A DNA stretch of 62,143 bases from Candidatus Cloacimonadota bacterium (GTDB taxonomy: Bacteria; Cloacimonadota; Cloacimonadia; JGIOTU-2): contig JAGMCF010000110.1 in the NCBI GenBank assembly GCA_023129415.1, positions 1 to 62,143 on the forward strand, given 5' to 3'. Below the pieces are notes generated by a model. It was not told the origin of the DNA and did no database searches. It saw only the letters and a list, made by a program, of their open reading frames with translations. Positions 1 to 62,143 of this stretch are shown here, piece after piece. Every line of letters begins with the position of its first letter. The stretch's first letter is position 1. Both the position numbers and the translations under genes were made by a program.

Positions 1-1
1 G

Positions 2-61
2 CATATCAAGGATTATTATTCAAATGCCAGACAGGAGACAAAGGAGCAGATAAGTGAATAA
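2..61 (+). CDS. 3' end of upstream gene (partial), probably plsX by position
   Basis: Open frame HIKDYYSNARQETKEQISE* overlaps the fabH start; identity inferred only from the usual plsX-fabH order. Confidence 0.3.
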   Translation, partial: HIKDYYSNARQETKEQISE

Positions 62-1046
62 ATATAAAGTGAAATTTGCTGGTGTTAGTATGTATGTACC
101 TGAAAAAGTTTTAACCAATGCTGATTTGGAAAAAATGGTTGATACATCTGACGAATGGATAAGAACCCGAACAGGTATGGTAGAAAGAAGAATAACTGAT
201 GAAAATACAGCAGCTTCAGATTTGTCATATAAAGCTATAGAGAAATTATTTAAAACAGTTGATATAAAGCAGAAGGATATTGATTTAATAATAGTAGCGA
301 CAATTTCTCCAGATCATTTGTTTCCTTCTACAGCATGCATTTTGCAAAAAAAGTTGGGACTCCATCCAGTTCCTGCGTTTGACATCTCTGCTGGTTGCAC
401 TGGTTTTATTTATGGAGTAAGTATTGCAAAACTGTTCATTGAAAATGGTTTGTCAAAAAATGCATTAGTGATTGGGGTTGAACTTCTCACAAAAATTACA
501 GATTGGACAGATAGAAGCACCTGTGTTCTTTTTGGTGATGGAGTTGGGGCAACAATTCTTACCAGAGCGGAAAAAGACGAAGTATCTGAAATTATCGATA
601 CATATATCTCTGCTGATGGGAAATATGGTGACTTACTTTATATGCCAGCAGGTGGTTCACGAATGCCGGCTACGGCTGATACTGTTAAGAAAAAACTTCA
701 TACATTAAAGATGGAAGGAAATAAAATTTTTAAGGCTGCTGTAAAAGCAATGGCTGATGCAGCTATTACAATTCTAGAAAGGAATAATCTCTCAGGGAAA
801 GATATAGACTGGCTTATTCCTCATCAGGCTAATCTGAGAATTATTGATGCCACTGCCAGGAGAATAAAACTTCCTCCACAAAAGGTAATCATAAATATTG
901 AAAAATATGGAAATACTTCATCAGCCACCATACCAATGGCATTTGCAGAAGCAATTGAAGATGGCAGAATTAGACGAGGTGACATGGTTCTTTTAGATGC
1001 TTTTGGCGCCGGCTTTACATGGGGTAGTGTTTTGTTGAGATATTAA
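54..1046 (+). CDS. fabH: 3-oxoacyl-ACP synthase III
   Basis: AGCTGF, PHQANLRI and GNTSSA catalytic motifs; GTG start with AAGGAG RBS. Confidence 0.97.
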   Translation: MNKYKVKFAGVSMYVPEKVLTNADLEKMVDTSDEWIRTRTGMVERRITDENTAASDLSYKAIEKLFKTVDIKQKDIDLIIVATISPDHLFPSTACILQKKLGLHPVPAFDISAGCTGFIYGVSIAKLFIENGLSKNALVIGVELLTKITDWTDRSTCVLFGDGVGATILTRAEKDEVSEIIDTYISADGKYGDLLYMPAGGSRMPATADTVKKKLHTLKMEGNKIFKAAVKAMADAAITILERNNLSGKDIDWLIPHQANLRIIDATARRIKLPPQKVIINIEKYGNTSSATIPMAFAEAIEDGRIRRGDMVLLDAFGAGFTWGSVLLRY

Positions 1047-1366
1047 ATGAAATATACATGTCCCGAAAACAAATCGGGACACACCCGTCTGCCCGTCTTG
1101 GCTCGGCAAGTCATCCCATTGCTCTGGAAACCTAAATGTGCCAAGCCGAGACAGAGGCGCCGAGCCTGAAAGGAGCAGGAAAATTTAACATGTTTTGGAG
1201 TCGACACCTGCCCTACACTTTTTCTGGAAGGAGTCTCTTGCCGAATTCAGTTGACAGATTCCCACTTTTTTACCGCAATAGGATAAACCTATTGCTACCC
1301 TTAGTTTTTTTTAGATGGGTAGATTCGGGTTAATCCCGAATTGCAATAACAAAAAGGTATTTACAT
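1047..1366 (+). mobile_element. ATGAAA-head element, copy 1, with nested insertions and REP-like hairpins
   Basis: Head ATGAAATATACATGTCCCGA..TCGGGACAC..AAAGGAGCAGGAAAAT matches copies at 1367, 11119, 29342(-) and 39359; tail AAAAAGGTATTTACAT abuts the next ATGAAA. Confidence 0.75.
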
Positions 1367-1518
1367 ATGAAACATTCATGTCCCGAATCCCCGATTAGAT
1401 CGGGGACGGGACACAAAGGAGCATGAAAATTATCAATAATTTAAAAAGATTGGATTTTATGAATAATATATTGTTAGTGTTAATTCGTGTAGTTCGTGGC
1501 TAAAAAAAGGATTTTCAG
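1367..1518 (+). mobile_element. ATGAAA-head element, copy 2; its tail supplies the fabD RBS
   Basis: Alignable end to end with 29151-29342(-); ends AAAAAAAGGATTTTCAG immediately before fabD ATGAAA. Confidence 0.8.
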
Positions 1519-2448
1519 ATGAAAAAGAATAACATTGCTTTCGTTTTTCCCGGTCAGGGAGCTCAATATATTGGAATGGCAAAAGAATTCTATTCTCTTT
1601 CTGAATATAAAAACTATTTTGATATTGCAAATGAAAAACTTGGCTATGACCTTAAAAACATTATGTTTGAAGGTCCAATGGATGAGTTGAAGAAAACCCA
1701 TAATACTCAACCAGCCATTCTTTTGCATAGTATACTTGCGTTTAAATATTTTCAAAAGAAGTATGAAATTGAACCAAAATTTGTTGCTGGTCATTCCTTA
1801 GGTGAATTCTCTGCTCTTGTTGTTGCTGATGTTCTTGATTGGGAAGATGCTCTTTTTTTGGTTCATAAACGCGGAAAATTTATGATTGAAGCAAGTAAAG
1901 GTGTCCCTTTTAAAATGGCAGCAATAATTGGTCTAAACAAAGATATTATTGTAGAAATTTGTAATAATATTTCTGGAATTGTTATAGCTGCAAATTTTAA
2001 TACTCCAATACAGACTGTAATTAGTGGAGAAACTAAAGCGGTTTCTGAAGCTATTGAAAAATGCAAAAATGCAGGTGCAAAAAGAGTAGTAGAATTAGTA
2101 GTTGGTGGAGCCTTCCATTCACCACTGATTGCTAAATCTGCTGAGTGGTTACAAGCTGAAATGGATAGAATAAATTTCAAAAACGCAAAAATTCCAATAA
2201 TATCAAATTTCAAAGCAAAGCCAGAAACAGAACCAGAAGAAATAGTTGAAAATTTAACTAAACAAATTATTTCTCCAGTTCGCTGGGTTGAAACCATTGA
2301 ATTTATGATAAATAATGGAGTTGATACTTTTATAGAATTTGGTCCAGGCAAGATTGTCTCCGGGATGATTAAAGCTATTAATAGAAATACAAAAAGATTT
2401 AATATTGATAAGATTGAGGATGTACCTAAAGTTTTAGATAACATTTAA
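1519..2448 (+). CDS. fabD: Malonyl CoA-ACP transacylase
   Basis: FPGQGAQ, GHSLGE and AFHS motifs. Confidence 0.97.
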   Translation: MKKNNIAFVFPGQGAQYIGMAKEFYSLSEYKNYFDIANEKLGYDLKNIMFEGPMDELKKTHNTQPAILLHSILAFKYFQKKYEIEPKFVAGHSLGEFSALVVADVLDWEDALFLVHKRGKFMIEASKGVPFKMAAIIGLNKDIIVEICNNISGIVIAANFNTPIQTVISGETKAVSEAIEKCKNAGAKRVVELVVGGAFHSPLIAKSAEWLQAEMDRINFKNAKIPIISNFKAKPETEPEEIVENLTKQIISPVRWVETIEFMINNGVDTFIEFGPGKIVSGMIKAINRNTKRFNIDKIEDVPKVLDNI

Positions 2449-2471
2449 TATTTATAAGAAAGGAAAATTAT

Positions 2472-3788
2472 ATGACAGCTGAAATAGCAATAATGAATAA
2501 GGAAGCGGTTGCCCTTGCAGCTGATAGTGCTGTTACAATGGGGCAAGAAGGGAAATGGGAACAAAAGGTTTTTACTTCAGCTAATAAGCTTTTTACTCTC
2601 TCTAAATATTATCCTGTGGGAATAATGGTTTATGGAAGTGCAAGTTTTATGGGTGTTCCTTGGCAGACTATAATAAAGATATATAGGAGTAAATTAGGCA
2701 AGCAAAAGCTTGACACGTTAAAAGAATATGCTGACAATTTCATAGCGTTCTTGAATAACGATAATCCATTATTTCCAGAACGCCAGCAAAAGGAGTATCT
2801 ATACGGGAATACTTCTAGTTATTTTGCTCTTATTAGGAAAGAAATCGAAAAAAGAGTAAAATCGACTACCGACCAAGAGGGAGAAATTACAAATACCCAA
2901 GTTAAACAAATAACAACTAATGTCATAAGAGAACACCATAATAAATTGGAAAAAGCTAAAATGCTACCATCAATTCCAGAAACTCATATTGAAGACATAA
3001 TAAAGAAATATAGTGATATTATCGATAAGGCAAGAAAAGATGTTTTCGAAAAATTACCCATATCTGCTGTTTCTTTGAATCAATTGAGAAAGATCAGTGT
3101 AAGTTTATTTTCAAAAGATATTTTCCCAATTAATATTTCTGGAGCAGTAATCGCTGGTTTTGGAGATAAGGATACATTTCCTTCACTTAGGTCATTCGAT
3201 ATTGAAGGGATAGTTAATAACAAGTTGAAATACAAATATAATAAACATTTATCAACAGAAATTAGTTTTGAAATGGGATCTACAATTATTCCTTTTGCTC
3301 AAAGAGAAATGGTACATACATTTATGGAAGGTGTTGATCCTGATCTCCAAAGATATATGGAAGATAGTTTATTCCAGATTTTCGGAAAATATCCGAAAAT
3401 CATTGTTGAAAATATCGGGAAATTTAACGATAAAGAAAAGCAGGAACTCTTAAAAAAATTGGAACAGGTGAGCAATAAAATATTTAAAGATTATCAAAAG
3501 CATATGACAATCTTTAGAAGAAATTATTATGCTGACCCTATTATGAAAGTTGTAGCAGGGCTTCCGAAAAATGAACTTGCGACAATGGCGGAAACACTTG
3601 TAAATTTAACCTTATTTAAACGAAAAGTTTCACCTGAAGCTGAAACAGCTGCAGGTCCTATTGATGTCGCTGTAATTTCTAAAGGCGATGGATTTATCTG
3701 GATCAAGAGGAAGCATTACTTTAAGTCGGAATTAAATCCACAATTCTTTGCTAACTATTTTACGGAGGTAAAAGATGAAAAAAAATAA
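2472..3788 (+). CDS. Hypothetical protein with putative Ntn-hydrolase/proteasome-beta-like N- and C-terminal segments
   Basis: 438 aa with AAGGA RBS; M-T-AEIAIMNKEAVALAADS N-terminus and GPIDVAVI near the C-terminus; fold is inferred. Confidence 0.6.
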   Translation: MTAEIAIMNKEAVALAADSAVTMGQEGKWEQKVFTSANKLFTLSKYYPVGIMVYGSASFMGVPWQTIIKIYRSKLGKQKLDTLKEYADNFIAFLNNDNPLFPERQQKEYLYGNTSSYFALIRKEIEKRVKSTTDQEGEITNTQVKQITTNVIREHHNKLEKAKMLPSIPETHIEDIIKKYSDIIDKARKDVFEKLPISAVSLNQLRKISVSLFSKDIFPINISGAVIAGFGDKDTFPSLRSFDIEGIVNNKLKYKYNKHLSTEISFEMGSTIIPFAQREMVHTFMEGVDPDLQRYMEDSLFQIFGKYPKIIVENIGKFNDKEKQELLKKLEQVSNKIFKDYQKHMTIFRRNYYADPIMKVVAGLPKNELATMAETLVNLTLFKRKVSPEAETAAGPIDVAVISKGDGFIWIKRKHYFKSELNPQFFANYFTEVKDEKK

Positions 3789-3948
3789 TAAAATGGGGAA
3801 AGTGTATAAGTCAATGGAAGAATTTGAGAAGAAATTCTTTCCAAATTCTTTCAAAGACCGATTAATAAAGTCTATGGATATCCGTACTCAGGCAGTTACT
3901 TCAGCTAAAGAGTCCTTAGAGAGAATCAGGCAGCAGCTAAAAGGATAG
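3775..3948 (+). CDS. Small hypothetical protein (57 aa; not in ORF track)
   Basis: GGAGG at 3764-3768, ATG at 3775, MKKNNKMGKVYKSMEEFEKKFFPNSF...QLKG*; overlaps the upstream stop. Confidence 0.6.
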   Translation: MKKNNKMGKVYKSMEEFEKKFFPNSFKDRLIKSMDIRTQAVTSAKESLERIRQQLKG

Positions 3949-4217
3949 CCAGTTAATCCAATTATACCGCAAAATCTGAAACAGAACCAAAAGAGATAAT
4001 TGAAAATTTAACCAAACAAATTATTTCTCCAGTTCGATGGGTTGAAACTATTGAATTTATGATAAATAATGGAGTTGATACTTTTATTGAATTCGGTCCA
4101 GGCAAGATTGTCTCTGGAATGATTAAAGCTATTGATAGAAATATAAAGAGATATAATATTGATAAAATTGAAGATGTTGAGAAATTACTAAATGAAATAG
4201 GGGACAAACAATTATGA
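3949..4217 (+). pseudogene. fabD: Second, divergent copy of the fabD 3' end
   Basis: 3957-4178 aligns to 2203-2424; its stop TGA (4215-4217) overlaps the fabG ATG. Confidence 0.9.
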
Positions 4218-4954
4218 AAAAACTATCCGGAAAAACTGCCATTATCACTGGCAGTGCTCGAGGAATTGGAAAAGGGATTGCAGAACTATTTTCTGAAAAT
4301 GAAGCAAATATAGTTATTGTCGATATAATCCAGGATGAAATTAACAAAACAGTTGCATCATTAAAAGAATCAAATCCTAATGTCATTGGTATTAAATGCG
4401 ATATTACAAAGGAGCAGGAAATAGAAAATTGTGTAAAGAATGTAATTAAGCAGTTTACAACTATTGATATCCTTGTTAACAATGCCGGCATAACAAATGA
4501 TAAATTATTGATGAGAATGAAACTCGAAGACTGGCAAAGTGTTATTCAAGTAAACTTGACAGGAACATTCCTTTTTACTCAAAAAGTATCCAAGATAATG
4601 ATTCGTCAAAGAAAAGGAAAGATACTTAATATTTCATCAGTAATAGGTTTGATAGGAAATGCTGGGCAAGCTAATTATGCTGCTTCAAAAGGTGGTATAA
4701 TTGCGTTTACAAAATCAGTTGCTAAAGAGTTAGCAGCAAGAAATATCAATGTTAATGCAATAGCTCCAGGTTTCATAAAAACAGAAATGACTGATAAATT
4801 ACCAGAAACAATCCAGGAATATTATCTTAAAAATATCCCTTTAAAAAGATTTGGAAACATAAAAGATGTAGCAAATTTAGCACTTTTCTTATGCAGTGAA
4901 GATTCAGATTATATAACTGGTCAAACTATAATAATTGATGGTGGAATGTTATAA
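4214..4954 (+). CDS. fabG: 3-oxoacyl-ACP reductase
   Basis: TGSARGIG, NNAG and YAASK SDR motifs; fab operon context. Confidence 0.96.
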   Translation: MKKLSGKTAIITGSARGIGKGIAELFSENEANIVIVDIIQDEINKTVASLKESNPNVIGIKCDITKEQEIENCVKNVIKQFTTIDILVNNAGITNDKLLMRMKLEDWQSVIQVNLTGTFLFTQKVSKIMIRQRKGKILNISSVIGLIGNAGQANYAASKGGIIAFTKSVAKELAARNINVNAIAPGFIKTEMTDKLPETIQEYYLKNIPLKRFGNIKDVANLALFLCSEDSDYITGQTIIIDGGML

Positions 4955-4958
4955 AAGT

Positions 4959-5033
4959 AGTAAATTAGTGAATCAGTAAATTTGATTTCATTTCATTAAC
5001 CAATTTACCAATTTACCAGTTTACTAATTTACT
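4959..5033. repeat. Inverted pair of 8-mer arrays (RGTDAAYT and its complement)
   Basis: agtaaatt agtgaatc agtaaatt ... aatttacc aatttacc agtttact aatttact. Confidence 0.8.
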
Positions 5034-5051
5034 ATCTAAAAAGGAGAAAAA

Positions 5052-5291
5052 ATGGAAGAAAGCATCAAAGCAAAAGTAAGAGAAATCATTGCAACCCAAT
5101 TAGGTGTAACCGAAGACGAGATTACAGATAAAGCTGCTTTTATTGAAGATCTTGGAGCAGATTCTTTGGATACTGTTGAATTGATTATGCAATTTGAAGA
5201 AGAGTTTGATATTGAAATTCCTGATGAAGAAGCAGAGAATTTAACTACAGTTGGCAAAGCGATTGAATATCTGGAAGAGAAATTAAAATAA
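5052..5291 (+). CDS. acpP: Acyl carrier protein
   Basis: [12 protein letters not shown] motif. Confidence 0.98.
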
Positions 5292-5295
5292 TTAT

Positions 5296-5375
5296 ACCCC
5301 ACAGACCTGTCTGCTGTCTATTTTACTCTCATTATGCCCTCAAAATTAACTAACGACATAGACAGGAATGTGGGT
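5296..5375 (+). promoter_or_regulatory. Long intergenic stem-loop between acpP and fabF
   Basis: cccacagacctgtctgctgtc pairs imperfectly with gacatagacaggaatgtggg. Confidence 0.5.
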
Positions 5376-5402
5376 TTAACTCTTTTTTGAAAGGAAAGAA
5401 TA

Positions 5403-6638
5403 ATGGAACCCAGAAGAGTTGTTGTAACAGGATTGGGCACAATAAATCCTTTAGGGAATAGTATTACAGAAACATGGAAAAACCTTTGTCAGGGGAAGTC
5501 TGGTATTTCTAAAGTTGAGATTTTTGATACAGAAAATATCGCATCCAAAATTGCTGGTCAGGTAAAGAATTTCAATGTGAATGAATATATTGATAGAAAA
5601 AAAGCTCGTAGAATGGATACTTACTGTCATTATGCTTTAGCCTCATCAATCCAGGCAATGAATGATGCAAATTTAACCTCTATTGATCCAGAAAAAATGG
5701 GAGTTATTACTGGAAGTGGTATTGGGGGTATGCAAACTTTTGAACAACAAACAGAAGTGTTTATAAAAAAAGGTCCTCGTAGAATCAGCCCATTTTTTAT
5801 TCCTATGATGATCTCAAATATCGCAGCAGGAATAATTGCAATTCACTTTAATGCAAGAGGAATAAATTTTAATATCACTTCTGCCTGTGCTTCAAGTGCT
5901 AATGCTATTGGTGAAGCATATAGAGCTATAAAATTTGGAACAGTAGATGTTGTGATTTCCAGTGGTTGCGAAGCATCAATAACTCCATTAACTCTTGCTG
6001 GATTTTCAATTATGAGGGCTCTATCAGTTAGAAATGATTCCCCTGAAACTGCAAGCAGACCTTTTGATTTAGAAAGAGATGGTTTTGTGCTTTCTGAAGG
6101 TGCTGCTACAATTATTGTAGAAGAATATGAGCATGCAAAAAAAAGAGGAGCTAAGATTTATGCAGAAATGGCGGGATATGGTGCTACTTGTGATGCATTT
6201 CATGTTACAATGCCTGCTCCGGGTGGTGCAGGGGGTGCTCTAGCGATAAAAAATGCTCTTCAAGATGCAAGGATTCAACCAGAAGATGTTCAATATATCA
6301 ATGCTCATGGAACATCAACTCCACTTAATGATAAATGCGAAACTGCTGCAATAAAAGCAGTTTTTGGAGATCATGCTTACAAATTGAAAATTAACTCTTC
6401 AAAATCTATGATTGGTCATACACTTGGTGGGGCTGGAGCATTAGAGGCAGCGATTCTGATTAAATCAATTCAAGAGCAAAAGATTCATCCAACAATAAAT
6501 CTTACAACACCTGATCCTGAATGCGATTTGGATTATAATCCTAAAGAAACTATCCCTTTGAAAATTGAATATGGCATGAGTAACTCTTTTGGTTTCGGTG
6601 GACATAATGCTGTTCTTATTTTCAAAAGATATGTTTAA
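5403..6638 (+). CDS. fabF: 3-oxoacyl-ACP synthase II
   Basis: SACAS, NAHGTST, KSMIGH and NSFGFGG motifs. Confidence 0.97.
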   Translation: MEPRRVVVTGLGTINPLGNSITETWKNLCQGKSGISKVEIFDTENIASKIAGQVKNFNVNEYIDRKKARRMDTYCHYALASSIQAMNDANLTSIDPEKMGVITGSGIGGMQTFEQQTEVFIKKGPRRISPFFIPMMISNIAAGIIAIHFNARGINFNITSACASSANAIGEAYRAIKFGTVDVVISSGCEASITPLTLAGFSIMRALSVRNDSPETASRPFDLERDGFVLSEGAATIIVEEYEHAKKRGAKIYAEMAGYGATCDAFHVTMPAPGGAGGALAIKNALQDARIQPEDVQYINAHGTSTPLNDKCETAAIKAVFGDHAYKLKINSSKSMIGHTLGGAGALEAAILIKSIQEQKIHPTINLTTPDPECDLDYNPKETIPLKIEYGMSNSFGFGGHNAVLIFKRYV

Positions 6639-6852
6639 ATCTATAAACAAGATAATAAGATACAATATAAAAAGTAAATAAGGATATAGGGAAATAAGGA
6701 AATATGGACTGTATGCTGCTGCACTTATTTTTCTATCTTTTTATCAACTTATAATACTAAACCCATATCCCTTTTTGTTTATACTAAAATACGAAGAATC
6801 TAAAATTTTTTTTAAATAACATTAGTGATTTTATGGTTAATCCATTCCAAAT

Positions 6853-7632
6853 ATGAATCAAAATGAAAATTCTTTTCCTGAAAAAATAATTGCTCAAAAG
6901 TATAAAAGAATAAATAAGTGGAAAAAATCTCTTAACAATTTAGAACATAAAATAAACTATTCATTCAAAAATAGAAAATTTTTAGAAGACGCTTTAACAC
7001 ACAGGTCTTTCTTAAAAGAAGCTATAACAAATAAATTCCCCTCTGGCGATAAATCTGAAACAATGGAATTTTTAGGTGATTCCGTTTTAGAACTAATTGT
7101 TACTGAATTTCTATATAACAAATATCCAAATGAAAATGAGGGCAACTTAACGAAAATGCGTTCTAAGATTATTAGTAAAAATTTTTTATATAATAAATCC
7201 AAGGAAATTGAACTTAGCAAATATATTCTTATTGGTAATGATGGGTTAAAGAGTAAGTTAAGAAAAAATGTTTCAATTAATTCAGATGCAATGGAATCAC
7301 TCTTTGCAGCGATATTTTTGGATAGTACTTATTTGGAAACTAAATATGTAATTGAGAATTTGATATTAAATAATTTGGATGAGGAACTAAATCTTGAAGA
7401 ATTTCAAAATTTCAAAAGTTTCTTACAAGAGTGGGCACAAGCAAAATTTGGACATAATCCCAAGTATTCAATCATAGAAGAATCCGGTCCAGAGCACAAA
7501 AAAAGGTTTTATGTTAAAGTAAAAGTAGTTGATAAATACAAATCCAGAGGAAATGGCAACTCAAAAAAAATTGCAGAACAAAATGCTGCCAGGAATTTAA
7601 TCAAAAAATTGAAAATTACTGAAAAAATTTAG
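6853..7632 (+). CDS. rnc: Ribonuclease III
   Basis: ALTHRS, EFLGDS, DAMES and C-terminal dsRBD (GPEHKKRF). Confidence 0.93.
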   Translation: MNQNENSFPEKIIAQKYKRINKWKKSLNNLEHKINYSFKNRKFLEDALTHRSFLKEAITNKFPSGDKSETMEFLGDSVLELIVTEFLYNKYPNENEGNLTKMRSKIISKNFLYNKSKEIELSKYILIGNDGLKSKLRKNVSINSDAMESLFAAIFLDSTYLETKYVIENLILNNLDEELNLEEFQNFKSFLQEWAQAKFGHNPKYSIIEESGPEHKKRFYVKVKVVDKYKSRGNGNSKKIAEQNAARNLIKKLKITEKI

Positions 7633-7634
7633 CA

Positions 7635-9671
7635 ATGATTTTTTTTATACTGGCTATTATATCAGCAACTCTCGTCTTTTTTTACTATAGAAAAACAAAC
7701 CCTCATATCTCAACTTCTTTAAAATGGATACTTGGTGTAATTCGTTTTTTGTTCTTCTTTATTGTGCTTATACTTCTGATAACTCCAATCTTACACTTTC
7801 ATAAGAGAAAAAAACAACATCCTTTTTCAGCAATAGCCCTTGATATAAGCGGAAGTATGAATCAGATGCTTGATAATGGAGAGACAAAAATTTCAATTTC
7901 AAAAAAATTTATCTCAAAATTAGAGGACTTTCATAACAAAAAGGACATTAATTACAAAATCTATAATTTTAGTAATGGATTAGAAGATGATACTTTACGG
8001 ACAGATATCTTTCTTTCTTTAAATCAAATTCAGAAAAAAGAAAAAGACCAGAACCTCTCTGATATAATTCTCATCTCTGATGGCTTAAACCATAATAACA
8101 ATAATTTTCCTATCCTGAAAGAGATTAATATCCCTGTTTCAGTTGTCATTCTTGGTGAGAATCCACAATATGCTGATATATCCATAAAAGATATAATTAC
8201 TAATAATCCAGTTTATCTTAATACAGAAACCGAGATAAAAACAATTGTGGAAAGTAATCAAGATAATCAAAATATTATTATCAAATTATGGGATGAAGAT
8301 AGATTAGTATCCACTAAGAAATTTCCTAACATTCAGAAAGTAGATGAGTTATTGCTTTCATATAAACCAGTAAGCATTGGATTCAAAAAAATGAGGGTTT
8401 CAGTAGAATTAGAACAAGGTTATGAATCAAACTTACTGAATAATCAAAGGGAATTCCTTCTAAATGTTGTAAAAGACCGAGTAAAAATTCTTATTCTCAC
8501 TTCACAACTAAACTGGGATGCCACCTTTATCCATAGAGTATTGAAACAAAATGAAAAGTTTACTGTCAATCTTGTTGAAAAACGGAAGGATGGATACTAT
8601 TTTGAGAATGATAATATTTCCGTATTTGATTTCCTGATTCAATCTGACCTTTTAATAATGCATAATAGAAATAAATTTAATCTGACGGATAAAGAGTATA
8701 ATGAAATAAGAGATTTTGTCAAACGAGGTGGAAATCTAATCTATATTGACAGGATTGATAAAAAATTGAGTGATTTATTACCGTTGGTAGAAAGCAAGTA
8801 TAAAGAAGAAATCAACACAAATATTTTATTAACCTCCAATGCAGATAATTATCAAACTTTTTCAATTATAAGAAATGGAAAAGAAATGAGAAAGTTATGG
8901 CAAGAACTCCCACCAATTTATGCCAATTTTTATTCTCCAAAGAAAAATGTTGAAATTCTAGCTATTGCAGACCTCTCAACACAGAATCCTGTTATTGTGT
9001 TATCATCATATTTTAATGGAAATGTTTTAATGTTTGCTGGAAATGATTTCTATCGTTGGAAAATGTGGGAAGACATAGAAAATGAATGGTTTGATGAATT
9101 CTTTAACTCAATAGTAAACTGGTTTATCAATACTGATATTAGAAAGCGTTTTCTATGCACAACTAATAAACTCCAGTATATGGAAGGTGAGCCAGTAGAT
9201 TTTTCGGCTCTTATTTTCGATGAAAAGATGAATACAATTTCAAGACAGGATATCCTACTGAAAATAAAAAAGGCAGATGAAATAATAGAGAAATACTTAA
9301 CCGAGAAAAATAATAAATATATCACAACAATTGACGGTTTAGGAAAAGGGAAATACAATTTTCAAGCTGAATGTGTGTTAGGAAATAATTTGATAACTTC
9401 TAAGGGTGAATTCCTGATTGAATCTATTCCCCTTGAAGAAAGTTCTACTGGAATCAATAAATCATTTCTAACATTTATTGCATCACAAACTGACGGGAAA
9501 ATAATTGAAACTGAAGAAGATTTTGAACAACTTTTGACCTTACAAAGAGAACAAAAGCAAGTCATATCAACAAATGAACTTGAATTATGGAAAAAATGGT
9601 ATATTCCGGTGATTGCTATTTTCTTAATCTCATTAGAACTTTTTATCAGGAAAAGAAAGGGATTATTATGA
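7635..9671 (+). CDS. Membrane protein with vWA-like (DISGS) and GATase-like domains
   Basis: Two N-terminal TM helices, DxSxS, ISDG, C-terminal TM ending RKRKGL. Confidence 0.7.
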   Translation: MIFFILAIISATLVFFYYRKTNPHISTSLKWILGVIRFLFFFIVLILLITPILHFHKRKKQHPFSAIALDISGSMNQMLDNGETKISISKKFISKLEDFHNKKDINYKIYNFSNGLEDDTLRTDIFLSLNQIQKKEKDQNLSDIILISDGLNHNNNNFPILKEINIPVSVVILGENPQYADISIKDIITNNPVYLNTETEIKTIVESNQDNQNIIIKLWDEDRLVSTKKFPNIQKVDELLLSYKPVSIGFKKMRVSVELEQGYESNLLNNQREFLLNVVKDRVKILILTSQLNWDATFIHRVLKQNEKFTVNLVEKRKDGYYFENDNISVFDFLIQSDLLIMHNRNKFNLTDKEYNEIRDFVKRGGNLIYIDRIDKKLSDLLPLVESKYKEEINTNILLTSNADNYQTFSIIRNGKEMRKLWQELPPIYANFYSPKKNVEILAIADLSTQNPVIVLSSYFNGNVLMFAGNDFYRWKMWEDIENEWFDEFFNSIVNWFINTDIRKRFLCTTNKLQYMEGEPVDFSALIFDEKMNTISRQDILLKIKKADEIIEKYLTEKNNKYITTIDGLGKGKYNFQAECVLGNNLITSKGEFLIESIPLEESSTGINKSFLTFIASQTDGKIIETEEDFEQLLTLQREQKQVISTNELELWKKWYIPVIAIFLISLELFIRKRKGLL

Positions 9672-10216
9672 TACAATGTGATTATAAAAATGCAGTAAAA
9701 AGAATGGACAGGCCTTCTCGTCTAGCTTTAGTGGTTTCAAAATCAGGAAATAGGGGAGCAAATATTATTACTCTTGGTTGGTTTATGAGGACTTCTATCC
9801 AACCGCCTATGTTTGCAATTTCAGTAGGACTTACAAGATATTCACATGAACTTCTATCTGAAAATAGAAAATTTGTTCTTTCAATTCCTTCAACAAAAAT
9901 GGCTGAACAGGTTCTACAATGCGGAACACAAACAGGAATGAATGTTAATAAAATTGAGGAGTTTAATATAAAAGTAAAAAGAGGAAAATTATCTGATATA
10001 CCGATTTTGATAGATGCCGTTGCAAATTTTGAATGCAAAACTATAACTCAAATCCGAAGTGGTGACCATACAATCTTTATAGGAGAAGTGAAGTACTCCT
10101 GGCAGAATGAAAATCCCAATTTGGAACAATTATTATCAATTCCAGATGATGAAAATTATGTAGCTTTAGCCAAGGTTGGGAATTATATTGTTGGGAAAAT
10201 AAATCAAGATGATTGA
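9668..10216 (+). CDS. Flavin reductase family protein
   Basis: GDHTIFIGEV motif; start moved to ATG 9668 (ATGA overlap). Confidence 0.85.
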   Translation: MIQCDYKNAVKRMDRPSRLALVVSKSGNRGANIITLGWFMRTSIQPPMFAISVGLTRYSHELLSENRKFVLSIPSTKMAEQVLQCGTQTGMNVNKIEEFNIKVKRGKLSDIPILIDAVANFECKTITQIRSGDHTIFIGEVKYSWQNENPNLEQLLSIPDDENYVALAKVGNYIVGKINQDD

Positions 10217-10269
10217 ATGTACTTTAGTATTTCCATTCTCAGAAATTTCTAATTTATGAAAACTATTTA

Positions 10270-10390
10270 GTGTCTGTCCGTAAATGTAGAACGAGGTTCT
10301 TAGCTCGTTTTCTTAAGGCATATTTTAAGCCTATTTACTTTAACGACCTTGGAAGGTCGTTCTACAAACAGTGAGTTTACGGACAGACAT
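10270..10390. mobile_element. MITE-like element with TIR GTGTCTGTCCGTAAA enclosing two inverted GTAG-REP hairpins
   Basis: 15-bp TIR with one mismatch; flanking tattta direct repeat; inverted homologue at 58879-59077. Confidence 0.8.
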
Positions 10391-10424
10391 TATTTAGTAT
10401 TATTTTCTTATTTGACTTTAAAAT

Positions 10425-10988
10425 ATGTATGAAAAAGAATCATTAATTCCTTCTGAACATATAGATAATCTTATCTTGCAGATTAGAAATCAAAATGTTA
10501 TTATTGATGCTGATTTAGCAAAAATATATGGGGTAACTACAAAAAAGTTGAATCAAGCAGTAAAAAGAAATAGTAAAAGGTTTCCTCCTGATTTTATGTT
10601 TCAATTGAACCAAAAGGAGAAATCAGAGCTGGTCACAATTTGTGACCACCTCTCTAATCTTAAATATTCACCATATTTGCCATATGTCTTTACTGAGCAT
10701 GGAGCAGTTATGATAGCTTCAGTATTAAATTCTGAACGCGCAATTATTGTAAGTGTCTATGTGGTGAGAGCATTTATACGATTGAGGAAAATGATTTCTT
10801 CAAATAAAGAAATGGTTTTTAAATTAAATAAAATTGAACAAAAAGTAGAAACCCATGATAAAGCAATAGTACATTTAATAAACACTATTCGTAAGTTAAT
10901 GACTCCAAAAAAAATTCCAAGAAAAAAAATCGGTTTTCAAATTGAATCAAAAAAAGTTGATAAAAAAAGAAATGATTCATCATTATAA
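10425..10988 (+). CDS. ORF6N domain DNA-binding protein
   Basis: DLAKIYGVTTKKLNQAVKRN..RFPPDFMFQL..PYVFTEHG; ends KIGF. Confidence 0.9.
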   Translation: MYEKESLIPSEHIDNLILQIRNQNVIIDADLAKIYGVTTKKLNQAVKRNSKRFPPDFMFQLNQKEKSELVTICDHLSNLKYSPYLPYVFTEHGAVMIASVLNSERAIIVSVYVVRAFIRLRKMISSNKEMVFKLNKIEQKVETHDKAIVHLINTIRKLMTPKKIPRKKIGFQIESKKVDKKRNDSSL

Positions 10989-11033
10989 ATATTCTCAAAG
11001 GTAATGAAAATAATTTAAAAAGGAGTTAAAGAA

Positions 11034-11103
11034 ATGGTTTTTCAAATATCAAAATATGAAACCCAAAATAGGCAAAAATGTTTTCACCGCAGAATATGCA
11101 ATG
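11034..11103 (+). pseudogene. 5' relic of a gamma-carbonic-anhydrase-family gene
   Basis: AAGGAG RBS; removing one T from the T5 run gives MVFKYQNMKPKIGKNVFTAEYA. Confidence 0.5.
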
Positions 11104-11118
11104 AATTACTTAAAAAAT

Positions 11119-11433
11119 ATGAGACATAAATGCTCAAAATCCTCAATTTGATTAGAGGATGGGACACAAAGGAGCATGAAAATATATAAGACTATTATTG
11201 ATAATTTTTAGAGTAGGCGAGTTCATCCCTGCCCGCCAAGGCTTGGCAGGCGGGCTTCGTAGAATGGATCTCTCTTGTTATGCTGAAACAGGATAAACCT
11301 GTTTCTACCCATCCCACAACTTGTGGGTATCCCCAATTTAATTGGGGATGGGTTTATCCCAAATCTAAATAAAGTGAAATTATAAAATAATTACTTTGTG
11401 TCTTTGAGTCTTTGTGGTAATGAATTTTTCTCA
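11119..11433 (+). mobile_element. ATGAAA-head element, degenerate copy upstream of lpdA
   Basis: ATGAGACATAAATG..GGGACACAAAGGAGCATGAAAAT at 11119-11183; REP hairpin shared with copy 1. Confidence 0.7.
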
Positions 11434-11443
11434 GGAGGAAAGA

Positions 11444-12841
11444 TTGAAGAATTATACGGTAGCAATTATTGGCGGAGGTCCTGGAGGTTATGTAACTGCA
11501 ATACGATTAAAACAATATGGAATTGATGTAGTAGTTTTTGAAAAAGAAAGACTTGGTGGAGTGTGCCTGAATTGGGGTTGTATTCCGACAAAGACACTTG
11601 TTAAAGTTGCTGATTTATTTAGTGAATGTAAGCAAGCTTGCGAATTTGGCATTTCTCTGCAAAATCCAAAAATTAATTATGAGAAGATTTTCAATCGAAA
11701 AAATGAAGTAGTTAATAAACTTGTTTCAGGTGTTGAATTCATTTTCAAAAAACGAAATATACCTGTCATATATGAAAAAGTCACCAAAATTCAACAAAAC
11801 GATGAAGACTACACAATCCTAACAGAAAATTCCCAAATAAATTCAAAATATGTCATACTTGCTACAGGTTCTGTTCCTAAGGAACTACCTACTTTGATAT
11901 TTGACAGTGAAAATATCCTTTCTTCCAAAGATATACTAAAGATGGAAACACTCCCTGAAAAATTGGCTGTTGTGGGTGGAGGAGTAATTGGTTGTGAATT
12001 TGCATCAATTTTTTCACAATTGGGTTTACAGGTTGAAATAATTGAATTTTTACCAAGTTTAGTAAATACAGAAGACATTGAAATATCCAAAAGACTTGCA
12101 ATAGCTTTAAAAAAATCTGGTATAAAAATTCATTTGAATACTGCTGTAGAAGGCTATAAGAAAATCAATGATAAAATACATCTAATGCTTTCCAACGGTA
12201 AAACTGTTGTAACAAATAAGGTTCTAATAAGTATCGGAAGGACTCCTCAATGCAATATTGAATTTATAAATTGTTATCTTGAAAATGATGGTAGTGCTAT
12301 AAAAATAGATAATAATTTCGAAACAAACCTTCCAAATATTTTTGCGATAGGGGATGTAACTGGTAAAATGCTTTTAGCACACACAGCAAGCAAGCAGGGT
12401 TTAATCACTGCTGAAATAATACGAAATGAATTAGAGGGGAATAACATAAAAACAGAAAAATTAATATATGAAAATATACCTCGTTGTACTTTCACCAATC
12501 CAGAAATAGGTTCCGTTGGCTTAACCGAGAGACAAGCAAGGGATAAATTTGAAGAAATCCTTATAGGGAAATTTCCTTTTACTGCTAATGGCAAAGCACT
12601 ATGTTTGGGAAATACATTTGGTTTTGTTAAAACTGTTGCAGATAAAGAAAGTCAAAAATTAGTTGGAATGCATATTATTGGTCCACATGCCACTGAGCTA
12701 ATAGCAGAAGGTGCAATTTTGATTAGTAATGGTGTGACTATTAAGGAAGCTGAGAAAATCGTCTATGCTCATCCAACACTTTCAGAGGTTGTTGCAGAAT
12801 CAATTGAAGACCTCAAAAATCTTGCTATACATAAGATATAA
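11444..12841 (+). CDS. lpdA: Dihydrolipoamide dehydrogenase
   Basis: GGGPGGY, GGVCLNWGCIP and HPTLSE motifs; TTG start after AGGAGG. Confidence 0.95.
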   Translation: MKNYTVAIIGGGPGGYVTAIRLKQYGIDVVVFEKERLGGVCLNWGCIPTKTLVKVADLFSECKQACEFGISLQNPKINYEKIFNRKNEVVNKLVSGVEFIFKKRNIPVIYEKVTKIQQNDEDYTILTENSQINSKYVILATGSVPKELPTLIFDSENILSSKDILKMETLPEKLAVVGGGVIGCEFASIFSQLGLQVEIIEFLPSLVNTEDIEISKRLAIALKKSGIKIHLNTAVEGYKKINDKIHLMLSNGKTVVTNKVLISIGRTPQCNIEFINCYLENDGSAIKIDNNFETNLPNIFAIGDVTGKMLLAHTASKQGLITAEIIRNELEGNNIKTEKLIYENIPRCTFTNPEIGSVGLTERQARDKFEEILIGKFPFTANGKALCLGNTFGFVKTVADKESQKLVGMHIIGPHATELIAEGAILISNGVTIKEAEKIVYAHPTLSEVVAESIEDLKNLAIHKI

Positions 12842-12900
12842 TTGAATTCTTGAAAGTAATGACAATAACTCAGTTTTAAATTAGTATCTTATCAATAAAA

Positions 12901-13415
12901 TTCGTGCCTGCCCTGTTAAATTTATTTTCTATTTAACTGGGGTAATTTTTGGTTCACCCTTCGTAGTCCCGATTATATCGGGACGGAGAACGGGCAAGAT
13001 ATTTTTATTCTGCCTTGAGATTCTTTTATAAAGGCTATTTAAATGACTAATTACTCCCGACCTATCGGGACTAATTTCTAATAATCCGCCAGCTGGCGGA
13101 CAAATATCAAATACCAAATATAAAAGGATTAGTCTTCGGAGATTTTGTTTTGGCATGATTTGACATTCTTGCCCCGTTAGATAGTAAAGATGGTAGGAAT
13201 TATAACTTTATTAGAGTAGGAAGGTGTTAGAACCTAAATTGGAAAATATAAATCCTTTATCTAACGGGGTGAGGGCTTTGTCATTTTATTTGACATTAGT
13301 CCCGACTTGTCGGGAAGAAATTATTGGCTTTATTACTGATTAATATTTCCTGTTTGGTTCTGCCCGCCCCGTTAAATTTTCTTTTCTATTTAACTGGGGG
13401 CTTGTCCAGGTTAGG
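12901..13415. repeat. Pile-up of nested mini-palindromic elements
   Basis: Elements at 12907-12942, 12953-12995, 13055-13070, 13085-13100, 13172-13269, 13300-13315 and 13363-13399. Confidence 0.8.
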
Positions 13416-13416
13416 T

Positions 13417-13671
13417 TTATTCTAAAGAAAGAGTTTTCATAATTAGCTCAATCAGTTCATACGCTATTTCTTTATCCTTTCTAAAAACCATTATTTCAAT
13501 ATATGATTTTTTATCACTGTATTCAAAATATCTTCCAATAAAAAGACCTTTTCTTTTAAAGCTAAAAGGGATATTATTCTCTTTCAGAACTTCAGATATT
13601 GCATCTAACTGCAAGCTATTATTCAACTTACATAAACTGACGATCTTTTGTTCTTCAATTTCTTCTTTCAT
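13417..13671 (-). CDS. DUF2007-like putative signal-transducing protein
   Basis: Pattern ISEVLKENNIPF..IEIMVFRKDKEIAYELI. Confidence 0.65.
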   Translation of the reverse strand: MKEEIEEQKIVSLCKLNNSLQLDAISEVLKENNIPFSFKRKGLFIGRYFEYSDKKSYIEIMVFRKDKEIAYELIELIMKTLSLE

Positions 13672-13692
13672 AAAATTCTCAAATGATATTTA

Positions 13693-15792
13693 TCAAACCA
13701 GCTCAAATTCAATTTTGTGTTCAACTTTTTTTACCCTTACTTGAACCTTCTGGCATAAGAAAAACTTGCGGCTTTTCCTTGTCCCAACTACACAATATTT
13801 TTTATTATTAAACTGATAAAAATCATCAGTTATGGATGATAGAGGAATAAATCCCTCAATAGGGTATTTATCCAATTCAACAAATATATTTTTATTATTA
13901 AAATTTACAATTAAAGCTTTGAAATCTTTACCAATATTTTCTTTCATAAACCTGTTTTTCTTCAAATTTCCTAAAGTTCTTTCTGCATTCATTGCAACTA
14001 CTTCCATTTCTGATGACCTTTGAGCAAATGTTTTGATTTCTTGTAATGAAAATTTTGCTGTTGACCATTCAAAGACATATTGTTTAAGAAGATGATGAAC
14101 AATAAGATCTGGAAATCTTCTAATCGGGGATGTAAAATGAGTATATGATTTTAATGCTAAACCAAAGTGTCCGATATTTCTATAAGAATACTTTGCTTTC
14201 ATAAGACTTCTTAAAAGTAGGTTATCAAAAACTCTGTGATGATTTTCATCTTTTATAGAATTCAAATATTGCTTTAATGCTAAGTTCTGGTTCTTATGAA
14301 CGAAATTTAAATTATAATTATATGATCTTACTAACAAAGCAAATTCACCCATTTTGGCAGGTTCAGGTGGTTCATGAATACGAAAGATTGCAGAACTACA
14401 TTTTTTTGCAATTAATTCTGCAATATATTGATTTGCTTCAAGCATAAATTCTTCAATCAGTAGATGACTTTCTGTTTCCTTAGTCCGTAAAATATTTACA
14501 GGACTTCCATTTTCATCAAATTCAAATTCAGAGTCTGGTAGGTCAAAATCAAGACTACCTCGGTCATACCTTTTTTGAGTAAGGTAATTGGCTAAAGGGC
14601 GCATTTTAAATAAGATTTCCTGGATTTCTTGTTTGAGTTCAATGTTTTCACTCTCTTCAAATAAATGATCCACCTGTTGATAGTTTAGTCTCGAATCACT
14701 TCTAATTATGGAAAGAACCAATTCTCTGTTCATTCGATTAAAATTTTTATCATATTCAACAATTACAGAAACTGTTAGTCTATCACTTCCGGATTTTAAG
14801 CTACATAGGTTGTTACTAAGTTTTTCAGGTAGCATTGGTATCACATTTTGAAGCAGGTAAACACTTGTCCCTCTTTCGAAAGCTTCTTTGAAGATAGGGG
14901 AGTCAACTTCAACATAATGTGAAACATCAGCAATATGTACATAAAGTTTGTATCCTGCTGATGTCTCCTCAAAAGAAATTGCATCATCAAAGTCTTTTGC
15001 TGTAATCGGATCAATTGTAAAAGTTATGAGGTTTCTGAAGTCCTTTCTCTTTGCAATCTCCGTTGAATCAATATATTCATGAAATTCTAATGACTCATCA
15101 ACAACATATTTTGAGAAATCTTCAGGAAGATCATATTGTTTTAATACCGATAGAAAATCAATATTTGGATCGTTTGCGTCTCCCAATATCTCGGAAACTT
15201 TCCCTTTAGGAAGTATATTTTTTGTACGGTCTCCCCAGTTTGTGATATTTACTGTAACCTTTTTATCCACATACTCACCCTGATTTACTGATAAATCTAT
15301 CAACTCAATATAATTATCAATTTTGGGATTATCAGGAATGAGGAATATTTTTCCATTTAATTTATTTATATTTCCAATTATGTATTCATTTTTTCGTTCA
15401 ATGACCTTCAAGATTTTTCCAGTTGCTCCTCGATAATTTCGCTTTATGATAATAAATTCAACTATATCGTTATGATAAGCATTCAGACAATCTCTATCAA
15501 AGATTTTAACATCTTCTTCATCGGTCTTTACAAACCCAAAAGAATAGTTATTTGCCAAAGCAGAGGCATCAAAAGTACCAATAATTTTTTTGTAAATAGG
15601 TGGAGAGTGATACTTTTTGTTCTTTCTTACTATTTTATTATTCTTCTCTAATATAGAAAATGTTATCAAAAAATTGGCATAATCTTGCTTTTTTATTCTA
15701 AATATCTTTGCTAATTTTCTGATTGTGAATTCTTTGTTTGCATTCTTACGAAGGAAATTAAGTATTAACTCAGATTTCTTTTTCTTGGGCAT
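13693..15792 (-). CDS. rnr: Ribonuclease R
   Basis: TIDPITAKDFDDA and HFTSPIRRFPD motifs; C-terminal S1. Confidence 0.93.
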   Translation of the reverse strand: MPKKKKSELILNFLRKNANKEFTIRKLAKIFRIKKQDYANFLITFSILEKNNKIVRKNKKYHSPPIYKKIIGTFDASALANNYSFGFVKTDEEDVKIFDRDCLNAYHNDIVEFIIIKRNYRGATGKILKVIERKNEYIIGNINKLNGKIFLIPDNPKIDNYIELIDLSVNQGEYVDKKVTVNITNWGDRTKNILPKGKVSEILGDANDPNIDFLSVLKQYDLPEDFSKYVVDESLEFHEYIDSTEIAKRKDFRNLITFTIDPITAKDFDDAISFEETSAGYKLYVHIADVSHYVEVDSPIFKEAFERGTSVYLLQNVIPMLPEKLSNNLCSLKSGSDRLTVSVIVEYDKNFNRMNRELVLSIIRSDSRLNYQQVDHLFEESENIELKQEIQEILFKMRPLANYLTQKRYDRGSLDFDLPDSEFEFDENGSPVNILRTKETESHLLIEEFMLEANQYIAELIAKKCSSAIFRIHEPPEPAKMGEFALLVRSYNYNLNFVHKNQNLALKQYLNSIKDENHHRVFDNLLLRSLMKAKYSYRNIGHFGLALKSYTHFTSPIRRFPDLIVHHLLKQYVFEWSTAKFSLQEIKTFAQRSSEMEVVAMNAERTLGNLKKNRFMKENIGKDFKALIVNFNNKNIFVELDKYPIEGFIPLSSITDDFYQFNNKKYCVVGTRKSRKFFLCQKVQVRVKKVEHKIEFELV

Positions 15793-16244
15793 TAGAAACG
15801 GTTCCCGATCTTTTCCTCAAGAAAATTCAGGATATCTTCTCTTTCTTTTTGCTCTTTTGTAAATCTGATAGACTGACCTCTGAATCTATCGAGCCCTCTT
15901 GGTCGAGCAAAGGTGCTAAGCATTACACCTTTTTTATCAGCATAAAAACATTTGAACTCAGAATATTTTCTTTCCCGTTTAAACAATAAAACCTTAATGA
16001 AAACAAAATCATCATAAAATTCATAATAAGTGGGCACAAAATATGAAAATAGGGAAGAGAAAAGAAAAAATAATGATAATATTACCCAAAATAAATTATG
16101 TGTAATTGTAAAGACAAATACTGCTGCAAGTATAAAGAATGCAAAAACAAATAAAGTTTTTATTGGAAATTCAACAATAGGGAATGATATCCAAGAAAAT
16201 ATCGGTTTTTTCACAATGGGTGGATTCTTATTATTATTCGACAT
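15792..16244 (-). CDS. Hypothetical membrane protein
   Basis: Two TM helices; start moved to ATG 16244, overlapping the yicC stop. Confidence 0.75.
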   Translation of the reverse strand: MSNNNKNPPIVKKPIFSWISFPIVEFPIKTLFVFAFFILAAVFVFTITHNLFWVILSLFFLFSSLFSYFVPTYYEFYDDFVFIKVLLFKRERKYSEFKCFYADKKGVMLSTFARPRGLDRFRGQSIRFTKEQKEREDILNFLEEKIGNRF

Positions 16245-17121
16245 TAAATGCTTGTTCTTTACATTTTTCAATTTCTTCTTTTATCTTTAAAATTTCTGGA
16301 AAAATTGAAATATTGTTATATTTTGCTGATATTGTTGAAATTTCTCTTTGCATCTCCTGTATCACAAATATCATTGAAAGTCCGACAGGTTGGTCCTTTA
16401 TAGAAATTATTTCCCAAAATTTATTTAAGTGACTTTTAAATCTGACAATCTCTTCAGTTATATTTGATTTTTCATAGAGATATGTAACTTCTGAAATTAC
16501 TTTATCTTCATCAATTTTTTTTATATAATTTTCTAAAATCTTTTCTATTCGATTACTTGTTTTTGTCTTTAATTCTTGTATATAATTAGGAATTGATAAC
16601 TCAATAGTAGATAATGATATTTCAATTCTATTAATAGACTTTATAAAAAATTCTTCCAAATCCTCACCTTCTTTTTGTCGTACTTCTATTAGTCTTTGAA
16701 CTGCTTTTTTTACTAAATCAAGAATCAATTCTAAAAATTCCTGTGGATCATATTCTTCAATGGGGGATTTATAGACCTTTTCTAAACTAAAAATATCAGA
16801 GATTGAAATATTCGGCTTTAAATCAAATTTCTTTGAAATAACTTTAATTTGATCCAAATAGTTTCTTATTAAATCGTCTTTTAATAATTTTTTTTGAATT
16901 ATCTCCTTTTTTTCAATCATATATACAGTAATAAAAACACTACCTCTTCTAAGAAGTTCTGTAATCATCCTTTCAATTCTATAAGATATATATTCAGGAA
17001 ACTCTTTTGGAATTTTACATTTCACAGATAAATATTTATCATTTAAAGATTTTACTGTAATTTTTAAATCTATACCATTTTTTGTTAATTCTGCTATCCC
17101 GAAACCAGTCATACTTTTCAT
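16234..17121 (-). CDS. yicC: YicC/YloC family endoribonuclease
   Basis: MKSMTGFG start; ITEEIVRFKSHL and QEMQREISTISAK. Confidence 0.92.
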   Translation of the reverse strand: MKSMTGFGIAELTKNGIDLKITVKSLNDKYLSVKCKIPKEFPEYISYRIERMITELLRRGSVFITVYMIEKKEIIQKKLLKDDLIRNYLDQIKVISKKFDLKPNISISDIFSLEKVYKSPIEEYDPQEFLELILDLVKKAVQRLIEVRQKEGEDLEEFFIKSINRIEISLSTIELSIPNYIQELKTKTSNRIEKILENYIKKIDEDKVISEVTYLYEKSNITEEIVRFKSHLNKFWEIISIKDQPVGLSMIFVIQEMQREISTISAKYNNISIFPEILKIKEEIEKCKEQAFNVE

Positions 17122-17270
17122 ATTGAATCCTTTATATAATTTTTTATAAAATTACTTTATAAAATAGAATGTCAAGAAAATTTATACAATGGGGGAGGAG
17201 TTACTATCTTTCCTTATATTAATTGGTTGCCAAAACATCTATAAGTTTACATAATGTATATTATCATACA

Positions 17271-19055
17271 TCATACCTGAAGCTCTTTTAGTCTATTCCG
17301 AACCTCAGGTGCATAAGATCCATTAGGAAAATCAATTAAATATCTTTTATAATTTTCTATTGCTAACTCATAATTTTCTAAATTATAATAGCAATCTCCA
17401 ATCCTTTTTTCAAAATAATCATTATAAATACTATTATTTTTATTTGCTAACTCAAGAAAAATATTTAAAGATTTATAATATTGTAAGTTATCAAAATAAT
17501 AATCTGCCATTTTTGTTTTCAAATATATTGTAAATATTGAATCACTACAAGAAGAGATAATATGTTCATAAATAAGTTCTGTTTCAGTTATATTTGATAT
17601 AATAATTGATTTAAGAAAATTAATAACTTCATTTTCTATGTTAATAGAATCATTAGATATAGATACATTTTTTGAAATACTTAATAATTTATTTAATGTA
17701 ATCATATCATTTAAATATATACTTTCTTCATTATGTAACATATAATCTTCTAATAAAGAATCTGACTCATTAAACTCTTGAGAATAAATATAAGTAAGAT
17801 ATAACTTATATTTTATTAATGAATAGATTGAGAAGTCTAACTTAGGATTGTTTAATATATTCTCATAAATTGCAATAGCATCTGCATAATGATTATCATA
17901 TAAATAACTATCAGCAAGCAAGATAGATAGATTTGTGGAATATTTGGGATGAAATGCAAATTTTTGTGCTTCTTTTATATACTCTCTTGCATTTTCTGGA
18001 GAATTATTCTGAAAAAGTTCAATTTTAGATAAATTACTCAAAGCATTTATCAAAATATCATAAGAAATGTTACCTTTATTGTTACTATACAAATCAATAA
18101 TTTTTTTATATGTGTTATATGCCGAGTCATATTCGTGCAATTTATAATAAAGATCCCCTATCTTATTATAAGCTAAAAGTTGTAATATTAAATTGGAAGT
18201 CTTCTGTATAATTGTTTCATAACTTTTTATACTTAAAGAAAATAAGCCCTGTTTCTCACAAATTTCAGCAAATTTAATCAAAGCATCCTCACCTAAATCC
18301 TTGAAAATATCAAAAGCTTGGTCATAATCTTTATCCCTGAGTAAAAACTCTCCTAAAAGAGACTTAATTAGAATATTTTTTGTAATATGCAATCTTTGAT
18401 TTAGAGCATCAATTATAACTTCATTAGAAATATTTAGCTTTTCTAATCTATATTTTATATGATTATAAGAATTTTTATCAAGCATATTTAGATATTCATC
18501 AATTGCCATCTGGAAATTCATTTGATATTGATAGAGCATAGCCATTTCTAAAGCATATAATTTTGGATTTTTAGATAATTTCCTTGCAGTTTCATACAAA
18601 TCAAGTGCTTCATCAAAAAGTGAATTTTTCCTATAAATTGATGCTATTTTATGATATATATTTAGATTTTTCTTGTTTTTATTAATTAAATTGGATGCTT
18701 CTTTTTCAGCATTGTTAAGGCTATTCATCTTAATATACATTTCTATTCGAATAAGAGATATAAATTCCTGACTTAAATAATTTGTCTCTTTATCAAGAAG
18801 AGTTTGCAGTTTTTCAAAATTCTTTTGGTTAAGATAGAAGCTTGATAAATTCTGTATAACTTGTTGATTGTGCGGAAATTGCGAATTAAGTTCTTGATAC
18901 ATTGTTTCTGCGATAGAGAACTTTTTTTGCCTTTCAAAATTCCTGGCTTGATTGAGTTTTATTCTGATAAAATCTTTATCTTTATAAGAATATAATTTAG
19001 GAGAAATTGCTAAATATACTATAATAAATATAAATAAAAATATCTTATTTTTCAT
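17271..19055 (-). CDS. Secreted tetratricopeptide repeat protein
   Basis: Signal-like N-terminus, TPR pattern, ends FPNGSYAPEVR. Confidence 0.85.
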   Translation of the reverse strand: MKNKIFLFIFIIVYLAISPKLYSYKDKDFIRIKLNQARNFERQKKFSIAETMYQELNSQFPHNQQVIQNLSSFYLNQKNFEKLQTLLDKETNYLSQEFISLIRIEMYIKMNSLNNAEKEASNLINKNKKNLNIYHKIASIYRKNSLFDEALDLYETARKLSKNPKLYALEMAMLYQYQMNFQMAIDEYLNMLDKNSYNHIKYRLEKLNISNEVIIDALNQRLHITKNILIKSLLGEFLLRDKDYDQAFDIFKDLGEDALIKFAEICEKQGLFSLSIKSYETIIQKTSNLILQLLAYNKIGDLYYKLHEYDSAYNTYKKIIDLYSNNKGNISYDILINALSNLSKIELFQNNSPENAREYIKEAQKFAFHPKYSTNLSILLADSYLYDNHYADAIAIYENILNNPKLDFSIYSLIKYKLYLTYIYSQEFNESDSLLEDYMLHNEESIYLNDMITLNKLLSISKNVSISNDSINIENEVINFLKSIIISNITETELIYEHIISSCSDSIFTIYLKTKMADYYFDNLQYYKSLNIFLELANKNNSIYNDYFEKRIGDCYYNLENYELAIENYKRYLIDFPNGSYAPEVRNRLKELQV

Positions 19056-22000
19056 TTTGTATTCTTTCAAAATATTCTTTGATTAGACGGTGATATTCTT
19101 CAGGATAATTTTCATTAATAAATTTCAGAATATCTTTTACTTGAATATGTTCAATATCAATTCTTAATGAATCCGGGGTTTGATATTCTTGTTCTTCTGG
19201 GGTTTTTGATTCTCTTTTTTTGCTAAAATCTCTCCGATGAATAGACCTTTGGGCATCCAAAAGTCTGGAAAGAATTCTTTGTTGCTTCTCAATTAAATCT
19301 TTATCAATGATACCTTTATCAAGTTTCTTCAAAACTTCTTTTATATCATCTTTAATATTTTCAAGATTACCGAGTAGTTTTTCAGCTTCTGGAAATTCTT
19401 TCAAAATTCTTTCTAAATTTTCTTTTATTTCCCTTTCATTTGCAGCGATTCTATTCAACGTATTTCTTTGCCCTGGAGTTAATCTCTGACCCTGTTGAAT
19501 CAGCATCTGTTCAAAAAGTGCCTGAGTTAATAAATTAATAGAACTCTGTCCTGCAGACATCTGTTGAAGTTGTTGAAGCAATTGCTGCATGCCCCCTCCC
19601 CCACCTTGAGGCATCTGGTTTTGAGATTGCAAAAGATCAATTATCATTCTATTAATTGAAACATAAATATCCTGTTTATCCTTTTGGACATTATAGTTGC
19701 GTCTATCTTTTATTTGTTCAAACATTTGTTCAAATTTATTAAAAGTTTCTGCAGTATGAGCAGGAAATTTTGGACTTATACTAAGCATTATTAATGGAAT
19801 ACTATAAAGCTGATTTATTGTGTTCTTTATTCCGTCATACATTGCTACTTCGGTATCTAAGATGTCATAAGCAGTATATTTACTATCTAAGATTTTCTCT
19901 TGCTTTTCAGAGAAATAAATTAGTTCAAACAAAGCCTTTTCAATTAAAGATTGGAATTTTCCCTGCATAGCAGATTGCATTTTATTTTGTGCAATCTGGA
20001 TTGACTCCTTCAATTGAGAAAAACTCCCTTTTATGCTTTTCTGCATAGATTGCAGATTTTGAGAATTATTTGCTTGTAATTGTTGTATTCCCTGCTCCAG
20101 ATTTTCCGAGAGATTGTCTTGTGCAGCTTGTTCAAGTGCTTTTTGCAATTCTTTAGCCGCAAGTAATTCTTTATTTTCAGTAAGTTCTTTAATTAATTCT
20201 TCTAGGTTTTTCTTAAGATTATCGTATTTATCTGAAATATCTTTTTGTTCGTTTGATAATTTATTTAGATTTTCATTTTGTTCAATCATTTCATTAGTTT
20301 TCTTATTCAATTCTTCTTGTAATTTTTCCAGTTCCTCAGCTTGTTGAAGGCATTTTTGCATATCCTGTTCTAATTTTATACTTTTAAGAAGACTCAAAGT
20401 TTCATCTAACTTTTTTAGAAATTCTTCTTGTGATAATTTAAAATTATTCAAAGCTTCTTTCATTTGTTCTGGGGTAATTTTTTGCATGGCTTCCTGGAGC
20501 TTCTTCATTGCATCTTTAAGTTCAGGTGTGGATATCTCTTCCATTATTTCTTGAATTTGTTTCAGTTTTTCAAGAGTTTCATTTGACACTGCTCTATTCT
20601 TTTCAATTTGCTCAATGAATTTTTTATAATCCTCTGCAGTTTGTTCTGCTTTTTTTGCATATTCCTCTTGTTTTTTAAGGATAGATTTTAAATCCTCTTT
20701 TTCCTCCCAATCGAATTCTTCGGTTTTAAGAAATTTTCGTCTTAACTCATCAAATTTTTCTTTTGTCTTTTGAGCTTGTTCAAGATTTTCTGATAAGTTG
20801 TGATATTTTTCCTCCTGCTCTCTATGAATTTCATTATATAATTCTTCTATAGAAGGAAACTTCAACAGATAAATTTTCGATTTACCGGTTTGTCTTTCTG
20901 GAATAGTGCAATTGTCATATACTAATAAATAGTAAAAAATTACATCACCGGGTAAAAGATTTGAATTATTTACATCAAATGTATAAGTGCCTTTAATTGA
21001 AGTTCCTTCAATATCTTTTTGTATTCCTGATATAATCGGGAGGAAATCATATTCTTCATAATTTTTTTTGAATGTAATTTGGAGTTCACTGATTCCAAAA
21101 TCATCTGATGCGATAAATCCAATATCTTCTTTAAGATTCTGTGCTAAAATTTTATCTTCTGCTGGAAAAATAATCTCAACTTGTGGAGGGAAATCTTCTT
21201 CAGCATATATCGTGCGCTCAATTGGATGATTTTTATTATGTAAGATATCTTCCAAATAAAAATGGTATGATAAGCTTTTATCTATTATGAAACTTACTGA
21301 ATATTGAAAATCATTAAACTTTTCTAATTTTCTTGTCTGACCATCAGAAAAAATAATACGATAATCCTGAAGGCTATTATTCACCAATAATTCAAATTTG
21401 ATTTTGGTTCCCTTTAATGCAATGATATTTCCAGATGATTCTTCTTCAATCTTATTAGAAAGTTTTGAATACTCAGGGAATGTATAGTAAACAGATAATT
21501 TTCTTATAGTTGGTTTCTCCAATACTGTTATTATGAATGTATCTGATTGAGCAAATTCATTTTGAACATAATATTTTAGGCTATCATCAATGTTATATAA
21601 AGTATAATATTTTTTTGTTATATTGACAGATTTCCATCTACGATTAATTTCATAATTGAAAGTATATGACAATTCAGAATAATAATTTTCTATTTGAATT
21701 TTTTGACTACTACCTTTAAGTAAGATTATATTTCCGGGCGTTATATGAATTTCAGTATCATATTTTGGTGCAAATCTTTCTATATCAATTATAGCTGAAT
21801 ATGAAGTGTAAAAAGAATTTTTATCTATAAAAAAAGAAATTAGAAATATTACAAATACAAATGAAAAAATCTTAATCAATTGAAATAATGTTTTATTGTG
21901 AAATACATCTTTAAACTTAATTTTGTCTGCTATCTTATTTGCTAAATCTATATTAGCATCTATTATTTCATCAGAGTAATGTAATTTACCTTTTGCTTTT

Positions 22001-22317
22001 TCTAATTCCAAACTGGAGAGAATTACTTCGTTTTGCTTTGGAAAGATATTTGATATATGCTTTGCTATATATTCTAAAGAATGATAATTAGAAATGCTTT
22101 TAATGACACAAAATATGATTGCAATAAGGGAAAGTAATTTGAAAATAACTACTATTAGCTTTAAAGAAGAATAATTATTTTCGAATATGTTTATAAGAAA
22201 ATTTGAGGAAACCAATAAAATAATAATGATAGATAAAAGCAGTAAAAGACTTTCAAATGCTTTTATTAGAAAGTATTTAGAACGAAATGAAATCAGTTTT
22301 TTCTTATAAGGATTCAT
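19045..22317 (-). CDS. DUF4175-like membrane-anchored coiled-coil protein
   Basis: Three TMs, ASDDFGIS, long Q/E-rich coiled coil, ILSRLLDAQRS. Confidence 0.8.
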   Translation of the reverse strand: MNPYKKKLISFRSKYFLIKAFESLLLLLSIIIILLVSSNFLINIFENNYSSLKLIVVIFKLLSLIAIIFCVIKSISNYHSLEYIAKHISNIFPKQNEVILSSLELEKAKGKLHYSDEIIDANIDLANKIADKIKFKDVFHNKTLFQLIKIFSFVFVIFLISFFIDKNSFYTSYSAIIDIERFAPKYDTEIHITPGNIILLKGSSQKIQIENYYSELSYTFNYEINRRWKSVNITKKYYTLYNIDDSLKYYVQNEFAQSDTFIITVLEKPTIRKLSVYYTFPEYSKLSNKIEEESSGNIIALKGTKIKFELLVNNSLQDYRIIFSDGQTRKLEKFNDFQYSVSFIIDKSLSYHFYLEDILHNKNHPIERTIYAEEDFPPQVEIIFPAEDKILAQNLKEDIGFIASDDFGISELQITFKKNYEEYDFLPIISGIQKDIEGTSIKGTYTFDVNNSNLLPGDVIFYYLLVYDNCTIPERQTGKSKIYLLKFPSIEELYNEIHREQEEKYHNLSENLEQAQKTKEKFDELRRKFLKTEEFDWEEKEDLKSILKKQEEYAKKAEQTAEDYKKFIEQIEKNRAVSNETLEKLKQIQEIMEEISTPELKDAMKKLQEAMQKITPEQMKEALNNFKLSQEEFLKKLDETLSLLKSIKLEQDMQKCLQQAEELEKLQEELNKKTNEMIEQNENLNKLSNEQKDISDKYDNLKKNLEELIKELTENKELLAAKELQKALEQAAQDNLSENLEQGIQQLQANNSQNLQSMQKSIKGSFSQLKESIQIAQNKMQSAMQGKFQSLIEKALFELIYFSEKQEKILDSKYTAYDILDTEVAMYDGIKNTINQLYSIPLIMLSISPKFPAHTAETFNKFEQMFEQIKDRRNYNVQKDKQDIYVSINRMIIDLLQSQNQMPQGGGGGMQQLLQQLQQMSAGQSSINLLTQALFEQMLIQQGQRLTPGQRNTLNRIAANEREIKENLERILKEFPEAEKLLGNLENIKDDIKEVLKKLDKGIIDKDLIEKQQRILSRLLDAQRSIHRRDFSKKRESKTPEEQEYQTPDSLRIDIEHIQVKDILKFINENYPEEYHRLIKEYFERIQNEK

Positions 22318-22469
22318 TTTCAAAATTCGACACTGAAAAACGCAAGAGAAAGCAGATGAGCTCTGATAAAATTATTTTCATTTCTTTTTTATTACAATAA
22401 TATTTATCTTTCAGCGTTAATCCGCATCTTAAATCAGTGTTTTTCAGCGTGCAATTCATTACTTAATAA

Positions 22470-22544
22470 TGGAGCCACCAGCGGGATTTGAACCCACGAC
22501 CTACTAATTACGAATCAGTTGCTCTACCACTGAGCTATGGTGGC
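22470..22544 (-). tRNA. tRNA-Thr(CGT)
   Basis: GCCACCA acceptor, anticodon loop TTCGTAA, GGTTCAAATCC, encoded CCA. Confidence 0.95.
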
Positions 22545-22691
22545 ATTCTGTAAAAATAATATTTTATATTTCAATTGTTTTATTATGTTTGTTGTCAAGT
22601 TTTGGAAGTTTCATGTAATAAAAATGTCCTCATTTGTGCATGAAGAATTCATAATTGGAACGATTGCGGAACATTTTTTATTAAAGATATG

Positions 22692-22739
22692 AAAAAAAGA
22701 CGACATTCAGCCTTTTGATAAACTTTAAATGCCGTCTTC
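22692..22739 (-). terminator. Putative intrinsic terminator of the 1388-aa gene
   Basis: aagacggcatt...aatgtcgtctt stem followed by a T run on the minus strand. Confidence 0.5.
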
Positions 22740-22760
22740 TAAAGCTAATTCATCAAAATA

Positions 22761-25700
22761 CTATCGCAAAAGGAGCAACTTTTTAACAGAAGATTGGTAA
22801 TTTTCTGTTTCCAATCTATAGAAGTAAATACCTGATGATACAAATTTGTTGTTCTTATCAGTTCCGTCCCATTCAATTGACAATTGTTCCCAATTTAATT
22901 GGGAATTGACGATTGGCAATTGTGTCACTAATTGACCTTTAATATTATAGATTTTTATCTCTGCATTCTCTGTGCCTTTGCGGTGAAGTGAGAAAGAAAT
23001 TGTGGTTGAGCTTCGCATTGGATTGGGATAATTTTGGAATAGAACATTTGAAACATAAGATAGTTGACCTTCATCATCAATTGACCATAAGGAATCAATT
23101 TCATCAAAGACCTTATTAATAAATAGCCTTGCATCATCTAATTGAATATAATATAAAGGAAATCCTAAAATGTATGTATTTCCAGTTACTCCAGGTTCTT
23201 TTCTATACTTAGACCCAACACATGCTCCAGCAAAGATTTGATGTTCAGGAAGTGAGGAAGGTATACATGTAAAGATTGGTTCTCCATTTTCCAACTCCAG
23301 AAATGTAATATTTCCAATGGCTCCTAAATAGGAATTAAAAGGAAAATATTCTGGGAAGTAATTATAAAGATTGGGATTAAGATCAGACCAATTTAAAAGA
23401 TGAAGATTTAGCCTTAAAGAATCAATATTAGAAAAATCAACAACACCATTCGTCCCTGTGAACATAGAATTTGTAGGGCTTGGATTACCCCAATACCACC
23501 CATTAGATTCGACTATATCATTCAGAATTGAAGAACTTTCTGACAATCCAGCATAATCTTGTAAAAAGTTTGTTCTGGCAATATTGGTATCCCAAATCTT
23601 TGCACAACCAGAAAATACGAGATTACCACCACTGTCGAGATAGAAACTTAATAAGTCATAGTGATGTATCAAGTGAATTTGTGTAATATCATAATAGAAC
23701 TTTTTTGGATTATTAGAATGCCATATTATAAGTTTATAATCCTGAATATCAGAGGGTGCAAAGTAAGGTGCGAGATTATCATGTCTTAGTTCCTTATTTC
23801 GTATATAGATAGGAGTACCAGTAGAATCTAAAGGAGGATTATCACGCAAATCAAATGTAACAATGTCTTCGGAACAATCCAAAAGAAGATTATTGTAGAA
23901 TATATCAACAGAGTCTTCATAAGCAAATATTGGTTGGTTACCGGTATCATCTACAAGAAGAACACCTTCTTTCTCATCTGCTTCAATTCTTTCACAAAGT
24001 TCAAATTCAAGTATCTCTGGAGTTGGACCAATATGCCCCTGAAGATCAATAGCCCTAATCTTCAATAAATGTTGCCCTGATAATATATCAGATAATATAC
24101 ATGATTGTTCCTCATAGATTGGGATTCTCATCCATTCTTCGCCACTTGTAGAGTCGATAATAATAGTCCCAATTGGTGGTAAACCATCTGCACTGCCATC
24201 TAATTGAATTTCCATATATTCAATATCACAAAAATATTGTTGATACTCCTCTAAGTTTTCATCATAATAAAATGTCCATTCTGCAAGTTGTTTAGTACCT
24301 GTTCTTGGATCATATATATATTCTCCATAATATTCCCAATTCATATAGACTTCAATATCATCAGACCAGATTGCAGAGAGAACTCCATTTATATCCATAT
24401 AAAATTGATTTGCCCAATGATATTCACTTGATACAATCTCATAAGGTATTTCTTCATTTATAGCGTATGTCAGATAAGTATATTCTCCAAGAACATAAAT
24501 ATGTGGTAAAATATCCATTTGGGGGTCTTCACCAAGTTCCCAGGAACTCATAAATGGTCTAGTTTCTGGTGTGAAATGCCCTCTTACAAAAAAAGTCATT
24601 GATGCATAATCAGGATCTTCCATTCCCGCATAATTAACTGCTTTAACTTGTATTTGAGTAACTTCATTAAAATCATTTACTAGTAAATATGGTTTTCCAT
24701 AAGGATTCCCATCAGGATAGTATGCCATTAATAATACCTCATCAGGATTTTCATATTCCTCAGTAGAATGCCACTCTGTACTATCTAACACCACATCCTC
24801 ATCCCATTCAATAATCATAGAATCTGCAGTTGTTTTTTCATAATAAACAAGACGGTATTTATAATATTCTACAAAGGGTAGTGCGTATAACTCAAAATTA
24901 ATTGCTGCACCCACTCGACAGGAATCAATAGTTCCTTGTGTTGTACTTACAAATGTAGTTGGAGGGATTCCACCCTCTGCATGAAAGCCAAGATATTCAA
25001 AGGTGTCCTCAGGATAAACTATCCATTCTGAGTTGTCAGAGTTAGTTCCAGCAGAAGCTGTCCAGTCAATATTTCCTTTAAACACAGAATCCTTTCTTAC
25101 TAATGTATGATCTTTCGTTGCATCAGGTATTCCAGCAACATCCCATCCATCACCAGGATCTTCATCAGGAAGCCCAATGACATCTATAAGTTCCCATGTT
25201 TGACCACCATCAGTTGTTTTTTCTAATCCCCTTGCATCATTTCCGTCAAAATGCACAACACTTGGATAAGAAAGAATTTCATCTGCAACATTTAGCAAAG
25301 TCGTGTCTGCTTGATTAGTTGTAATTACCCATACATCACCATATGAAAGGGTCGCACCTGAAGGAAAATCATGCCAATATTCCCATCCATTGCCATTGAC
25401 TGATTGAGCAATACGATAGTTTGCCAAGTCAACATCCGCATAGGTTCCATTATAAATTTCTAATGCCTTATTTTGACTGCTTCCTTCAATATATTCAGAA
25501 AATATAAGAGTTGGGTAATAATTCTGTAAAAACGATAGATCAAAATTTGCTTCATAAAATTGTTGTAGAATATCTGCAATTTCAATCAACTCATCATAAG
25601 TATTACCAAGGAAAATTGCTGAATATATAACTGCTGAATCACCTGGTGCTATATTCAAGCTTGAGTCAGTTGGTGCCACATAACCATTCATATCTCCATA

Positions 25701-26927
25701 ATATGCATATAGAAAGCGGGTATCACATGGGTTGTTTATTTGTGTATTTGGAAACTCCCTTAAAGAAATCCATTTCTGTGGATCAATTGAGTCCTCATTA
25801 TGGGTCATAAGCCAGTATCTTTCCTTATCATCAGGTCCATCTCCAGGTTCCCAGGTCCAGCAGGCATAATTTGCATAAATCTGAGGTGAAAATATTTTTG
25901 CTGCAACATATCCTTCGGTAAGCCCTCCATCACCATCATGATCATAACTATAAGCAAATTCATGTTCTAAATCATAACTGCTTACATCATCGGAATAAAT
26001 AATAACCCAATCCTGTGGACCAATATCACAGTCAAAATAATAACCTAATGAATAATCAAAAAGTGTATCTTGTTCATTCATATTATAAATTGTGGTTTTA
26101 AATAATGCAAGTTGATTAATCATATGCCCAGTCCAACAAAATGATTCTTGCTTTACTGCAATATTTAGTGGTGTATGTATTCCAGATGAGCTCCCCCATT
26201 TTCTATTTCCAGGTGTTCCAAATGGACTATAATCATAGAAATATGACAAAATATTTTCTTTACCATAATATCCACCATCTTCATCTTCAAATCCGTCTCC
26301 ATCATTGTCATAAGGTCTGGTAAAACAAAATATACTATCTGAATCATAAGGGAATCCAAGCATACCGAAGGGGTCTTCATCAATTAAACCATCTTCATCA
26401 TCATCAATGTTAATAACACCTTGATAGTCATAATATTTCAAAGAACGATCAAATACATTATATTCATAGTATAGTTGTCCAATAAAATTTGCTTCCAATG
26501 GATTATAAGCTGGAAGCATTTCATAATAATCAGCATCACCATCAAAACCAACTGTGCATAATGTATCAATAACTCTACCAAATCCCATATTTGTTGTTCC
26601 GGTTTCTTCGTGTTCTGGATCCTGCCAATACAATATTTCTCCATACTCATTTCTTCTCTGTCTTGCAGCACCAAACCAGAGTGCTCCTAAGTAAAGGAAG
26701 TCGATACCTGAGCCTTTTGGAAATTCAAGAGATGGATATTGAGGAACAACATCGTCCCCAGACCCTAGAAATCCATAATTTGACACCCGTAGAGAAAAGT
26801 TACCAATATCATGAATCTTAAATATGTCCAACATCTTAGATATATCAGGATTTTCTTTTACTTGTCTAGCAGATAAAGGTATAAATATTAAAGCTAATGT
26901 CATTATAGTCAATATGATTTTTTTCAT
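22761..26927 (-). CDS. Large secreted protein with lamin-tail domain and FlgD-Ig/T9SS-like C-terminal domain
   Basis: Signal peptide; IFSEYIEGSSQNKALEIYN (LTD); QNYPNP..IYNIKGQLV..WDGTD..SGIYFY..KKLLLLR. Confidence 0.85.
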   Translation of the reverse strand: MKKIILTIMTLALIFIPLSARQVKENPDISKMLDIFKIHDIGNFSLRVSNYGFLGSGDDVVPQYPSLEFPKGSGIDFLYLGALWFGAARQRRNEYGEILYWQDPEHEETGTTNMGFGRVIDTLCTVGFDGDADYYEMLPAYNPLEANFIGQLYYEYNVFDRSLKYYDYQGVINIDDDEDGLIDEDPFGMLGFPYDSDSIFCFTRPYDNDGDGFEDEDGGYYGKENILSYFYDYSPFGTPGNRKWGSSSGIHTPLNIAVKQESFCWTGHMINQLALFKTTIYNMNEQDTLFDYSLGYYFDCDIGPQDWVIIYSDDVSSYDLEHEFAYSYDHDGDGGLTEGYVAAKIFSPQIYANYACWTWEPGDGPDDKERYWLMTHNEDSIDPQKWISLREFPNTQINNPCDTRFLYAYYGDMNGYVAPTDSSLNIAPGDSAVIYSAIFLGNTYDELIEIADILQQFYEANFDLSFLQNYYPTLIFSEYIEGSSQNKALEIYNGTYADVDLANYRIAQSVNGNGWEYWHDFPSGATLSYGDVWVITTNQADTTLLNVADEILSYPSVVHFDGNDARGLEKTTDGGQTWELIDVIGLPDEDPGDGWDVAGIPDATKDHTLVRKDSVFKGNIDWTASAGTNSDNSEWIVYPEDTFEYLGFHAEGGIPPTTFVSTTQGTIDSCRVGAAINFELYALPFVEYYKYRLVYYEKTTADSMIIEWDEDVVLDSTEWHSTEEYENPDEVLLMAYYPDGNPYGKPYLLVNDFNEVTQIQVKAVNYAGMEDPDYASMTFFVRGHFTPETRPFMSSWELGEDPQMDILPHIYVLGEYTYLTYAINEEIPYEIVSSEYHWANQFYMDINGVLSAIWSDDIEVYMNWEYYGEYIYDPRTGTKQLAEWTFYYDENLEEYQQYFCDIEYMEIQLDGSADGLPPIGTIIIDSTSGEEWMRIPIYEEQSCILSDILSGQHLLKIRAIDLQGHIGPTPEILEFELCERIEADEKEGVLLVDDTGNQPIFAYEDSVDIFYNNLLLDCSEDIVTFDLRDNPPLDSTGTPIYIRNKELRHDNLAPYFAPSDIQDYKLIIWHSNNPKKFYYDITQIHLIHHYDLLSFYLDSGGNLVFSGCAKIWDTNIARTNFLQDYAGLSESSSILNDIVESNGWYWGNPSPTNSMFTGTNGVVDFSNIDSLRLNLHLLNWSDLNPNLYNYFPEYFPFNSYLGAIGNITFLELENGEPIFTCIPSSLPEHQIFAGACVGSKYRKEPGVTGNTYILGFPLYYIQLDDARLFINKVFDEIDSLWSIDDEGQLSYVSNVLFQNYPNPMRSSTTISFSLHRKGTENAEIKIYNIKGQLVTQLPIVNSQLNWEQLSIEWDGTDKNNKFVSSGIYFYRLETENYQSSVKKLLLLR

Positions 26928-27101
26928 GATTTCCTCCTGTTAATTCTTTGTTGTGTAAATATCTTTAATCTTATCCTAATTAATGAAGTTAACATTTTTT
27001 ATATACATTCTTAAAGAGAAAAGCTTCAGGAATTGGACCTGTTGCAACAAGTTTTTTGGGGGGATCTACAATTGCTGCAAATCCCTCTATTTTTGCTTCG
27101 C

Positions 27102-27353
27102 TCAAAAGTGTTTTTTAGCAAAAGCTCTACCAGAGTGACTTTTTAGGTATTTCTCAAAATATAAGGCTTTCTCTTTAGTATCAAATGCAATGACTGTTTG
27201 AATCTTCCATGGTTTATATTTTGAGGTATGTTTTACTTCTCCATTATTATGCTTTGCTAATCGTTTATCTAAATCTTTAGTATACCCAATATAATGACGG
27301 TCTTTGTGTGAAATGCTTATTAAAATATAAACATAGTGAAACATTTGTGCCAT
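27102..27353 (-). CDS. Stand-alone GIY-YIG nuclease
   Basis: YVYIL..HYIGYT..RLAKHN..FEKYLKS. Confidence 0.9.
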   Translation of the reverse strand: MAQMFHYVYILISISHKDRHYIGYTKDLDKRLAKHNNGEVKHTSKYKPWKIQTVIAFDTKEKALYFEKYLKSHSGRAFAKKHF

Positions 27354-27545
27354 TTTTCCATAACTAAAATAATAATCTTATTAAATGCTTTAAAGTATTG
27401 GTTTACCCAGGCGTCTGTCTTCGTTAAAACTTCGCCAAGATAAGTAGTTTTGAGCGAAATATATTGATATAAGCACGGCTTCGTTCTGATAAATCAGCAC
27501 TACGCCGATGCAGTCTTCATTTTTCACTTCGCTCAAAACGAAGAC

Positions 27546-27895
27546 TGGTGGAGGTGGCGGGAATCGAACCCGCGTCCAGAGATTTGGTTGCAAGAACTTC
27601 TACATACATAGTCAGTTGTATTTTCTTATTCAGTACAGAACAGCGGACAAACCTGTACAGAACCAGTCTATAAATTTCAATACTGCTTATAGACATCACA
27701 ATATTAGAGCCATTTTGAACGACATTTGAAAAGAAGCAAATGGCAACCTCTATTCAAATGTAGCTACTTTCTTTAAGCAGCTAAAGCTAGATTTTCATCT
27801 GCATTTCAGTTTGGTATCACCATTTTTACGGTATAGGTAATCTCACCGGTATGCTATTCTTGCACCCGCAATCCCTGTCAAAGCCAGTCACCCCC
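27546..27895 (-). ncRNA. ssrA: tmRNA; tag reading frame ADENLALAA* at 27802-27773
   Basis: 5' GGGGGTG / 3' CACCTCCACCA with G3:U; GGTTCGATTCC T-arm; Ala-ending tag ORF. Confidence 0.95.
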
Positions 27896-28034
27896 TATGT
27901 ATATGTCAAAAAACAATGTTTCTTTTCTATTTAAAAAGTTGAAAAGTTATATTTTTTTGTCAAGTTTTTGAGTGCGAATTTGTTGTAAATTTGTGACAGA
28001 AGAATTTTATGGGTTCAATATATTAAACTTCAAC

Positions 28035-29150
28035 TCAATTCATCTTATCATACTTTTCTTTGAATTGCTTTATACTCTCATATATTGCTTTAGCAGCTTG
28101 ATTCTGGAACCAATTTGATTTCAATCTTTGTTCTTCCCATTTATTAGAAAGAAATGCCACCTCTACCAAAATAGCGGGCATAAATGCTCCTCTGAGTACA
28201 TAGAAATTTGCATGTTTAACTCCTTTATCATTAGTGCCCAACTCTTTTACTAACGATTTCTGACACATCTCAGTCAAATCTATGCTCTCAATCAAGTATT
28301 CACTTTGCCGCATATCATAGAGTATAAAATCTAAATCAGTATACCGTTTGATACTTTCTGGGTCTTCAAATCTGATAGCATCATTTTCCAGAGCCTCTAC
28401 TGCTCGTGCCTCCGTAGTCTTTGCAGGCGAAAGGTAGTATACTTCCGTTCCATTAGCTCGTGTGTTTCTTGACGCATTGCAATGAATACTTACAAATAAG
28501 TCTGCCTGATGGTTATTTGCAAATTCTGTCCTGTCTCCAAGAGATACAAATCTATCATCTTCACGGGTTAGCAAAATTTCAACATCAAGATTATTTTCAA
28601 GAAGTTGCTTTGTTTCCTTTGCAATATTTAAAACTATATCTTTTTCTTTAAGTTTTAAAATCCTACCAACAGCCCCTGGGTCTTTACCTCCATGTCCCGG
28701 ATCAATCACTATTCGTTTGATTAGATACTGTTCCATAGCAGTAAGATTAACAATTATTCTATTATTATTGATTACAACACAATCAGGAAAGAACTTATTA
28801 GCACATAGATTTAAAAAATATTTGGGGATATAAAAATTACCATCTTGTATTTTTATATTATCATATAAATTATAGTTTTTTTTGCCAAATTTTACCCATT
28901 TATTGTCAAAAAAGAATCTACATTTTTTATTAAAGATTGTAAAATCTATTGTTTGTAAATTTGGATTAATATCTAATTTGGCTTCAAATACTCGTATTAA
29001 ATCATAAATATCAATATAACTTCTGTTTTGTAGTTGATATATTTGAAGATGGTCCTTTCTTGAGGAGTTAACATAAGATATTGTATATTCATTTGCAAAA
29101 AGAGAAAATGTCAAAGATAGAAGAATTATTATAATTATAATTTTTTTCAT
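28035..29150 (-). CDS. N-acetylmuramoyl-L-alanine amidase (Amidase_3)
   Basis: IDPGHGG, SIHCN and LVEVAF motifs; real start MKKIIIIIILL at 29150 (the first 64 codons of the called ORF are the repeat element). Confidence 0.92.
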   Translation of the reverse strand: MKKIIIIIILLSLTFSLFANEYTISYVNSSRKDHLQIYQLQNRSYIDIYDLIRVFEAKLDINPNLQTIDFTIFNKKCRFFFDNKWVKFGKKNYNLYDNIKIQDGNFYIPKYFLNLCANKFFPDCVVINNNRIIVNLTAMEQYLIKRIVIDPGHGGKDPGAVGRILKLKEKDIVLNIAKETKQLLENNLDVEILLTREDDRFVSLGDRTEFANNHQADLFVSIHCNASRNTRANGTEVYYLSPAKTTEARAVEALENDAIRFEDPESIKRYTDLDFILYDMRQSEYLIESIDLTEMCQKSLVKELGTNDKGVKHANFYVLRGAFMPAILVEVAFLSNKWEEQRLKSNWFQNQAAKAIYESIKQFKEKYDKMN

Positions 29151-29342
29151 CTGAAAATCCCTTTTTAGCCACGAACAACACGAACTAACACGAACAATAT
29201 TTATATTAAAGTTAAACCTTTTTAAATTATAAATAATTTTCATACTCCTTTCAGACTCGGCACGTCTTGGCTCCCGATGTATCGGGAGACAGGCGCCCAG
29301 ACGGATGTGTCCGGATTTGTTTTCGGGACATGTATGTTTCAT
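29151..29342 (-). mobile_element. ATGAAA-head element; its tail supplies the amidase RBS
   Basis: Head at 29342-29236, tail AAAAAGGGATTTTCAG before ATGAAA; homologous to 1367-1518. Confidence 0.8.
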
Positions 29343-29464
29343 ATAAAATTCATTATTAAATTTTTATTTTTTTCTTTGTGACTTGGTGTCTTTGTGGCAT
29401 ATTAAAATTTTTTGTCAATTTATTATTGACACTTAAGTCCTTAATTTTCAAATTTGATTTTATT

Positions 29465-32176
29465 ATGAAAGAGAAACTTTATATCATTGACGGAACAGCG
29501 GTTATTTACCGCTCTTTTTATGCTTTTAAAAACAGACCCTTAATCAACTCAAAGGGAGAGAATACCAGTGCAATTTTTGGATTTCTTCGTACAATCATTT
29601 CTATAATTGAAAAATTTAATCCAAAATACTTTGCTATTACTTTTGATGAAAAAGAGCCTACATTTCGTCATAAGAAATATCCAGATTATAAGGCTACAAG
29701 AGACAAAATGCCTGAAGAATTGGTTGAACAATTAGAACCTATTCAGGATTTGGTAAAATCTACAAATATTCCATATCTTTCATTACCCGGGTATGAAGCT
29801 GATGACATAATTGGAACTCTCACACAAAAATTCTCTGATAAATGCGATGTTGTAATCGTTTCTCGGGATAAGGATTTTTATCAACTTGTGAGCGATAAGG
29901 TTAGTTTATTTGACTTGTCAAAAGATAAGTTTGTTGGCAAAGAAGAGGTCAAAGAGAAGTTTGGAACCACTCCTGATAAGGTTATTGATATTCTGGCATT
30001 GACGGGCGACTCTGCTGATAATATTCTTGGCATTCCAAAAGTTGGCATCAAGACCGCAATAAAATTGATTCAGCATTTCGGCAGTTTGGAAAATATCCTG
30101 GCAAATAGCGAAGAAATAACACAAAAACATATAAAAGAAAATGTGGCAAAATTCAGCCAGCAAGGAATTTTATCAAAGGAATTGGTTACAATTGACCGCA
30201 ATGTGCCAATAGATGTATCACTAGAAGACTTTACCCTTCAAAGTATTTTTAGTGAAGACTTAAGAAAATTCTGTGAACGATATGAGCTGAATACATTCAT
30301 GAAGTACTTTTCTACCAGAAGTAGAACATTTGAAGATACAAAAAAAGATCTCTCCCCTACCGAAAAAATTGAGTATTGCTTAATCAACAATAAGTCCCTA
30401 TTTGAGAAACTCTTATCAAAATTACAAAAACAAGAAAAAATTGCCATTGATGTTGAAACAAACTCTTGCAGTCCTATTAAGGGCAAAATAGTTGGCATCT
30501 CAATCTGTTTTGAAAACAGTAAAGCTTACTATATTCCAATTAGACATTATATTGGAAAGCAACTAAGTGCTAAAGAAGTCTTAACTGCTATAAAACCAAT
30601 TTTAGAAGATGATAAAAAATACTTCATAGGTCATAATATAAAATTTGATTATATGATTTTCCAGAATGAAGGGATTGAAATAGCAAATCTATGTTTTGAT
30701 ACAATGATTGCATCTTATCTCCTTTCACCTGAGGAACATCGGCATAATCTTGATACAGTGAGTCAGCGATATTTACATCATAAAATGATTCCTATTGAAG
30801 AACTTATCGGTAAAAAAGGAAAAAATCAGATGAGTTTTACTGAAACTCTCATTAAAGATGCCACAGAATATTCTGGTGAAGATGCTAATGTGACTTATAG
30901 ATTATGGAAAATATTAGAAAAAAAGTTAGCCGAGTTTGATATGCAGGAACTATTCTTCAAAATTGAGATGCCCCTCATTAAAACTCTTGCAAATATTGAA
31001 AGGAACGGAATCTCGGTTGACCAGATTTTCTTTGCAAAATTATCAAAGGAATTAGAAGTTAAACTTGCAATTCTCCAAAGAGATATTCATCAAATTGCTG
31101 GGGAGATTTTCAATATTGACTCTCCATTGCAATTATCAAAAGTGCTGTTTGAAAAATTAGGTCTACCTGTTGTTAAAAAGACCAAATCTGGCTATTCAAC
31201 TGACATAAATGTTTTAACTAAACTAAGCAGGGATTATGAAATTGCAGAGAAACTTATCGGGTATCGGCAGTTAAAGAAACTAAAATCTACTTATTTAGAT
31301 GCTTTGCCAAAACTGATTAATCCCAAAACTGGACGGATTCATTCTTCATTTAATCAAACAGTAACAGCGACAGGACGGCTTTCAAGTTCTGAACCAAATC
31401 TACAGAATATCCCGATACGAACTGAAATTGGCAGAGAAATGCGAAAAGGTTTTATTCCCAGGCATTCTGACTTCTCCATTCTCTCTGCTGATTATTCACA
31501 GATAGAATTGCGAGTTATGGCTATAATTTCTAAGGATGAAAATCTTATAGCAAATTTTAAAAAAGGAGGAGATGTTCATTCACAAACAGCAGCTCTTGTA
31601 TTTGGAGTAAAGGAAAATGAAGTAACTCCCAATCAGAGACGACAGGCAAAGGTTATAAACTTCGGTATTATGTATGGGATGGGTTCGTATTCTCTATCGC
31701 AAGACTTACGGATTTCACGAAAAGAAGCACAAGCATTTATTGATAACTATTTCTCACATTATCCTCAGGTGAAGCATTATATAGATGAGACAATTGAATT
31801 TGCTCATAAGAACGAGTATGTTAAAACACTTTTTAATCGTCGTCGATACTTGACTGGAATAAATAGTCGTAATCATCAAATTCAAGCATTTGCAGAAAGA
31901 ACTGCTATAAATATGCCCATTCAGGGAACCGCCGCCGATATTATCAAAATCGCAATGAATAATATCTATCAGAAAATTAAAGATAAGGATGATGAAATAA
32001 AGATGATTATACAGATTCACGATGAGCTGGTTTTTGAAGTGAAAACCACATTTATTAACAAATACAGAAAATTGATAAAGATTGAGATGGAATCTGTTTT
32101 GCCATCTAACTATAGTGATATTGTGCCTTTAGTTGTAGATATTGGATATGGTAAGAATTGGTTGGAAGCACATTGA
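29465..32176 (+). CDS. polA: DNA polymerase I
   Basis: 5'-3' exonuclease (EADD), DYSQIELR, INFGIMYG, QIHDEL; start moved to ATG 29465. Confidence 0.97.
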   Translation: MKEKLYIIDGTAVIYRSFYAFKNRPLINSKGENTSAIFGFLRTIISIIEKFNPKYFAITFDEKEPTFRHKKYPDYKATRDKMPEELVEQLEPIQDLVKSTNIPYLSLPGYEADDIIGTLTQKFSDKCDVVIVSRDKDFYQLVSDKVSLFDLSKDKFVGKEEVKEKFGTTPDKVIDILALTGDSADNILGIPKVGIKTAIKLIQHFGSLENILANSEEITQKHIKENVAKFSQQGILSKELVTIDRNVPIDVSLEDFTLQSIFSEDLRKFCERYELNTFMKYFSTRSRTFEDTKKDLSPTEKIEYCLINNKSLFEKLLSKLQKQEKIAIDVETNSCSPIKGKIVGISICFENSKAYYIPIRHYIGKQLSAKEVLTAIKPILEDDKKYFIGHNIKFDYMIFQNEGIEIANLCFDTMIASYLLSPEEHRHNLDTVSQRYLHHKMIPIEELIGKKGKNQMSFTETLIKDATEYSGEDANVTYRLWKILEKKLAEFDMQELFFKIEMPLIKTLANIERNGISVDQIFFAKLSKELEVKLAILQRDIHQIAGEIFNIDSPLQLSKVLFEKLGLPVVKKTKSGYSTDINVLTKLSRDYEIAEKLIGYRQLKKLKSTYLDALPKLINPKTGRIHSSFNQTVTATGRLSSSEPNLQNIPIRTEIGREMRKGFIPRHSDFSILSADYSQIELRVMAIISKDENLIANFKKGGDVHSQTAALVFGVKENEVTPNQRRQAKVINFGIMYGMGSYSLSQDLRISRKEAQAFIDNYFSHYPQVKHYIDETIEFAHKNEYVKTLFNRRRYLTGINSRNHQIQAFAERTAINMPIQGTAADIIKIAMNNIYQKIKDKDDEIKMIIQIHDELVFEVKTTFINKYRKLIKIEMESVLPSNYSDIVPLVVDIGYGKNWLEAH

Positions 32177-32220
32177 ATTGGTTGAATTGGTGAACTGGTA
32201 AACTGGTAAATTAGTAAACT
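32175..32220 (+). repeat. 8-mer array RGTDAAYT right after the polA stop
   Basis: ggtgaact ggtaaact ggtaaatt agtaaact. Confidence 0.75.
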
Positions 32221-32296
32221 TGTTGGTGACTAAAATCTTTTAGGCTAAATTTATTAGCGTTTATTCGCGTCCATTCGTGGTTAAAATCTTATTTGG

Positions 32297-32428
32297 ATGA
32301 AAGTTAAAAAATTACACGATTGGCAAGTATCTCCTCAGGATGCGATAAATATTCAAAAACAGCTCAGAAATAAGGCGATTCTTGCCGGTCCTTATCAATC
32401 TTTAGAAGAAATCAAAACCATTCTTTAG
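32297..32428 (+). pseudogene. nfi: Truncated 5' fragment of endonuclease V
   Basis: MKVKKLHDWQVSPQDAINIQKQLRNK..EEIKTIL*, stopping just before the expected AGVD catalytic motif. Confidence 0.7.
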
Positions 32429-32526
32429 TATACTTCCTATTTCTATTATCTCCTAAAAATATTGACCTAATTATATTATTTTAAAACATCTTGTAAAAAT
32501 AATTCTATAAATTTGGTAAGTAAGTT

Positions 32527-33792
32527 ATGAATATAAAATTAAAATATGGTAAAGATTATAAAGAACTTAACATTTCATCAAAAAATATAATTGATATTCT
32601 TGAAATGAAATCTATTCCCGCGCATGAGAATCATTATAAATTGGTAAAGCAAAAACTCAACTCCCCTATCGGGACAAAACCTTTATCCAAATTCATAAAA
32701 GAGAGAAATCCGAAAAATATAGTAATTATTATTAGTGACATTACTCGTCCTGGACCTTTTGAAGAATTGCTTCCTCCCCTGATAGATGAGATATTAGAAA
32801 CTGGTTTTGAAAAAGATAAGATACAATTCGTTATTGCAAACGGTACGCATAGAAAAATGACTGATGAAGAAATAAGATTTCAATATGGAAAGTGGATTTT
32901 TGATAATTTTATTATTAAAAATCATGATTGCAGAGCTGATGACTTGGTTTCTTATGGCAAAATGAAATCCGGGAATGAGTTGCTGATTAACAAAATTGTA
33001 GCTAATGCAGATTTTCTAATAACAACTGGAATTTTAAATACTCATTATTTTGCAGGTTTTAGTGGAGGAAGAAAATCTATATTACCTGGTATTTGTGGTT
33101 ACGAGACTATACGAAGAAATCATTCTAATATCATTTATGATTTTGCTCGATTAAGTAATCTGAAAGATAATCTTATACATCTTGAGATGTGTGAAGCAGC
33201 ACATAAAGTTGGTGTAGATTTTTGCTTGAATATGTTAATTAATGATAAAAAAGAGCTTGTTGATTGCTTTGCTGGTGATATTGATAAGGTTTTCCAAATT
33301 GGAATAGAAGCTATTAAAAAATTTTTGTCTGTTAAATTCAAGGAACCGGTAGATGTTGTGATTACTTCAGCTGGTGGTTATCCAAAGGATATAAATTTCT
33401 ATCAGTCGCAAAAGGCATTAAATAACACTATTGATTTGGTTAAACAAGGTGGCACAATAATTATTTTTGCAGAATCTAAAGATGGTCTTGGTCAGGATGA
33501 AATGGAAAGAGTGTTAACTTCAGCAAAATCCCTTGATGAGCTCTTTTTAGTAAAACAGGAAGATATTCAAATTGGCGGACATAGAGCTTATGCAACAGGC
33601 AAGATGTTAAAAAAGGCTGACATTTTAGTATTAAGCACAATGAAACCAGAAAAAATAAAAAAAATCCATTTCATACCTATGAAATCATTCGATGAATGTA
33701 TGGACTTTATTATAAAAAAACATGGAAAAAAATTCAAATCATACCTTGTCCCAAATGGATCTATGTTTTTCCCAATAGCTAAAATTCACTAA
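32527..33792 (+). CDS. larA: Nickel-pincer lactate racemase family (LarA-like) protein
   Basis: SDITRP, NGTHR, FSGGRKS and DINFYQSQK motifs; substrate unknown. Confidence 0.85.
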   Translation: MNIKLKYGKDYKELNISSKNIIDILEMKSIPAHENHYKLVKQKLNSPIGTKPLSKFIKERNPKNIVIIISDITRPGPFEELLPPLIDEILETGFEKDKIQFVIANGTHRKMTDEEIRFQYGKWIFDNFIIKNHDCRADDLVSYGKMKSGNELLINKIVANADFLITTGILNTHYFAGFSGGRKSILPGICGYETIRRNHSNIIYDFARLSNLKDNLIHLEMCEAAHKVGVDFCLNMLINDKKELVDCFAGDIDKVFQIGIEAIKKFLSVKFKEPVDVVITSAGGYPKDINFYQSQKALNNTIDLVKQGGTIIIFAESKDGLGQDEMERVLTSAKSLDELFLVKQEDIQIGGHRAYATGKMLKKADILVLSTMKPEKIKKIHFIPMKSFDECMDFIIKKHGKKFKSYLVPNGSMFFPIAKIH

Positions 33793-33836
33793 TTAGCATA
33801 AATCATTAAAATATTATTAATTTCTGGATTTGACAT

Positions 33837-34967
33837 ATGTTAGAAGTAGTTGCAAAAAGATGTAAGAATTATGATAAAGACAAGATTAAACAAATCATTT
33901 ATGATATATTCTCTTCTCAAAGGTTTTTAAATAAATTAAACTCTCTTGACTCAGTTTTACTTAAACCAAACCTATTAGGTCCCTACTCACCAGATAAAGG
34001 AGTTACCACTCATCCTGAATTTATTTCCGCTGTAATAGAAATTCTCAAAGATTATAATATCAAAATATCTCTATTTGATTGTCCTGGTGGTACTGCAAAA
34101 TATGAGGATGTTCTTGATAGGTGTGAAATAACATATTTAAGTAAAAAGTATAATATAGAAATATTAGAACCTTCAAAATCAGGAATAAATAAATTCGGTA
34201 ATAATCCTGAATATATTATAAGCAAGCCATTTGTAGAGTGCGAAGCTATTATCAATCTGCCCAAGTTAAAGACCCATACCCTTACACTTTTTACAGGTGC
34301 AATTAAAAATTGCTATGGGATTGTGCCTGGTTTAGCAAAATCAAACTATCATCGTATTGCTCCACATCCAACTAAATTTGCAAAAATTATTGTAGATATT
34401 TATTCAATTGTAAAAGAAAAAATCATATTTAATATTATGGATGGGATTGTTGGTATGGATGGTAATGGACCTTCCTCTGGTGATACGAAAAATTTTGCTA
34501 TCATTTTTGGCAGTTATGATGCAGTTGCTTTAGATTATTGTGCAGCAAGGATGATGAAGTATAATCCATATAAAATACCTACAATAAAATTCGCAGCAGA
34601 TAAGTATAATATTTCATTAGAGGATATAAAATTAATTGGAGATTTTAAAGAGAATTATAAACTTGAAAATGTTAATATTAATAAGAGTAAAATCACCAAT
34701 AAAATTCTAAGGTTGCTTTCTACTCCCCTGAAAGGAATTTTTAAAAAGCTTTTTTGGTCTTATCCTGACTTCCTACACGAAAAATGCATTAAATGTGGGG
34801 AGTGTGTAAATTTTTGTCCTGTTTCAGCATTAAATATTAATAAGGTAAATCCAATTCCAATTTTAGATAGAGAAAAATGCATACTTTGTATGTGTTGTAT
34901 TGAAATCTGTTCTGAAAATGCTGCATATCTGAAAAAAAGTTTGTTAGGTAGATTTTTAATCAAGTAA
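33837..34967 (+). CDS. DUF362 domain protein with two 4Fe-4S motifs
   Basis: LLKPNL, TTHP, PKLKTH; CxxCxxCxxxC twice. Confidence 0.9.
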   Translation: MLEVVAKRCKNYDKDKIKQIIYDIFSSQRFLNKLNSLDSVLLKPNLLGPYSPDKGVTTHPEFISAVIEILKDYNIKISLFDCPGGTAKYEDVLDRCEITYLSKKYNIEILEPSKSGINKFGNNPEYIISKPFVECEAIINLPKLKTHTLTLFTGAIKNCYGIVPGLAKSNYHRIAPHPTKFAKIIVDIYSIVKEKIIFNIMDGIVGMDGNGPSSGDTKNFAIIFGSYDAVALDYCAARMMKYNPYKIPTIKFAADKYNISLEDIKLIGDFKENYKLENVNINKSKITNKILRLLSTPLKGIFKKLFWSYPDFLHEKCIKCGECVNFCPVSALNINKVNPIPILDREKCILCMCCIEICSENAAYLKKSLLGRFLIK

Positions 34968-35195
34968 ATCTTTTCTAATTTTAATATATTTGCTTATTGA
35001 AATATTTACAAATTTTAGAATATTCATTTAAAAACATAAAAATTTGACAATTTATTATAAGAAAAAAAAATTAACACCTTGAGGATAAATGATAAGAGTA
35101 TATAGTTTTTTGAAATTATTTATATTTCATAGGAAGTGTTTGAACCAGTTAATAAAATGCTGGCATCTCACAGATACTCTTCAAGCATAACATTT

Positions 35196-35229
35196 AGGGC
35201 ATTTATGTTAAATCATAAATGCCTTTTTT
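35196..35229 (+). terminator. Intrinsic terminator-like hairpin in the leader of the zinc-ribbon gene
   Basis: ggcatttatg-ttaaat-cataaatgcc followed by tttttt. Confidence 0.65.
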
Positions 35230-35319
35230 GTTGAGCTGATTTTGAATAATATTTAAAGGTTAGTGAAAACTTATCAATTAATATTTCATATTTTAGTATA
35301 TTTTTAAATAGGAGCAATA

Positions 35320-36042
35320 ATGCTGAAAAACATTGATATTCTATGTCAGTTACAAGTGTTAGACAAAAAAATTAGAATTGCTGAAAAAGAAAAAGAAAGA
35401 CTACCAAAAGAAATTGAAGAGCTTGAGGAGAAATTTAACTTGGAACAAGAATCAGAGAAGAATATCAAGCAGAGACTTGAGCAAAACTTGCAACAACAAA
35501 AAAAATTAGAGCTCAATATTGCTATGAATAATCAAGAAATTAATAAATATGAGAATCAATTATTAATAGTAAAAACCAATAAGGAATATAAGGCTTTAAA
35601 TTCTGAAATTACACATCAGAAGGAAAAAAATGCTGAGATTGAGGATCAATTAATAGAGTTGTTAGAAGCAGAATCTAATTTAGAAAAAGAAAAGAATGAT
35701 ATTCTAGAATTATTGACAAAAGATAATAAAATATTAAAAAAAGAGAAAGAAAAAATAAATATCAAAATTGAAGTATTGACAAAAGAAATTACTCAAAAAG
35801 AGAAAGGAAAAATAGAATTATCAAAAAAAATACCTGATATTCTGTTTAGAAGATACCAGCGATTAATAGAACATAAGGATGGAAAAGCAATAGCTTCAAT
35901 TGATAATGGCATCTGTTCTGGTTGTCATTTTCGTGTAAGACCTCAAATAATAGTAGAAGTTGCAAAGAGTGATTCTATCATTACTTGTGAAAACTGTTCT
36001 AGAATTTTAGTTTCACCAAAGAAAACTGCTAAAGAAAATTAG
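35320..36042 (+). CDS. C4-type zinc ribbon coiled-coil protein
   Basis: Coiled coil followed by CSGCH...CENCSRIL. Confidence 0.9.
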   Translation: MLKNIDILCQLQVLDKKIRIAEKEKERLPKEIEELEEKFNLEQESEKNIKQRLEQNLQQQKKLELNIAMNNQEINKYENQLLIVKTNKEYKALNSEITHQKEKNAEIEDQLIELLEAESNLEKEKNDILELLTKDNKILKKEKEKINIKIEVLTKEITQKEKGKIELSKKIPDILFRRYQRLIEHKDGKAIASIDNGICSGCHFRVRPQIIVEVAKSDSIITCENCSRILVSPKKTAKEN

Positions 36043-36544
36043 ACAATCGTCCAGCACCTATTTTTGAATAAACATAAAACTGATAACATTCTATCCTCTG
36101 CAGTTATTTAGTTTTGTAGAGTTTAATTGTGTAGACATGTTTGAAAATAGGTGCTGGAAGGAAAGTCCGAACACCTGGAGCAAAATACTTCGTAACACGA
36201 AGTCCCGGTAAAGGGAAGATAGTGCCACAGAAAACAAACCGTCCTGAATCTTTTCGGGATAAGGGTGAAAAGGTGGTGTAAGAGACCACCAGTTCCCCGA
36301 GTGATCGGGAAAGCTTGGTAAACCTTATTGGTGCAAGGTCAAATAGGAGAGGATCCTTCTGATATTTCGAAGGAACGAATAGCTCCGTTCGTTATACTCT
36401 CGGGTAGACCGCAAAAATCAGTCTCCCGAACTGACGGGGTGAATCCCGATACATCGGGATGCGGTGACGCCTGATTTAGATAAATGATTGTCGTCCCGAC
36501 TTCTTTAAGTCGGGAAACAGAATTCGGCTTATTATTTTCTTTAG
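36029..36544 (+). ncRNA. rnpB: RNase P RNA (type A-like, enlarged)
   Basis: GGAAAGTCCGAACAC, AGTGCCACAGAAA, AAGGGTGAAAAGGTGGTGTAAGAG and AACAGAATTCGGCTTA; P1 ctaaagaaaat/attttctttag. Confidence 0.95.
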
Positions 36545-36556
36545 TAGGCTTTTTCA

Positions 36557-36643
36557 TAGAGCAAAGAGTGTAGAGCAGGAAGCGAAGCTCATATCGGCGT
36601 ATGATTGGGATTACGCTTTTCGCTCTACGCTATCCGCTCCACG
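36557..36643. repeat. Inverted degenerate 7-mer arrays (tagagcg-like / cgctcta-like)
   Basis: atagagcaaagagtgtagagc ... cgcttttcgctctacgctatccgctcc. Confidence 0.6.
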
Positions 36644-36661
36644 AAAATAATTGGAGATTAA

Positions 36662-38380
36662 ATGAGAAAAAAATGGGTTGTTAGCAAAGATGAAGTTGAT
36701 TCTAAACAAGTTCAAGATTTACAAGATTCACTTTCATGTTCAAAAGTAATAGCCAAACTTCTTGTAAGAAAGAACATATATACATTTCAACAAGCTCAGG
36801 AATTTTTCCACCCAGATTTCAAAAATTTGCACGACCCATATATTTTCAATGATATGGAAAAATCGGTTAACAGAATCAGACAAGCTATAGAAAATAAAGA
36901 AAAGATTGTTATTTTCGGTGACTATGATGTAGATGGGACAACTGCAACATCTTTACTACTAATCGGATTAAGAAAATTAGGGGCAGATGTTGATTTTTAT
37001 ATTCCCAATAGAATGATTGAAGGATATGGTTTATCAATGTCTGGTAATAAGGCTGTTTTGAGAAAGAAGGCTCAAGTGGTGATAACTGTTGATTGTGGTA
37101 TAAATGCTGTTAATGAAATAAAAGACCTTAACCAAGAAGGGGTTGATGTTATCATCACTGACCATCATACACCCAAAAAGGTTTTACCAGATGCTTTTGC
37201 AATTATTGACCCAAAACTTGAGGATTCAAAATATCCTTATCATGATTTAGCTGGAGTGGGCATTGCTTTTAAATTAATTCTTGCTATTTATCATAAATAT
37301 AATATTGATGACATAGAAAATATCTCAACTTTTTTTGATTTGGTAGGATTAGGAACAATTGCAGATATAGTTCCACTTACAGGAGAGAATAGAATTTTAG
37401 CAAGTCTTGGTATAAAAGAACTACAAGAGAGAAAAAATTTAGGACTAAGCTGTTTATTAAATTTGGCTGGGCTTAAAACATGTAAATTAAAATCCAGTGA
37501 CATTGTTTTTAAATTGGCTCCAAGAATTAATGCTGCTGGTCGTTTAGGAAGTGCAGATAGAGCAGTTGATTTGATGACAACTACTATCCCTGAAGATGCT
37601 CAAGTATTGGCTCAATCTGTACATTCAGAAAATCAAAAAAGACAACAAATTGACCAGAAAACCTTTCTTGAAGCTTGCGATATGATTGAGTTAAAATATC
37701 AAGATTTAGATAAAACATTCTTTATTGTTCTTGCTACTGAACATTGGCATCCAGGTGTAATTGGAATTGTTGCTTCAAAAATTGTAGAAAAGTATAATAG
37801 ACCAACTATACTAATAACTTTTGCAGAAGGTGAAGGTAGTGGCTCTGCTAGAAGTATCAGGAATTTCAATATATTTGAATGTTTATCTGAATTCCAAGAA
37901 TATTTGAAAAGCTTTGGTGGGCACAAATATGCCGCTGGTTTAACTATTTTACCAGAATATATTGATATATTTGAACAAAAGATAAATGAATATGCAAGCG
38001 AGAAACTAACTTTAGAGGATATTCGTCCACAAATCCATATCGCAAACGAACTCAAACTTCAAGAAATTGATGAAGATTTACTTAAATGGTTAAAACTTTT
38101 CTCACCATTTGGTCCAGGCAATATGAATCCTATCTTTATCAGTAAAAAGGTAATGATTGTGGGTTATCCTTATACAGTGGGAACAAATCATCTAAAAATC
38201 AAAACAATCCAAAATGACAAGACATTGGATTTAATAGGTTTCAATATGGGAGAGCTCTCCCCTTTTTTAAAAAAAGGTTCTTTTGTTGATATTGTATATT
38301 CATTGGAAGAAAACGAGTGGAAAGATATTATAAGAATTCAAGGCAAACTCAAAGACATTCGCCCTTATGTATCTGAATAA
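36662..38380 (+). CDS. recJ: ssDNA exonuclease RecJ
   Basis: GDYDVDG, TVDCG, TDHH and GGHKYAAG motifs. Confidence 0.97.
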   Translation: MRKKWVVSKDEVDSKQVQDLQDSLSCSKVIAKLLVRKNIYTFQQAQEFFHPDFKNLHDPYIFNDMEKSVNRIRQAIENKEKIVIFGDYDVDGTTATSLLLIGLRKLGADVDFYIPNRMIEGYGLSMSGNKAVLRKKAQVVITVDCGINAVNEIKDLNQEGVDVIITDHHTPKKVLPDAFAIIDPKLEDSKYPYHDLAGVGIAFKLILAIYHKYNIDDIENISTFFDLVGLGTIADIVPLTGENRILASLGIKELQERKNLGLSCLLNLAGLKTCKLKSSDIVFKLAPRINAAGRLGSADRAVDLMTTTIPEDAQVLAQSVHSENQKRQQIDQKTFLEACDMIELKYQDLDKTFFIVLATEHWHPGVIGIVASKIVEKYNRPTILITFAEGEGSGSARSIRNFNIFECLSEFQEYLKSFGGHKYAAGLTILPEYIDIFEQKINEYASEKLTLEDIRPQIHIANELKLQEIDEDLLKWLKLFSPFGPGNMNPIFISKKVMIVGYPYTVGTNHLKIKTIQNDKTLDLIGFNMGELSPFLKKGSFVDIVYSLEENEWKDIIRIQGKLKDIRPYVSE

Positions 38381-39269
38381 AAAAATATATGAATTTTTTT
38401 CTATCGTGTTATTAATAAAATTTTTCATTACATTTAACTTATTCATCATCCTTCTTTCTTGTTCACAAATATCTACTTTAAAAAATTCTCACATGCCAAA
38501 ATCTATTTCATTTCAAAAATCTGTTAAGTTACCTTTCATTCCTGATAAAATTTGTTATTGTCCATTTTCAAAAACTTTTTTACTATTAAACAAAAATGAG
38601 AACATTATTAATCGTACTAATAAAAATGGGAAAATATTACAAAAGATTGGAGATTTTGGTTTCGGAAAGAATCAATTCATAAACATCTCTGATATTACAA
38701 TAGATAGTTTTGGAAATCTGTTCGTTGTGGACAAAATTTCAAATAAAGTTGTCAAGTATGATGAAATGGGACAATTTGTAAATAGTGTCACATTTTTTGA
38801 ACTAACTGAACCTGTATTGATAAATGTTAAAGACAATGGGGATTTAATCCTTTATGATTCTCCTACAAATGAAATCTATTGTTTTGATAATAGAAGCAGG
38901 TTAAGATATAATTTTGGCAAATTCATATTTAATTATCCAGCTCAAATTATGTCCTCAAACCAAGCTAATTATATCCTGGATATAGGCAACAATAATATTA
39001 TTGTATTTGATGACTTTGGTGGAATTATTACAACAATTGATGCAAAAAATAATTTAGTAGATATTTACACCACTCAAGATATTTTGTATTATATTGATTC
39101 TTCAAATGATATTTTTTGTTATAAAATAGCTGGAAATATAAAATACAAATTAGATTCTTTAACCAACTTAATTCCAATAAGTAAACCAAAATTAATTATC
39201 ATATACGAAAAAAAAATCGGAATAGTTGACAAGAATACTTTGTATATATTCCAATTAACATTCAAATAG
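38367..39269 (+). CDS. NHL-repeat/beta-propeller putative lipoprotein
   Basis: Hydrophobic stretch then LLSC; GFGKNQF..DITIDSFGNLFVVD. Confidence 0.7.
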   Translation: MYLNKKIYEFFSIVLLIKFFITFNLFIILLSCSQISTLKNSHMPKSISFQKSVKLPFIPDKICYCPFSKTFLLLNKNENIINRTNKNGKILQKIGDFGFGKNQFINISDITIDSFGNLFVVDKISNKVVKYDEMGQFVNSVTFFELTEPVLINVKDNGDLILYDSPTNEIYCFDNRSRLRYNFGKFIFNYPAQIMSSNQANYILDIGNNNIIVFDDFGGIITTIDAKNNLVDIYTTQDILYYIDSSNDIFCYKIAGNIKYKLDSLTNLIPISKPKLIIIYEKKIGIVDKNTLYIFQLTFK

Positions 39270-39358
39270 TATATTATAATAATTATATTAAGTGATACTT
39301 GAGAAATTATTATGATATTTTCATTTATTTCATTTAACTAAATAAATTCTATTTTATC

Positions 39359-39518
39359 ATGAAACAAACATCCACCAGCTAGTGGACAGAGAAGCATGGA
39401 AATTATTTAATAATCAGTCAATTTCAATAAAAGTTATAATAATTTGTGCGAATCAGCTTTATCAACTTAATCTGCCTGTCCTGCGAAGCTTTAGCGTAGA
39501 AGGGCGTGCTATTTTAAC
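39359..39518 (+). mobile_element. ATGAAA-head element, divergent copy upstream of lnt
   Basis: ATGAAACAAACA-[tccaccagctagtgga]-CAGAGAAGCATGGAAAT; region ends at lnt ATGGAA. Confidence 0.6.
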
Positions 39519-41042
39519 ATGGAAAAATTAAAACAAATAAAACATAAGCATATTCCCTTTTTTTGGTGGGCAATACTTTCAGGAATACTTTTTGGATTAT
39601 CATTAATAGATATTGAACTTGGTTTCTTGTCATTCTTTGCATTTGCTATCTATTTATCTATTGTGATAAAATCAAACTCCAAACAAAGCTTTTTATATGG
39701 TTTATTATTTGGGTTTGTATTAAGTTGCATTACACTTTATTCAACAATATTAGTTAAGGTAATTGCTTTTATCGGACTTTTAATAGCAATGCCCTTGTAT
39801 TTTGGAATTATTACTCTCTTTATTAAAAAAGTCCAATTAAGGTTTACAAAATCTTTTATATGGTTCTTCCCAATAATCTGGATTGCTTTTGAATATTTTA
39901 TGACATTAGGTCCTTTGAATTTTCCCTGGCATAATGTTGGTTATTCTCTTGCTAATTATTATTATTTGATTCAATTTGCAGATATTTTTGGAATTTATGG
40001 TATCTCCTTTATAGTTCTTATTATAAACATATTAATTTACAGAATTTTCTCAGGTAAATTTAAAGATATAACTTTCATAATAATCATTTTCATGCTCTGG
40101 TTTGGTTATGGTTTCTATAAAGATAAAACAATTAAGCTTCAAAAAGAAGATTTAAAAATTGGGATTGTTCAATTAAATATCCTACAAGAGGATAAATGGA
40201 ATCCTGCGATTTTAGATTCTACTATAGTGGAATATGCAAAACAAGTTTCCATTGTTGTAAAAGAGGATAGTGTTGATTTGGTAATATTTCCGGAATCTGC
40301 TATTACTACACATCTCTTACATGAAAGAGAGTATAAAAAAAGAATATCTAATATGGCAATTTCAAACAAAGTAAATTTAATCATAGGCTTTCCTGATTAT
40401 GAAGTTAAGTGGATAGATAAAAAGCCAAGATATGAATTTTTTAATAGTGCAACTATGGTTGATAAAGATGGAAATTTCCTTCCTAAATATGATAAGATTA
40501 GACTTGTGCCTTTTGGTGAAAGAATTCCATTTTTGAGAACATTTCCAATTTTAGAGAAACTTCAATTTGGGCAGGCAAATTTTGAATATGGTAAAAACCC
40601 AAGACTGTATCCTATTAATGATTTCCAGTTCCCTATACTTATCTGTTTTGAAGGTGTTTTCCCTGAATTATCAAGACAATATGTTCGAAAAGGAGCTGAT
40701 TTCATAGTTGTTATCACAAATGATGGATGGTTTCAAGAAACTGCATTCCCAAAAGAACACGCAAATAATACAAAAATTCGTGCTGTGGAAAATCGTGTGT
40801 CTTTATTCCGCGCTGCAAATACTGGGATTTCTTATATAGTAAATCCTAAAGGACAAATAATTGAAAAAACAGAAATTTACGAAAAGGAAAATATATCTGA
40901 TTTTCTATTTACATCAAAAAATAAATTTTCTTTTTTTGTAAAAGTTGGATATATATTCCCGATAATCTGCTTCTGGGTTTCAATTATATTGATTATTTAT
41001 GCAATATTTTCTAAACTTATATTGGTGAGAAAAAATGATTAA
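39519..41042 (+). CDS. lnt: Apolipoprotein N-acyltransferase
   Basis: FPES, KIRLVPFGE, ICFE and TNDGWF motifs. Confidence 0.95.
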   Translation: MEKLKQIKHKHIPFFWWAILSGILFGLSLIDIELGFLSFFAFAIYLSIVIKSNSKQSFLYGLLFGFVLSCITLYSTILVKVIAFIGLLIAMPLYFGIITLFIKKVQLRFTKSFIWFFPIIWIAFEYFMTLGPLNFPWHNVGYSLANYYYLIQFADIFGIYGISFIVLIINILIYRIFSGKFKDITFIIIIFMLWFGYGFYKDKTIKLQKEDLKIGIVQLNILQEDKWNPAILDSTIVEYAKQVSIVVKEDSVDLVIFPESAITTHLLHEREYKKRISNMAISNKVNLIIGFPDYEVKWIDKKPRYEFFNSATMVDKDGNFLPKYDKIRLVPFGERIPFLRTFPILEKLQFGQANFEYGKNPRLYPINDFQFPILICFEGVFPELSRQYVRKGADFIVVITNDGWFQETAFPKEHANNTKIRAVENRVSLFRAANTGISYIVNPKGQIIEKTEIYEKENISDFLFTSKNKFSFFVKVGYIFPIICFWVSIILIIYAIFSKLILVRKND

Positions 41043-41412
41043 AGAAATACAATCAAAAACAAAATACTACTACACAATGAGTGAGGTTTGCAATATAACA
41101 AGTTTAAAACCCCATGTGCTTCGATTTTGGGAAACGCAATTCCCTCAATTACATCCTCATAGACGAAAGAGTTCTAACCGTCGTTATACTTCAAAAGATA
41201 TTGAAACTATTAAAAAGATAAAATATCTTCTATATGTAAAAGGTTTTACAATTAAAGGTGCTAAGAAGAGTTTGGGGAGGATAACTGATTTTGCTGAAAT
41301 AGAGAAAAAGGATGCTTATCAGCTTGATGAAGAAAAGATGAAAACTCTTAAAAATATTCAGAATCAATTAAAAGAATTAAAGAAGATTACTGAGAAACTA
41401 AAAGGAAAATAA
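41035..41412 (+). CDS. MerR family transcriptional regulator
   Basis: YYTMSEV..HVLRFWETQF..RRY..GFTIKGAK. Confidence 0.9.
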   Translation: MIKEIQSKTKYYYTMSEVCNITSLKPHVLRFWETQFPQLHPHRRKSSNRRYTSKDIETIKKIKYLLYVKGFTIKGAKKSLGRITDFAEIEKKDAYQLDEEKMKTLKNIQNQLKELKKITEKLKGK

Positions 41413-41482
41413 AAATAAGCCACGAATAAATAATGAAAGCGTTTGAAGACTAAATAACTAAACTTCATTGAAAGGTATAAAA

Positions 41483-41800
41483 ATGAGTAAGTTAAAATTA
41501 TTAAAAGAATTAAAAGAGAAATTAAAGACAAGATTTCCAAGTTTAGAGCGAATTATTTTGTTTGGTTCACAACTGAAAAGTAACAAATTGCTAAAATCAG
41601 ATATTGATGTTCTTTTAATTTTTAATCAAAATATTGACTGGCAGGTTGAAAAGAAAATCTTGGATGAAATCTACGAGATAGAACTGGAAAGAGATGTAGT
41701 TTTTGACGCTAAAATATTTTCAAAAAAATTAATTAATACAAGTTTATATCAAGCAATGCCATTTGTAAGAGAAGTTTTGAGTAATGGAGTAGAAATATGA
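41483..41800 (+). CDS. Minimal nucleotidyltransferase (MNT)
   Basis: LFGS...SDIDVL motif; coupled to the HEPN gene. Confidence 0.88.
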   Translation: MSKLKLLKELKEKLKTRFPSLERIILFGSQLKSNKLLKSDIDVLLIFNQNIDWQVEKKILDEIYEIELERDVVFDAKIFSKKLINTSLYQAMPFVREVLSNGVEI

Positions 41801-42201
41801 AAAAAAGTGATAGGTTAACTTTAATCAATTATCGTTTAGCAAGATGTAAAGAAAGTATTGAGGAAGTTAAACTACTTATTGAAAAAGAAAAGTATTTTGC
41901 AGCTATGAATAGAATTTATTATGGATTATTTTATGTTGTAAATTGTCTTGCACTAATTGATGGTTTTACTACTTCAAAGCATACACAATTAATAGGATAT
42001 TTCAATAAGAATTATGTAAAAACGGGTATATTTCCAAAAGAGATTGGTAAATTTTTTAAGCAATCATTTGAAAACCGTTCTAAAAGTGATTATCAAGATT
42101 TAGTTGAATTTACTAAAATACAAGTTGAACAAGATTATGAAATGATGAAAAAATTCATTCCTTTTGCTGAAGGGATTATTAAAGAAAAATTGGAAAAGTA
42201 A
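41797..42201 (+). CDS. HEPN domain protein
   Basis: NRIYY, SKH and RSKSDY motifs; ATGA overlap with MNT. Confidence 0.88.
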   Translation: MKKSDRLTLINYRLARCKESIEEVKLLIEKEKYFAAMNRIYYGLFYVVNCLALIDGFTTSKHTQLIGYFNKNYVKTGIFPKEIGKFFKQSFENRSKSDYQDLVEFTKIQVEQDYEMMKKFIPFAEGIIKEKLEK

Positions 42202-42303
42202 ACTGGATATAAATAAAAGGCACAAAGAAAAAATATGAGTTTCAATTGACAAATTTCTTGTAAATTTAGTCAATCTAATGACAGAATTTTTAAAAAAGTT
42301 ATT

Positions 42304-44907
42304 ATGAATCTATATGAAGTTTTAAAAACAAAAGTCACTGCTTGGCAAAAATCAAATTATAAATCGGAATATCCTATTATCTCCGAAATTCTTGATCTTA
42401 ATCTACATTCAGAAACAAGAGATTGGGGATTAAGAAAAGCTCAATTTGAAGCACTTGAGACATACTGGTATTTAAGACTTGTTGAGAAAACACCGCATAT
42501 ATTTAATCTATATAAAAAGTTTTTTGATGATCCAGCTGAACTTTTAAAGACTCTAAATATCTTAATTACTCAAGAAGATTTAATAAAAATTATGAGCAAA
42601 GGAGGGATGGATTCAATATTTGAAAAAATAAAAAATGATGATAATTTTGTTAAGAAATATAAATTAGATGCTCTGAAAGAGACACTTACTTTAAGTTATC
42701 CAAGTTACATATTAGCATTAGCTATGGGAGCAGGTAAAACTATTTTAATTGGAGCGATTATTGCCACCGAATTTGTAATGGCACTTGAATATTCTGAAAA
42801 TAAAAATTTTGTTAAGAATGCTTTGGTCTTTGCTCCTGGAAAAACTATATTAGGAGCGTTAAAAGAACTCTCTGATGTTCCTTATGAAAAAATTCTCCCT
42901 GAACGTTTATATAAAGAATTTATCACATCATTGAAACTAACTTATACTCGTGATGGAGAAAAGGATATTCCAATAATTAAAAAAAGTAGTTTTAATATTA
43001 TTGTTACAAATACAGAAAAGATAAGAATTAGAAAGGAAGATATAAAAGGTAATCTATTTTCAAGAGGTGAACTTGCAACAGAGGACAGAAAAGAGTTTAT
43101 AGCCAATCAAAGGCTTCAAACAATTGCATCACTTCTTAATCTTGCAATATTTTCAGATGAGGCACACCATACTTATGGACAGAAACTTGGCAAAGAGTTA
43201 AAAAGAGTAAGACAAACTGTTGACTATCTTGCAGATAAGACAAATGTATTGGTGGTAGTAAACACAACGGGAACACCATACTATAAAAGACAAATTCTAA
43301 AAGATGTGATTTATTGGTATGGATTATCACAAGGAATTGAAGATGGTATATTAAAAGAAGTAAGAGGTAATATTGTTGCCTATCCCGAAGTAACAGATGA
43401 ACAATTTATTAAAGACTTAATTAATGACTTTTTCAAAAATTATAAAGATGTGAAAATTTATGATGGTTCACCTTCTAAACTTGCTATCTATTTTCCCAAA
43501 ATTGATGACTTAAAAAATGCTAAGCCCATAGTTGAAAAAGCTCTATTAGAATTTGGACAAGACCCTTCAATTGTTTTAGAAGTGCATAATGAATCAAGAG
43601 ATGAAATAAAAGATTTGTTTGACAATAGAATTAACGACCCATCTATAAATTATCGTGTTTTTCTTCTTGTTAATAAAGGAACTGAAGGATGGAATTGTCT
43701 TTCCCTATTTTCAACCGCTTTAGCAAGAGAATTAAAAGCAAGTAATAACTTTTGTCTTCAAGCAGCTTCACGATGTTTAAGACAAATTCGTGAGAACACA
43801 CATAAAGCTAAAATATATCTATCAAAGAAAAATGTAAAAATTCTGGATTCACAACTTAAAGAAACATTTGGCGAAACTTTACAGGAATTAAACTTGGCTT
43901 CTCAGAATATAAGAAAAGGCAGATTAGTTTTAAGAAAAACAGAAATACCAGATATAGTAATTAAAAAGAAACTGAGAAAAGTTATTCCAATTGAAAAGAA
44001 AATCAGCATAGATAAATTAGAAATTCTCCAAAGGATCCTTCGGAAAAAACAAGAAATATTAACAGAAATACCTAAAAAAATAATCTATGACTTAAGAGAT
44101 ATTCCAGATAGAAAAGGTGTATTGATAATACAAAAAGATGAGAAACTCATTATAGAGGATGATTTTATTGACATTTATAATTTTGCAGTTGAACTATCAT
44201 CTCTGTATAGATTACCGCTTATGCAAGTATATAAAAAATTAAAGAGTTTATATCCTGTTGGAGAGATTCCTGAAAATAATGCTTATGAAATTAAAAAACA
44301 GGTTGAAGAAAAGATAAAGAATTATAAAATTGTTGAAGAAGAAGTTGAGCAAGCATTGGCACTTGTAAAGACTGCTGGTTTCAGTAAGGAAGCAGAAGAG
44401 TATGTAACTGAAATAGTTTATCATAAAGATAAAGAACATTTGCTAAAAAGGTATGAAGAATTTAAAGAATTAAATAAAAGAAATTTTGGCTTTCATTATA
44501 ATCCCTATAAATTTGATTCCAATCCTGAAAAAGAATTTTTTATCTGGCTTCTTGCAACTTTAAATGAAGACCCAGCAGATGTTGAGGATATTTACTTTAC
44601 TGGTGGAATTGATGATCCACAGAAGACTGACTTTCTCTTTGAATACAAGGGTAAAGATGGCAATTATCATAACTACTCACCTGACTTTTTAATAAGAAAG
44701 AAAAATGGCAAAATGCTAATTATTGAGATAAAAGGTGAACCATTTCAAGACGAAGCCAAAGAAAAAGAGATGAGAAAAATAGAAAACCTGAATAAGAAAA
44801 AAATAAAGTATGAAATTTTGGAAACCGAAGGCAACCAACTCGCCTTTGGATGTGTTGACAAGGTTAGAGAACATATTTACGGATATGGAGGAAAAAATAA
44901 TGAATAA
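42304..44907 (+). CDS. res: Type III-like restriction subunit (SF2 helicase plus PD-(D/E)xK nuclease)
   Basis: MGAGKT, DEAHH, EGW and YSPDFL..IIEIKG motifs. Confidence 0.88.
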   Translation: MNLYEVLKTKVTAWQKSNYKSEYPIISEILDLNLHSETRDWGLRKAQFEALETYWYLRLVEKTPHIFNLYKKFFDDPAELLKTLNILITQEDLIKIMSKGGMDSIFEKIKNDDNFVKKYKLDALKETLTLSYPSYILALAMGAGKTILIGAIIATEFVMALEYSENKNFVKNALVFAPGKTILGALKELSDVPYEKILPERLYKEFITSLKLTYTRDGEKDIPIIKKSSFNIIVTNTEKIRIRKEDIKGNLFSRGELATEDRKEFIANQRLQTIASLLNLAIFSDEAHHTYGQKLGKELKRVRQTVDYLADKTNVLVVVNTTGTPYYKRQILKDVIYWYGLSQGIEDGILKEVRGNIVAYPEVTDEQFIKDLINDFFKNYKDVKIYDGSPSKLAIYFPKIDDLKNAKPIVEKALLEFGQDPSIVLEVHNESRDEIKDLFDNRINDPSINYRVFLLVNKGTEGWNCLSLFSTALARELKASNNFCLQAASRCLRQIRENTHKAKIYLSKKNVKILDSQLKETFGETLQELNLASQNIRKGRLVLRKTEIPDIVIKKKLRKVIPIEKKISIDKLEILQRILRKKQEILTEIPKKIIYDLRDIPDRKGVLIIQKDEKLIIEDDFIDIYNFAVELSSLYRLPLMQVYKKLKSLYPVGEIPENNAYEIKKQVEEKIKNYKIVEEEVEQALALVKTAGFSKEAEEYVTEIVYHKDKEHLLKRYEEFKELNKRNFGFHYNPYKFDSNPEKEFFIWLLATLNEDPADVEDIYFTGGIDDPQKTDFLFEYKGKDGNYHNYSPDFLIRKKNGKMLIIEIKGEPFQDEAKEKEMRKIENLNKKKIKYEILETEGNQLAFGCVDKVREHIYGYGGKNNE

Positions 44908-47068
44908 CTTATTAAAAATTAGAAAAATCAAAATAAGTAATTTTCGGTCTATCGAAGATATACTAATAAAAAATGTAAGTAACATAAATGTTTTTGTAGG
45001 ACCAAATGAAGGTGGGAAAAGTAATATTTTAAAAGCAATGGAATGGTTTTCTAACGAAAAAGAAATGTCTGATAATGATATTCCAAAGGATAAAGATATT
45101 AAAGATGATGAGCCCATAGTAAAGATTGTTTTCGAGATCATTAATAGTGACTCATATTTACAAAAGATTCAAGAAAATGTTAAAAAAGACCCAGAATTGA
45201 CCAAAAGTTTGGAAGAAAGTATAGGTACTCTTCATAAAGTAAAATATCTTGTTGTTGAGAAACAAAAAAATGGCAAAAAAGAATTCAAATCTTTTGATAC
45301 TTTAGGCGAATCTACAGAGATAATTTCTATCATCAATTTAACGAAGTATATTAAAGATGAAATCGGTCAATTAAATATTAACCAAACAATAAAAGACGGT
45401 ATTAAAGAATTTTTAGTTAATAAAGGATTAGAACCTCAACCTAATTCAAATGAAATTAATATAATATTCAATCATCAAGATATAAAGAATTCAATAAGCA
45501 TCATAAACTCTCATTTAAAGCCAATTTTTGATAAAGAAATTGTACAAATAAAAGATACTGATGAAATTACAAATTTAAAAGATAAACTACTTAATCATAA
45601 TGCTACAAATAGCTTTTCTGATAATGTACAAACACAAATTATAAGAAATATAGAAATTCAATGGAATGCTAAAGAAATACTGAAATTTTCAATAGAATTT
45701 TATTTTAGGACTAAAATTGAAGAACCCATTAAAAAAATGTCTAAAAAAAATATTCCTTTAATAGATAAATTGGAAATTCCTATATTTACTTTATATTCAA
45801 CAAAAATTGGCATGAAGGGTTCAATTAAGAAAGAAGGATCATGGGAAAAAACTATTATAGAAAAGAAATATCCATTATATTATAGATTATTTAAATTAGC
45901 CGATATTCCATCTCCGAAATTAGATTTAAAAAAAGGAAGTATTGGTACACAATACTTGAAAAATAAATTAAGAAAAATATCAAGGTTTTTTGACAAACGA
46001 TGGACTCAAAATAAAATTAAATTTGATCCTTATCTTGGAGAGTCTGAATTATCCATAGACATTCAGGATTTAGATGAGAAAAGAGAAGAACTTTTGAACA
46101 CGTCCCCTGAAGATAGATCCGATGGCTTTCAATGGTTCTTGGGATATTTTATCACTTTAAACTATATTAAAAAGTCAGAAATGAATCAAATTTTACTTCT
46201 TGATGATCCAGCAATTTATTTACATCCAGATGGTCAAAAAGATTTCTTAAAAGAATTAGAAGATTTATCAAAAAATATCCAGATTTTTTATTCTACACAT
46301 CTGGTTTCTCTTTTTTCTGAAGACAATTTAGATAGAATATATTTGGTTAAGAGTAAGAATGCAAAGACAAAAATAGAAAAACCTTGGACTAATGAACATA
46401 AAGATGTGATAGAACCTATAAGACTTGCTTTGGGGCTTGATATTATAATATTTAAAGATAATAAAAGAATATTGTTTGTAGAAGGAATATCCGATAAATT
46501 TATTCTTGAGGGTATTTTATATAATAAATATAAAAAGGATAAATTTGAAAATTTATATGTGTATCCTATGTTTGGTGGAGATGATATTAGTAATGAGAAT
46601 AAAATTATAAAGAAAATAAAAGCTATGCAATGTATTAATAACTTCTACGAAAAAAAGAATTTACGTTTTATATTGGATGGAGATAAACGAAAAAAGATTG
46701 AAAGCAATAAGTATATTGATGATGAAATAAAAAAACAAATTATATTCCTTGGAAATCAAAATCAAGAATTAGAAGACTGTATAGATAAAAAGTTCTATTT
46801 AGAATGCATCAAAGAGGTGTATTATCCGTTATTCATAGAAGAAAGAACTAAAATTAGAATGTTGAATAAAATATGCGCAAATACTGAAAAAAACGTTGAA
46901 AATAAAATCACGAAATCCATAGAAAAAAGATTTAAAAAAAGTAATCTGGGTGGATTTGCAAAAGTGGAAATTGCTAAATATATTAAAATGAAATTAATCA
47001 GCGAAAGTAAAAATATTAAATTCCTAAACAATATAGAGAAGGAAATTAAGAAAATAACTAAAAACTAA
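44900..47068 (+). CDS. ABC ATPase-TOPRIM fusion (OLD/GajA-like nuclease)
   Basis: GPNEGGKS, RSDGFQWF, LLLDDP, YSTH, FVEGISD and DGD motifs; start 44900 after GGAGG. Confidence 0.85.
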   Translation: MNNLLKIRKIKISNFRSIEDILIKNVSNINVFVGPNEGGKSNILKAMEWFSNEKEMSDNDIPKDKDIKDDEPIVKIVFEIINSDSYLQKIQENVKKDPELTKSLEESIGTLHKVKYLVVEKQKNGKKEFKSFDTLGESTEIISIINLTKYIKDEIGQLNINQTIKDGIKEFLVNKGLEPQPNSNEINIIFNHQDIKNSISIINSHLKPIFDKEIVQIKDTDEITNLKDKLLNHNATNSFSDNVQTQIIRNIEIQWNAKEILKFSIEFYFRTKIEEPIKKMSKKNIPLIDKLEIPIFTLYSTKIGMKGSIKKEGSWEKTIIEKKYPLYYRLFKLADIPSPKLDLKKGSIGTQYLKNKLRKISRFFDKRWTQNKIKFDPYLGESELSIDIQDLDEKREELLNTSPEDRSDGFQWFLGYFITLNYIKKSEMNQILLLDDPAIYLHPDGQKDFLKELEDLSKNIQIFYSTHLVSLFSEDNLDRIYLVKSKNAKTKIEKPWTNEHKDVIEPIRLALGLDIIIFKDNKRILFVEGISDKFILEGILYNKYKKDKFENLYVYPMFGGDDISNENKIIKKIKAMQCINNFYEKKNLRFILDGDKRKKIESNKYIDDEIKKQIIFLGNQNQELEDCIDKKFYLECIKEVYYPLFIEERTKIRMLNKICANTEKNVENKITKSIEKRFKKSNLGGFAKVEIAKYIKMKLISESKNIKFLNNIEKEIKKITKN

Positions 47069-47093
47069 TTAAGAATAAGAAAAGGAAATAAAT

Positions 47094-48932
47094 ATGTCAG
47101 AAACCAAAATTAAAATCACCCCTGCCAAAGGCAGACCAATGCTTTACTGGATAGGCAAAAAACCGCTTGATTATGTTAAGGACTTTCCTGCTCAACTTGT
47201 AGAAGTTTTTGACCCAGAAAATAATGCAAAGATTCCTGATATCCCAAGTTATGAAAATCTAAAAAACAATTGGCATAATTTACTTTCTCACGGAGATAAT
47301 AAAGATGTTTTAGCAACACTTCTTGAATTTGGTTTCAGGGGAAAATTAGATTTAATCTATATTGACCCGCCATTTAAAAGTGGTTCAGATTATGTAAGAA
47401 AGGTTGAACTAAGAGGATTAAAGAATTTAGGACAAATAGAGGAAGACAAAGCATCATTTCTACAACAAACAATGTATTTTGATATCTGGAATAATGATAC
47501 CTATTTACAGTTCATGTATGAAAGGTTGATGCTTTTAAAAGAATTGTTAGCAGATACAGGCTCTATTTACGTGCATTTGGATTGGCATGTAGGACATTAT
47601 GTTAAATTATTGATGGACGAAGTATTTGGGCAGGATAATTTTAGAAATGAGATTGTGTGGAAATATTTTGGTCCTACCAGTACTGAAAAAAACTTTCCCA
47701 GAAAACACGATTATATATTATTTTACACAAAGTCGAATAACTATTATTTTGATGAAGCAGCAACTTTAATAGAATATGACGAAAAAGCAGTAAGAAGGTA
47801 TGACAAAGTTGATGAGCATGAGAAAAGATATAAGATATACTATGATAAAAATGGAAAATCAAGAAAAGCTTATATGAAGGAAGGTAAACCTACAGAAGTA
47901 TTTGAAATCCCCTTTGTTCAAGGAATAGCATCGGAAAGATTAGGATTTGCTACACAAAAACCAGAAGAATTAATTAAAAGATTTGTTGTTGCCTCAACAA
48001 CAACTAATGACCTTGTCCTTGACTGTTTTTGTGGCTCAGGCACAACACTTGCAGTGGCACAGAAACTTGGCAGACGTTGGATTGGATGTGATATAAATAA
48101 AGGTGCAATTCAGATAACAAGTAAGAGGCTACAAAATGTCATTCTGAACGAAGTGAAGAATCTCAAAAAATCAGATTCTTCGGTCGCTTTACTCCCTCAG
48201 AATGACAAGTCGCATTACTCATTTGCAATTTACAAAGTCAATGACTATGACTTACAATTATTAAAAACAGAAGCAATTGAACTTGCAGTCCAACATATTG
48301 GCATTCAAAGAATAAAAACCGATGCATTCTTTGATGGATATTTGGGAAAGGACTTGGTCAAAATTATTGATTTCAATCATCCATTAACTCTTTTAGATTT
48401 ACAACTTCTTAAGGATGAACTCAAGAAAAGACCCAATGAAGATAGAGATATAACTATTGTCTGTCTGGGAAAAGAATTAGCAGTTGACCCTGAAATTGAA
48501 AAATGGAATAAAACACATCCAGTAAATAAAATCAAACTTATTGAGTTAAAAACCGATAAAAAATATGGTAATTTCTTAATTCATAAACCAGCAGAAGCAA
48601 AAATTGAGATTCTTCGCTCCTCTCAGAATGACAAGAAGGCTATAATTGAAATAAAAGAATTTATCTCCCCAACAATAATTGAGCGGTTAAATATTGATAA
48701 TAAACTCTTCAAAGTAAAAATTCCTGATTTTAGAAGTATGATTGATACAATCTTAATTGACAACAACTATGATGGCAAAACCTTTCATATTGTTTATTCC
48801 GATGTTCCAGAAAGGAAAAATGATTTAGTAAAAGGAAAATATGAAATTGAAGTTAATTCATCAAAATGCAAAATTGCTATTAAAATTATTGATATGCTTG
48901 GAGAGGAGCTTTTAATTATGAAGGAAGTATAA
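47094..48932 (+). CDS. mod: Type III-like beta-class N6-adenine methyltransferase
   Basis: YIDPPF, TQKPE and DCFCGSGTT motifs. Confidence 0.9.
   Translation: MSETKIKITPAKGRPMLYWIGKKPLDYVKDFPAQLVEVFDPENNAKIPDIPSYENLKNNWHNLLSHGDNKDVLATLLEFGFRGKLDLIYIDPPFKSGSDYVRKVELRGLKNLGQIEEDKASFLQQTMYFDIWNNDTYLQFMYERLMLLKELLADTGSIYVHLDWHVGHYVKLLMDEVFGQDNFRNEIVWKYFGPTSTEKNFPRKHDYILFYTKSNNYYFDEAATLIEYDEKAVRRYDKVDEHEKRYKIYYDKNGKSRKAYMKEGKPTEVFEIPFVQGIASERLGFATQKPEELIKRFVVASTTTNDLVLDCFCGSGTTLAVAQKLGRRWIGCDINKGAIQITSKRLQNVILNEVKNLKKSDSSVALLPQNDKSHYSFAIYKVNDYDLQLLKTEAIELAVQHIGIQRIKTDAFFDGYLGKDLVKIIDFNHPLTLLDLQLLKDELKKRPNEDRDITIVCLGKELAVDPEIEKWNKTHPVNKIKLIELKTDKKYGNFLIHKPAEAKIEILRSSQNDKKAIIEIKEFISPTIIERLNIDNKLFKVKIPDFRSMIDTILIDNNYDGKTFHIVYSDVPERKNDLVKGKYEIEVNSSKCKIAIKIIDMLGEELLIMKEV
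48137..48207. repeat. Palindromic REP-like element in frame inside mod
   Basis: tgtcattctga...tcagaatgaca termini with inner gaagaatct/agattcttc; half copy at 48606-48633. Confidence 0.8.
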
Positions 48933-49022
48933 GAAATGTAATAATCCTTTATAAAACTTAAAGGATTAAAACTATTTATCGATCTATCAATAGTATCAAC
49001 AGACAATTCTGCTTTAATTCCC

Positions 49023-49101
49023 TCATTCCATTAAAACCCCGAACATCCCGATAAATCGGGACTACGTGGCAGGCCCCAGTGAAATATAATACGAATTTCA
49101 C
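49023..49101 (+). repeat. 79-bp direct repeat (partner at 50723-50801): CRISPR-like half repeat plus two nested palindromes
   Basis: Two mismatches by manual alignment; offset exactly 1700. Confidence 0.9.
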
Positions 49102-49154
49102 ATCATCAAAACCCGACTCGGGTTTTCCAAACTCGAGTCAAGATTTCACCGTTT

Positions 49155-49370
49155 AAGAAAACAGGCAAATACACAACTGATTTAGAAAACCAGATAGATT
49201 TAATGGCTTATAAATTATACGAGCTAACTTATGAGGAAATAAAAATCGTTGATTCAGAAGCAGATAGAGTTCTGGCATCTTTTGATTTGAGTAAAGCGGA
49301 TTATGAAAGGATGAGCGTGTCAGGCTTCACAAAGCTACGCCCAGACAAGGAGGAGTTAAGCAAGACTTGA
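49155..49370 (+). pseudogene. C-terminal relic of a type IIG (Eco57I/TaqI-like) R-M enzyme
   Basis: TTDLENQIDLMAYKLYELTYEEIKIVD...; 30-nt in-frame palindromic insert at 49320-49349. Confidence 0.75.
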
Positions 49371-49541
49371 TTCGCAGTGAACGAAGAGAGTGTGAATTGA
49401 GGATTGCGAATGAGAGAAATGAGATGGTTGTGTTTTGTCATTCTCGCTCCACACTTAATTGCGGAGCAAGTCTGACAAGGCGGATTAAAAGTGGATGATT
49501 GTTTAAGAGTTAGCAAGAATTAGTATTATTAAGGAGGAATA

Positions 49542-50384
49542 ATGGAAACAAAAATAGCAGTTTTTAAAACTAAAGAAATCAGAAAAAGAATATTTAATAA
49601 TGAATGGTGGTTTGTTGTTGAAGATGTTGTTTTTGCTTTAACTGACTCTGTTAATGTAAAAGACTATATAAAAAAAATGCGACGTCGTGATGAGGAACTT
49701 ACTAAAGGGTGGGGACAATTTGTCACCACCCTTGAGATAGATACAAAAGGTGGTGTCCAAAAGGTTAATTGTGCCAATACTGAAGGTATTTTTCGTATCA
49801 TCCAATCCATACCATCATCAAAAGCAGAACCTTTCAAACGCTGGCTGGCTCGTGTCGGTTATGAACGGGTTCAGGAAATTGAAGACCCGGAATTAGCAAC
49901 AAAAAGAACTAAAGCTCTTTATAAAGCAAAAGGTTATTCGGAAAATTGGATCGAGAAGAGGATGAGAGGAATTGCCATCAGGGAAGAACTTACTGATGAA
50001 TGGGAAAAAAGAAAAATTAAAGAACAAAGAGAATATGCAATTCTCACTTCTGAAATTTCCAAAGCTGCTTTTGGACTTACTCCTTCTGAATACAAAAATC
50101 TGAAAGGATTAAAACGGGAAAACCTACGTGATCATATGAATGATCTGGAACTGATTTTCTCAATGCTGGGTGAAGCTGCTACAACAGAAATAACAAGAAA
50201 CAGAAATGCTAAAGGATTTCCCAAATTAAAAAAAGCTGCAAAAGATGGTGGTGATGTAGCAGGGAAAGCTCGTAAAGACTTGGAAAGGAAAAGCGGTAAG
50301 AAAGTATCTACAAAAGAGAATTATTTATTAAAATCACGAAAACAGAAGAAATTAGATAAGAATGAAGGAAAAATCAATATCTGA
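49542..50384 (+). CDS. Bro-N domain protein
   Basis: EWWFVVEDVV, QSIPSSKAEPFKRWLA and NLRDHM motifs. Confidence 0.9.
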   Translation: METKIAVFKTKEIRKRIFNNEWWFVVEDVVFALTDSVNVKDYIKKMRRRDEELTKGWGQFVTTLEIDTKGGVQKVNCANTEGIFRIIQSIPSSKAEPFKRWLARVGYERVQEIEDPELATKRTKALYKAKGYSENWIEKRMRGIAIREELTDEWEKRKIKEQREYAILTSEISKAAFGLTPSEYKNLKGLKRENLRDHMNDLELIFSMLGEAATTEITRNRNAKGFPKLKKAAKDGGDVAGKARKDLERKSGKKVSTKENYLLKSRKQKKLDKNEGKINI

Positions 50385-50422
50385 ATTATCAAAGCCGTAA
50401 AAGACATTTAAGATTAAAAATT

Positions 50423-50545
50423 ATAATGATCTATAAATCCACCCTTCTGGGGATAAATTATACGAGCTAACTTATGAGTAAGTAAAAATTGTTGCCCAAG
50501 AGTTTTGGATAAGTAAGAAAGAATATGAAAACAATTTGAAATTAG
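50423..50545 (+). pseudogene. Second C-terminal relic of a type IIG R-M enzyme
   Basis: MIYK..LYELTYE*VKIVAQEFWISKKEYE; 26-nt exact match to 49210-49235. Confidence 0.7.
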
Positions 50546-50602
50546 GAATTAAAAAATGCGAAATTACAACAATTCCTTATTATCTAAATATTGAATGAAT
50601 AG

Positions 50603-50818
50603 GTTTAAGTTCTACATTCCATCAAAACCCCGAATACATACTTCGTATTCTACAGGGGCAGGCAAGAATTGAAACTTCAGTTTATCTCAAAAATTCAGTC
50701 TATCTCAATGAGTTTAGTTTAATCATTCCATTAAAACCCCGAACATCCCGATAAATCGGGACTACGGGGCAGGCCCCAGTGAAATATATTACGAATTTCA
50801 CGGGGCAGGCAAGGATTG
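50603..50818 (+). CRISPR. Orphan degenerate mini-array (repeat, 36-nt spacer, repeat), both repeats interrupted by insertions
   Basis: With inserts removed: GTTTAAGTTCTACATTCCATCAAAAC^AAGAATTGAAAC and GTTTAGTTTAATCATTCCATTAAAAC^AAGGATTG. Confidence 0.6.
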
Positions 50819-51057
50819 CCCCGACTCGTCGGGATGACTTGCTAAAGCAAGCCAAAATTTTAATAATAGTTTCACAATTATTTCACATTTTTAATTTTTC
50901 GTTTTTTATTTTCTATTGTTTATTTATTTGTGTCCCCGATTTAATCGGGGATTAGTGGCTATATTTAATCTTTATTTTAATTAAATTGACAAATCAAACT
51001 TACAATAAATAATTTGATTATGAATTTTAATTAAAGTCATTCGTGGAGGTATTTGAA

Positions 51058-52134
51058 ATGAAGGCACTTGTGCTCTGTGCTGGAAAAGGTACTCGTCTTC
51101 AACCTATTACCTATTCTTTGCCAAAACATGTAATACCTATTGCAAATCAGCCAATTGTTTTTCATATTATTAAAAAATTAGTAAACTTAGGAATTACAGA
51201 AATAGGTCTAATCGTTGGATATAAACAGGAAATTATAAGGCAAGTTGTTGGTAATGGTGTGCAACTTGGTGCTAAAGTTGAATATTTTGTTCAGGAAGAA
51301 CCAAAAGGTTTGGCTCATGCAGTAAAAATTGGACAATCATTTGTTGGTTCAGAACCATTTATAGTATTTCTTGGAGATAATATATTTGAAGATGATCTGA
51401 GTAATTTAGTTAAACGATATGAAAAAGAAAAGCCTGACAGTATTATCATCCTCAAAGAGGTTGATGAACCACAGAGGTTTGGAATTGCAACTATGGATGG
51501 TGATAGATTGGTCAAGGTAGTAGAGAAACCCAAAGAACCTCCATCAAATCTGGCAATTGCTGGGGTATATATTTTTGATGAAAGGGTCTTCTTTGCTATT
51601 GATAATCTTAAACCTTCATGGCGTGGTGAATATGAAATTACAGATGCAATTCAGGCACTTATTGATCAAAATTTAATTGTAAAAGGTGAAATTCTTAAAG
51701 GGAAGTGGCTGGATACCGGAAAACCTGAAGATATATTAGATGCCAACCAATATCTTATGAATAAACTAAAAGGTTTGTATATTCATGGAGATATTGATGA
51801 AATTTCTGTATTGGAGAATTCCGTGTATATAGGGAAAAATAGCAAAATTGAAAATTGCAAAATAATTGGTCCTATTATTATTGGGGAAAAATGTTTCATA
51901 TCAAATTCCTCTTTATATCCAAATACATGTATTGGTAACAATTCTAAAATCGCTGATACAGAAATTGAAAATAGTATCATTATGAAAAATAGTTCAATTT
52001 CAAATATTAAAGGGAGAATTTCAGATAGTATAATTGGTGAAAATGTTAATATTCATTCTCCTGATAAAATCGGGACTATTAAAAATGAATGCAAAATGAT
52101 ATTTGGAAATGATGCTGTGCTAATATGTGAATAA
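51058..52134 (+). CDS. Glucose-1-phosphate thymidylyltransferase (long form)
   Basis: AGKGTRLQP, QEEPKGLAHA, EKP and WLDTG motifs; hexapeptide tail. Confidence 0.9.
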   Translation: MKALVLCAGKGTRLQPITYSLPKHVIPIANQPIVFHIIKKLVNLGITEIGLIVGYKQEIIRQVVGNGVQLGAKVEYFVQEEPKGLAHAVKIGQSFVGSEPFIVFLGDNIFEDDLSNLVKRYEKEKPDSIIILKEVDEPQRFGIATMDGDRLVKVVEKPKEPPSNLAIAGVYIFDERVFFAIDNLKPSWRGEYEITDAIQALIDQNLIVKGEILKGKWLDTGKPEDILDANQYLMNKLKGLYIHGDIDEISVLENSVYIGKNSKIENCKIIGPIIIGEKCFISNSSLYPNTCIGNNSKIADTEIENSIIMKNSSISNIKGRISDSIIGENVNIHSPDKIGTIKNECKMIFGNDAVLICE

Positions 52135-52229
52135 GTAAATTGGTTAATTAGTAAATTGGTTAATTGGTGAATTAGTGAACTGGTAAATTGGTGAATTGGT
52201 AAATTGGTGAACTGGTTAATTAGTAAATG
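52134..52229 (+). repeat. Twelve tandem 8-mers (RGTDAAYT) starting at the stop codon
   Basis: agtaaatt ggttaatt agtaaatt ggttaatt ggtgaatt agtgaact ... Confidence 0.9.
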
Positions 52230-52309
52230 TAATAGATATGAATATAAAAATAGAAATTAAAATAATCTCCTAAATACATGATTTATTTCATGAAATAGAA
52301 AGAATCACA

Positions 52310-53041
52310 ATGAAGGTTGTTGCTATAATTCCAGCTCGATATGATTCCAAGCGTCTGCCTGGTAAACCCTTGATAAAAATTCATAATAAGCCACTTATTC
52401 AAATAGTATATGAAAATGTTGAAAAGACAAAACTTTTTTACAATGTAATTATTGCTACAGATGATAAGAGAATATATAAAGCAGTAAAATCTTTTAAAGG
52501 TAAAGTTGAGATGACATCTCAAAAGCATAAATGCGGAACAGAAAGAGTTGCTGAAGTTGCTTATAAAATTAATGCTGATATTTTTTTAAATATTCAGGGA
52601 GATGAGTTATTTATCACAAAAGAACCACTTAAAAAGTTAATACAAACATTTTCAGACACCAATGTATTAGTTGCCACACTCATTCATCCGATTTCTGATA
52701 TTGAGGAGATAAAAAATCCTAACAAGGTAAAAGTTATTTTTGATAAGAACGATTTTGCAATATATTTTTCTCGTTCACCTCTTCCATATAAACAAAATAG
52801 CAAAGACAAGAATTTTATTTATTATGGGCATATCGGTGTGTATGCGTTTCGAAAAAGTATGCTCTTTAAGTTTTCCTCCTTAAAACAGTCAGCACTTGAA
52901 CAAGCAGAAAAATTAGAACAGCTGAGGTTGATAGAAAATGATATTAAAATAAAAGTAGTTAAAACTGATTATTCTGGATTTAGTATTAATACAGAAGCTG
53001 ATTTTAATAATGCTTTAAACTATAAACAAGAGAATCATTAA
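52310..53041 (+). CDS. kdsB: CMP-Kdo synthetase
   Basis: IPARYDSKRLPGKPL, NIQGDE and EKLEQLR motifs. Confidence 0.95.
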   Translation: MKVVAIIPARYDSKRLPGKPLIKIHNKPLIQIVYENVEKTKLFYNVIIATDDKRIYKAVKSFKGKVEMTSQKHKCGTERVAEVAYKINADIFLNIQGDELFITKEPLKKLIQTFSDTNVLVATLIHPISDIEEIKNPNKVKVIFDKNDFAIYFSRSPLPYKQNSKDKNFIYYGHIGVYAFRKSMLFKFSSLKQSALEQAEKLEQLRLIENDIKIKVVKTDYSGFSINTEADFNNALNYKQENH

Positions 53042-53219
53042 ATCTCTTAAAAATACTATCTTTGAGGTTAATTATTTCAAGCTATGTCAAATTCTTGTTT
53101 ATTGATTATTGTGATTTTGATAGAAAGATACTTGACAGTATATAAAAGAAATATGTAGAAAGGTTAATATACTTTTATTATCAAATTATTTAAAAGTAAA
53201 AAATCAACAGGAGGTAAGA

Positions 53220-53489
53220 ATGGACACACCAACAATTCTTGGAACCATTGGACTTGCCATAATTGTTATTGCATGGATTGTACAACTTATCAATACTTTG
53301 GGAAAATCAATAACTCTTAGCCTTTTCTTTGTTTGGCTTCATTTAATTGGAGTATTGTCAATTGTTATTTCCAGTATTGGATTTAAATCCATTGCTATTA
53401 TTGTACTAACCATAATATTGGCTATATTAGCAATTATTACAATAATTGTTTATCCAAAAAAGAAATTGGAGACCAAAGAAGAGAAATAA
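53220..53489 (+). CDS. Small three-TM membrane protein
   Basis: AGGAGG RBS; three hydrophobic helices. Confidence 0.75.
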   Translation: MDTPTILGTIGLAIIVIAWIVQLINTLGKSITLSLFFVWLHLIGVLSIVISSIGFKSIAIIVLTIILAILAIITIIVYPKKKLETKEEK

Positions 53490-53734
53490 TCTACAAGAAA
53501 ATTTCCAAACTGCTGATATTATACATCACATATTCGTTTTAGTTCAAAATGTAGAGTCACTTACATTTTAAAATTAAAACAAGAGCTTCAGACTGATATT
53601 ATTGAAAAGGAGTTTATTACCTTACTCATTAATAGAAATCCAGGAAGCTTATAATGAATGATACAAAGGGAAAAAATTGAATAGAAAATTGTCTTAAGGG
53701 AGCATTCTCTGATATGATTTATATTTCTTATTTT

Positions 53735-53953
53735 ATGAGATCTGCAAAATAGATGTTTTTAGAATTAGCCCCCTGATTTATCAGGGAGAACCTAAAAAGA
53801 AGAAATACTTAACCGATTCATCGGTTTCTCATAAACTCCTTCTGTAATCGGGTAAACTGTTGAAATAGTTAAAATATTCTTTAATTTGTTTACCCCACAA
53901 TAAATTGTGGGGCTAACCCTAATTTATATTTTATCATATTTTGCAGATCTCAT
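53735..53953. mobile_element. MITE-like element with perfect 17-bp TIR ATGAGATCTGCAAAATA
   Basis: TIRs at 53735-53751 and 53937-53953; inner ttagcccc..ggggctaa hairpin pair; near-duplicated tttcttattt flanks. Confidence 0.8.
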
Positions 53954-53981
53954 TTTCTTATTTATTGAAAGGACTTAATTC

Positions 53982-55325
53982 ATGAATAAAGATAGTAAAT
54001 CCGAATTCAAAAAAGTGGCAGATAAAATCTTTTCTATATCAACAGCAGATGAAACAGAGATTTTGCTTTTTAAATCTAAACATTCTTTAACAAGATATGC
54101 TGAAAATTATATTCATCAGAATGTAAGTAATCAATCTACTTATTTGAGAATAAGGACAATCTTTGGCAAAAAGACAGCTACAGCATCAACAGATTCATTT
54201 TCAGATAATGCTTTAAAACAAACAGTTGATAATGCCATCTCAGCAACAAAATTACAAAAGGATAATCCAAAATTATTACCTCTCCCTGGTCCTCAAAAAT
54301 ATCAAACTGTTAACAATTATTCACAAGCTACAGATGAAGCAACTCCAGAAATAAGAGCAAACGAAGTCACAAAAGCTGTAAATCTTTGCAAGAAACACAA
54401 ATTAGAAGGAGCTGGTATTTTTTCCTCAAAAACTTCAGAAATCGCGATATCAAATTCTACTGGCTTATTTGCGTATGATGTTTCAACCCAGGCAAAATTT
54501 AGTATCACAGCAATGAAGGATACAGCTTCAGGTTGGAATGAGATAATAAGAAAAAATATTGATGAAATTGATGTTGAAAAATCTACTGAAATTGCAATTG
54601 TGAAAGCAGAAAAAAGTCAATATCCTTTTGATTTGAAAACTGGAAAATACACAGTAATTATGGAACCTGCAGCTGTTGCTGAATTTATCCTGTTTTTACT
54701 ATGGAAGGGATTTAATGGAATGGATTATATTGAAGGAACCTCATTTCTTAAAGAAGGATTAAATAAGAAAATTTTTAGTGAAAAATTCTCAATTCTTGAG
54801 GACCCATACAACCCAAAAAATAGTGGCAATCCTTTTGATTTTGAAGGAATACCTGTAAAAAAAATGCTTTTAATTGAAAATGGAGTTCCAAAAAATTTTG
54901 CTACAAATCGTTGGATAGCAAAACAAACTGGGGTTGAAAACAATGGTCATGCAATTCCCCTACCTCGTCAGGGTGCATATCCTTTTGCAATGTGTATTAA
55001 ACCTGGTATGAGTTCATTAAAAAAAATGATTAAAATCACAAACTATGGAGTTTTAGTAACACACTTCCATTATTCTAATATAATCGATCCTGTTGCTTTA
55101 TTAACAACTGGTATGACAAGGGATGGTTTCTTCTTAATAGAAAATGGAAAAATCACAAAGCCTTTGAAAAATATGCGTTTTAATGAAAGTGTTATAAATA
55201 TCTTTTCAAATATAGAAGAAATTGGGAAAGCGACAGAACTTGCAAGTGCTTTCTTTGGTGGTGGTTTCCTTGTTCCAGCAATGAAGATAAGGAACTTTAA
55301 TTTTTCCAGTCCAACTGAGTTTTAA
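53982..55325 (+). CDS. pmbA: TldE/PmbA family protein
   Basis: TRYAENYIHQN, PFDFEG and TGMTRDG motifs; no HExxxH. Confidence 0.85.
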   Translation: MNKDSKSEFKKVADKIFSISTADETEILLFKSKHSLTRYAENYIHQNVSNQSTYLRIRTIFGKKTATASTDSFSDNALKQTVDNAISATKLQKDNPKLLPLPGPQKYQTVNNYSQATDEATPEIRANEVTKAVNLCKKHKLEGAGIFSSKTSEIAISNSTGLFAYDVSTQAKFSITAMKDTASGWNEIIRKNIDEIDVEKSTEIAIVKAEKSQYPFDLKTGKYTVIMEPAAVAEFILFLLWKGFNGMDYIEGTSFLKEGLNKKIFSEKFSILEDPYNPKNSGNPFDFEGIPVKKMLLIENGVPKNFATNRWIAKQTGVENNGHAIPLPRQGAYPFAMCIKPGMSSLKKMIKITNYGVLVTHFHYSNIIDPVALLTTGMTRDGFFLIENGKITKPLKNMRFNESVINIFSNIEEIGKATELASAFFGGGFLVPAMKIRNFNFSSPTEF

Positions 55326-55334
55326 AATCAGCCA

Positions 55335-55409
55335 CCTGCCCTATTAGTTGGCAAAATCTATCAAATATAGTAAAAAGCGTGGTATCTAATAGGATTCTAT
55401 CTAATGGGG
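55335..55409. repeat. CCTGCCC..TTAG...CTAA..GGGG palindromic element
   Basis: Same termini as the elements at 13172-13269 and 12907-12942. Confidence 0.6.
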
Positions 55410-55428
55410 TAAATTCGTGGCTATTCTT

Positions 55429-57039
55429 TTACCAAATCTTCTGCTTTCTCTCATCAATTGTAAAAATCCTTACTTCAGGACTTTCATCTTCATCCTCTAA
55501 TTTGTATAACGAATTTTTATAATTATAATCAAAGAAAATCGAATCAGTTTGAGTTGTTATAGAATCTACAAGTGTGTGCCAGTCATTTTCTGCCCAGATA
55601 TAAAGTTTATAATTGCAATCTGGTTTGATTTTGTATTTACTACCTTTAGCGATTCTTTCAGCAATGAAACTATCTTCATTTTTAATTTTCTTGTCAATAG
55701 GTTGATTATCAAATTTTTCAATTAATCCTTCATCTGTTAGAATAAAAGGATTATCAGCACCTTTAAGTTCGTATTTGTCTTTTTTATCTTTCTTTTTAAC
55801 AGAATCAACTTTCTCATAATAAGTAGGAAGATAAGCAATATCTTTACCCATTTTTGTAAAGATGGTTTTTCCTGTACTGTCAATTTTACCCCAATGAATT
55901 GCTTTCCATTTACTTGAATTAAAAACTGCAAGATATGCCCATTTCCTCTCTGGGTTAAGGTTTAATACGACATCTGATGTTTCTACATAATCATCAGTTA
56001 CATCACGATAATTTTTGCCACTTAGCCATGGTGGTGCTTTCTCATCCTCAGCTAATTGACTTGCATGCGAACCCTCCTCTTCAAAAAAGAGTCTCCTATA
56101 TACTTTGGCAATCTTTCGATTTAATTTATATTTTCCTGGATTAGCTTCACAACCCATAAAAGGTATAACTTCCCCATTTGGCAGAATTAGGGCATTCCAC
56201 GCATGATTATTTGTTCCATCAGGCCAATGAGGAGTATAGTCGCTTGTAACAGCAAGTCCATTTGCACGCATTGCATAAATAGTAAAATTTGTCATATCCT
56301 CACATCTACCCAAACCATTTTTAAGCATTTCTTCTAAACTTTGATCAGTTGGATGAAGATAAAACACATCCTTAAAAGTGAACATTTTCTTACAACAATC
56401 ATTTATAAAATAAGATAGTTTTAATGGGTCATCTGTGGAATCACGAAGAGAAGAAAATTCATTCCAAAAATAAGTTCGCCAATCAGAAATAGGTTCTGAA
56501 GAACCTCTGTAAGGTAAAACATATTCCAAAAAACCTTGCCAGCCAAGTTGCTTTGTCCAAGGTAGAGTTTCATAAGCCAGAAAAGCATTATCAATATGTG
56601 AGATAAGAAAATCGGCAGTGACTGTCTTTATATCCTCTCTCTTCTCTTTTAACTTCCAATGGAATTCCTGATCTCTTTCAGTCTCTAAAGAATCTAAATA
56701 GTCGTTAATCTCTCTATAATTATTAAAATCCATCACATCAAAAATAATCTCGTTTTCCAGAGAATCCACTAGAATAATGTCAGCAAAGCAGTGGTCTTGC
56801 ATATTCGCAATAAGAAAAGAAGCTGCTTCTAATTTTTGTGGATTATCTAAATAATGATAGAGAACTTTCTTTAACTCGTTCTTATTTTTGCTTGCTGCTT
56901 TGACAGTCTCAATAATATTTTTATGATATTTCATTGGAATATTTTCAGTTACTGTTTTAAGTGAACAAATTACAAGGTAACTACAACCATATAAAATAGT
57001 AACAATTATGAAAATTAAAAATTTTTGAAATACTCTCAT
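55429..57039 (-). CDS. Transglutaminase-like domain putative lipoprotein
   Basis: LYGC lipobox-like; GRCED and NHAWN catalytic Cys/His. Confidence 0.8.
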   Translation of the reverse strand: MRVFQKFLIFIIVTILYGCSYLVICSLKTVTENIPMKYHKNIIETVKAASKNKNELKKVLYHYLDNPQKLEAASFLIANMQDHCFADIILVDSLENEIIFDVMDFNNYREINDYLDSLETERDQEFHWKLKEKREDIKTVTADFLISHIDNAFLAYETLPWTKQLGWQGFLEYVLPYRGSSEPISDWRTYFWNEFSSLRDSTDDPLKLSYFINDCCKKMFTFKDVFYLHPTDQSLEEMLKNGLGRCEDMTNFTIYAMRANGLAVTSDYTPHWPDGTNNHAWNALILPNGEVIPFMGCEANPGKYKLNRKIAKVYRRLFFEEEGSHASQLAEDEKAPPWLSGKNYRDVTDDYVETSDVVLNLNPERKWAYLAVFNSSKWKAIHWGKIDSTGKTIFTKMGKDIAYLPTYYEKVDSVKKKDKKDKYELKGADNPFILTDEGLIEKFDNQPIDKKIKNEDSFIAERIAKGSKYKIKPDCNYKLYIWAENDWHTLVDSITTQTDSIFFDYNYKNSLYKLEDEDESPEVRIFTIDERKQKIW

Positions 57040-57091
57040 ATAATTTCTCCAGAATTTTATTCATTCAAATAGTAATAAATAGTCAAAAGTA

Positions 57092-57249
57092 GTCAAATGA
57101 GCCTTTGGCTCGTCAAACATAGTCATATGCTCCTTTGGAAGCGTTAAATGTGCCTTCGGCTCGTCAAACATAGTCATATGCTCCTTTGGAGCGTCAAATG
57201 TGCCTTCGGCTCGTCAAACATAGTCATATGCTCCTTCGGAGCGTTAAAT
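57092..57249. repeat. Three tandem ~50-bp units, each with two small hairpins
   Basis: gtcaaatgtgccttcggctcgtcaaacatagtcatatgctccttcggagc repeated three times. Confidence 0.92.
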
Positions 57250-57394
57250 ATTGTCCATTATGGCATCATAACGTATGACCATTTATGACAGCGTAGCGTT
57301 TTGACCATTTATGACGGGCTTTCCCGATAAATCGGGATCTGCCTCAGGCATGATAGCCCCTATGACAGCGAAGCATTCTGACAACTTTAGTTAT

Positions 57395-58840
57395 CTATTT
57401 CTTAACTCCAACTGTAACTTTTCTAAACCTTGCTGGAGCAGCTCCATGAGACATTTCTGCTCTTTGTCCCGGTTGACCTTTCCCACAATTAGGAACTCCG
57501 TAAAGCATCCATTCTTCTTCACCACAGATAGCATCACAACTTTGCCAGAATTTTGGTGTAATGCCTTGATAGGTTGGATTTTTAACCATCCTTACTTTCT
57601 TGCCATTCTTGATTTCCCACCCAATTTCAGTAGTAAATTGAAAATTTAATCTTCGCTGGTCAATGCTCCAGGTTTTATTGCACTCAACAAATAATCCATC
57701 TTTCGTGTCTGCAATTAAATCATCCAATGAACCACTAACAGGCATAAGTGAAATGTTTATCATTCTAATCATAGGAATATTATCATATCCATCTGCACGA
57801 TTACACCCACGACTTCTATTCTCATCAATAGTATGAGCAAATTCTCTATTGGTGAGATACATCTTATAAAGACCATTCTGAATAATATGATATCTTTGAG
57901 CTTGCACGCCATCATCATCATAACCAAAGGTTGCAAGTCCGGTTGGAACTGTCGCATCTGCAACAACATTTACAATCGGTGATGCATAGTGGAAATTTTT
58001 ATATAAATCGGTAGTTATAAAGCTTCTTCCAGCATAATTTGCTTCCATTCCAAGTACTCTATCTAATTCTGATGGATGCCCAATTGATTCGTGAATCTGT
58101 AAAGCAAGTTGTCCACCACCAATTATAAGGTCCTTCTCCCCTACTGGACAATCTGGAGCAGATAACAAAGCAATTGCTTCTTCTCTAACTCTTTCTGCAT
58201 TTTCTAATAATGGAGTTGCAAGAATGAATTCATAACCCATTTGAATATGCTGACCACCATGAGATTCTGGATAGGAGCGTCTTTGCACTTCATTACCTTC
58301 TACAGCAGTCGCAGAATATCCACAGCCACAACGAAGTAAATTCTGCTCAATAAAAGTTCCTTCAGATGTTGCAAGCCATTGATGTTCATTCCAGAAATTC
58401 ATCCCAGATTCAGCAACTTTTATTAGCTTATCTTTCCTTAATACTGCATCAATTTTATATAATAAATCAACTTTATTTTCTAATGGCACATTAAATGGAT
58501 TAATTAGATATGGTGATGTCCAGATATCATTATGAACAGGTTCAAAGGCAAGTTTTACACTCTCCTTTCGTAAGGTTGCAGATGCTTTGGCAACCTTTAC
58601 TGCTAATGTAGCTGTTCTCTTTATCTCATTTTTCGTAAGATTTGAACTTGATGCAAAACCCCACGAACCATTAGCAATAACTCTTATACCAAAACCAAGA
58701 GAATTGTCATTATTCATCGTTTCAATTTCACCATTTTTTACACCTATTGATTGAGATTTTGAATCAATAATTCTTATATCTGCATACGATGCTCCGCAAG
58801 AAATAGCGGTATCTAAAGCAAGTTCCGTAAAATCTTTCAT
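57395..58840 (-). CDS. tldD: TldD metalloprotease
   Basis: HESIGH and CGKGQP motifs; start 58840 after GGAGG. Confidence 0.93.
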   Translation of the reverse strand: MKDFTELALDTAISCGASYADIRIIDSKSQSIGVKNGEIETMNNDNSLGFGIRVIANGSWGFASSSNLTKNEIKRTATLAVKVAKASATLRKESVKLAFEPVHNDIWTSPYLINPFNVPLENKVDLLYKIDAVLRKDKLIKVAESGMNFWNEHQWLATSEGTFIEQNLLRCGCGYSATAVEGNEVQRRSYPESHGGQHIQMGYEFILATPLLENAERVREEAIALLSAPDCPVGEKDLIIGGGQLALQIHESIGHPSELDRVLGMEANYAGRSFITTDLYKNFHYASPIVNVVADATVPTGLATFGYDDDGVQAQRYHIIQNGLYKMYLTNREFAHTIDENRSRGCNRADGYDNIPMIRMINISLMPVSGSLDDLIADTKDGLFVECNKTWSIDQRRLNFQFTTEIGWEIKNGKKVRMVKNPTYQGITPKFWQSCDAICGEEEWMLYGVPNCGKGQPGQRAEMSHGAAPARFRKVTVGVKK

Positions 58841-58878
58841 TAAATCCTCCATAATTATTTTGACACCCTGAATAAATA

Positions 58879-59077
58879 GTGTCTGTCTGTAAAGTCCACC
58901 CAATTAAATTGGGGGTTGTAGAACGACCTTTCCGTCTGGGCGCCGAGACCGACCAAGGTCGTTACTGTAAATAGGCTTTAAATGTGCCATAAGAAAACGA
59001 GTTCACCCTTCGTAGTCCCGATTGTATCGGGACGGAGAACGGGCTAGGAACCTCGTTCTACATTTAGGGACAGACAC
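58879..59077. mobile_element. Inverted copy of the 10270-10390 MITE carrying extra nested insertions
   Basis: Same TIR and REP pair; aataaata direct repeat on both flanks. Confidence 0.82.
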
Positions 59078-59155
59078 AATAAATAGTCTAACCTTTAATG
59101 TGGCAAGAAAAATCATAAAAAAAATAAATTTTACATTTTCAAACTTACTATATAA

Positions 59156-62143
59156 TCAACGAAGCAAAACCATTTTTTTTATGTCAATAAAATCTCCAAT
59201 TTGAAGTTTATAAAAGTAAACTCCATTTGGTAAAAGTTTTCCACTTTCATCTTTTCCATCCCAGACAACCTTTGTAAGTTCGGATTGCGGATTGCGGATT
59301 GCGAAATGTCTCACAAGCTGTCCTTTGACATTATAAATTTTTATCTCTGTGTCCTCTGGGTCTCTGTGGCAAATAGAAAAAGAAATCGTAGTAGAATTGC
59401 TTAAAGGATTTGGATAGTTACTATATAATAAATAATCGCTTATCTGATTAACCTCTTCATCAACAGCAATATAGCTATCAGGAGGATCTGTAGTAAATTT
59501 TATTGAAAGATTATCTTGCAAAGGTGTAGCACTTTGAGGGTAGATATTACAATAAGTATAAAGCAATCCATCTGATTGGTCTAAATTCTCTATTCCAACA
59601 GTTGCATAATTATTATTTGCATCAGGATTGTTTACAGTATGATAATTGAACTGAATCTCACCATTGCCATCATCTGTAACATAAATTGATGGATCGTATA
59701 GAATTATCTCAAATTTTTCAATAGAAACATCATCATATCGGTTATAACATTCATTCCATTCTATGATGAAAATATTTTCACTTTGATTATAATAATAACA
59801 TATTCTCATATTTTTATGATATATAGTATCACCAATAGTATATCGCTCTCCAATCAAATCATCCCAATATGCTGCAACCATTGCATAAGGACCTAATGCA
59901 GAGGGAATATTCCAATTGCGGAAATTTGTCATCCAGGTAGTTTCAAAAGATATCCATCCATTTGAACATATTGTAATACTATCAAAAACCTGGTCGTAAT
60001 ATATAAAATTAAATGGCAATCCTATTGTCCTTGAACGATCATCACCTAATAAAAACACCTGTCCACTACCACCCTCATCAGGATCAATTTCATACCAATT
60101 ATATTCTGGACATTCATCATATTCAGTATCATAATTATCATAAGCAAAGTAGCCAAAATTGTCTGGACCAGTTGGTGCTGTACTATCTACCAGACCGATT
60201 TCTAATGAAAAATAAGCCAAAGCAACCAAACCATTTTCATCAATAAATGAAATGATAAAAGGAATATTTCTTCCAATATAACAATCTGGTTGGACTTGAA
60301 CAGTAAAATTGCCATCACCTATTTCATTTACAAGAATATCTCCAAAATTACCTATAGAGTCATTTACTGTAACAGAATTGCTTGAAGATCTTAATGTTCC
60401 TATTAGATTCGTTGCATCTACAGAACCAATATTTTTAATAGATACTGTAATTTCTCTCTCCTCACCTGGTTCCAAAATACCATTTGCATCATTCACAGTA
60501 ACATCCTTTATTTCAAATATTAAAGAACTAACAAGTAATTCAAATTTTGCTGTATTACCATCAGATATTGAAAGGGTAAATTCCAGAATCTCATTATCAG
60601 GACAATTTGGTAGAATCTCAAATTGAAAATTCTCCGTAACTATTTCACCCGGATTTATATCTCCATAATTTACAGTTTCAGAAATAATATCAACAAATTG
60701 ATTATTAGTATGCAGCTCTGCAGAAATAGAATTTGCTGTTTGTGTACCATAATTTTTCAAACTAACTGAAAGATTAATAAGATTTCCAGGATTAACCTCT
60801 CCATCACATTGATATTCATATAATCCTATATCTACTGATTCTGAAACTACATTTATTGTATCAATATAAGGAATATAATTAGGTGAGGTTATTGTTACTT
60901 CAATTTCTCCCTCTGTTTCTGGGTCTAAATAAAGCAAAGCATAACCATTATCAATTACTTCAACATTATAGAACTCTCCATCTTTTCTTGCAGTTACAAT
61001 TCCTTCATTCAGATTTGAGAAATTTAATTCAATATAGTTTGTTCCTAAACTAACCTCATCTGGTAAAGTACAAACTATTTCTTCAGGAATCTTTGTCCAC
61101 ATTGAAAGAGAAGGGTCACCTAAGATATTATAAACATGAAAATAGAATTCTACATTATCACCCGGTCCTTGATTAAGAGGAAAATTATTATATAATTCAA
61201 TCTTTCCTCTTAAAACTGCAGAACCAAAGGAAAATATTTCTTCATCTAAAACTCCATAATAGAATCCTGAAAAGATTGAATTATTGTATTTTGTGCTTGT
61301 ATATAAATCAGAAGGACCAATAAAGACAACCCCACCATTAGGGGTACTTGGTGTTCCGAGTCTAAGCCATGCTTCACCAAAGCAAGGGTTAACAAGAGTG
61401 TTTGCAAAATCCCCTGTATTACAAACAAATGAAGTCATAATAGGAAGATATAAGCCATTGTTGATGTCTATCATATCTTCAATATGGAATTCTGGAAAAT
61501 GCCAACCATTTGCATCACCCCACCCTCTATAGTTTACAAATCCAACTCCATTGTTTATAAAGGAAATAATTTCGGAGGTTCCAGGATAAGTTGGGGGATA
61601 AAATACAGTATCTACCTGTGTATAACCATAATTAAGCATTTTCTCCCGAAGCCAGCGGGAAACCTTTACTGGTGTGGTCGGAGTAGGTGGGGATGAGCTA
61701 TAATTACCAGCAACTAATAGAGCTCTTGTAAGCCAATCTGGTTCAGCAATATATGGAGTTTTTTCATAAACAAATATTTTATTAATAATTGAAATTAATT
61801 GAATAATTGAAACAATTGAAATGCGACCTACAATCATTTCTGGGAAATAGTCATTTCCTTCCAAAAGTGTATATGGATGATCAGAAACATTACTTTCGGC
61901 ACCAAAATAGAAAGATGGAAGAGCAAAACCACCACTAACATCTCCAATTAATAGTAGATAATCAGGTGGCTCATCAGAAGTGTTGTAAATATTCTGAATA
62001 TAACTTTTTATCTCAGAACTTGTATTCCCAGTTTCATCAAGAGTAGCAATTGTGCATGAAATCCCTTTTGCTTCCTTCCAATCAATGAAATCAGTGATCC
62101 AACCTTCAAGGATTGAATTGCAAATGATTAGCATTTTTGATGG
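59156..62143 (-). CDS. Peptidase C25 (gingipain-like) protein with FlgD-Ig C-terminal domain, 5'-partial
   Basis: YLLLIGD, VGRIS, NYRGWG, FVCNTG and LGDPSL motifs; frame is open to the window edge. Confidence 0.88.
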   Translation of the reverse strand, partial: PSKMLIICNSILEGWITDFIDWKEAKGISCTIATLDETGNTSSEIKSYIQNIYNTSDEPPDYLLLIGDVSGGFALPSFYFGAESNVSDHPYTLLEGNDYFPEMIVGRISIVSIIQLISIINKIFVYEKTPYIAEPDWLTRALLVAGNYSSSPPTPTTPVKVSRWLREKMLNYGYTQVDTVFYPPTYPGTSEIISFINNGVGFVNYRGWGDANGWHFPEFHIEDMIDINNGLYLPIMTSFVCNTGDFANTLVNPCFGEAWLRLGTPSTPNGGVVFIGPSDLYTSTKYNNSIFSGFYYGVLDEEIFSFGSAVLRGKIELYNNFPLNQGPGDNVEFYFHVYNILGDPSLSMWTKIPEEIVCTLPDEVSLGTNYIELNFSNLNEGIVTARKDGEFYNVEVIDNGYALLYLDPETEGEIEVTITSPNYIPYIDTINVVSESVDIGLYEYQCDGEVNPGNLINLSVSLKNYGTQTANSISAELHTNNQFVDIISETVNYGDINPGEIVTENFQFEILPNCPDNEILEFTLSISDGNTAKFELLVSSLIFEIKDVTVNDANGILEPGEEREITVSIKNIGSVDATNLIGTLRSSSNSVTVNDSIGNFGDILVNEIGDGNFTVQVQPDCYIGRNIPFIISFIDENGLVALAYFSLEIGLVDSTAPTGPDNFGYFAYDNYDTEYDECPEYNWYEIDPDEGGSGQVFLLGDDRSRTIGLPFNFIYYDQVFDSITICSNGWISFETTWMTNFRNWNIPSALGPYAMVAAYWDDLIGERYTIGDTIYHKNMRICYYYNQSENIFIIEWNECYNRYDDVSIEKFEIILYDPSIYVTDDGNGEIQFNYHTVNNPDANNNYATVGIENLDQSDGLLYTYCNIYPQSATPLQDNLSIKFTTDPPDSYIAVDEEVNQISDYLLYSNYPNPLSNSTTISFSICHRDPEDTEIKIYNVKGQLVRHFAIRNPQSELTKVVWDGKDESGKLLPNGVYFYKLQIGDFIDIKKMVLLR

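Follow-up and report, generated by a model that had tools for sequence, protein, structure and literature searches.

The window, by which we mean the whole stretch of 62,143 nt that was analysed, is one contig (C14) of a Cloacimonadota MAG of 3.46 Mb, 300 contigs and 32% G+C, referred to here as G000. Between fabH and fabD it carries two repeat units in tandem, both on the plus strand. Unit 1 (1047..1366) begins right after the fabH stop codon TAA (1044-1046). Its head is composed of a box that we call H1 (ATGAAATATACATG), a hairpin (TGTCCCGA..TCGGGACA), a GC-rich insert of about 80 nt and a second box, H2 (CTGAAAGGAGCAGGAAAAT, 1166-1184); a body of class c (AGGATAAACCTATTGCTACCC..GGGTAGATTCGGGTTAATCCCGAA) and the tail AAAAAGGTATTTACAT follow. 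Unit 2 (1367..1518), which folded better than shuffled sequence (z = -2.6), is composed of H1 ATGAAACATTCATG, a nested hairpin at 1379-1411, H2 CACAAAGGAGCATGAAAAT at 1412-1430, a class a body with direct repeats of the TTCGTG type and the tail GGCTAAAAAAAGGATTTTCAG. This tail ends at 1518 and adjoins the ATGAAA start of fabD (1519..2448, plus strand), a gene that opens with ATGAAT in related strains with an empty site.

The original prediction placed five related elements in the window, at 1047, 1367, 11119, 29342 (minus strand) and 39359, and we found all five there. A search of the window with the 19-mer CACAAAGGAGCATGAAAAT gave four matches at no more than three mismatches against 0.04 expected, and the copy at 39359 is the fifth and more diverged one (CAGAGAAGCATGGAAAT). 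The head 12-mer by itself was not significant, with 4 matches in the window against 2.5 expected. The copy before lpdA (11119..11440, plus strand) has the H1 variant ATGAGACATAAATG, the hairpin TCCTCAATTTGATTAGAGGA, H2 at 11165-11183 and a class c body followed by an end of the CTTTGTG type. The copy before a gene confirmed by Pfam as Amidase_3 (29151..29342, minus strand; gene start 29150) has a head with a GC-rich insert, H2 CTGAAAGGAGTATGAAAAT, a class a body and the tail GGCTAAAAAGGGATTTTCAG on ATGAAAAAA; this copy and the fabD-proximal copy aligned over positions 49-152 at 85%. The copy before lnt (39359..39518, plus strand; Pfam, Lnt) has H1 ATGAAACAAACA, the hairpin TCCACCAGCTAGTGGA, the H2 variant GCATGGAAAT, a class d body with a nested GC hairpin and the tail GTGCTATTTTAAC on ATGGAAAAA (39519).

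As had been predicted, the fabD and amidase copies both finish with GGATTTTCAG directly on ATGAAA. The lnt gene opens with ATGGAA rather than ATGAAA, and the H2 box of its copy also reads ATGGAA. The claim that all copies lie directly upstream of the host start thus held for fabD, amidase and lnt, but not for lpdA, where the copy stops about 25 nt before the probable TTG start. There the tail ...CTTTGTGGTAATGAATTTTTCTCAG is followed by GAGGAAAGA-TTG, suggesting that lpdA starts at TTG 11444, which has its own AGGAGG, or else at ATG 11420. The bodies were said to vary; they do differ between copies, but they fall into a few recurring classes and do not vary freely.

We analyzed the rest of the G000 assembly with gene calls made for this work as crude longest ORFs of at least 90 aa. 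Heads running from H1 to H2 occurred 86 times; the downstream gene was co-oriented with the head in 76 cases, opposed in 7 and absent in 3, and 65 heads lay between two co-oriented genes vs. 3 between two opposed ones. A tail-like 9-mer before a start codon that opens at least 100 aa was taken as a candidate junction. There were 94 of these, 60 of which had the repeated tail, and two of the 60 were dropped as false TTG codons within paralogous genes, leaving 58 arrays. The genes abutted by the 58 arrays begin with ATGAAA in 56 cases and with ATGAAT and ATGAGA in one case each; the background is 490 of 2,584 crude gene starts, or 19%. Copies share descent, and these counts are therefore not independent of one another.

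The preference for ATGAAA was also evident without regard to genes. Among 1,085 loose matches to the tail, ATGAAA came next in 92, and the next commonest hexamer in only 8. Of the 92, 24 run into a further head; 52 of the other 68 open an ORF of at least 100 aa and 16 do not, these 16 being ends that no ORF of at least 60 aa follows. Outside ORFs and arrays, ATGAAA occurs in the genome 495 times at crude starts vs. 1,180 times elsewhere, suggesting that the hexamer alone cannot account for the preference for real starts.

The grammar of the unit was derived from the 58 complete arrays. It reads, in order, ATGAAACATACATG (H1), a hairpin, optional GC-rich inserts, ACAAAGGAGNATGAAAAT (H2), a body, a tail ending in AAAGGATTTTCAK, and ATGAAA. 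The head itself is ATGAAA followed by CATACATG and the hairpin, and some arrays begin without an H1 head. Bodies mostly end in three short direct repeats (GTTCGTG, CTTTGTG, CTCTGTG or ATCTGYGT), one body class being a block of three hairpins (AACAGGATAAACCTGTTGCTACCC..GGGTAGATTCGGGTTTATCCCGAA), and the body is bracketed by ATGAAAAT...ATTTTCAT, which is the sole inverted match, of 7-8 nt. The tail, with the full form ..GTGGC.AAAGGATTTTCAK, consists of short direct repeats containing GTG, then AAAGGA and a 7-nt spacer, TTTTCAK; the next six bases, ATGAAA, belong to a further unit or to the host gene. The junction TTTTCAT/ATGAAAA is a perfect palindrome. The 58 arrays that abut a start are 57-511 nt long, and no unit or array in the 3.46-Mb assembly contains a gene, in agreement with the predicted non-autonomous nature of the element.

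The hairpin of the head varies in sequence while its pairing is kept. In 23 distinct heads of 45 nt, 85.5% of the cells of a six-pair stem were paired, vs. a mean of 73% and a maximum of 80% in 1,000 shuffles, and double changes were seen at three of the six pairs (CG/TA, GC/AT and AT/GC swaps). Because the copies are kin, this covariation supports a conserved hairpin structure and does not prove it.

The family is mobile, with exact junctions and presence/absence polymorphism down to the strain level. At 21 orthologous loci, resolved at the nucleotide level, an array that one genome or strain carries is missing from another. The G000 bin itself contains a second strain, and two array genes have alleles of about 87% identity that carry no array. 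The first of these empty alleles reads TGA-GAGTCGAT-ATGAAAAAG. In the second pair (C104/C274), the upstream stop of the empty allele overlaps ATGAAG, and the filled allele keeps the host ATGAAG on the left, followed by an array of about 380 nt and then ATGAAA. A relative with about 90% protein identity to G000, G003, supplied two more pairs. With a slash at the junction, PurM reads ..GAATAATT/ATGAAAAAACAG in G003 (empty) and ..GAATAATT/ATAAAACATACG..(421 nt)..GGATTTTCAG/ATGAAAAAACAA in G000 (filled), and Fmt reads ..ATCAAG/TTGAAAAGA in G003 (empty) vs. ..ATTAAG/ACGAAACATTCATG..GATTTTCAG/ATGAAAAGA in G000. At PheT and MnmA, the sites of G002, G006 and G009 are empty or compact, and those of G001 have different arrays.

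The fabH-fabD junction of the window is also found in its empty form. G006 (TAA-GA-ATGAAT) and more distant relatives have a compact version of it, and contigs from public cold-seep runs (X1, X3 and X8) join position 1047 to 1534 via ATGAATAAAGACAAT or to 1528 via ATGAATATA, so that both fabD units are missing from strains of about 97% identity. In one of these contigs, 399 nt long, 220 and 164 flanking bases were matched with 4 and 6 differences. The empty orthologous sites that the prediction called for therefore exist, at 21 loci in all, including this one, where the fabH TAA of the 97%-identical strains is followed directly by the fabD ATG.

We also made the comparison in the reverse direction. 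Distinct tail-abutted starts of G001, G002, G004 and G006 with a counterpart in G000 numbered 25, and the 24 counterparts that were evaluated comprised 14 empty sites, 7 filled sites and 3 with a decayed tail. For 6 of the 14 empty pairs, those with a well-aligned upstream region, the ATGAAA of the head (or ATAAAA/ATGAAC) stands in place of the former start codon, as it does for PurM and Fmt. Arrays also differ where both genomes have one. One and the same start codon may bear one array in G000 and another in G003, G004, G001 or G006. One such start is C231, where the genes of G000 and G003 have 90-93% nucleotide identity; another is the amidase start of the window, which in G004 has a class b array. 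At C276, G000 has two units more than G003, and between C20 and the G003 contig C71 the head is common to both and the bodies differ after H2. These differences suggest that modules were gained serially and exchanged at the conserved boxes. Many copies have decayed.

We then asked whether the element needs the hexamer ATGAAA, duplicates it or overwrites it. At the 21 loci, 11 of the empty counterparts open with ATGAAA, which is far above the 19% background, and the other 10 open with ATGAAT (2), ATGAAG (3), TTGAAA, ATGCCA (2), ATGCGA or ATGACA; fabD (ATGAAT) and Fmt (TTGAAA) are among the latter. Given that ATGAAA is found at 56 of 58 filled sites, the element may overwrite the first two codons and not strictly need ATGAAA. 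Insertion at start codons, as predicted, is supported by these comparisons. Two readings remain. Either alleles with ATGAAA may be the ones that are hit, and the empty sites would have diverged afterwards, or the element may replace the first two codons of the host. At fabD, 5 of the first 15 coding bases differ between alleles with 97%-identical flanks, which leans to overwriting, or to a hypervariable N-terminus.

A test for a 6-bp duplication, made on non-consensus hexamers, gave a mixed outcome. In favor of duplication, ATGGAA recurs at H2 of the lnt copy and at the start of lnt itself, and the filled allele of C104/C274 keeps the ATGAAG on its left. Against it, the left hexamer of C253, ATGAAA, differs from the right one, ATGAAT, and several filled sites have ATGAAA on both sides where the empty ortholog has ATGCCA or ATGAAG. 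As judged from these hexamers, a simple duplication of an ATGAAA target does not appear to fit every case. The hexamer may be the recombination site.

With regard to translation, the tail had been predicted to rebuild the ribosome-binding site, and its sequence supports this. All genes of G000 taken together show a peak of G at -11 to -8, and the GG of the tail, at -10/-9, falls within this peak. A search of the MAG for the 3' end of the 16S rRNA, with the anti-Shine-Dalgarno sequence, found none. Initiation is favored by tracts rich in pyrimidines and by AAA as the second codon. The tail would rescue translation of the host gene, and an insertion may be harmless.

The exact 19-mer of tail plus ATGAAA was found in 8 of 232 genomes of the phylum, and a control with the pattern reversed was found in none. 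G000 has 46 copies, G001 18, G006 17, G004 10, G002 9 and G003 4, and two genomes have one each. The six genomes with 4-46 copies belong to the genera g1 and g3. The family does not extend beyond one small clade; by BLAST, the unit was present in 10 of 41 relatives. No match was obtained in plasmid and phage collections, and motif scans of viral contigs gave 0. Rfam gave nothing at gathering score in the window, and a search of 1000-1600 by E-value gave two sub-threshold matches, DUF2815 (24 bits; gathering 41.2) and PreQ1 (17.2 bits; gathering 39).

We looked for an autonomous copy and for the mobilizing enzyme. No long ORF opens at H2 in a head context in the assembly, apart from read-through into host genes, and long copies with a recombinase or transposase, for which the prediction had proposed a search, were thus not found. 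The enzyme families searched were Y1_Tnp, IS110 and RT. The Y1/HUH family (PF01797, Y1_Tnp) has 12 matches in G000, is equally plentiful in relatives that lack the repeats and is present in 33 of 41 relatives, and so gives no discrimination; the IS200-like copies of G000 have unrelated ends. IS110 (PF01548) was not found in G000-G004, G009 and G022, nor reverse transcriptase (PF00078) in G001-G004, G006, G009 and G022, all incomplete MAGs, and neither tracks the family. Among the Y1, IS110 and RT families, then, there was no enzyme whose distribution fits. A GC-skew test for a bias toward the lagging strand (single-stranded DNA) found G in excess on the sense strand of 85% of all genes and of 32 of 37 array genes, a skew that is confounded by the composition of coding strands.

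The family itself, of which the original prediction knew no description, was also absent from the results of full-text literature searching. The kind of element, however, has precedents in MIRUs and in Neisseria REP2. According to a 2025 review, which cites Supply et al. (1997), MIRUs appear to insert at start codons, with an ORF of the repeat overlapping the gene start by 4 nt. In a 2011 review, MIRUs are placed in the intergenic regions of operons, where some sites are filled and others empty; they have short direct repeats on their flanks and GC-rich inverted repeats inside, and their mobilizing enzyme is unknown. The same review describes the Neisseria REP2 and Borrelia IR-A/IR-B repeats, 120-150 bp long and immediately upstream of ORFs, REP2 with a promoter, a ribosome-binding site and the ATG inside the repeat. 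By analogy, our family would work like MIRU and REP2 while differing in host, sequence, size, mosaic build, possession of its own Shine-Dalgarno box, head hairpin and hexamer boundaries.

It resembles MIRUs, as the reviews describe them, in its insertion at start codons (58 arrays abut one) and in its filled and empty sites (21 loci). An ATGA overlap is seen here in 39 of 54 arrays vs. 135 of 461 control genes, though not with class a tails. The phylum is unrelated and the sequence probably so, the likeness having been drawn from published descriptions; since the host is a member of the Cloacimonadota, we claim analogy and not membership. Units here are 150-320 nt long and mosaic, whereas MIRUs are reported at 40-100 bp; units here also bring their own Shine-Dalgarno box with ATGAAA and a 5' head with a covarying hairpin, and the repeat on their flanks, a hexamer, takes in the start codon. 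The likeness to REP2 and IR lies in a repeat that holds the ribosome-binding site and the ATG, here AAAGGATTTTCAK plus ATGAAA, found with 56 of the 58 abutted genes; 10 of the 21 empty sites have another hexamer where the filled ones have ATGAAA. REP2 is set apart by its description, which in the review includes a promoter and a co-regulated gene set, whereas our host genes look unrelated, and by its 23-26 copies with no strain-level start-codon insertion polymorphism in that account.

Mosaics of short modules, a hairpin near the boundary and strand-specific insertion next to a fixed target also occur in our family, in which the hairpin lies 8 nt from the left boundary. BIME/REP sequences with RAYT (Y1/HUH) and IS200/IS605 elements are known as mosaics of short modules, with a hairpin near the boundary and strand-specific insertion beside a fixed short sequence. 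The genome has the 12 PF01797 matches and many GC palindromes of the GTAG type, some of them nested in arrays. In contrast to IS200/IS605, the hairpin here varies in sequence and is not fixed, a right-end hairpin is missing from classes a and b, the ends of the IS200-like copies of the genome are unrelated, and Y1 genes are found as well in relatives that lack the family. In being short, non-coding and multi-copy, in having sites that may be filled or empty and in their flanking direct repeat, the elements recall MITEs, from which they differ in having a terminal inverted repeat of only 7-8 nt (ATGAAAAT/ATTTTCAT), a fixed orientation and a start-codon target; a parent IS with the same ends was not found.

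We consider it probable that the repeats constitute a lineage-specific family of non-autonomous modular mobile elements that integrate precisely at the start codons of protein genes and read in the same direction as the gene. A unit would be bounded by ATGAAA, with its left ATGAAA (that of H1) taking the place of the old start codon, and the tail would provide the host ORF with a full initiation region for translation, canonically spaced. Within ATGA, the TGA could also close an upstream mini-ORF, as in coupling of the MIRU type. With such an initiation region and such closing of the mini-ORF, insertion need not silence the gene, and because each insertion would regenerate the target, repeated insertion would yield tandem arrays, whose modules may be swapped at the ATGAAA, H2 and tail boxes. 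A bolder proposal, which we make tentatively and hold to be rather doubtful, is that ATGAAA-type starts are attachment sites of a dedicated site-specific recombination system, possibly acting on single-stranded DNA beside the head hairpin, through which portable translation-initiation cassettes would be inserted, stacked and exchanged and the first two codons of the gene overwritten. If this reading were true, the system would be something like an integron for ribosome-binding sites.

A possible, if not a likely, alternative concerns what keeps the host gene expressed: MIRU-type coupling, and not the Shine-Dalgarno box, may be essential, such that mini-ORFs translated from the old start and ending at the TGA of ATGA, or a few bases before it, pass ribosomes to the host start. 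Of 54 arrays, 39 have an ORF of at least 8 codons whose end lies in the ATGA overlap, compared with 135 of 461 control ATGAAA genes, and 50 have one that ends within -20..+4, compared with 308 of 461 controls. The class b body has ATGTTT...GGGATTTTCATATGA, the class a body has ATGA overlaps between mini-ORFs, and a -4 spacing is described for MIRUs in the 2025 review. However, the tail classes are few, so that the enrichment rests on few independent lineages. Class a tails are without the ATGA overlap, their ORFs stopping at a TAA that precedes the host ATG by about 17 nt, and the ORF from H1 is not kept in frame with H2: the coupling frame occurs in 27 of 86 heads, no better than chance, and only 19 of 86 reach the TGA of H2 exactly. 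Variants of the hairpin would moreover alter the peptide, and the ATG of H1 or H2 has in many cases become ATA, ACG, AGG or TTA.

Returning to the mobile-element reading, a non-transposable origin is improbable in our judgment, namely portable 5' regulatory cassettes, REP2-like and under positive selection, that spread by homologous recombination or gene conversion, with the hairpin as the binding site of a regulator. The conserved hairpin structure, the strongly conserved H2 and tail boxes, the almost exclusively sense orientation, the exchange of bodies behind an orthologous head (C20 vs. the G003 contig) and the enrichment of arrays at true gene starts over neutral intergenic ATGAAA are all compatible with it. 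However, the host genes are functionally unrelated (fabD, pheT, mnmA, purM, fmt, amidase, lnt), presence or absence differs between strains of about 97% identity, many copies are decayed, and the element has only about 6 nt in common with naive empty sites, too little for exchange of the RecA type. Vertically inherited, structured cis-regulatory RNAs or leaders, like riboswitches, would explain the covarying hairpin and the folding of unit 2, but we think them very unlikely, because no Rfam family reached threshold, orthologous sites are empty in close relatives, and units occur in tandem and in mosaic combinations. Finally, a MAG of 300 contigs with 7% contamination and a second strain might contain chimeric joins at low-complexity AT-rich sequence. 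Such an artefact of assembly or binning is hardly credible here, since contigs of independently assembled public runs span the two junctions of the fabD array and show no differences there (X2, 822-1083; X1, 1497-1934) and the family is found in 7 other genomes.

How mobile elements find start codons has been an open question since MIRUs, and the present family is an independent second case. It offers more copies, clear module boundaries, recent gain and loss at the strain level and a built-in ribosome-binding site, so that comparative and biochemical work on the targeting step becomes possible. The tail may be regarded as a natural portable translation-initiation cassette, and the element is the source of many 5' ends, leaders and N-termini (Met-Lys) annotated in these genomes. 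Assemblies also break at these start-codon repeats. At the contig start of the window, an H2-like box, AGACAGGAGACAAAGGAGCAGATAAGT (29..55, plus strand), lies just 5' of the fabH GTG at 54, and the contig probably breaks there within another array.

The arrays of mobile repeat units that abut host gene starts carry the displaced old start codon in their first head. In the first head of an array, H1, the left ATGAAA box at the old start codon, was often inactivated (contigs C191, C20 and C99 of the source genome, G000, and C94 of the related genome G004), the forms found being ATAAAAC (twice), ACGAAAC and ATTAAAC. In internal copies of H2, the second conserved box of the head, the ATG was frequently changed to ATA, ACG, AGG or TTA. 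The loss of the H1 and H2 ATGs may reflect selection against decoy starts. On the host side of the fabD array, codons 1–5 of fabD (1519–1533) were strongly divergent among strains that are otherwise about 97% identical, the N-termini reading MKKNN, MNKDN and MNINN, and the allele pair on contigs C65 and C296 showed comparable N-terminal divergence next to arrays.

This pair, together with C51/C104 and C274/C104, represents alleles of a second strain or species in the G000 bin, at about 87–90% nucleotide identity. C65 was 100% identical to contig C33 of the related genome G003 across the 400 bases compared. The second-strain alleles are consistent with the stated contamination of 7% and the oversized bin of 3.46 Mb.

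Small GC-rich palindromes were very numerous genome-wide, often preceded by GTAG, as in GTAGTCCCGATTATATCGGGAC, and were nested within many arrays; window examples lie at 12952–12998 and 59001–59047, and at 49013–49101 and 50713–50801. The 14-mer CCGATATATCGGGA occurred 82 times. The genome also contained 12 matches to the Y1/HUH transposase domain Y1_Tnp (PF01797), several of them 180–220 aa long, and palindromes and Y1_Tnp genes together look like a REP/RAYT-type system.

At the other end of fabD, its 3′ terminal 243 nt (2202–2444) were repeated at 3956–4198 with 86% identity, shortly before fabG (start near 4215). Between the two copies lie an ORF of 438 aa (2472–3788), which had no match in Pfam or PADLOC and whose sole NCBIfam match, HerA-like, was weak and far under the cut-off, and a small ORF (3776–3948). 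The region 2202–4198 looks like an inserted cassette carrying a replacement 3′ end for fabD.

An 8-nt unit of the AATTGGTG / AACTGGTA type formed tandem arrays at 32168–32231 and 52113–52232, and on contig C50 a similar array immediately precedes a head. A 50-nt unit holding a small GC hairpin (GCCTTCGGC) was present in three tandem copies at 57084–57234, with 80–100% identity to the reference copy. The structured RNAs in the window were ordinary: a tRNA (22473–22544), a tmRNA (27546–27895) and a bacterial class A RNase P RNA (36123–36547).
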